A model generated the notes under the pieces. That model saw only the letters and a list, made by a program, of their open reading frames with translations. It had not been told where the DNA came from and ran no database searches. A stretch of DNA of 32,000 bases. Source: Cupriavidus necator (lineage in GTDB: Bacteria > Pseudomonadota > Gammaproteobacteria > Burkholderiales > Burkholderiaceae). The position numbers were made by a program, and so were the translations under genes. The DNA is taken from the NCBI RefSeq assembly GCF_016127575.1, contig NZ_CP066018.1, positions 210,001-242,000 on the forward strand, in the 5' to 3' direction. Positions 1 to 32,000 of this stretch are shown one piece after another; the first letter of the stretch is position 1; each line of letters begins with the position of its first letter.

Positions 1-23
1 CCCCGGCCAGGCCGGGCTTGCAC

Positions 24-869
24 CTACCAGTCGCGCCAGACCGGCGTCACCGTCGACGGCAGCGGCGGCAGCTTGCCCAGCTCAACGCGCCCTTCGCCAG
101 GGCCGTGGAAGTCCGAGCCACGCGAGGCCAGCAGCCCGTAGTGGCGGGCCACCGCGGCATAGCGGCGGTACTGGTCGGGCGTGTGGCTGCCAGTCACGAC
201 CTCGACGGCGCCACCGCCCAGGGCGGTGAATTCATCGAACAGCGCGTCGTGCTGAGTATCGGTGTAATTGTAGCGGCCCGGGTGCGCCATCACGGCGATG
301 CCGCCGGCGGCGCGGATCCAGCCGACTGCGTCGGCCAGGCTGGCCCAGCGGTGGCCGACATAGCCGGGGCGGCCTTCCGACAGGTACTCGCTGAAGACCT
401 CGCCCACGGTGGCGCAACGGCCCTGGTCGACCAGCCAGCGCGCAAAGTGCGTGCGCGAGATCAGGTCCGGGTTGCCCACGTGCTGCAGCGCCCCTTCATA
501 GGCGCCTGTGATGCCCACTTTTGCCAGCGCCTCGGCAATATCGCGCGCGCGGCGCGCGCGGCCCGAGCGGGTATCGGTCAGGCCGTCGATCAGTTCCGGG
601 CAGTGCGGGTCGATCTGCAGGCCGACGATATGCACGGTCTGCCCGGCCCAGGTCACCGAGATCTCCACGCCCGGCACATAGCGCATGCCGAATTCCTCGG
701 CCGCGGCACGCGCCTCGGCCTGCCCGCCCAGTTCGTCGTGGTCGGTCAGGGCCCAGAACGCGACACCCGCGTCGCGGGCGATTTCCGCGATGGCGCGCGG
801 CGCCAGCGTGCCGTCGGACACGGTGGAATGGCAATGCAGGTCGGCATTGATGGCGTGGGCGTTTTGCAT
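24..869 (-). CDS. PHP-domain metal-dependent phosphoesterase (TrpH/YciV-like)
   Basis: ATG start. The N-terminal 'DLHCHSTVSDG' is the PHP His motif, with later 'LTDHD' and 'AHPGRY' motifs. Length of 281 aa is typical, and codon third positions are strongly G/C. Confidence 0.85.
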   Translation of the reverse strand: MQNAHAINADLHCHSTVSDGTLAPRAIAEIARDAGVAFWALTDHDELGGQAEARAAAEEFGMRYVPGVEISVTWAGQTVHIVGLQIDPHCPELIDGLTDTRSGRARRARDIAEALAKVGITGAYEGALQHVGNPDLISRTHFARWLVDQGRCATVGEVFSEYLSEGRPGYVGHRWASLADAVGWIRAAGGIAVMAHPGRYNYTDTQHDALFDEFTALGGGAVEVVTGSHTPDQYRRYAAVARHYGLLASRGSDFHGPGEGRVELGKLPPLPSTVTPVWRDW

Positions 870-1039
870 GGGGCCATTCTACTCCCGTCGTCCCCTCCAT
901 GCGTGACGCCGGCGCCCCCTGGAAAGCCATGCCAAAGCCCTGCCGGCAACGCTGGCGTGGGCGGAAACGGGCGATGTGCGGGGTATAGTCGGGCCTTGCA
1001 CCGTCTTTTTGCGGGCACCTGGCGTGCCCGCCATGCCCA

Positions 1040-2125
1040 ATGTCCACCGCTACCCCTCTCGCACCAACCCCCGTCACCACCACCGATGTCCTGATCGTGG
1101 GCGCCGGCCCGGTCGGGCTCTTTGCCGCGTTCCAGGCCGGCGTGCTCGGCCTCAGATGCGAGCTGATCGATGTGCTCGACCGTGCCGGCGGCCAGTGCAC
1201 CGAGCTCTATCCCGAAAAACCGATCTACGACATCCCCGCCGTGCCGGGCTGCCTGGCGCAAGACCTGGTCGACCGGTTGCTGGAGCAATGCGCGCCGTTC
1301 GCTTTCCCGATGCACTTCGGCCAGCGCGCGGAGAGCCTGTCCGAAATCCCGCGGCAGCCGGCACCTGACGGGCATGCCGCCCATGAGCGCCTGCTGGTCA
1401 CCACTGACGGCGGCAAGCGCTTCGATGTCTCTGCGGTGCTGATCTGCGCCGGCGCGGGCGCGTTTGCGCCGCAGCGTGTATCGCTGCCGGAAGCGCCGGC
1501 ACTGGAAGGCCGCCACGTGCACTACGCCGTGCGTGATGTGTCGCGCTTTGCCGGCAAGCGCGTGGTGGTGGCCGGCGGCGGCGACTCGGCGCTGGACTGG
1601 GCGCTCGCGCTGCGCAAGGTGGCCGCGCGCGTGACTCTGCTGCACCGGCGCGAAGGCTTCCGCGCGGCCGACGGCACCGTCGCGGAAATGCGCGAGGCAG
1701 TGGCGGCCGGCGAGATGGATTTCGTGGTCGGCATGCTCGGCGCCCTGCGCACCGAAGGCCAGGACGGCCCGCTGACCGAGGTCGAGGTGCGCACCCGCGA
1801 CGGCAGCACGGTGCTGCCCGCCGATGAACTGGTGGCGCTGTACGGCCTGGTGTCCGAGCCGGGCCCGATCGCGCAGTGGGACATGGACATGCGCGCCGGC
1901 CGCATCCTGGTCGACACCACCACTTATGAAAGCTCGCGCCGCGGCATCTTTGCCGCGGGCGATATCGCCTACTACACCAACAAGCAGAAGCTGATCCTGT
2001 CAGGCTTCCACGAGGCCGCGCTGGCGTTGCGCCGCGCCTACCACTACGCCTTCCCGGAAAAGGCGCTGGTGCACGTGCACACCAGCAACAATGCCGCGCT
2101 GAAGGAAAAGCTGACGCACGCCTGA
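1040..2125 (+). CDS. Ferredoxin-NADP(+) reductase, thioredoxin-reductase-like type
   Basis: Has the FAD GxGxxG motif 'VGAGPVGL' and a second nucleotide motif 'VAGGGDSALDWA'. 'GGQCTELYPEKPIYDIP' is characteristic of TrxR-like FNRs. Length is 361 aa. Confidence 0.85.
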   Translation: MSTATPLAPTPVTTTDVLIVGAGPVGLFAAFQAGVLGLRCELIDVLDRAGGQCTELYPEKPIYDIPAVPGCLAQDLVDRLLEQCAPFAFPMHFGQRAESLSEIPRQPAPDGHAAHERLLVTTDGGKRFDVSAVLICAGAGAFAPQRVSLPEAPALEGRHVHYAVRDVSRFAGKRVVVAGGGDSALDWALALRKVAARVTLLHRREGFRAADGTVAEMREAVAAGEMDFVVGMLGALRTEGQDGPLTEVEVRTRDGSTVLPADELVALYGLVSEPGPIAQWDMDMRAGRILVDTTTYESSRRGIFAAGDIAYYTNKQKLILSGFHEAALALRRAYHYAFPEKALVHVHTSNNAALKEKLTHA

Positions 2126-2141
2126 GCGGCGGCGCCAGCGC

Positions 2142-3041
2142 TCACACCGCGCTACAGAACGATTCCACCAGCTCCGCCACCGCCGCGGGCTGGTCGTGAT
2201 GCAGCATGTGGCCGGCATCATCGACCACGGCTTCACGGAAGTCGCGGAAGGCGCGGAAGCGCTCCTTGAATTCGTCGATGGCCTGCTTGTGGGCGATATT
2301 GCGCAGCGTTTCAGAATCGCGCGCTTCCACATGCAGCACTGGCGCGCTGACCTGCTCCCAGATCGCCATCACCTCATCGAGCCGGTACAGCATCGGGTTG
2401 ACCAGCTTGTGCGCCGGATCTCCCAGGATCTCCCAGCGGCCCTCCGCATTGCAGCGCGACCAGTGCGCGGCCAGGAAGGCGGCACGGTCGTCGGGCAAGC
2501 GCGGGTTGGTCTTCTGCAGCCGGGCGGCAACGCCGTCCACGCTGTCATACGTCTTCAGCGCCGAGCCGGTGCGCAGTTCGTCGAGCCAGCGCGCATAGCG
2601 CTTCGGCGCATGCAAGGGCCGCGTCGCCGTCATACCGAAGCCCTCCAGGTCCACCACGCGGCGCACGCGCTGCGGGCGGATGCCGGCATACAGGCAGATC
2701 ACGTTGGCGCCCATGCTGTGGCCGACCAGGTCGACCTGGCCGTCGGGCTCATAGTGGTCGAGCAAGGCCTCCAGGTCGGCGATATAGTCGGCGAACCAGT
2801 ACGACTGCGTGCCCGGGTAGCGCGTGGGCCAGTCGCTCTCGCCAAACCCGCGCCAGTCCGGCGCAATCACATGCCAGTCGCCGCGCAGGTGGTCGACCAA
2901 GAACTGGAACGACGCGGACACGTCCATCCAGCCATGCAGCATGAACAGCTTGCGCGCGCCGGGCTGGCCCCAGTGGCGCACGTGGTAGCGCAGTCCGCGC
3001 AACGTGATAAATTCAGACCGCGAGGTTTCCTTGATTGTCAT
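2142..3041 (-). CDS. Alpha/beta-fold hydrolase
   Basis: Nucleophile elbow 'GHSMGA', with 'LHGWMD' near the N-terminus. I re-set the start to the ATG at 3041 (MTIKETS...), which has GGAGAC 3-8 nt upstream. The track ORF extends to 3113. Confidence 0.8.
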   Translation of the reverse strand: MTIKETSRSEFITLRGLRYHVRHWGQPGARKLFMLHGWMDVSASFQFLVDHLRGDWHVIAPDWRGFGESDWPTRYPGTQSYWFADYIADLEALLDHYEPDGQVDLVGHSMGANVICLYAGIRPQRVRRVVDLEGFGMTATRPLHAPKRYARWLDELRTGSALKTYDSVDGVAARLQKTNPRLPDDRAAFLAAHWSRCNAEGRWEILGDPAHKLVNPMLYRLDEVMAIWEQVSAPVLHVEARDSETLRNIAHKQAIDEFKERFRAFRDFREAVVDDAGHMLHHDQPAAVAELVESFCSAV

Positions 3042-3210
3042 TGTCTCCACCCTTGCGCGCGGGTCTTCCTGCCGCCGGGCGCGGCGCCACGGGGGCTGGC
3101 GAGGGAAGCCCACGCAAAATAGAACGATCGTTCGCTTGCGCGCATTATAGCGGCCGCCGCCATTCCGGGGGCCCCGTGGCCGCGCGAGCCGGACCTACCG
3201 GAGACCTTGG

Positions 3211-4941
3211 ATGGCCGCAGCTGCGTTGCCGGCAAGCCGGCGCGACGACTATCGCGCCCTGTATGAATCCTTCCGCTGGGAAATCCCCCCGCATTTCAAT
3301 ATCGCCGAGGCCTGCTGCGGGCGCTGGGCGCGCGACCCGGCCACGATGGACCGCATCGCGGTCTATACCGAGCATGAGGACGGCCGCCGCAACGCGCATA
3401 CCTTTGCCCATATCCAGGCCGAAGCCAACCGCCTGTCGGCGGCGCTGCGCGCACTGGGCGTGGCGCGCGGCGACCGCGTGGCAATCGTGATGCCGCAGCG
3501 GATCGAGACCGTGATCGCGCATATGGCGATCTACCAGCTCGGCGCCATCGCCATGCCGCTGTCGATGCTGTTCGGGCCCGAGGCGCTGGCCTACCGTATC
3601 GCACACAGCGAAGCCAATGTGGCGATCGCGGACGAGACTTCCATCGACAATGTGCTGGCCGCGCGCCCGGAATGCCCGACGCTGGCCACCGTGATTGCCG
3701 CCGGCGGCGCGCATGGCCGCGGCGACCACGACTGGGACGTGCTGCTGGCCGCGCAGCTGCCGACTTTTGTCGCCGAGCAGACCAAGGCCGACGAGGCCGC
3801 GGTGCTGATCTACACCAGCGGCACCACCGGCCCGCCCAAGGGCGCGCTGATCCCGCACCGCGCGCTGATCGGCAACCTGACCGGCTTTGTCTGCTCGCAG
3901 AACTGGTATCCGCAGGACGACGACGTGTTCTGGAGCCCGGCCGACTGGGCCTGGACCGGCGGCCTGTGGGATGCGCTGATGCCGGCGCTGTATTTCGGCA
4001 AGCCCATCGTCGGCTACCAGGGCCGCTTCTCCGCCGAGCGCGCCTTCGAGCTGCTGGAGCGCTACGCCGTCACCAACACCTTCCTGTTCCCGACCGCGCT
4101 CAAGCAGATGATGAAGGCCTGCCCCGAGCCGCGGCAGCGCTACGACATCAGGCTGCGTGCGCTGATGAGCGCCGGCGAGGCCGTGGGCGAGACCGTGTTC
4201 GGCTGGTGCCGCGATGCGCTGGGCGTGATCGTCAACGAGATGTTCGGCCAGACCGAGATCAACTACATCGTCGGCAACTGCACCGCGCAGAACGACGACA
4301 AGCAGCTGGGCTGGCCGGCACGACCGGGCTCGATGGGGCGTCCCTATCCGGGCCACCGCGTGCAGGTGATCGACGACGAAGGCCAGCCCTGCGCGCCGGG
4401 CGAGGACGGCGAGGTCGCGGTATGCGCCACCGACAGCGCCGGGCATCCGGACCCGGTGTTCTTCCTCGGCTACTGGAAGAACGAAGCCGCCACCGCGGGC
4501 AAGTACGCCGAGCGCGACGGCCTGCGCTGGTGCCGCACCGGCGACCTGGCGCGCGTCGATGCCGATGGCTACCTGTGGTACCAGGGGCGTGCCGACGATG
4601 TGTTCAAGTCCTCGGGCTACCGCATCGGGCCGAGCGAGATCGAGAACTGCCTGCTCAAGCATCCGGCGGTGTCCAACTGCGCCGTGGTGCCCTCGCCCGA
4701 CCCCGAGCGCGGCGCCGTGGTCAAGGCCTTCGTGGTGCTGACACCGTCGGTGGCGCGCTCGTTCGACGGCGACGCGGCGCTGGTCACGGAGCTGCAGGCG
4801 CATGTGCGCGGCCAGCTGGCGCCGTATGAATACCCGAAGGCGATCGAATTCATCGACCAGCTGCCGATGACCACCACCGGCAAGATCCAGCGGCGCGTGC
4901 TGCGCTTGCTGGAGGAAGCGCGCGCGGGCAAGCGCGCCTAG
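3211..4941 (+). CDS. AMP-dependent acyl-CoA synthetase/ligase (ANL superfamily)
   Basis: AMP-binding signature 'IYTSGTTGPPKGA', 'TGDLA' and a C-terminal 'GKIQRR'. GGAGA lies 7 nt upstream of the ATG. Confidence 0.85.
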   Translation: MAAAALPASRRDDYRALYESFRWEIPPHFNIAEACCGRWARDPATMDRIAVYTEHEDGRRNAHTFAHIQAEANRLSAALRALGVARGDRVAIVMPQRIETVIAHMAIYQLGAIAMPLSMLFGPEALAYRIAHSEANVAIADETSIDNVLAARPECPTLATVIAAGGAHGRGDHDWDVLLAAQLPTFVAEQTKADEAAVLIYTSGTTGPPKGALIPHRALIGNLTGFVCSQNWYPQDDDVFWSPADWAWTGGLWDALMPALYFGKPIVGYQGRFSAERAFELLERYAVTNTFLFPTALKQMMKACPEPRQRYDIRLRALMSAGEAVGETVFGWCRDALGVIVNEMFGQTEINYIVGNCTAQNDDKQLGWPARPGSMGRPYPGHRVQVIDDEGQPCAPGEDGEVAVCATDSAGHPDPVFFLGYWKNEAATAGKYAERDGLRWCRTGDLARVDADGYLWYQGRADDVFKSSGYRIGPSEIENCLLKHPAVSNCAVVPSPDPERGAVVKAFVVLTPSVARSFDGDAALVTELQAHVRGQLAPYEYPKAIEFIDQLPMTTTGKIQRRVLRLLEEARAGKRA

Positions 4942-5825
4942 GCAGGAAAGACCCGCTCGCAGAGGAAATCGACCAGCGCCCTCACCTTGGGCGAGGGATG
5001 CCTGCTCGCCGGCCAGAGCACGTGAAAGGCCTTGGCTGGCCCCACATGGCCAGCCAGTACCTGGCACAGGCTGCCATCGGCGAGCTGCTCGCGGATGGCG
5101 AAATCCGGCAGGCAGGCAATGCCCAGGCCGCGCAGCGCAAAACACAGGCGCGTCTCGATGTTGTTGCAGATCATCGATGTCGGCAGCGCCAGCTCGGGCT
5201 CGCCCGGCGCGCGCCGCAGCGGCCAGGCCTCGAGCTTGCCGGTATGCGGGAAACGGTAATGCAGGCAGGCATGGCCGGTCAGGTCGGCAGGCAGCTTCGG
5301 CGTGCCACGCTGCGCGAGGTAGTCGGGCGATGCCACCAGCATCGCCTGGAACGCACCCAGCCTGCGTGCCGACAGGCGCGAGTCGGCGGGCTCGCCGGTG
5401 CGGACCACCGCATCGAAGCCCTCCTCGATGACATCGACCAGCTGGTCGGTGAAATCCAGGTCCAGCTCGATGTCCGGATACGCGCGCATGAAGTCGCCCA
5501 GCACGGGCAAGACCAGTGAACTGACCAGCGGCAGGCTCACCCGCAGGCGGCCGCGCGGTGCCGCGGTGGCTTCGGCCAGCTCCAGCTCCGCCGCTTCGAT
5601 CTCGGCGAGCACGCGGCGGCTGCGCTCCAGGAACAGCGTGCCTTCGGCGGTCAGCGTCACGCTGCGCGTGCTGCGGTGGAACAGCCGTACGCCGAGCCTT
5701 TCTTCCAGCCGCGCCACGCTCTTGCCGACGGCGGAGGCCGACACCCCAAGCAAGCGCCCCGCCGCGACAAAACTGCGGGTCTCGGCCACCTGCACAAACA
5801 CTGCGAAGCCACTGAGGCTGTCCAT
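4938..5825 (-). CDS. LysR-family transcriptional regulator
   Basis: N-terminal wHTH 'FAVFVQVAETRSFVAAGRLLGVSASAVGKSVARLEERLGVRLFHRSTR' plus an LTTR substrate-binding domain. The start is probably the ATG at 5825 (MDSLSG...). The track uses a GTG at 5846. Confidence 0.85.
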   Translation of the reverse strand: MDSLSGFAVFVQVAETRSFVAAGRLLGVSASAVGKSVARLEERLGVRLFHRSTRSVTLTAEGTLFLERSRRVLAEIEAAELELAEATAAPRGRLRVSLPLVSSLVLPVLGDFMRAYPDIELDLDFTDQLVDVIEEGFDAVVRTGEPADSRLSARRLGAFQAMLVASPDYLAQRGTPKLPADLTGHACLHYRFPHTGKLEAWPLRRAPGEPELALPTSMICNNIETRLCFALRGLGIACLPDFAIREQLADGSLCQVLAGHVGPAKAFHVLWPASRHPSPKVRALVDFLCERVFPA

Positions 5826-5850
5826 GATGCCCCCGATTGCGGACACAAAG

Positions 5851-5885
5851 TTCCGGAGAAAAAGGAACTGTAGCCCACTTTTTCT
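5851..5885. promoter_or_regulatory. Candidate LTTR operator region (inverted repeats in the divergent lysR / serine-hydrolase promoter)
   Basis: TTCC-N9-GGAA at 5851-5867. AGAAAAAG (5857-5864) and its reverse complement CTTTTTCT (5878-5885) are separated by 13 nt. The site is AT-rich and lies between divergent genes. Confidence 0.3.
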
Positions 5886-5938
5886 TTAATGGCCGGGTCC
5901 TTATCGTGAGCGGGTCGTTCATTGAACAAGGATTCGCT

Positions 5939-7141
5939 GTGTCCCTCCCCACGATTGCACCGCCCCCGGGCGTGTCCCCTGCATTCCCCGCGCCCGTGAG
6001 TGCGCGCATCGACGCCGTGGTCCGGCAGGCGCTGGAGCAACGGCGACTGGTCGGCGCCGTCGTGCTGGTCAGCCGTGACGGCGAACTGGTCCACCGGCAG
6101 GCGGCAGGCCTGGCCGATCGGGAAAGCGGACAGCCGATGCGCATGGATGCGGTCTTCCGGCTGGCTTCGGTAAGCAAGCCGATCGTCTCCGTGGCGGCAC
6201 TGGCGCTGGTCGCACAAGGCCGGCTCGAGCTTGACCAGGGTATCGACCGCTGGCTGCCTGAATTCCGCCCGCGCCTGGCCGATGGCCGACCGGCACGTAT
6301 CACGGCGCGGCAACTGCTCAGCCATACCGCGGGGCTGGGCTATCGCTTCTTCGAGTCCGGCGAAGACGGACCCTATGCCCGCGCCGGCGTCTCCGACGGC
6401 ATGGACGACGCCACCATCAGCCTGGCGGAGAACCTGCGGCGCATCGCCAGCGTGCCCTTGCTGTACGAACCGGGTACCGCGTGGGGCTACTCGCTCGCGA
6501 CCGACGTGCTGGGCGCGCTGATCGAGCGCGTCCATGGCACGCCGCTGGACACCGCAGTGCGGCAGCTGGTGACCGGCCCGCTGGGCATGGCCGACACCGG
6601 CTTCGTGGCACACGACGTGCACCGCGTGCCGACCCCGTACGTGAACGACAGCCCGCACCCGCACCGCCTGCGCGAAGGCGAAACCGTGCCCGTGCTCGAA
6701 GGCACGGTTGGCATTCCCTACAGTCCCGCACGCATCTTCAATGCGCGGGCCTTCCCCTCCGGCGGGGCGGGCATGGCGGGCACGGCGCAAGACTTCCTGT
6801 GCCTGCTGGAGAGCTTGCGCCAGGGCGGCGGCGCGTTGCTGCCATCCGCCCTGGTCGAGGACATGGCGCTCGACCAGACCGGCGGCCTGGACCTGCCCGA
6901 TGCGCCGGGAACCGGCTTCGGGCTGGGCTTCTCGGTGCTGCGCGATCCGCGCCGGGCGGGCTCGCCGGAAGCCGCCGGCACCTGGCGCTGGGGCGGGGCC
7001 TACGGCCACGCCTGGTTCGTCGACCGCAGCCAGGGGCTGAGCGTGGTGGCGTTCACCAACACGCTGTACGAGGGCATGTCCGGCCGCTTTGTCACCGACC
7101 TGCGCGACGCGGTCTACGGTGTCGCCCCCACAGCCGCGTAA
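5939..7141 (+). CDS. Serine hydrolase, beta-lactamase (class C/esterase EstB-like) family
   Basis: SxxK motif 'SVSK' in 'FRLASVSKPIVS', and 'LLSHTAGL'. I favour the GTG at 5939, which has AAGGA 6-7 nt upstream. The track start at 5837 would overlap the divergent lysR start. Confidence 0.8.
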   Translation: MSLPTIAPPPGVSPAFPAPVSARIDAVVRQALEQRRLVGAVVLVSRDGELVHRQAAGLADRESGQPMRMDAVFRLASVSKPIVSVAALALVAQGRLELDQGIDRWLPEFRPRLADGRPARITARQLLSHTAGLGYRFFESGEDGPYARAGVSDGMDDATISLAENLRRIASVPLLYEPGTAWGYSLATDVLGALIERVHGTPLDTAVRQLVTGPLGMADTGFVAHDVHRVPTPYVNDSPHPHRLREGETVPVLEGTVGIPYSPARIFNARAFPSGGAGMAGTAQDFLCLLESLRQGGGALLPSALVEDMALDQTGGLDLPDAPGTGFGLGFSVLRDPRRAGSPEAAGTWRWGGAYGHAWFVDRSQGLSVVAFTNTLYEGMSGRFVTDLRDAVYGVAPTAA

Positions 7142-7180
7142 CCATCCAAGCAACACATCAGTCCTTATCCAGGCGCCAAC

Positions 7181-8386
7181 ATGACCACAGCCACCAACAC
7201 GCTTGCGAACGATGCACAGCCGGACACGCGGCCTGCGCGGCTACCGCTTCCGGCACTGCTTGCGCTTGCTGTCGCAGGCTTCATCACCGTCCTGACCGAG
7301 GCCTTGCCGGCGGGGCTGCTGCCGCAGATCGGCGCGGGCCTTGCCATCTCCGAGCCGCTTGCCGGCCAGTTCGTCACCATCTACGCCTTCGGTTCACTGG
7401 TGGCCGCCATGCCGCTGACGGCGGCTACGCAAGGGCTGCGGCGGCGGCCGCTGCTGCTGCTTGCCATCGCGGGCTTTGCCGTCGCCAACGCCGTGACGGG
7501 CTGGTCCGGCAGCTATGTCCTGACGATGGCGGCGCGCTTCCTTGCGGGGGTCTCGGCCGGACTGCTGTGGGCGCTGCTGGCTGGCTATGCCGCGCGCATG
7601 GTTCCCGATCACCTCAAGGGTCGTGCCATTGCTGTCGCGATGGTTGGCATCCCCCTGGCCTTGTCGCTGGGCGTGCCATCCGGGACCTTCCTCGGTGCGT
7701 TCATGGGCTGGCGCGCGTGCTTCGGCATCATCAGCGTGCTGACGCTGGGACTGATTGCCTGGGTGCTGGCGAGCGTGCCGGATTTTGCCGGCCAGCCCGC
7801 CGGCCAGCGGCTGCCGATCGCGCGCGTGTTCACCGTGCCGGGCGTGCGTCCGGTGCTGTTCGTGACGCTCGCCTTCGTGCTGGCGCACAACATCCTCTAC
7901 ACCTATATCGCGCCGTTCCTGCGAGCCGGCAACGCCGGGGCACGGCTTGACCTGGTCCTGTTCGTGTTCGGCGTGGCCTCGCTCGCCGGCATCTGGATCA
8001 CCGGCGTGCTGATCGACCAGTGGCTGCGGGCGCTGACGCTGGCCAGCACGCTGCTGTTCGGGCTTGCGGTGCTGGCGCTTGGGGCCGGGGGCGGGCACCC
8101 GGCCGTGGTCTATGCCGCGGCCGCGATCTGGGGCCTGGGCTTCGGCGGCGTCTCAACGCTGTTCCAGACGGCGCTGGCGAAGACCGCCGGCAAATCCGCG
8201 GACGTGGCCCAGTCGATGCTGGTCACGGCCTGGAATATTGCCATCGCCGGCGGCGGCGTCATCGGCGGGCTGCTGCTCGATGGCGTCGGCATCGGCGCAT
8301 TCCCGCCCGTGCTGGCTGCCCTGCTCGCCGCAACCTGGCTGGTGGTCTGGTCGGCGCGCAGGCATGGCTTTCCCGCGCGCGGCTGA
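7181..8386 (+). CDS. MFS transporter (DHA1/sugar-efflux-like, 12 TM)
   Basis: 401 aa and hydrophobic throughout with repeated TM segments. 'RRRPLLL' is an MFS loop 2-3 motif. It lies 39 nt downstream of the hydrolase gene on the same strand. Confidence 0.8.
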   Translation: MTTATNTLANDAQPDTRPARLPLPALLALAVAGFITVLTEALPAGLLPQIGAGLAISEPLAGQFVTIYAFGSLVAAMPLTAATQGLRRRPLLLLAIAGFAVANAVTGWSGSYVLTMAARFLAGVSAGLLWALLAGYAARMVPDHLKGRAIAVAMVGIPLALSLGVPSGTFLGAFMGWRACFGIISVLTLGLIAWVLASVPDFAGQPAGQRLPIARVFTVPGVRPVLFVTLAFVLAHNILYTYIAPFLRAGNAGARLDLVLFVFGVASLAGIWITGVLIDQWLRALTLASTLLFGLAVLALGAGGGHPAVVYAAAAIWGLGFGGVSTLFQTALAKTAGKSADVAQSMLVTAWNIAIAGGGVIGGLLLDGVGIGAFPPVLAALLAATWLVVWSARRHGFPARG

Positions 8387-8403
8387 GGTGCGGGACGGCA
8401 AGC

Positions 8404-9258
8404 CTAACCGGCCGATGCCTCCAGCCAGGCCAGTTCGTCTTCATCGAAGCCCGCAGCGCGCCGCGCCTCAAGATTGAATGGCCCGCGCAGCTTCGGCGCG
8501 CGGTACTGCCCGGCCAGCTGCGCGTAGGTGGCAACGGGCTCCAGGCCGCGCTGCGCGCACAGCCAGCGGTACCAGTGGTTGCCGATGGCGACGTGGCCGA
8601 CCTCGTCGCGCAGGATGATGTCGATGATGGCCGCGGCGGCGTGGTCGCCTGCGCCGGCCAGCCTGGCGCGCACCGGCGGCGACGCATCGAGCCCGCGCGC
8701 CTCCAGCGTGCGCGGCACCAGCGCCATGCGCGCAAGCACGTCGCCGGCGGTCTTGTCGGTCATCTCCCACAGGCTGTTGTGGGCAGGGAAGTCGCCGTAG
8801 GCCGCGCCCAGCGTGCCAAGGTGGTCGGCCAGCAGCGAGAAGTGGTACGCCTCTTCATCGGCCACGCGCAGCCAGTCGCGGTAGTAGCCGGGCGGCATGC
8901 CGGCGAAGCGCCAGGCCGCGTCCAGTGCCAGGTTGATGGCATTGAACTCGATATGGCACAGCGCATGGATCATCGCCGCGCGCCCGGCCGGGGTATGCAG
9001 CGAGCGGCGCCGCTCGACGTCCTGCGGCGCCACCAGCGGCGGCCGCGCGGGGCGGCCGGGGATGGCCTGGCCGGCATCGGCCTGGATCGCCTCGCCGGCG
9101 GCAAGCGCCTCGTCCGGCAATGTCGTCACATGGCGGTAAAGTGCCCGCGCCGCCACGGACTTTTCCCGAGGATCCGTCATGCACAACACCGCCAGCGCCT
9201 GGTGGCGCGGCGAAAGTGACTGTTCGGGCAAGGCGGCGGCGGGTGTTTTTTCTGGCAT
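8404..9258 (-). CDS. DUF455 ferritin-like (MiaE-like di-iron) family protein
   Basis: Carboxylate/His pairs 'HIEFNAINLALD', 'DEEAYHF' and 'DEVGHVAIG' are typical of DUF455. The start is uncertain. ATGs at 9258 (MPEKTP) and 9285 are both plausible, and the track's TTG at 9399 is unlikely. Confidence 0.7.
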   Translation of the reverse strand: MPEKTPAAALPEQSLSPRHQALAVLCMTDPREKSVAARALYRHVTTLPDEALAAGEAIQADAGQAIPGRPARPPLVAPQDVERRRSLHTPAGRAAMIHALCHIEFNAINLALDAAWRFAGMPPGYYRDWLRVADEEAYHFSLLADHLGTLGAAYGDFPAHNSLWEMTDKTAGDVLARMALVPRTLEARGLDASPPVRARLAGAGDHAAAAIIDIILRDEVGHVAIGNHWYRWLCAQRGLEPVATYAQLAGQYRAPKLRGPFNLEARRAAGFDEDELAWLEASAG

Positions 9259-9422
9259 GAGCGTAAAATCCGGGTCTGCCGCCATTGTAGGGCCTGGCCG
9301 GTGCCCGACTGCCGGGCAAGCCGCGCAGTCGCCGTGGCGCCGCGCGCCCGCACTCCACCCTGGCCCTTTAAAGTCCGGCGGCAACCCCCACTTCAACAAA
9401 AGCCTTTCGTGCAGGAGACCCC

Positions 9423-9947
9423 ATGGCGCTTTACCAGCTCGGCGACGTCAAGCCCAATATCGACAGCGATGCCTACGTGGCCCCCGAAGCCACCGTCATC
9501 GGCAACGTGACCCTCAAGTCCCGCGCCAGCGCCTGGCCCGGTGTCGTGATCCGCGGCGACAACGAACCGATCGTGGTGGGCGAGGACACCAACATCCAGG
9601 AAGGCTCGGTGCTGCATACCGACCCGGGCTGCCCGCTGACCCTGGGCGACAAGGTCTCGATCGGCCACCAGGCCATGCTGCATGGCTGCACCGTAGGCGA
9701 AGGCTCGCTCATCGGGATCCAGGCCGTGGTGCTGAACCGCGCCGTGATCGGCAAGGAATGCCTGGTCGGCGCCGGTGCCGTGGTGACCGAGGGCAAGGTC
9801 TTCCCGGACCGCTCGCTGATCCTGGGCGCGCCGGCCAAGGTGGTGCGCCAGCTGACCGACGCCGACGTCGCCAACCTGTACCGCAACGCCGAGACCTACG
9901 CCACCCGGCAGGCCATGTACAAGCAACAGCTCAAGCGGATCGGCTGA
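9423..9947 (+). CDS. Gamma-class carbonic anhydrase-like / hexapeptide-repeat (LbH) protein (YrdA/PaaY-like)
   Basis: Left-handed beta-helix hexapeptide repeats with 'IGDNVSIGHQAMLHGC'-type His ligands. AGGAGA lies 5 nt upstream of the ATG. Length is 174 aa. Confidence 0.85.
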   Translation: MALYQLGDVKPNIDSDAYVAPEATVIGNVTLKSRASAWPGVVIRGDNEPIVVGEDTNIQEGSVLHTDPGCPLTLGDKVSIGHQAMLHGCTVGEGSLIGIQAVVLNRAVIGKECLVGAGAVVTEGKVFPDRSLILGAPAKVVRQLTDADVANLYRNAETYATRQAMYKQQLKRIG

Positions 9948-9986
9948 CGACCGCGGCGGCACTTACCGAATCATCGACAGATTATT

Positions 9987-10988
9987 GTGACCGATACCAC
10001 CACCCCCGACACCCTGCAGAAATTCCTGTTCGACGCGGCTCCCGTGCGCGGCGAGCTGGTGCGCATGGAAGCCACCTGGCAAGAAGTGCTGGGCCGCCAC
10101 AGCTACCCCGCACCGGTGCGCCGGCTGCTGGGCGAGATGATGGCCGCCGCGGCGCTGCTGTCGGCCAACCTGAAGTTCAACGGGGCGCTGGTGATGCAGC
10201 TGCACGGCGACGGCCCGGTGCGCATGCTGGTGGTGGAATGCCTGTCCGACCTGTCGATGCGCGCCACCGCCAAGCTGGCCGAGGGCGCGCACATCGCCGA
10301 CGACGCCACGCTGGCGCAGATGGTCAACGCCCACGGCCACGGCCGCTTTGCCATCACGCTGGATCCGAAGGACAAGCTGCCGGGCCAGCAGGCGTACCAG
10401 GGCATCGTGCCGCTGGCCGACGCGCATGGCCCGCTGGGCTCGATCAGCGCCGTGCTCGAGCACTACATGCAGGCGTCCGAGCAGCTCGACACGCGCCTGT
10501 GGCTGGCGGCGGACGACCACGTCGCCGCCGGCATGCTGCTGCAGAAGCTGCCGGCCTACGGCGGCACCGCGGAAGTCGGCGAGACCGGCGCGCCGCTGGC
10601 CAGCCATGCCCGCGCGCAGGACCTGGACACCTGGGACCGCGCCGTGCAGCTGGGCGCCACGCTCAAGGCCGACGAACTGCTGGCCGAGACCCCCGACACC
10701 CTGCTGCGCCGCCTGTTCTGGGAAGACCTGCAGGCCGCCGGCCTGCGCGTGTTTGAGCCGCTGACGCCGCATTTCCATTGCTCCTGCTCGCGCCCCAAGG
10801 TGGCCGGCATGCTGCAGTCGCTGGGCCAGGAAGAGATCGAAGGCATCATCGCCGAGCGCGGCCAGGTCGAGATCCACTGCGACTTCTGCGGCCTGCGCTA
10901 TGAGTTTGATCCGGTCGACTGCGCCCAGCTGTTCTCGGCCACCCATATCGCCACCGGCGCCGGTGCCGGCGCGCACCAGCACCACTGA
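9987..10988 (+). CDS. hslO: Hsp33 redox-regulated chaperone
   Basis: 'FLFDAAPVRGELV' N-terminus and the C-terminal zinc centre 'CSCS...' plus 'CDFCG'. It has a GTG start with no upstream in-frame ATG. Confidence 0.85.
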   Translation: MTDTTTPDTLQKFLFDAAPVRGELVRMEATWQEVLGRHSYPAPVRRLLGEMMAAAALLSANLKFNGALVMQLHGDGPVRMLVVECLSDLSMRATAKLAEGAHIADDATLAQMVNAHGHGRFAITLDPKDKLPGQQAYQGIVPLADAHGPLGSISAVLEHYMQASEQLDTRLWLAADDHVAAGMLLQKLPAYGGTAEVGETGAPLASHARAQDLDTWDRAVQLGATLKADELLAETPDTLLRRLFWEDLQAAGLRVFEPLTPHFHCSCSRPKVAGMLQSLGQEEIEGIIAERGQVEIHCDFCGLRYEFDPVDCAQLFSATHIATGAGAGAHQHH

Positions 10989-11092
10989 GCGGCAGGCGCG
11001 GGGCGGCATGGCGGAAACAACCGCCTTGCCGTCCTGTCCAACGGCTGTACGATGGCAGCATCCAGCTGCCCCAAGCAAGCCTGAGTACAGCC

Positions 11093-11515
11093 ATGTCCGC
11101 CCGAGCCACCCCCTCCCTGCCTGAATCTCCCGCCATCGTGCCGGCCGTGCTGCGCTGCCTTGCCGCCTGCGCCGCGACCGGCGCACTGCTGCTGGCCGCA
11201 GGCTGCGCAGAGCTGCCGCGCGACGTCAACGGCTCGCCGCCCACGGCGCGGCTGGCGCCCAACGCCATCCCGCCAGCGCCGCTGACCGCCGACGACAAGC
11301 AGAAGCTCGACACGCTGAACCAGCAGATACTGCGCGAGCAGGCCGCCGCGATCGCGCTCGACCAGCAGGCCGCGGCCGCGCGCGCGGCTTATGGCTATCC
11401 GAACACCAGCTGGAACCTGTATTACGGGGGATGGGGTGGTGGCCACTGGGGCGGCGGCGTCAGCGTCGGCATGCCCGGCTGGGGCTGGGGCGGTTATCCG
11501 TACGGCTGGTGGTGA
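11093..11515 (+). CDS. Predicted small lipoprotein with Gly/Trp/Tyr-rich C-terminal tail
   Basis: Signal peptide ends in the lipobox-like 'LLAAGC' (Cys38). A Gln/Ala-rich helical middle is followed by a tail (aa 99-140) that is about two-thirds G/W/Y. Codon third positions are G/C-rich, as in neighbouring genes. Confidence 0.55.
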   Translation: MSARATPSLPESPAIVPAVLRCLAACAATGALLLAAGCAELPRDVNGSPPTARLAPNAIPPAPLTADDKQKLDTLNQQILREQAAAIALDQQAAAARAAYGYPNTSWNLYYGGWGGGHWGGGVSVGMPGWGWGGYPYGWW

Positions 11516-11570
11516 CAGGCAGGCGGCGGGCTGGATGCAAGCCCACCGACAGCGAGAGGCAAGGCGCCCC

Positions 11571-11912
11571 TTAGTGGCCGCCTCTTCCGGCGACCGAATT
11601 CGCCGGCGGCGGCAACGGCGGCGTCGCGCTGACCTTGGGCGCCGGCGCGACAAACTGCACGAAGACCTCGCCTTCCCTCACCATGCCCAACTCATAGCGG
11701 GCACGTTCCTCGATCGCGCCGGTGCCGTCCTGCAGGTCGGCGACTTCCCCTTCCAGCTTGGCGTTGCGCAGCTTGAGCGTCTGGTTGCGGGTGCCCTGCT
11801 CGGTCAGTTGCCGGTTCAGGTCCCACACGCGCAGCCAGCCGCCCTTGCCCAGCCAGAGCGGGTACTGGATGGCAAGCAGCAGCACAAACAACAGCAGCGA
11901 GATCAGGCGCAT
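11571..11912 (-). CDS. ftsB: Cell division protein FtsB
   Basis: '[25 protein letters not shown]' TM segment followed by a coiled coil and '[14 protein letters not shown]'. It sits immediately downstream of eno, the usual position for ftsB. The ATG at 11912 is preferred over the track start at 11942. Confidence 0.8.
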
Positions 11913-11991
11913 GAAAGATGGCGGACAGGAAATTCCGCACAATGATCTGCGAACTCAGCCCGGAAGGCAATTGCCAGGCAGATTTCGATAC

Positions 11992-12027
11992 AAAAACGGC
12001 GGCGGCCAGGGAATCCCGGCCGCCGCC
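11992..12027 (-). terminator. Rho-independent terminator/attenuator between eno and ftsB
   Basis: A 10-bp GC stem pairs GGCGGCGGCC (11998-12007) with GGCCGCCGCC (12018-12027). On the minus strand it is followed by TTTTT (complement of 11992-11996). A second 8-bp hairpin, CCGCTTGC/GCAAGCGG, lies at 12035-12062. Confidence 0.6.
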
Positions 12028-12080
12028 ATTCCATCCGCTTGCTGCCGCTCCCGCGCAAGCGGGAACGGCAGGGCAAGGTG

Positions 12081-13412
<1,332 letters not shown>

Positions 13413-13458
13413 TCAACCTGTGCCCGTGTCAGGCGCATGTCAAACTGCCCGGCAACCC

Positions 13459-13752
13459 TCAGGCAGCGCCTTCCACCACGATCATGTTCATCTTTGCCGC
13501 GTGCTCGCGCGCCTTGCGGGCGGCGCGATAGGCTTCGCCGTCATGGAACGACCTGGCGGCTTCATAGCTGGGGAATTTCAGCACCACGACGCGGGTCGGC
13601 GCCCACTCGCCCTCCAGCGGCTCGGTCTTGCCGCCGCGCACCAACACTTCGGCGCCATGAATCTGCATGGCCTTGCTCGAAAGCACTTTGTATTCTTCGT
13701 ACTGCTGGGGGTCGGTCACGTCGACGTAGGCGATGATATAGCCCGCGGCCAT
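13459..13752 (-). CDS. DUF1330 family protein
   Basis: 97 aa with 'YIIAYVDVTDPQQYEEY...VRGG...LEG...VVVLKFPSYEAARSF', a typical DUF1330 pattern. GGGAGA lies 8 nt upstream of the ATG. Confidence 0.75.
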   Translation of the reverse strand: MAAGYIIAYVDVTDPQQYEEYKVLSSKAMQIHGAEVLVRGGKTEPLEGEWAPTRVVVLKFPSYEAARSFHDGEAYRAARKAREHAAKMNMIVVEGAA

Positions 13753-13792
13753 GGAATATCTCCCGATTTTTTGTATTGTCTTTCGATATGGT

Positions 13793-13822
13793 TTGTCACC
13801 ACCGGCATTGCGGTGGTGACAA
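13793..13822. repeat. Perfect 12-bp inverted repeat (stem-loop) in the kdsA/DUF1330 spacer
   Basis: TTGTCACCACCG (13793-13804) and CGGTGGTGACAA (13811-13822) flank a 6-nt loop. It adjoins an unusually AT-rich stretch (13766-13792). Confidence 0.7.
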
Positions 13823-13834
13823 GACCGGGCCTGC

Positions 13835-14704
13835 TCAGGCGCAGGCCGGCCAGCCGAAGTTGTCTTCCAGGAAACCGGCGCGCTTGACCAGCGTGTCCAG
13901 TTCCTTGAGCACGGCCAGCAGTTCCTTCATGCGCGACAGCGGCACCGCGTTGGGGCCATCGGACATGGCCTTGCTCGGGTCCGGGTGCGTTTCCATGAAC
14001 AGGCCCGCCACGCCGGTGGCGACGGCGGCGCGCGACAGCACCGGCACGAACTCGCGCTGGCCGCCCGAGCTGGTGCCCTGGCCGCCCGGCAGCTGCACCG
14101 AGTGGGTGGCGTCGAACACCACCGGGGCACCGGTCTCGCGCATGATCGCCAGCGAGCGCATGTCGGACACCAGGTTGTTGTAGCCGAACGAGACACCACG
14201 CTCGCAGGCCATGAAGACATCGTCAGGCAGACCGGCTTCGCGCGCGGCATCGCGCGCCTTGTCGATCACGTTCTTCATGTCATGCGGCGCCAGGAACTGG
14301 CCCTTCTTGATGTTCACCGGCTTGCCGCTCTGGGCGCAGGCACGGATGAAATCAGTCTGGCGGCACAGGAAGGCCGGCGTCTGCAGCACGTCCACCACGG
14401 CAGCGACGGGCTTGATCTCGTCGATCTCGTGGATGTCGGTCAGCACCGGCACGCCGATCTCGCGCTTGACGGTGGCCAGGATCTCCAGGCCCTTTTCCAT
14501 CCCCAGGCCGCGGAACGACTTGCCGGACGAACGGTTGGCCTTGTCGAACGACGACTTGTAAATGAACGGGATGCCCAGTTCGGCGGTGATGGCCTTGAGC
14601 TCGCCGGCCGTATCCAGCGCCATCTGCTCCGACTCGATCACGCACGGACCGGCGATCAGGAAGAACGGCTTGTCGAGGCCGGCCTCGAATCCACAGAGTT
14701 TCAT
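13835..14704 (-). CDS. kdsA: 3-deoxy-8-phosphooctulonate synthase (KDO8P synthase)
   Basis: '[12 protein letters not shown]', '[12 protein letters not shown]' and '[11 protein letters not shown]' motifs. The start is the ATG at 14704 (MKLCGF...), with GGAGAG 7-12 nt upstream. The track ORF is over-extended to 14803 and would overlap pyrG. Confidence 0.95.
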
Positions 14705-14732
14705 GACTGTCTCTCCTGCTTGCCGCCGGGGC

Positions 14733-16419
<1,687 letters not shown>

Positions 16420-16499
16420 TGAGAGCCCGATTCCCGCCGACCCGGAAATTGTGACAGCACCCCTCCTCGGCGGGGCTGCAACAGGCCTTCCCGGTGCGT

Positions 16500-16517
16500 T
16501 GCGGCGCATGCGCCGCA
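16500..16517. repeat. 18-bp perfect palindrome just downstream of the hydrolase gene (possible factor-dependent terminator or binding site)
   Basis: TGCGGCGCATGCGCCGCA is self-complementary. It lies 8 nt after the stop of the 16525-17331 CDS. No U-tract follows it on the minus strand. Confidence 0.35.
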
Positions 16518-16524
16518 CCCCGCC

Positions 16525-17331
16525 TCAGCGCCCCTCGCGGCGCATCGCGCCGATCAGGTCGCGCACCAGCTGCGCCGTCTCCTGCGGCCGCTCCATCGGG
16601 TACAGGTGGCCGCCCTCGATAAAGCGCAGATTCGGGCCGACCAGCTTGCGGGTGGCACCCAGCCCACACTGGCGCACCTCGCGCGAACGCGTGCCGGCGA
16701 CAAAGCCGACCGGCACCGGCGCGCCGCGCGCCACCTTGCGCCCCAGGCTGGTCGGCAGCGTGCGGTAGATCCAGTATTCGACCTCGCGGTCAAAGCGCAG
16801 CCGCCGCTCGTTGTCCTTGCCGGTCGGCTCGGTGCCGTGGATGGCGTAGTCGCGCAGCACCTCTTGGTCCCACACCGCGAAGTTGGGCTTGGCGCGGAAG
16901 TGTTCCCAGACCGCCTCGGCGTCCGGCCAGTGGGTGCGCCGGTTTTTGGTCACCGCCGCCGGGCCGGGCTTTTCGTCCATGCCGAACATCTGGGCGGTCT
17001 TCAGCAGCGACGCGCGCCAGCCGGCAATGATCGGCGAATCCAGCATCACCACGCCGCGCACGCGCTCCGGGCGCCGCAGCGCCGCCATCAGCGACAGGAA
17101 GCCGCCCAGCGAATGGCCCACCAGCCACACCGGCTCGTGGTACTGGCGGTCAATCTCGCCGAGCAGCTCCTCCACCAGGTGCGGCCAGCCGCGCGTCACC
17201 GGGAATTCAGGCTTGTGCCCGTAGCGGTCCACGGCGCGGAATTCGAAGTCGCCGTCCAGTTCGCCGAACAGCTTGCGGTAGGTGGTCACCGGGAAGCCGT
17301 TGGCATGGGAAAAATGAATGATCTCGCGCAT
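16525..17331 (-). CDS. Alpha/beta-fold hydrolase (appended to the Anbu operon)
   Basis: Nucleophile elbow 'GHSLGG' and an N-terminal 'HFSHANGF'. The ATG lies 21 nt after the Anbu stop, with GAGGAA 7 nt upstream. Confidence 0.8.
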   Translation of the reverse strand: MREIIHFSHANGFPVTTYRKLFGELDGDFEFRAVDRYGHKPEFPVTRGWPHLVEELLGEIDRQYHEPVWLVGHSLGGFLSLMAALRRPERVRGVVMLDSPIIAGWRASLLKTAQMFGMDEKPGPAAVTKNRRTHWPDAEAVWEHFRAKPNFAVWDQEVLRDYAIHGTEPTGKDNERRLRFDREVEYWIYRTLPTSLGRKVARGAPVPVGFVAGTRSREVRQCGLGATRKLVGPNLRFIEGGHLYPMERPQETAQLVRDLIGAMRREGR

Positions 17332-17352
17332 CGCTTGTTTCCTCGCCCGGCC

Positions 17353-18174
17353 TCAGTCCTGGGTACGCGACGGATTGCGCTTGGCGCGCACCGGCTGGCC
17401 CCAGCGGTCGGCCTCGCCGGGACGCGCCAGCGAGAATTCCGCGGGCGCGCCGGGATCCCACTCGGGATTGTGGATCTCGCCGAAGACCTGGCGCAGGCGC
17501 TGCCCCCAGGTGTCGCGGATCATGCGGAAGTAGGCGTTGCGCTCGTCGATGTTGACGAAGCGCGTCACGCACAGCGTATCGGCCTCATAGACCAGCAGGT
17601 CCAGCGGCAGGCCGACCGAGATATTCGACTTGAGCGTCGAATCCATCGAGATCAGCGCGCATTTGGCCCCCTCGGCCAGCGGCAGCGACGGGTGCACCAC
17701 GCGGTCGATGATGGGCTTGCCGTACTTGGCCTCGCCGATCTGGAAGTAGCAGTTCTCGGGCGTGGCCTCGACAAAATTGCCGGCCGCGTAGATGTTGAAC
17801 AGCCGCACGCGTTCACCGCGCACCTGGCCGCCGAAGATCAGGCTGACATTGAATTCGATGCCGGCATCGCGCAGCGCATGCGCATCGCGCTTGTGCACCT
17901 GGCGCACCGCCTCGCCGACGATGGAAGCGGCCTCGAACATGTCGCGCGCGGTCCACAGCGAGCGCTTCTCGTCATGGTTCTCGGCCAGGATCTGGCGCAC
18001 CGACTGGCTGATCGCCAGGTTGCCGGCGGTCATCAGCACCATCACGCGGTCGCCGGGCTCTTCGAACACCGTCATCTTGCGCGACGTGGAGATGGCATCT
18101 ACCCCCGCATTGGTGCGGGAATCGGACAGGAATACCAGGCCGGCATCCAGCCGCATGGCTACACAGTAAGTCAT
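17353..18174 (-). CDS. Anbu: proteasome-type N-terminal-nucleophile (Thr) peptidase, ancestral beta-subunit family
   Basis: Begins 'MTYCVAMRLDAGLVFLSDSRTNAG', so Thr immediately follows the initiator Met with no propeptide. Asp18 and Lys33 sit at proteasome-like catalytic positions. The gene context of ATP-grasp, alpha-E and transglutaminase is diagnostic. Confidence 0.85.
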   Translation of the reverse strand: MTYCVAMRLDAGLVFLSDSRTNAGVDAISTSRKMTVFEEPGDRVMVLMTAGNLAISQSVRQILAENHDEKRSLWTARDMFEAASIVGEAVRQVHKRDAHALRDAGIEFNVSLIFGGQVRGERVRLFNIYAAGNFVEATPENCYFQIGEAKYGKPIIDRVVHPSLPLAEGAKCALISMDSTLKSNISVGLPLDLLVYEADTLCVTRFVNIDERNAYFRMIRDTWGQRLRQVFGEIHNPEWDPGAPAEFSLARPGEADRWGQPVRAKRNPSRTQD

Positions 18175-18289
18175 GGTCTTGTTTTGGTGTGCTTTGCGGC
18201 GGCCGGAAGTGGCCAGCCGATGGCCTGCATACCCGGGATTCTAGCGCCCGTATTGCGGCACCGCGCCCTGTCTGGAATCAGGCACCTAA

Positions 18290-19153
18290 TCAGGTAAAAA
18301 GCGGCGTGATGCTCACATCAACTTCAAGCGTCTCGCCGGAACCCCCTTCCAGGATGCCCCTGACTGGTGCAGCCGACGCATAATCGCGCCCCACCGCGAG
18401 GCGTATATGACGCTCGTCGGTCAGGCAGCCGTGGGTGATGTCGACGCTGCACCACACCTCGCGCGCCGGGTCCAGGCATACGTCGGCCCAGGCATGGCTG
18501 GCCATCTCGATCGCGGCCGGATCGTAGAAGTATCCGCTCACATAGCGTGCCGGGATACCGAGCGCCCGGCACGCCGCCACCATCACCTGCGCCTGGTCCT
18601 GGCACACGCCGCTGCCCAGGCTGAAGGCCTCGGCCGCCGAGGTGCCGACGTCAGTGGTGTTGGGCTTGTAGCGCACCCGCTCCGCAATCCCCTGGGCCAA
18701 CGCCAGCAGCGCCGGAATCTCGTGCCCGGCCGCCAGGAACGGCGCGGCAAACGCCTGCATCTCCGGCGGAGCCGAGGTCAGTGGCGTGCTGCCGAGGAAG
18801 TACAGCGGCGACACCCGGGACTCGCCGGGGGGCGGAGCGTCGCAGAACGCATGGTGGCCGTCCCGGTCGAGGTCGCCATGCGGCGGCAGCACTTCCACCT
18901 CGCCGCTGGCTTCGATCGAGATGGTGCCGGTCGGTCCGGCCACCGTGAAGTTGTGCACGATATTGCCGAATCCGTCGCGCGCCGCCGACGGATTGCCAGG
19001 CGCGACCAGTTGCCAGCGGTGCACCGTCTGCAGCGGGCCCGAACGCGGCTCGAGCCGCACTTCGTGCACGCTGCGGCGCACCGGCTCGGCGTAGCGGTAA
19101 ACAGTATGGTGGTGGATCTTGTATTTCACGGTATCAGGGCGCGGCGGCGGCAC
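18290..19153 (-). CDS. Transglutaminase-like cysteine protease/ligase family protein (with bacterial transglutaminase N-terminal domain)
   Basis: 'YKIHHHTVYRY' N-domain. The Cys-His-Asp triad context is 'GSGVCQDQAQV', 'SHAWADV' and 'SVDITHG'. It has a GTG start, and an alternative GTG at 19129 exists. Confidence 0.85.
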   Translation of the reverse strand: MPPPRPDTVKYKIHHHTVYRYAEPVRRSVHEVRLEPRSGPLQTVHRWQLVAPGNPSAARDGFGNIVHNFTVAGPTGTISIEASGEVEVLPPHGDLDRDGHHAFCDAPPPGESRVSPLYFLGSTPLTSAPPEMQAFAAPFLAAGHEIPALLALAQGIAERVRYKPNTTDVGTSAAEAFSLGSGVCQDQAQVMVAACRALGIPARYVSGYFYDPAAIEMASHAWADVCLDPAREVWCSVDITHGCLTDERHIRLAVGRDYASAAPVRGILEGGSGETLEVDVSITPLFT

Positions 19154-19176
19154 ATGGAGGCTGCCGGCGGCCCATT

Positions 19177-20130
19177 TCAGGCAGCCAGCAGCGGCACGAG
19201 GAAGTCCCGGCTGATGCCATTGCCGAGATCGCCGATGCGCTCCAGGAAGCTGGTCAGGTACGCGTGCAGGCCGACCGCGAAAATATCGTCGATGCGCGCG
19301 TACTTCAGGTCGGCGTGGAGTTTACCAGCCTGGCGCTCGGTTTCCGCCGATTGCTGGTTGCGCACCGTATGCAGGATGGCCACCACCTCGTCCATGCTCG
19401 ACACCAGCGAGCGCGGCATGTCGGGCCGCAGGATCAGCAGCTCGGCCACGCGCTGCGGCGTAATGACCGCGCGATAGACCTTGCGGTAGACCTCGAAGCC
19501 CGAGACCGAGCGCAGCACCGCGGCCCAGTGATAGAAATCGTTCTGGTCGCGGTTGGCATCGCTCTCGTCGCTGCCCGATGCCTGGAACTTGACGTCGAGG
19601 ATCCGCGCGGTGTTGTCGGCGCGCTCCAGGAACGTGCCCAGCCGCATGAAGTGGAAGGCATCGTCCTTGAGCATGGTGCCGAACTGGACCCCGCGCGCCA
19701 GGTGCGAGCGGAACTTGACCCATTCGAAGAACGCCGACGGGTCCTCCTTCAGCACGCCGTCGGCGATCAGGCGCTGCACCTCCAGCCAGGTGGTGTTGAC
19801 GGTCTCCCAGACCTCGGTGGTCAGCGAGCCGCGCACCGCGCGCGCATTCTCGCGCGCCGCGCGCAGGCAGCTCATGATGGACGAGGCGTTGGTCATGTCG
19901 CGCACCATGAAGTCGATCACATCGTCGCGCGACAGCAGTCCGTACTTGTGGTCGAAGACATCGGTCAGCTCCGAGATATCGAGCATGGCCCACCAGCCCT
20001 GCTCGGCCACCTCGGCCGATTGCGGCAGGAGCGAGGTCTGGTAGTTGACGTCGAGCATGCGCGCGGTGTTCTCCGCGCGCTCGGTATAGCGGGCCATCCA
20101 GAACAGGTGGTCGGCGGTGCGGCTCAGCAT
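19177..20130 (-). CDS. Alpha-E domain protein (alpha-helical, conserved ER motif)
   Basis: 'ADHLFWMARYTERAENTARMLDV' and a second 'FLERADNTARILDV'. AGGAGA lies 7 nt upstream of the ATG. Length is 317 aa. Confidence 0.85.
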   Translation of the reverse strand: MLSRTADHLFWMARYTERAENTARMLDVNYQTSLLPQSAEVAEQGWWAMLDISELTDVFDHKYGLLSRDDVIDFMVRDMTNASSIMSCLRAARENARAVRGSLTTEVWETVNTTWLEVQRLIADGVLKEDPSAFFEWVKFRSHLARGVQFGTMLKDDAFHFMRLGTFLERADNTARILDVKFQASGSDESDANRDQNDFYHWAAVLRSVSGFEVYRKVYRAVITPQRVAELLILRPDMPRSLVSSMDEVVAILHTVRNQQSAETERQAGKLHADLKYARIDDIFAVGLHAYLTSFLERIGDLGNGISRDFLVPLLAA

Positions 20131-20197
20131 GTGGGCTCTCCTGGCGTGGCGGCGGTCGCCATGGCGGTCGTTGCGGCGGTCATCATGTGGTTCGCGT

Positions 20198-21673
20198 TCA
20201 TCGTTCCAGCACCCAGGTGTCCTTGGTGCCGCCCCCTTGCGAGGAATTCACCACCAGCGAGCCCTCGCGCAGCGCCACGCGGGTCAGCCCGCCAGGCACC
20301 ATGCGCACCTCCTTGCCCGACAGCACGAACGGGCGCAGGTCGATATGGCGCGGCGCGATGCCCGACTCCACATAGGTCGGGCAGGTCGACAGCGCCAGCG
20401 TCGGCTGCGCGATGTACTGCTCCGGGCGCGCCTTCACCACTTCGCGGAAGGCATCGATCTCGGCCCGCGTGGCGGCCGGGCCGACCAGCATGCCGTAGCC
20501 GCCGGCGCCGTGGGTCTCCTTGACCACCAGTTCTTCCATATGGTCCAGCACGTACTGCAGGTCGTCCGGGCGCCGGCACATATAGGTCGGCACGTTGCTG
20601 AGGATGGCCTCTTCGCCCAGGTAGAAGCGGATCATGTCGGGCACGTACGGATAGATCGACTTGTCGTCGGCCACGCCCGTGCCGATGGCGTTGCAGATGG
20701 TCACGTTGCCGGCGCGGTAGACCGACAGCAAGCCGGCCGCGCCCAGCGAGGAATCGTGGCGGAACACCAGCGGGTCGAGGAAGTCGTCGTCGACGCGGCG
20801 GTAGATCACGTCGACGCGCTGCGGGCCCTGCGTGGTGCGCATGAACAGGTGGTCGTCCTCGACGAAGAGATCGCTGCCTTCGACCAGTTCCACGCCCATC
20901 TGCTGCGCCAGGAAGGCATGCTCGAAGTAGGCCGAGTTGTACATGCCCGGCGTCAGCACCACCACGGTGGGATCGGCAATGGCCTGCGGCGACACCCCGC
21001 GCAGCATGTCGAGCAACAGGTCAGGATAGTGGGCCACCGGCGCCACGCGGTTGCGCGCGAACAGGTCCGGGAACAACCGCATCATCATCTTGCGGTTTTC
21101 CAGCATGTACGACACGCCCGAGGGCACGCGCAGGTTGTCTTCCAGCACGTAGAACTCGCCCTCGCCGGCGCGCACCACGTCGATGCCGGCCACGTGCGCA
21201 TAGATGTCGTGCGGCACGTTGACGCCGAGCATCTCGGGCCGGTACTGGGCGTTGTTGTAGATCTGGTCGGGCGGGATCACGCCGGCGCGGATGATGTCCT
21301 GGCCGTGGTAGATATCGTGGACAAAGCGGTTGAGCGCGGCCACGCGCTGGCGCAGCCCTTTTTCCAGCAGCGCCCATTCGTTCGCCGGGAAGATGCGCGG
21401 GATCACGTCGAACGGAATGGTGCGTTCGGTGCCGCTGTTGGCTTCATCCTTGTCGCCGTAGACGGCAAAGGTAATGCCCACGCGCCGGAAGATCAGGTCG
21501 GCCTCGGCGCGCTTGTTGCCCATCGTGCCTTCAGACTGCCGCGCCAGCCAGTCAGCGAAATGCCGGTAATGCGGGCGCACCGCGCCTTCAGGCAACGCCT
21601 GCCCCGCCTGGATAACCCATTGCGCCCCGTCCGTGCGCCAGTCCAGCATCTCGTCGAAATACCGCCCCGCCAT
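20198..21673 (-). CDS. Circularly permuted type-2 ATP-grasp protein
   Basis: 491 aa. 'EFYVLEDNLRVPSGVSYMLENR', 'NAIGTGVADDKSIYPYVP' and 'GGYGMLVGP' are typical of this family. GGAGGA lies 9 nt upstream of the ATG. Confidence 0.85.
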   Translation of the reverse strand: MAGRYFDEMLDWRTDGAQWVIQAGQALPEGAVRPHYRHFADWLARQSEGTMGNKRAEADLIFRRVGITFAVYGDKDEANSGTERTIPFDVIPRIFPANEWALLEKGLRQRVAALNRFVHDIYHGQDIIRAGVIPPDQIYNNAQYRPEMLGVNVPHDIYAHVAGIDVVRAGEGEFYVLEDNLRVPSGVSYMLENRKMMMRLFPDLFARNRVAPVAHYPDLLLDMLRGVSPQAIADPTVVVLTPGMYNSAYFEHAFLAQQMGVELVEGSDLFVEDDHLFMRTTQGPQRVDVIYRRVDDDFLDPLVFRHDSSLGAAGLLSVYRAGNVTICNAIGTGVADDKSIYPYVPDMIRFYLGEEAILSNVPTYMCRRPDDLQYVLDHMEELVVKETHGAGGYGMLVGPAATRAEIDAFREVVKARPEQYIAQPTLALSTCPTYVESGIAPRHIDLRPFVLSGKEVRMVPGGLTRVALREGSLVVNSSQGGGTKDTWVLER

Positions 21674-21923
21674 GATGGCCGTTCCTCCATGTCGCGGGCT
21701 TCCGGTGCTACCGCTTCACTGCGACTTCGTGGTCGCTACCGGCTGCCCTGGTTTTGCCCTGGCTTTCCCGTCCCCAGCCCGCCGCGCCTGCCCGTTCGGG
21801 ACGCTCACGGCGATACTGTCGAGTCACTGGCCCTTTCAGCATACCCGTACCGGCGAAACCCGCAAGCTGGCGGGTGCCGGCCGGCACGGAAAGTGAACTA
21901 GCAAGATGTCTGCCAGCGCACGC

Positions 21924-21953
21924 AAAAACGGCCGCCAGCCAGGCTGGCGGCCG
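21924..21953 (-). terminator. Rho-independent terminator downstream of gntK
   Basis: CGGCCGCCAGCC (21929-21940) and GGCTGGCGGCCG (21942-21953) form a near-perfect 25-nt palindrome. On the minus strand it is followed by TTTTT (complement of 21924-21928). It lies 55 nt after the gntK stop. Confidence 0.75.
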
Positions 21954-22007
21954 CTTGCGGGCTGCACGGGAACGGGGCCGGCCGGAACGGTCGGCGAGGT
22001 CAGCAGG

Positions 22008-22514
22008 TCAGCGCGCCGCGCCGGCGCCCTGCGGCACCGTGGCCTGCAGGATGGTGGCGACCAGCGCCTCGGGCGACTGGCGGATGTCGAGCACCAGCGC
22101 GTCGCTGGGCTCTTCCAGCGTATCGAACTGGCTTTGCAGCAGGTCGGGGTTGAAGAAGTGTTCCGTGCGCGCGGACAGGCGCGTGCCGATCAGCGATGCA
22201 TCGCCCTTCATGAAGACGAAGGTCACGCCGCCGTCGGGCGGGGTCAGCCGGTCGCGGTAGGCCTGGCGCAGTGCCGAGCAGGTGAACACATGGGTGCGGC
22301 CTTCGGCCCGGGCCGCGTCGATGGCGGCGCGCATGGCCGCCAGCCATGGCCAGCGGTCTTCGTCGGTCAGCGGGACGCCAGCGTGCATCTTGGCCTTGTT
22401 GGCGTCGCTGTGGAATGCATCGGCGTCATGGAAGCCGCAGCCCAGTCGCTGCGCCAGCAACTGGCCGACCGTGGTCTTGCCGCTGCCGGAAACGCCCATC
22501 AGGATATAGATCAT
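22008..22514 (-). CDS. gntK: Gluconokinase
   Basis: P-loop 'GVSGSGKTT', 'FHDADAFH' and '[10 protein letters not shown]'. I prefer the ATG at 22514, which has GGAG 6 nt upstream. The ATG at 22553 (MATPSDT...) would give an E. coli-like N-terminal extension and cannot be excluded. Confidence 0.85.
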
Positions 22515-22664
22515 GTCTGCTCCGTCGGTCTTGGTATCGGATGGTGTCGCCATCCTTGTCTGTCCTTGTCGGTCCAGCTGGACGTCCTTGCGGCGGCGCA
22601 AAGACGTCGGGGGGGCGCTGCCGCCCCGCAGGGAACTTCAGGGGAAAATCGGCCTCAGGCCTGG

Positions 22665-24560
22665 CTATTGTGCGACGGTTTGCGCCGCTGCGGTACGTTG
22701 GCGCCCGCCTGCGCCGGCCCCAACATCCGCCTCGGACAGGTCAAGTGCGCTGCCGCCCTCTTCCGCGATGCGCGCGTGGCGCCGGAACAGGCCGAACAGG
22801 CCGCGCCCCAGGCTGAATTGCGCGAAATCGTCGTCCGGCGCCGCGGCCAGCTCGCGCGCCGCGAATTCACGTTCGTCGCCCAGCCACTGCAGCGTGCCGG
22901 CAACGGCATCGACACGGATGCGGTCGCCGTCGCGCACGCGCGCGAGCGCGCCGCCGGCCAGCGCCTCGGGGCCAACGTGGATCACCGCCGGCACCTTGCC
23001 CGACGCGCCGGACATGCGGCCGTCGGTCACCAGCGCCACCTTGTGGCCGGCGTCCTGCAGCGCGCCCAGCACCGGGGTCAGGCGGTGCAGCTCGGGCATG
23101 CCGTTGGCGTTCGGCCCCTGGAAACGCACCACCGCGACCAGGTCGCCGGTCAGCTCGCCCGCATCGAAGGCCGCCTGCAGCGCCTCCTGCGCATCGAACA
23201 CCCGCACCGGGGCTTCGACCACGCGGTGCTCCGGCGCCACCGCCGAGACCTTGATCACGCCGCGGCCCAGGTTGCCCTGCATCAGCCGCAACCCGCCCTC
23301 GGCCGAGAAAGGCTCCGCGACCGTCGCCAGCACCTGCGCGTCGCCGCTGTGCGCCGCGCCGTCGCGCCAGCGCAGCACGCCGTCGGCCATCACCGGCTCC
23401 TGCGCATAGCGGGCCAGCCCGGGGCCGGCCACGGTCTGCACGTCCTCATGCAGCAGGCCGGCCTGCAGCAGTTCGCGGATGACGAAACCGGCGCCGCCCG
23501 CGGCATGGAAGTGGTTCACATCGGCCGAGCCATTCGGGTAGACGCGCGCCAGCAGCGGCGTGATGCGCGACAGCAGGTCGAAATCGTTCCAGTCGATGAC
23601 GATGCCCGCGGCGCGCGCCATCGCCACCAGGTGGATGGTGTGGTTGGTGGAGCCGCCGGTCGCCAGCAGGCCGACCATGGCGTTGGCAATGGCGCGCTCG
23701 TCGACGATGCGCGCCAGCGGCAGGTATTCGTCGCCGCGCGCGCGCAGGGCGATCGCGCGTTGCGCGGCCGCCGCGGTCAGCGCATCGCGCAGGCCGCTGT
23801 CCGGGTGCACGAAGGCCGCGCCCGGCAGGTGCAGGCCCATGATTTCCATCAGGAACTGGTTGCTGTTGGCGGTGCCGTAGAAGGTGCAGGTGCCGGCGCC
23901 GTGGTAGGCCTGGCATTCGGCTTCGAGCAGCGCATCGCGCCCGACCTGGCCGGTGGCGTAGAGCTGGCGCACGCGCGCCTTCTCCTTGTTGGGCAGCCCG
24001 CTGGCCATCGGGCCCGCCGGCACGAACACCATCGGCAGGTGGCCGAACTGCAGCGCGCCCATCAGCAGGCCGGGCACGATCTTGTCGCACACGCCCAGCA
24101 TCAGCGCCGCATCAAAGGTGTTGTGCGACAGCGCCACCGCGGTGCCCATCGCAATCGCATCGCGCGAGAACAGCGACAGCTCCATGCCCGGGTTGCCCTG
24201 CGTGATGCCGTCGCACATCGCCGGCACGCCGCCCGCCACCTGCGCCACCGCGCCCACCGCGCGCGCGGCCTCGCGGATCACGGCGGGGTAGCGCTCGTAC
24301 GGCTGGTGCGCCGACAGCATGTCGTTGTACGCGGTGACGATGCCCAGGTTGGGGGCATGGTCGACGCGCAGCTTCAGCTTGTCGTTGGCCGGCAATGCGG
24401 CAAAGCCGTGCGCCAGGTTGGCGCAGGACATGCCGCGCAGCGGCCCCAGTTCAGCCTGCGCGCGCTCGCAGCGGGCAAGGTAGGCGGCGCGGCTGGCGCG
24501 GCTGCGCGCGACGATGCGCTCGGTGACGGCAAGAAGCTCGGCATGGACGGCAGAAGGCAT
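22665..24560 (-). CDS. edd: Phosphogluconate dehydratase (Entner-Doudoroff)
   Basis: IlvD/Edd family with 'AMCDGITQG', '[10 protein letters not shown]' and '[20 protein letters not shown]'. The start is the ATG at 24560 ([10 protein letters not shown]...), with AAGGA upstream. The track ORF is over-extended to 24611. Confidence 0.93.
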
Positions 24561-24615
24561 GGCGGAGACGTTCCTTGTGGGCTTGGTGGCGGCGCGGCAA
24601 TGCCGCGCCATCGCA

Positions 24616-24630
24616 TGTAGATTTTCTACA
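24616..24630. promoter_or_regulatory. Candidate HexR operator 1 (edd-proximal)
   Basis: Palindrome TGTAGA-TTT-TCTACA (TGTA-N7-TACA architecture) lies 56 nt upstream of the edd ATG. Confidence 0.6.
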
Positions 24631-24766
24631 GATCGCCGCCATTATACCGAGCGCGAGCACGCCGTCGACCCGCTCATGCATCACAATTGCGCAGAAATTC
24701 CCGGAATCAGGGCAAACCCCGAGGGCGGGCGACGCACCATTTCGGGCAAGATGCGGCGCCATCCGA

Positions 24767-24781
24767 TGTAGAATCTCTACA
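24767..24781. promoter_or_regulatory. Candidate HexR operator 2 (hexR-proximal)
   Basis: Palindrome TGTAGA-ATC-TCTACA extends to ATGTAGA...TCTACAT (24766-24782). It lies 34 nt upstream of the hexR ATG, and its half-sites are identical to those of operator 1. Confidence 0.6.
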
Positions 24782-24814
24782 TATCCGCAACCCCCGACAC
24801 TGCCTCCCGCCGCC

Positions 24815-25762
24815 ATGCGCGACCGAATCCTAGCCGTCTACGACACGCTCCGCCCTTCTGAACGCCGCCTGGCCGACTATGTCGCCCGGCATGGCGCCGC
24901 CGTGATCCGGCTGTCGATGCCCGAGCTGGCCGAGCGCGCCGGCGTGTCGCAGCCCACCATCGCGCGCTTCTGCGCGGCGCTGGGCTACGACGGCTTCCGC
25001 GAATTCAAGCTGCAGTTCGCGCAGAACGTTGGCGGCGGCACGCCCTTCGTGCACCAGGACGTCGCGGCCGACGACCGCCCCGCGGACATCGCCGGCAAGG
25101 TCTTCGACCGCACCATTGCCACGCTGATGAGCGTGCGCAATGCGCTGTCGGCCGACCAGATCGAGCATGGCATCCAGCTGCTCGCCGGCGCGCGCCGCAT
25201 CGAGTTCTACGGCTGCGGCAACTCCGGCATCGTCGCGCTGGATATCCAGCACAAGTTCTTCCGCCTGGGCATGCCGACGGTTGCGTATTCCGACCCGCAC
25301 GTGTTCAGCATGTCGGCCGCGCTGCTCGCCCGTGGCGACGTGGCCGTGCTGGTCTCCAACAGCGGCCGCACCTGGGACATGCTGACCGCTGCCACGCTGG
25401 CGCGCAGCAGCGGCGCCAGCGTGCTGGCAATCACGCACAGCGGCTCGCCGCTGGCGCGGCTGGCTGACGTCTGCGTGTTTTCCGACGTCGAGGAAGACAG
25501 CGAGGTCTACACGCCGATGACCTCGCGCATCAGCCACCTGGTGCTGGGCGACGTCCTGGCCGCCGGCGTGGCGCTTGCGCGCGCCGACACCGTCGCCCCC
25601 CGCCTGCAGCGCGCCAAGGCGCATCTGCGCGAACGACGCATTGCCGGTGCGGAGCCGGCCCGGCCAGTACCGCCGGCACGAAACCGCGCCAGGCCCGCCG
25701 CAGCCGAGCCAGCCACGCCCGCGCTGCCCGCCACCCGCACGCGTCGCCGCAAGGCCAGTTGA
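24815..25762 (+). CDS. hexR: RpiR/MurR-family transcriptional regulator (HexR-type, HTH + SIS domain)
   Basis: 'LRPSERRLADYV...SMPELAERAGVSQPTIARFCAALGYDGFREFK' HTH_6 and the SIS motif 'IEFYGCGNSGIVA'. It is divergent from edd. I re-set the start to the ATG at 24815, where the track gives 24575. It carries a Pro/Ala/Arg-rich C-terminal tail. Confidence 0.85.
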   Translation: MRDRILAVYDTLRPSERRLADYVARHGAAVIRLSMPELAERAGVSQPTIARFCAALGYDGFREFKLQFAQNVGGGTPFVHQDVAADDRPADIAGKVFDRTIATLMSVRNALSADQIEHGIQLLAGARRIEFYGCGNSGIVALDIQHKFFRLGMPTVAYSDPHVFSMSAALLARGDVAVLVSNSGRTWDMLTAATLARSSGASVLAITHSGSPLARLADVCVFSDVEEDSEVYTPMTSRISHLVLGDVLAAGVALARADTVAPRLQRAKAHLRERRIAGAEPARPVPPARNRARPAAAEPATPALPATRTRRRKAS

Positions 25763-25764
25763 CG

Positions 25765-28182
25765 CTAACGCGGCGCCGGCGGTCGCGCCCGCCAGTAGCG
25801 CGGCTGCGCCTGCCGGAACACCGACAACGCAAAGCCCCCGGGCGCAGTGTCCATGGTCACCGCGCCGGTTTCATCGGTCCGGTAGCGCAGGACGCCCGCG
25901 CGGCCGTAGCGCTCCCACACCTCGCCGCTCGGGTGGCGATAGCGGTTGGCATAACCCAGCTGGAACACCGCCGCCGACGGGCGCACTGCCTCCAGCCAGG
26001 CTGCACCGGATGAGGTGCCGCTGCCATGGTGGGCCACCACCAGCACGTCGGCACGCAGCACCTCGGCCGGCAACCTGTCGATCAACGCACGCTCCTGCGC
26101 CACGCCGATGTCTCCGGTCAGCAGCAGGCTGTGCGCCGCCGCATCCACGCGCAGCACGCAGCTGCGCGCATTGCTGGCAATGGCTGCCTGCTGCGCCTGC
26201 TCCGCGAGCGGATGCAGCACGGTAAAGCGCACGCCGTCCCACTCCCATTGCTGGCCCGCCGCGCATGGCGACCAGTCATTGGCCGCCGACCCAAGCAGAA
26301 CGTGACCGGCAGGCGCTCCGGTGCTGCGCGCGGACACGGCCACCGCCGCCGTGATGTCCGCCACGCCGCCGGCATGGTCGGTGTCTTCATGGCTGACCAT
26401 CAGGTGGTCGATCCGGCCAACCCCCTCGCCCCGCAGCAATGGCACCACCACCTGCGCACCGGCGCTGGATCCCGACGCATAAGACGGCCCGGTGTCATAC
26501 AGCAGCGCATGGGCGCGCGTTCGCACCAGCACCGCCGTGCCCTGCCCCACGTCCAGCATCACCGCGCGGAACTCGCCATGCGCAACCGGCGGGCCGCGCG
26601 CCAGCAGCATCGGCAACATCAGCAGCCCGCCGTGCAGGCGCGCGCGCGCGGTGGCGACCGGCGCGACCAGCAGCCCGACACCGAGCGCCGCCAGCACCAG
26701 CGCCAACGGCCCCGCGCTGGCCGCTTCCCACATCGCCCATGGCAGCGCCGAAAGCCAGCCCAGCACCGCGGCCAGCGCCACCATAGCCAGGTGGGCCACC
26801 GCCAGCACCGGCCCGGCCAGCGCCATCGGCAAGGCGGCGCCGAGCAAAGCCAGCGGCGTCACCAGCAGGCTGACGACCGGGATCGCCACCGCATTGGCCA
26901 ACGGCGACACCACCGATACCTGGCCGAACAGCAGCAACGTCAGCGGCACCAGCCCGATGGTCACGGCCCACTGCGTGCGCGCCCCGGCGGCGAGCACGGA
27001 CCGCAGGCGTTGCCAACGCCCTTCCGTCGAAGCATCCCGGCCGGGCCGGGCCGCGAAGAAGATCACGGCCACCGCGCCGAAGGACAGCCAGAAGCCGGGC
27101 AACATCACCGCCCACGGATCCAGCAGCAATGCCGCCAGCGCCGCCCACGCCAGCACCACCGAGGCGGGCGGCGCACGCGCACTCCATACCGCAATGGCCG
27201 CCACGCAGAGCATGGCCACGGTGCGCAGCGCCGGGACCTGCATGCCGGCCAGCAGGCCGTAAGCCAGCGCACTGGCCACGGCCGCCACCAGCGCGGCCTG
27301 CCGGGCCGGCAGCCACAGCGGCAACGGCCGGCGCAGCCAGCGGCCGAGTCCGAACGAATGCCGCCACAACAGCCCGGCAAGCGACGCCGCCATGCCGGCG
27401 ATCATGGTGATATGCAGCCCGGAGATCGCGACCAGGTGGCTGACGCCGGTGCGCCGGAACAGTTGCCAGTCGTCCGCATCGATACCGCGCTGGTCGCCAA
27501 TGACCAGCGCGGTCAGCACCGCGCCAAAGCGCGCATCGGCCGGCAGCGCCGCGCGCAGGTGATCGCGCACGGCGGCGCGCACGGCCTCAATGCGCCATGC
27601 CAGCCGCTCCGCGGACGCGTCCTGCGGCGGCCCTTGTGCGCGGCGCACATAGCCGGTGGCGCCATAGCCCTGCGCCAGCAGCCAATAGGCGTAGTCAGAA
27701 CCAAAAGGATTGGCGAGTCCGCGCGGACGCCGCAGGCGCAGGGTCAGCGTGAGGCGCTGCCCGGGACGCAGGTCGGGCGGTGCGCCACGCCAGTTGAGGA
27801 TCACGCGGCGCGGCAGAGGCTGGCCCGCATCACCCTGCTCCACAGTCAAGGCAAAACGCGTCCCGGTGGCGGCATCCGCCGGCAGCCCCGACACCACGCC
27901 GCGCACGTCGAGGTCGCGCGCCTCCAGCGTGGCCGGCAGCCAGTCGCGCATGCGCAGTTCGGCCCGCCAGGCCGCCCAGCAGAAGGCGGCGCCGAACGCC
28001 AGCCCGGCAAGCGCCAGGCCATGCAGCACGACGTGCAGGCGCCTGCCCCACAAGGCGATGCCGAGAGCGACCAATGTCAGCGCCACAGCACCGAGGCGCA
28101 GGCCATCCTGCGGCGGCAGCATTGACTGCTGCTGCAGCGTCCAGCATCCCGCGACGAAAGCCACCACGAACCAGCGCACCAC
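25765..28182 (-). CDS. comEC: DNA internalization-related competence protein ComEC/Rec2
   Basis: 805 aa polytopic membrane protein with a C-terminal metallo-beta-lactamase domain ('VSHEDTDHAGG', 'VVAHHGS'). The GTG start has AGGAGA 5 nt upstream. Confidence 0.85.
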   Translation of the reverse strand: MVRWFVVAFVAGCWTLQQQSMLPPQDGLRLGAVALTLVALGIALWGRRLHVVLHGLALAGLAFGAAFCWAAWRAELRMRDWLPATLEARDLDVRGVVSGLPADAATGTRFALTVEQGDAGQPLPRRVILNWRGAPPDLRPGQRLTLTLRLRRPRGLANPFGSDYAYWLLAQGYGATGYVRRAQGPPQDASAERLAWRIEAVRAAVRDHLRAALPADARFGAVLTALVIGDQRGIDADDWQLFRRTGVSHLVAISGLHITMIAGMAASLAGLLWRHSFGLGRWLRRPLPLWLPARQAALVAAVASALAYGLLAGMQVPALRTVAMLCVAAIAVWSARAPPASVVLAWAALAALLLDPWAVMLPGFWLSFGAVAVIFFAARPGRDASTEGRWQRLRSVLAAGARTQWAVTIGLVPLTLLLFGQVSVVSPLANAVAIPVVSLLVTPLALLGAALPMALAGPVLAVAHLAMVALAAVLGWLSALPWAMWEAASAGPLALVLAALGVGLLVAPVATARARLHGGLLMLPMLLARGPPVAHGEFRAVMLDVGQGTAVLVRTRAHALLYDTGPSYASGSSAGAQVVVPLLRGEGVGRIDHLMVSHEDTDHAGGVADITAAVAVSARSTGAPAGHVLLGSAANDWSPCAAGQQWEWDGVRFTVLHPLAEQAQQAAIASNARSCVLRVDAAAHSLLLTGDIGVAQERALIDRLPAEVLRADVLVVAHHGSGTSSGAAWLEAVRPSAAVFQLGYANRYRHPSGEVWERYGRAGVLRYRTDETGAVTMDTAPGGFALSVFRQAQPRYWRARPPAPR

Positions 28183-28354
28183 AACTCTCCTGCGTGTTCT
28201 GCACAGAGACGGTTGTACCGCCGCAGTGGGGCTGGAACCTTGTCAGGCTGTCAGGAGGAAGTGAAGTTGTGTGACTGGATTCAGTACAGCACGCCGGTGA
28301 TTCGGATGGGGTGAGAGCGGGCGCATCGACGAAGTCTGACCGGCGAAGTCCTGT

Positions 28355-29194
28355 CTACCTCAGGCCCGGTCGTGGCGCCATGCTTTCGGCAAAGGTTCCT
28401 AGCCGCGGCATCGCATCCACGGCGTTGCGCCATGTCGCGTGCGCCAGCGTCATCGCATCGATGCCGCGCAATTCAGCCATCACACGCGCCACGCCCGCCA
28501 CCTCCGCCGGCGTGTTGCGCGCCTTGTGCTGTTCGCCGAACTGATCGTCAGACAGCCACGCCGGCGCCATGTCGGGTGCGTCGGTTTCCAGCACCAGCGC
28601 CTCCAGCGGCAGCTCCGTCGCCAGCCGGCGGATCTGCCGCGCACGGCTGAAAGTGACGTTGCCGCCGAAGCCGAGCTTCAGGCCCTGCTCGACAAAGCGC
28701 CGCGCCTGTTCATTGCTGCCGTTGAAGGCGTGGGCAATGCCGCGCTTCACGCCCAGCTTGCGCAGTTGCGCGCCAACCTGGTCCTGCGACTTGCGCACAT
28801 GCAGCAGCACCGGCAGGTCAAATTCGCGCGCAATCTTCAGTTGCTCCGCGTAGAGCCAGGTCTGGTGCTCAGCATCCAGCCCCGCGACGAAGAAGTCGAG
28901 CCCGATCTCGCCGATGCCGACAAAGCGCGGGTCGCCCATGCTCGCCGCCACCTCGCGCCGCAGCGTGTCAAGGTCGGCCTGGCCGGCGCCGGGCGAGCAC
29001 AGCGGATGGATGCCGAGTGCATAGACGCAGCGCACATCGTGGCGCGCCAGCGCGCGCACGGCCTCGAAGTTCCACGCTGCCACCGCCGGCACCACGATGC
29101 CGCGCACGCCGGCGGCCTCGGCCGCGTCGGCCACCTGCTGGCGGTCAGCGTCGAACTCGCTGGCGTCGAGGTGGCAGTGGGTGTCGATCCACAT
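28355..29194 (-). CDS. TatD-family metal-dependent hydrolase/DNase
   Basis: 'WIDTHCHLD' N-terminus, with 'GEIGLD', 'LHVR' and 'ETDAPDM' motifs. It starts 12 nt after the lolD stop. Confidence 0.85.
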   Translation of the reverse strand: MWIDTHCHLDASEFDADRQQVADAAEAAGVRGIVVPAVAAWNFEAVRALARHDVRCVYALGIHPLCSPGAGQADLDTLRREVAASMGDPRFVGIGEIGLDFFVAGLDAEHQTWLYAEQLKIAREFDLPVLLHVRKSQDQVGAQLRKLGVKRGIAHAFNGSNEQARRFVEQGLKLGFGGNVTFSRARQIRRLATELPLEALVLETDAPDMAPAWLSDDQFGEQHKARNTPAEVAGVARVMAELRGIDAMTLAHATWRNAVDAMPRLGTFAESMAPRPGLR

Positions 29195-29206
29195 GGGCCG
29201 GCCCGC

Positions 29207-29939
<733 letters not shown>

Positions 29940-29947
<8 letters not shown>

Positions 29948-31190
29948 AGCGCAGCGCCTCCGCCGGGTTGACGCGGGCGGCACGCCAGCTGGGATAGAGC
30001 GTGGCCAGCGTGGCCAGCACGAAGGAGATGATGCCGATGGTGGCGATGTCGTTCACGCGGGGATCCGAAGGCAGTTCGCTGATGAAATAGATGTCGCGCG
30101 GCAGGAACTGCACGTGCAGCAGCCGCTCGATGAAAGGCACGATCACGTCGATATTGGTGGCGATCAGCGTGCCGCCGGCCACGCCCAGGACGGTGCCGAT
30201 AAAGCCGATGGCCACGCCCTGCACGATAAAGATCTTCATGATCGAGCCCGGCTGCGCGCCCATGGTGCGCAGGATGGCGATATCGGCCTGCTTGTCGGTG
30301 ACGGTCATCACCAGGGTCGACACCAGATTGAACGCGGCCACCGCGATGATCAGCGTCAGGATGATGAACATCATGCGCTTCTCGGTCTGCACCGCGGCAA
30401 ACCAGTTGCGGTTCTGCTTGGACCAGTCGCGCAGGTAGAGCTCGCCCGACATGGTGCCGGCCAGCTCGTTGGCCACCTGCGGCGCGCGCTGCATGTCCTG
30501 CAGCTTCAGGCGCACGCCGGTGGGGCCGCTCAGGCGGAACAGGGTCTCGGCGTCATGCATGTTGACCAGCGCCAGCGCGCTGTCGAACTCGAAGTGCCCG
30601 GACGAGAACACGCCCACCACGGTGAACTGCTTGAGCCGCGGCAGCACGCCCGCCGGCGTGATGGTGCCCTGCGGCGCCACCAGCGTGACCTTGTCGCCGA
30701 CCTGCACGCCCATGGCGTTGGCCAGCTCGTTGCCCAGCGCGATGCCGAAGCCGCCTGGCTCCAGCGCCGTCATGCTGCCGGCCCGGAACTGGCTGCCGAT
30801 GTCGGAGACCTTGGGCTCCTGCGACGGCTCCACGCCGCGCAGCAGCACGCCGCGCACGGCGTCGTCGCGGGTCAGCATGGCCTGGGCCGCGACATAGGGC
30901 GCGGCGCCGGTCACTTCCTTGTTCTGCAAGGCCTCGGCCGCGGTCTTCTGCCAGTCCGGCAGCGCCGACGGGCCGATCACTTCGATATGCGCCAGCACCG
31001 ACAGCATGCGGTCGCGCACTTCCTTCTGGAAGCCGTTCATCACCGACAGCACCACGATCAGCGCGGCCACGCCAAGGGCGATCCCGAACATCGAGATCAT
31101 CGAGATGAACGAAATGAAGGTGTTGCGGCTGGCGCGCTTGCTTGCGCGGGTGTATCGCCAGCCGATCTGCCACTCGTAGGGAAAGTTCAA
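29940..31190 (-). CDS. lolC: Lipoprotein-releasing ABC transporter permease LolC/LolE
   Basis: '[15 protein letters not shown]...[20 protein letters not shown]' is a typical LolC/E N-terminus, with an FtsX C-terminal domain. The TTG start at 31190 has AGGA 8-9 nt upstream and gives 416 aa. The track ORF is over-extended to 31286. Confidence 0.88.
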
Positions 31191-31326
31191 GAGGATTCCT
31201 GTTGTTTCGGGAAAGCGCCGGTGCCCGGTGGAGGGGCGCCGGCGGCACGCATGCGGGCCATCGGGTGCGCCGCCTGCCTCTCGCAAGACTGGCGCCGGCC
31301 AGCCGGGAGTTTACAATCTCGCCACC

Positions 31327-32000
31327 ATGATGACGCACCTGACCCTGATTGTGCCCTTTTCCGTCCCGCCGGGCGCCGGCGACGACGGCCGGGACGATGT
31401 CGTCCCCGGCGCGCTGCTGCGGCAGTTGGAGCTGCCCGCGCTCGGAAAGTTGCTGACCCGGGCCGAGCCCGGCCCGCGCGAGCGGCATGACGACCCCTTC
31501 CTGCGCAGCCTGCCGCAGGAGCGCTGGCTGGCCGGCAAGGCGGGGTTGGACCCGGTCCGGGTGCCGCTGGCGCCCTATATGCGGCTGGCCGACAGTGGCG
31601 GCGCCGTCCCCGCCACCCCCGATGGCCAGTCCTGGACCTGCCTGCAGCCGGTGCACATCCACGCCGCGCGCGATCACCTGGTGCTGATGCCGCCCGCCCA
31701 GCTGGGCATCCGGCCGCAGGAAGCCGCGGCCCTGCGCGCCGCCATCGACGAACTGCTGCTGGAATCGGGCATCGCGCTGGAATCACCCTGCCCGCAGCGC
31801 TGGTACCTGCCCGAAGCCGTATTCGGCCCGCTGGAGGCGACCACGCCGCTGCGCGCGGCGGGCCGCAATATCGATATCTGGATGCAGGCCGGCAAACGCG
31901 CCCGCGACTGGCGCCGCCTGCAGAACGAGATCCAGATGACCTGGTACGACCACCGCGTCAACCAGGCCCGCGAGGCCGCCGGCGAGGCGCCGGTCAATTC
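31327..32000 (+). CDS. Conserved hypothetical protein (5' part; continues past the window end)
   Basis: My own translation from the ATG at 31327 (MMTHLTLIVPFSVPPGAGDD...WTCLQPVHIHAARDHLVL...) runs 224 codons to the window edge without a stop and has strong G/C third-position bias. It is absent from the ORF track because it has no in-window stop. It is divergent from lolC. Confidence 0.6.
   Translation, partial: MMTHLTLIVPFSVPPGAGDDGRDDVVPGALLRQLELPALGKLLTRAEPGPRERHDDPFLRSLPQERWLAGKAGLDPVRVPLAPYMRLADSGGAVPATPDGQSWTCLQPVHIHAARDHLVLMPPAQLGIRPQEAAALRAAIDELLLESGIALESPCPQRWYLPEAVFGPLEATTPLRAAGRNIDIWMQAGKRARDWRRLQNEIQMTWYDHRVNQAREAAGEAPVN

Follow-up and report, generated by a model that had tools for sequence, protein, structure and literature searches.

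The Cupriavidus necator chromosome carries, within the 32,000-nt window analyzed here (NZ_CP066018.1, positions 210,001 to 242,000), a standard, intact and canonical four-gene Anbu operon, which is probably preceded by a nitrogen-starvation-type promoter and probably contains a separate promoter for the anbu gene, as judged from conserved sequence elements. The identification of the region as an Anbu neighbourhood, made originally from the DNA alone, is correct: Pfam profiles and PDB sequence matches place the four proteins in CP_ATPgrasp, Alpha-E, Bact_transglu_N/Transglut_core, and Proteasome (with a score at the cutoff)/Anbu structures, respectively. As the original prediction also held, the family is not novel, the operon having been described in 2008-2009 and its structures in 2017-2018, and the C. 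necator (R. eutropha) orthologue was already cloned by Piasecka et al. 2018 (PMC6376114). Its description of the function as undemonstrated still stands, since full-text literature searches up to 2026 revealed neither a published function for the operon nor a later functional paper. New here are the sigma54-type element, a sigma70-like block, GCGCTAGAAT ahead of anbu, the evolution of the transglutaminase gene, and the replacement at residue 30 of Anbu.

Layout and conservation of the locus

The four co-directional ORFs span 21673..17353 and are separated by 67, 23, and 115 nt (Table 1). These coordinates and gaps had been predicted accurately; the strand had been left out and is the minus strand, with transcription running from 21673 down to 17353. 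The GC3 values of the ATP-grasp, Alpha-E, transglutaminase-like, and anbu genes (0.83-0.92) are in the usual range for genuine genes of this genome, whose GC content is 67%. The locus is flanked by edd, gluconokinase, alpha/beta-hydrolase, pyrG, kdsA, and eno. Upstream, the hairpin GCCGCCAGCCTGGCTGGCGGCCGTTTTT is the sole minus-strand terminator-like site within 16300..22700; this predicted terminator ends the edd-gluconokinase unit and marks the upstream boundary of the operon. No AAA+ unfoldase gene was found among the neighbouring genes, alignments of the Cupriavidus leader and spacers revealed no conserved small ORF for a modifier protein or precursor peptide, and the five proteins encoded here matched no family among the PADLOC defence-system models.

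Table 1. Genes and sequence elements of the Anbu locus in the window
Feature	Position	Strand	Basis or remark
Terminator-like hairpin and T-run, GCCGCCAGCCTGGCTGGCGGCCGTTTTT	21924..21951	-	Terminator-like site search
Sigma54-type -24/-12 element (putative), TGGCAGACATCTTGCT	21915..21900	-	GG-N10-GC spacing; 228 nt upstream of the ATP-grasp ATG
Second conserved leader block, TTGCGG-16 nt-TATGCT, then conserved GAAAGGGCCAGTGACTCGACA	21838..21865	-	20 Cupriavidus leaders aligned
Circularly permuted ATP-grasp, 491 aa	21673..20198	-	ORF, Pfam, PDB
Alpha-E, 317 aa	20130..19177	-	ORF, Pfam PF04168
Transglutaminase-like, 287 aa, GTG start	19153..18290	-	ORF, Pfam, 3ISR alignment
Invariant GCGCTAGAAT	18238..18247	-	115-nt spacer, transglutaminase-like gene to anbu
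Anbu, 273 aa	18174..17353	-	ORF, PDB Anbu chains
Alpha/beta-hydrolase, 268 aa	17331..16525	-	Pfam Abhydrolase_6

The comparison of gene neighbourhoods that had been proposed reveals the same order in about 49 Cupriavidus species, about 20 Ralstonia species, and the Oxalobacteraceae. ATP-grasp, Alpha-E, transglutaminase, and anbu follow one another in nearly all of 80 loci from at least five genera, as in the operons described in PMC6376114. Two loci (L073 and L075) lack the transglutaminase-like gene, and in three (L020, L078, and L021) anbu lies away from its three partners, from which it follows that the four do not form an obligatory unit. The ATP-grasp and Alpha-E proteins form the most conserved pair, with 87% and 86% identity to Ralstonia and 71-76% and 67-70% to Oxalobacteraceae, where their genes lie just a few bases apart; the transglutaminase-like gene evolves the fastest of the four.

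The Anbu operons of P. aeruginosa, P. putida, Yersinia bercovieri, and Hyphomicrobium have an identical set and order of genes (Valas & Bourne 2008; Fuchs 2017; Piasecka 2018; Vielberg 2018). The active site (T1, D17, K32, and G50) is identical to theirs, and matches to natural Anbu structures range from 2e-62 to 2e-76. The present locus differs from those operons in a C-terminal Anbu tail of about 33 aa, a downstream alpha/beta-hydrolase gene, and an internal -10-like element. ReAnbu (R. eutropha/C. necator; Piasecka 2018) is from the same genus, and the C. necator loci are 92-95% identical in the Anbu protein.

The encoded proteins

The first protein belongs to the circularly permuted ATP-grasp type 2 family (PF14403/PF04174), matching CP_ATPgrasp_2 at 1.2e-168 (profile positions 1-374 of 374), CP_ATPgrasp_1 at 1e-155 over its full length, and PDB 3N6X at 3e-214 over residues 27-490. 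Its gene is preceded by the Shine-Dalgarno sequence GGAGGA and has a GC3 of 0.90. Residues E178-D179-N180, K385, and the HGAGGYG loop (H388-G394) are invariant in 12 orthologues and are presumably those that bind ATP and Mg, by analogy with ATP-grasp enzymes in general. The protein is of the carboxylate-amine ligase type. When a profile of the 12 orthologues was compared with all PDB sequences, 3N6X was the sole match and nothing else fell below an E-value of 0.4; membership of the glutathionylspermidine/trypanothione synthetases is not supported, this search having revealed no homology to them. The Yersinia ATP-grasp protein releases Pi from ATP and is stimulated neither by glutamate or glutamine nor by Anbu, according to the literature.

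The second protein matches the Alpha-E family PF04168 at 4e-100 over profile positions 1-294 of 294, and its gene adjoins that of the ATP-grasp protein. The predicted ER motifs are indeed present, as RYTERAENTAR and TFLERADNTAR, with E17-R18 and E169-R170 invariant in the orthologue alignment; this pair reads as an internal duplication. The AF2 model is all-helical, with 16 helices and a pLDDT of 81.9. No PDB sequence matched the protein, and comparison of the model with PDB folds yielded no neighbour (best E 0.22, TM below 0.31).

The third protein possesses both Bact_transglu_N (4.5e-23) and Transglut_core (2.4e-22) domains and is a member of the papain-fold bacterial transglutaminase-like cysteine protease family. 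All three motifs noted at the outset (GVCQD, SHAWADV, and SVDITHG) are found in it, and the Cys-His-Asp triad they were taken to represent occupies catalytic positions, GVCQD, SHAW, and VDIT aligning with GVCRD, FHAC, and FDAT of 3ISR. An alternative in-frame GTG at 19129, which would yield 279 aa, lies two codons ahead of the Pfam N-terminal domain match and is as plausible a start as GTG 19153.

The fourth protein scores 22.4 bits against Pfam Proteasome PF00227, exactly at the cutoff, and its identity is secured by its matches to solved Anbu structures: 5LOY (4.7e-90, query residues 2-240), 5NYW (2e-76), 5NYJ/5NYF (approximately 1e-73), and 5LOX (2e-62). At E<=1e-30 it matches 261 representative clusters among 1.84 billion representatives. 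It begins, as predicted, with MTYC, the Thr directly following the initiator Met with no propeptide; likewise D18 and K33 of the precursor are in place and correspond to D17 and K32 of the mature protein. The catalytic Thr, Asp17, Lys32, and the oxyanion Gly (G50) align with the PDB chains, the roles of these residues being as given in PMC5666114 and PMC6376114. All 81 orthologues compared have T1, D17, T20, K32, G50, L52, and S55; at position 48 either T or S occurs. Judging from the 5LOY alignment, which runs through residue 240, the C-terminal helix H5 extension is present; the tail of about 33 aa beyond the crystallized core bears a (Q/K/E)PVR motif.

Four of the five residues of the Anbu-1 S1 pocket (T20-F30-T48-L52-S55) are matched here (T20, T48, L52, and S55), and the protein is by similarity of the Anbu-1 type. 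The exception, position 30, is Ser in this locus and Ala in 47 Cupriavidus loci, in contrast to the Phe of P. aeruginosa and Y. bercovieri Anbu, Ralstonia, and the Oxalobacteraceae. The Anbu-2 pocket is basic (I20-A29-R46-R50-T53; PMC5666114), and the pocket here is clearly of another kind.

Promoter-like elements and transcription

The element TGGCAGACATCTTGCT is probably a sigma54-type promoter: it lies upstream on the coding strand, just after the terminator-like hairpin, with GG and GC doublets 10 nt apart in a TGGCAC-N5-TTGCW-like context (consensus GGcacg-N4-ttGC; PMC5491218), and is conserved. TGGCA-N6-TTGC occurs once in the window, where 0.49 matches would be expected over the 64 kb of both strands. 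TGGCArryATCTTGCT is intergenic in all but one of the 48 Cupriavidus loci for which the upstream region was obtainable, the exception (L030) having TGGCTCGCATCTTGCT, whereas the flanks of the element are unconserved and leader length varies from 129 to 255 nt. The corresponding position in Oxalobacteraceae loci is occupied by TGGCAC-N5-TTGAT or TGGCAT-N5-GTGCT. The Ralstonia copy of the 16-mer falls inside the comEC coding sequence, and its conservation there may therefore reflect coding constraint. The region 100-150 nt upstream of the element is gluconokinase coding sequence; no NtrC-type upstream activator site was identified, matches to GCAC-N7-GTGC occurring at chance level. Downstream of the sigma54-type element, the second conserved leader block reads as a candidate sigma70-like promoter. 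The block was also considered as a conserved small ORF, which is ruled out since the reading frames differ between species.

A further element lies within the operon. GCGCTAGAAT has one match in the window, against 0.01 expected, and is probably the -10 element of an internal anbu promoter. Of the 20 Cupriavidus and Ralstonia spacers aligned, 19 share its CTAGAAT portion exactly and one (L046) has CTACAAT; the remainder of each spacer is unalignable, and the element is retained in the three loci in which anbu stands apart. Taken together, the -10-like element and the detachment of anbu in several species point to additional, separate expression of this gene. The single transcript originally envisaged is thus probably too simple: anbu may well be carried on an operon transcript, and would in addition have one of its own.

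The alpha/beta-hydrolase gene begins 21 nt after anbu, with the Shine-Dalgarno sequence GAGGA, and no terminator-like site separates the two in the search of 16300..22700; it is probably co-transcribed with anbu. Its product contains a GHSLGG nucleophile elbow and matches Abhydrolase_6 (7e-15), with only remote relatives in the PDB. The gene follows anbu in most Cupriavidus and Ralstonia loci, is missing in nine Cupriavidus loci and in the Oxalobacteraceae, and is a lineage-specific accessory outside the core. Three lineages have a hydrolase gene directly after anbu, encoding an Abhydrolase_6 protein in the present locus, an M20 peptidase in L079, and a DUF900 hydrolase in L080.

Possible function of the operon

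We tentatively favour a nitrogen-limitation-induced amide ligase/hydrolase module that would feed a constitutively made Ntn peptidase. The first three genes would form the induced unit, their sigma54 promoter requiring an NtrC-type activator. The ATP-grasp protein, with its tightly co-evolving Alpha-E partner, would use ATP to create an amide linkage, of the peptide or isopeptide kind, on a substrate that is either a peptide or a protein, and the transglutaminase-like Cys-His-Asp enzyme would hydrolyse or transfer such bonds in processing, de-tagging, or deamidation. Anbu, produced from the operon transcript and from its own promoter, would act as an N-terminal-threonine peptidase degrading the resulting peptides or proteins, while downstream hydrolases, here the alpha/beta-hydrolase, may complete the breakdown, the net effect being the recycling of amino-acid nitrogen during starvation. 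Established here are the gene identities, the intact catalytic residues, and the conservation of both the gene order and the promoter-like elements; the activator, the substrates, the chemical role of each enzyme, and any coupling of ligation to degradation are what we infer in this scheme.

Counted in its favour were the family assignments, intact active sites, and conserved gene order, together with a sigma54-type element that is unique in the window, well placed, and conserved. The inferred nitrogen-limitation/sigma54 link agrees with P. putida, in which nitrogen limitation upregulated the Anbu operon more than any other gene set (note added in proof, PMC3235984; PMC5666114). Sigma54 regulons predicted for alpha-, beta-, and gamma-proteobacteria include COG3484 (PMC12316311), and in marine metagenomes Anbu-operon domains show covariation with those of urea metabolism (PMC3597751). 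The paralogous, Anbu-less cluster I35_5080-5083 of B. cenocepacia shares the ligase, Alpha-E, and transglutaminase core, and its dependence on sigma54 and NtrC is experimental (PMC5491218); it differs in lacking the Ntn peptidase and in having an extra large transglutaminase-domain protein. Counted against the module were the absence of Anbu activity in vitro, of complexes, and of ATPase stimulation, and also that no NtrC-type site, modifier ORF, or adjacent AAA+ gene was identified. As the original prediction stated, structural work has yielded neither a substrate nor clear proteolysis: Anbu was inactive on standard substrates, although Thr1 of the P. aeruginosa protein reacts with epoxomicin and MG132 (Fuchs 2017; PMC5666114). 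Peptidase activity in vitro has been demonstrated for none of the Anbu proteins, and no complexes among the four operon proteins were detected (PMC5666114, PMC6376114); ReAnbu did not assemble into multi-subunit particles (Piasecka 2018; PMC6376114).

An unlikely alternative is tagging and degradation in the manner of the Pup-proteasome or ubiquitin, in which ATP-grasp/Alpha-E would tag proteins with an amino acid, short peptide, or polyamine, the transglutaminase-like enzyme would activate or remove the tag, and Anbu would specifically degrade the tagged proteins. The operon does bring a ligase together with a papain-fold amidase and a proteasome homologue, much as the actinobacterial Pup-proteasome combines a carboxylate-amine ligase, an amidase, and a proteasome-fold peptidase, and the promoter layout would suit a protease that is always present and taggers that are induced. 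In mycobacteria the Pup-proteasome system helps to recycle amino acids during nitrogen starvation, a role that the nitrogen-limitation link proposed here parallels. However, the Pup ligase fold is that of the glutamine-synthetase-like PafA and Dop, in place of ATP-grasp plus a papain-fold protein, and the present locus has no Pup-like modifier gene or conserved small ORF, no AAA+ Mpa/ARC or other unfoldase gene, and no alpha subunits. Membership of the Pup/ubiquitin-like systems is rejected for want of a modifier and an unfoldase gene, any resemblance being one of functional analogy. HslV, also a homo-oligomeric proteasome beta homologue with an N-terminal Thr, needs the AAA+ HslU and is heat-shock regulated, whereas Anbu lacks an AAA+ partner and is not induced by heat (PMC6376114, PMC3235984). 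The tagging proposal goes back to Iyer 2009, cited in PMC5666114 and PMC6376114. Against it, pull-downs showed no interaction of Anbu with the other operon proteins (PMC6376114), the ring is open and split, unlike the closed Pup-proteasome barrel, with no known gate or docking partner (PMC5666114), and some species lack the transglutaminase-like gene or have anbu apart from the rest.

It is likewise improbable that the operon serves a small-peptide or metabolite pathway (an Iyer-type 'peptide synthesis system'), the ligase making a non-ribosomal peptide or amide-linked metabolite that the transglutaminase-like enzyme and Anbu would mature or recycle, or, in one variant, a ligase/amidase cycle like that of glutathionylspermidine synthetase/amidase. 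ATP-grasp enzymes such as glutathione synthetase make amide bonds via an acyl-phosphate (PMC6376114), the depositors of 3N6X named it a 'putative glutathionylspermidine synthase', ATP-grasp/Alpha-E/transglutaminase clusters exist without Anbu (PMC5491218, PMC3235984), and the accessory hydrolases downstream of anbu are of small-molecule type. Yet 3N6X was the only relative in the PDB profile search, with no glutathionylspermidine or trypanothione synthetase, the Yersinia protein responded to neither glutamate nor glutamine, and the multi-site ring and diversified S1 pockets have been argued to fit protein degradation better (Fuchs 2017; PMC5666114).

Bulk non-specific breakdown by a functionally independent Anbu in nitrogen starvation, with the transglutaminase-like enzyme freeing ammonia from glutamine side chains and the four genes sharing a regulon and not a pathway, was the third hypothesis of Piasecka 2018 (PMC6376114) and is consistent with the moderate, constitutive expression of P. 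aeruginosa anbu (PMC5666114) and with the -10-like element and detached loci, by which anbu could apparently be kept or expressed alone, but is very unlikely given that it leaves no role for the ATP-consuming ligase and its Alpha-E partner and that gene order is strict across genera here and, per the literature, across phyla (PMC3235984).

Genes, family assignment, and active sites

The four open reading frames of the Anbu operon are real and lie where the original prediction had placed them, all on the minus strand and separated by the claimed intergenic gaps of 67, 23, and 115 nt. Their GC3 of 0.83–0.92 matches the expectation for expressed genes in a genome of 66–70% GC. It is uncertain where the transglutaminase-like gene starts; an alternative in-frame GTG lies two codons ahead of the Pfam N-terminal domain match, and many orthologue alignments start at this position.

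Features of the Anbu operon and its surroundings, with protein identities to the Ralstonia and Oxalobacteraceae counterparts
Feature	Position	Strand	Remarks	Ralstonia	Oxalobacteraceae
comEC	25765..28182	-			
Hairpin and T-run	21951..21924		closes edd and gluconokinase gene		
Sigma54-type element TGGCAGACATCTTGC	21915..21901	-	TGGCA-N6-TTGC		
Second conserved leader block	21865..21838		TTGCGG, 16 nt, TATGCT		
ATP-grasp	21673..20198	-	491 aa	87%	71-76%
Alpha-E	20130..19177	-	317 aa	86%	67-70%
Transglutaminase-like	19153..18290	-	287 aa, GTG start	63%	39-44%
Alternative GTG	19129	-	in frame		
Decamer GCGCTAGAAT	18247..18238		spacer 5′ of anbu		
Anbu	18174..17353	-	273 aa	76%	64-70%
Anbu mature residue 30	18082..18084	-	Ser		
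Anbu tail	17353..17455	-	residues about 241-273		
alpha/beta-Hydrolase gene	16525..17331		21 nt 3′ of anbu, own Shine-Dalgarno		
pyrG upstream region	16386..16524		-10 TATAAT in CATGTATAATCCCG		

Profile searches assigned all four proteins to the families that had been named for them, Anbu by way of its PDB homologues. The ATP-grasp protein gives full-length matches to Pfam CP_ATPgrasp_2 (1e-168) and CP_ATPgrasp_1, and aligns over almost its whole length with 3N6X (3e-214); since the profile search of the PDB returned this structure only, a kinship with glutathionylspermidine synthetase was discarded. Residues E178-D179-N180, K385, and the HGAGGYG loop, which we take to be the Mg and ATP motifs, are invariant in the orthologue alignment. 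The transglutaminase-like protein matches Pfam Bact_transglu_N and Transglut_core. Alpha-E matches the Pfam family of that name over its full length (4e-100) and is 100% identical to one C. necator entry. No solved relative of it was found by sequence in the PDB, and a Foldseek search of its confident AF2 model (pLDDT 81.9) against the PDB revealed no meaningful neighbor (best E 0.22, TM <0.31), so that the modeled fold gives no mechanistic clue; judged from these searches, the Alpha-E fold is still experimentally uncharacterised. The protein is an internal duplication (19177..20130) with two ER motifs, RYTERAENTARMLDV and TFLERADNTARILDV.

The Pfam Proteasome model scores Anbu at 22.4 bits, exactly the gathering threshold, and NCBIfam has no model matching any of the four proteins. 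The identity of Anbu therefore rests on solved structures, each aligned from Thr1: the designed consensus Anbu 5LOY (5e-90), Yersinia bercovieri 5NYW (2e-76), Hyphomicrobium 5NYJ and 5NYF (about 1e-73), and Pseudomonas aeruginosa 5LOX (2e-62). Annotation resources for this operon are thin, and automated pipelines can consequently miss or misname Anbu easily; the family comprises 261 representative clusters at E≤1e-30.

The catalytic signatures are intact, as had been read from the sequence. Anbu T1, D17, K32, and G50 (mature numbering), the catalytic set of Fuchs 2017 (PMC5666114) and Piasecka 2018 (PMC6376114), are invariant in the window and 80 orthologues, and the Cys, His, and Asp of the transglutaminase-like protein align with their 3ISR counterparts. 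The S1 pocket of P. aeruginosa Anbu-1 is T20-F30-T48-L52-S55 (Fuchs 2017, PMC5666114), whereas that of the window protein is T20-S30-T48-L52-S55, differing at position 30 only. This residue is Phe in Ralstonia and the Oxalobacteraceae; in Cupriavidus it is Ala in 47 loci and Ser in six sequences, the window included. With Phe30 replaced, Cupriavidus Anbu has lost half of the S1 hydrophobic patch, and the specificity pocket is widened and polarised in a Cupriavidus-specific manner. It is clearly not of the basic Anbu-2 type. Past the crystallised core (240–251 aa in the PDB), Anbu proteins of the Burkholderiales extend into a variable tail of 30–60 residues. A (Q/K/E)PVR motif is conserved in this tail (RWGQPVRAKR in the window, EPVRIAPP in Ralstonia, KPVRVP in the Oxalobacteraceae), which could serve in docking or as an autoregulatory peptide.

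Conservation and rearrangement among relatives

When one genome was scanned for each species, 80 loci were obtained. The nearest are those of Cupriavidus lacunae (Anbu 99% identical) and Cupriavidus sp. UYPR2.512 (96–98% DNA identity across the locus). Nearly all 51 Cupriavidus-type loci preserve the order ATP-grasp, Alpha-E, transglutaminase-like, anbu, as do the 19 Ralstonia loci extending far enough upstream and those of Noviherbaspirillum, Actimicrobium, and Janthinobacterium. The original prediction of an Anbu neighborhood is borne out, and with few exceptions the four-gene order is common to Cupriavidus, Ralstonia, and Oxalobacteraceae. The system is already known and, as the original prediction also stated, the family is not novel. 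In the window the operon is intact and of the typical kind, with small variations specific to its lineage.

As the exceptions show, the four genes do not form an obligate unit. Two loci (L073 and L075) lack the transglutaminase-like gene. In the relative's locus L020 (4637..8000) anbu is cut off from the transglutaminase-like gene by an AidB-like acyl-CoA dehydrogenase gene and a TetR gene; in L078 a gap of comparable length parts anbu from the other three genes, and in L021 anbu is found with none of the three within 8 kb. An IS256/Mutator-family transposase splits alpha-E in L027 (5390..6709). Across the stretch from edd through kdsA, DNA identity of the UYPR2.512 locus to the window is 96–98%, falling to 92.8% in anbu, and the C. 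lacunae proteins are 99% (Anbu) and 92% (transglutaminase-like) identical to those of the window. This mosaic of identities suggests that recombination has occurred within the operon.

L073 and L075 derive from one metagenome (3300054697) and are labeled as "Candidatus Paceibacteria" and "Bradyrhizobium" MAGs; their Anbu loci are Oxalobacteraceae-like, and the taxon labels are likely binning errors. In L073 an SSF-family symporter gene lies directly upstream.

Promoter-like elements

Upstream of the operon lie edd and a gluconokinase gene, closed by a hairpin and T-run. Directly past this terminator, in a 334-nt intergenic region, is the sigma54-type element, the sole window match to TGGCA-N6-TTGC (one found versus 0.49 expected in 64 kb). 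Essentially all Cupriavidus loci have the version TGGCArryATCTTGCT, despite leaders of 129 to 255 nt and unalignable flanks, and Oxalobacteraceae loci carry TGGCAC-N5-TTGAT or TGGCAT-N5-GTGCT just 5′ of the first operon gene. The leader contains a second conserved block. Within the 115-nt spacer 5′ of anbu the only conserved sequence is the decamer GCGCTAGAAT, which occurs once in the window (0.01 expected). Among 20 Cupriavidus and Ralstonia spacers, including those of detached anbu genes, it is practically unchanged; one spacer has CTACAAT. From these elements we infer a layout in which a sigma54 promoter and a weaker sigma70-type promoter would serve the operon and an internal promoter would serve anbu. 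At the sequence level, all three predictions are new here.

A scan for NtrC sites (GCAC-N7-GTGC) remained at chance level and identified no enhancer-binding site. For the 228-nt leader Rfam yielded no match, either with the gathering threshold or with E≤1, and its fold z-score of -1.66 is not significant. An upstream peptide ORF (44 codons in the window leader) was rejected, as its frame and length vary between species, e.g., MLKA-stop in the relative's locus L030.

The sigma54 16-mer TGGCAGACATCTTGCT (21915..21900 in the window) is also found exactly inside the comEC coding sequence of 19 Ralstonia species (L050-L069), some 430 nt ahead of the ATP-grasp start codon. There it encodes L-MADILL-VPHHGS, with GCA and TTG codons that are both invariant; these codons are expected to be rare in high-GC Ralstonia genomes. 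The window comEC has LRADVLVVAHHGS and no such motif. The Ralstonia copy represents either a promoter embedded in the gene or chance agreement under coding constraint. Flank similarity that would mark the Cupriavidus sigma54 region as a comEC-fragment relic is at chance level by eye (5/12 and 4/8 positions).

Nitrogen link and possible functions

Valas and Bourne 2008 defined the Anbu operon as COG2308, COG2307, COG1305, and Anbu; Iyer 2009 interpreted it as a system for peptide synthesis or tagging, as reported by Fuchs 2017 (PMC5666114) and Piasecka 2018 (PMC6376114). In Pa-Anbu both epoxomicin and MG132 react with Thr1; standard substrates were not cleaved, and co-expression gave no altered form (Fuchs 2017, PMC5666114). 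Piasecka 2018 (PMC6376114) found Yb, Hy, and Pa Anbu to be without peptidase or amidase activity, obtained no specific Anbu partners in pull-downs, and cloned R. eutropha Anbu, which failed to assemble. In a 2026 preprint a quality-control role is still merely assumed. Anbu is among the few widespread proteasome homologues to which neither a substrate nor a function has been assigned, and Alpha-E, one of its operon partners, has no solved or recognisable fold.

A link to nitrogen has several independent supports. The Anbu operon is the top-induced gene set of nitrogen-limited P. putida (PMC3235984, PMC5666114), the sigma54/NtrC regulon of B. cenocepacia contains a paralogous Anbu-less cluster (PMC5491218), proteobacterial sigma54 regulons are predicted to include COG3484 (PMC12316311), and in marine metagenomes Anbu-operon domains co-vary with urea-metabolism domains (PMC3597751). 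The sigma54 element described here fits this picture. In the literature searched, no relevant expression data on the operon turned up for C. necator H16.

The best-supported reading, which we hold tentatively and place slightly short of an even chance, is a ligase, an amidase or transferase, and an Ntn peptidase induced by nitrogen limitation for nitrogen recycling. Upon such induction the ATP-grasp protein with Alpha-E would form amide bonds, the papain-fold transglutaminase-like enzyme would act as amidase or transferase, and Anbu would, together with both, turn over peptides or proteins and recycle their nitrogen. A more specific version, tagging followed by degradation, is unlikely: the locus has neither a modifier gene nor an adjacent unfoldase gene, and the interaction data are negative. 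A small-molecule or peptide-metabolite pathway seems equally improbable.

Rather more doubtful, taken as a whole, is a two-unit wiring in which Anbu is a latent protease whose substrates exist only once the first three genes are induced. The Anbu particle would be transcribed constitutively from its own -10 element and stand ready, while the sigma54-gated ATP-grasp, Alpha-E, and transglutaminase-like proteins would be made only under nitrogen starvation; the substrates would be covalently modified proteins or peptides. If true, this would be a starvation-triggered tagging-degradation pathway evolved independently of pupylation and ubiquitin, and it would account for the inactivity of purified Anbu on unmodified substrates. 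A decade of negative activity assays might then be explained, and nitrogen-starved cells expressing those three genes would suggest themselves as the source of substrates in vitro. Bulk degradation by four loosely co-regulated genes is the least likely of these readings, and a defence system was dismissed upon finding no PADLOC match.

The locus brings no new kind of system, and for the question of operon function it gives, on its own, no better handle than the published model systems. It contributes concrete promoter predictions in a genus, Cupriavidus, which is genetically tractable and well studied (C. necator and relatives), and in which nitrogen limitation is routine in PHB-production culture.

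No terminator-like site was found between anbu and the alpha/beta-hydrolase gene that follows. Most Cupriavidus and Ralstonia loci have the latter, but nine Cupriavidus loci and the Oxalobacteraceae lack it, a patchiness which marks it as accessory. Beyond it lie pyrG, kdsA, and eno; though co-directional, these form a separate unit from the Anbu operon, since a near-consensus -10 of its own precedes the pyrG start codon by about 45 nt. In two relatives' loci the gene 3′ of anbu encodes an M20 peptidase (L079, 8890..10296, after an 11-nt gap) or a DUF900 alpha/beta-hydrolase (L080, 7393..8709). A "finishing hydrolase" position 3′ of anbu is recurrent and filled by non-homologous hydrolases (Abhydrolase_6, M20, and DUF900).
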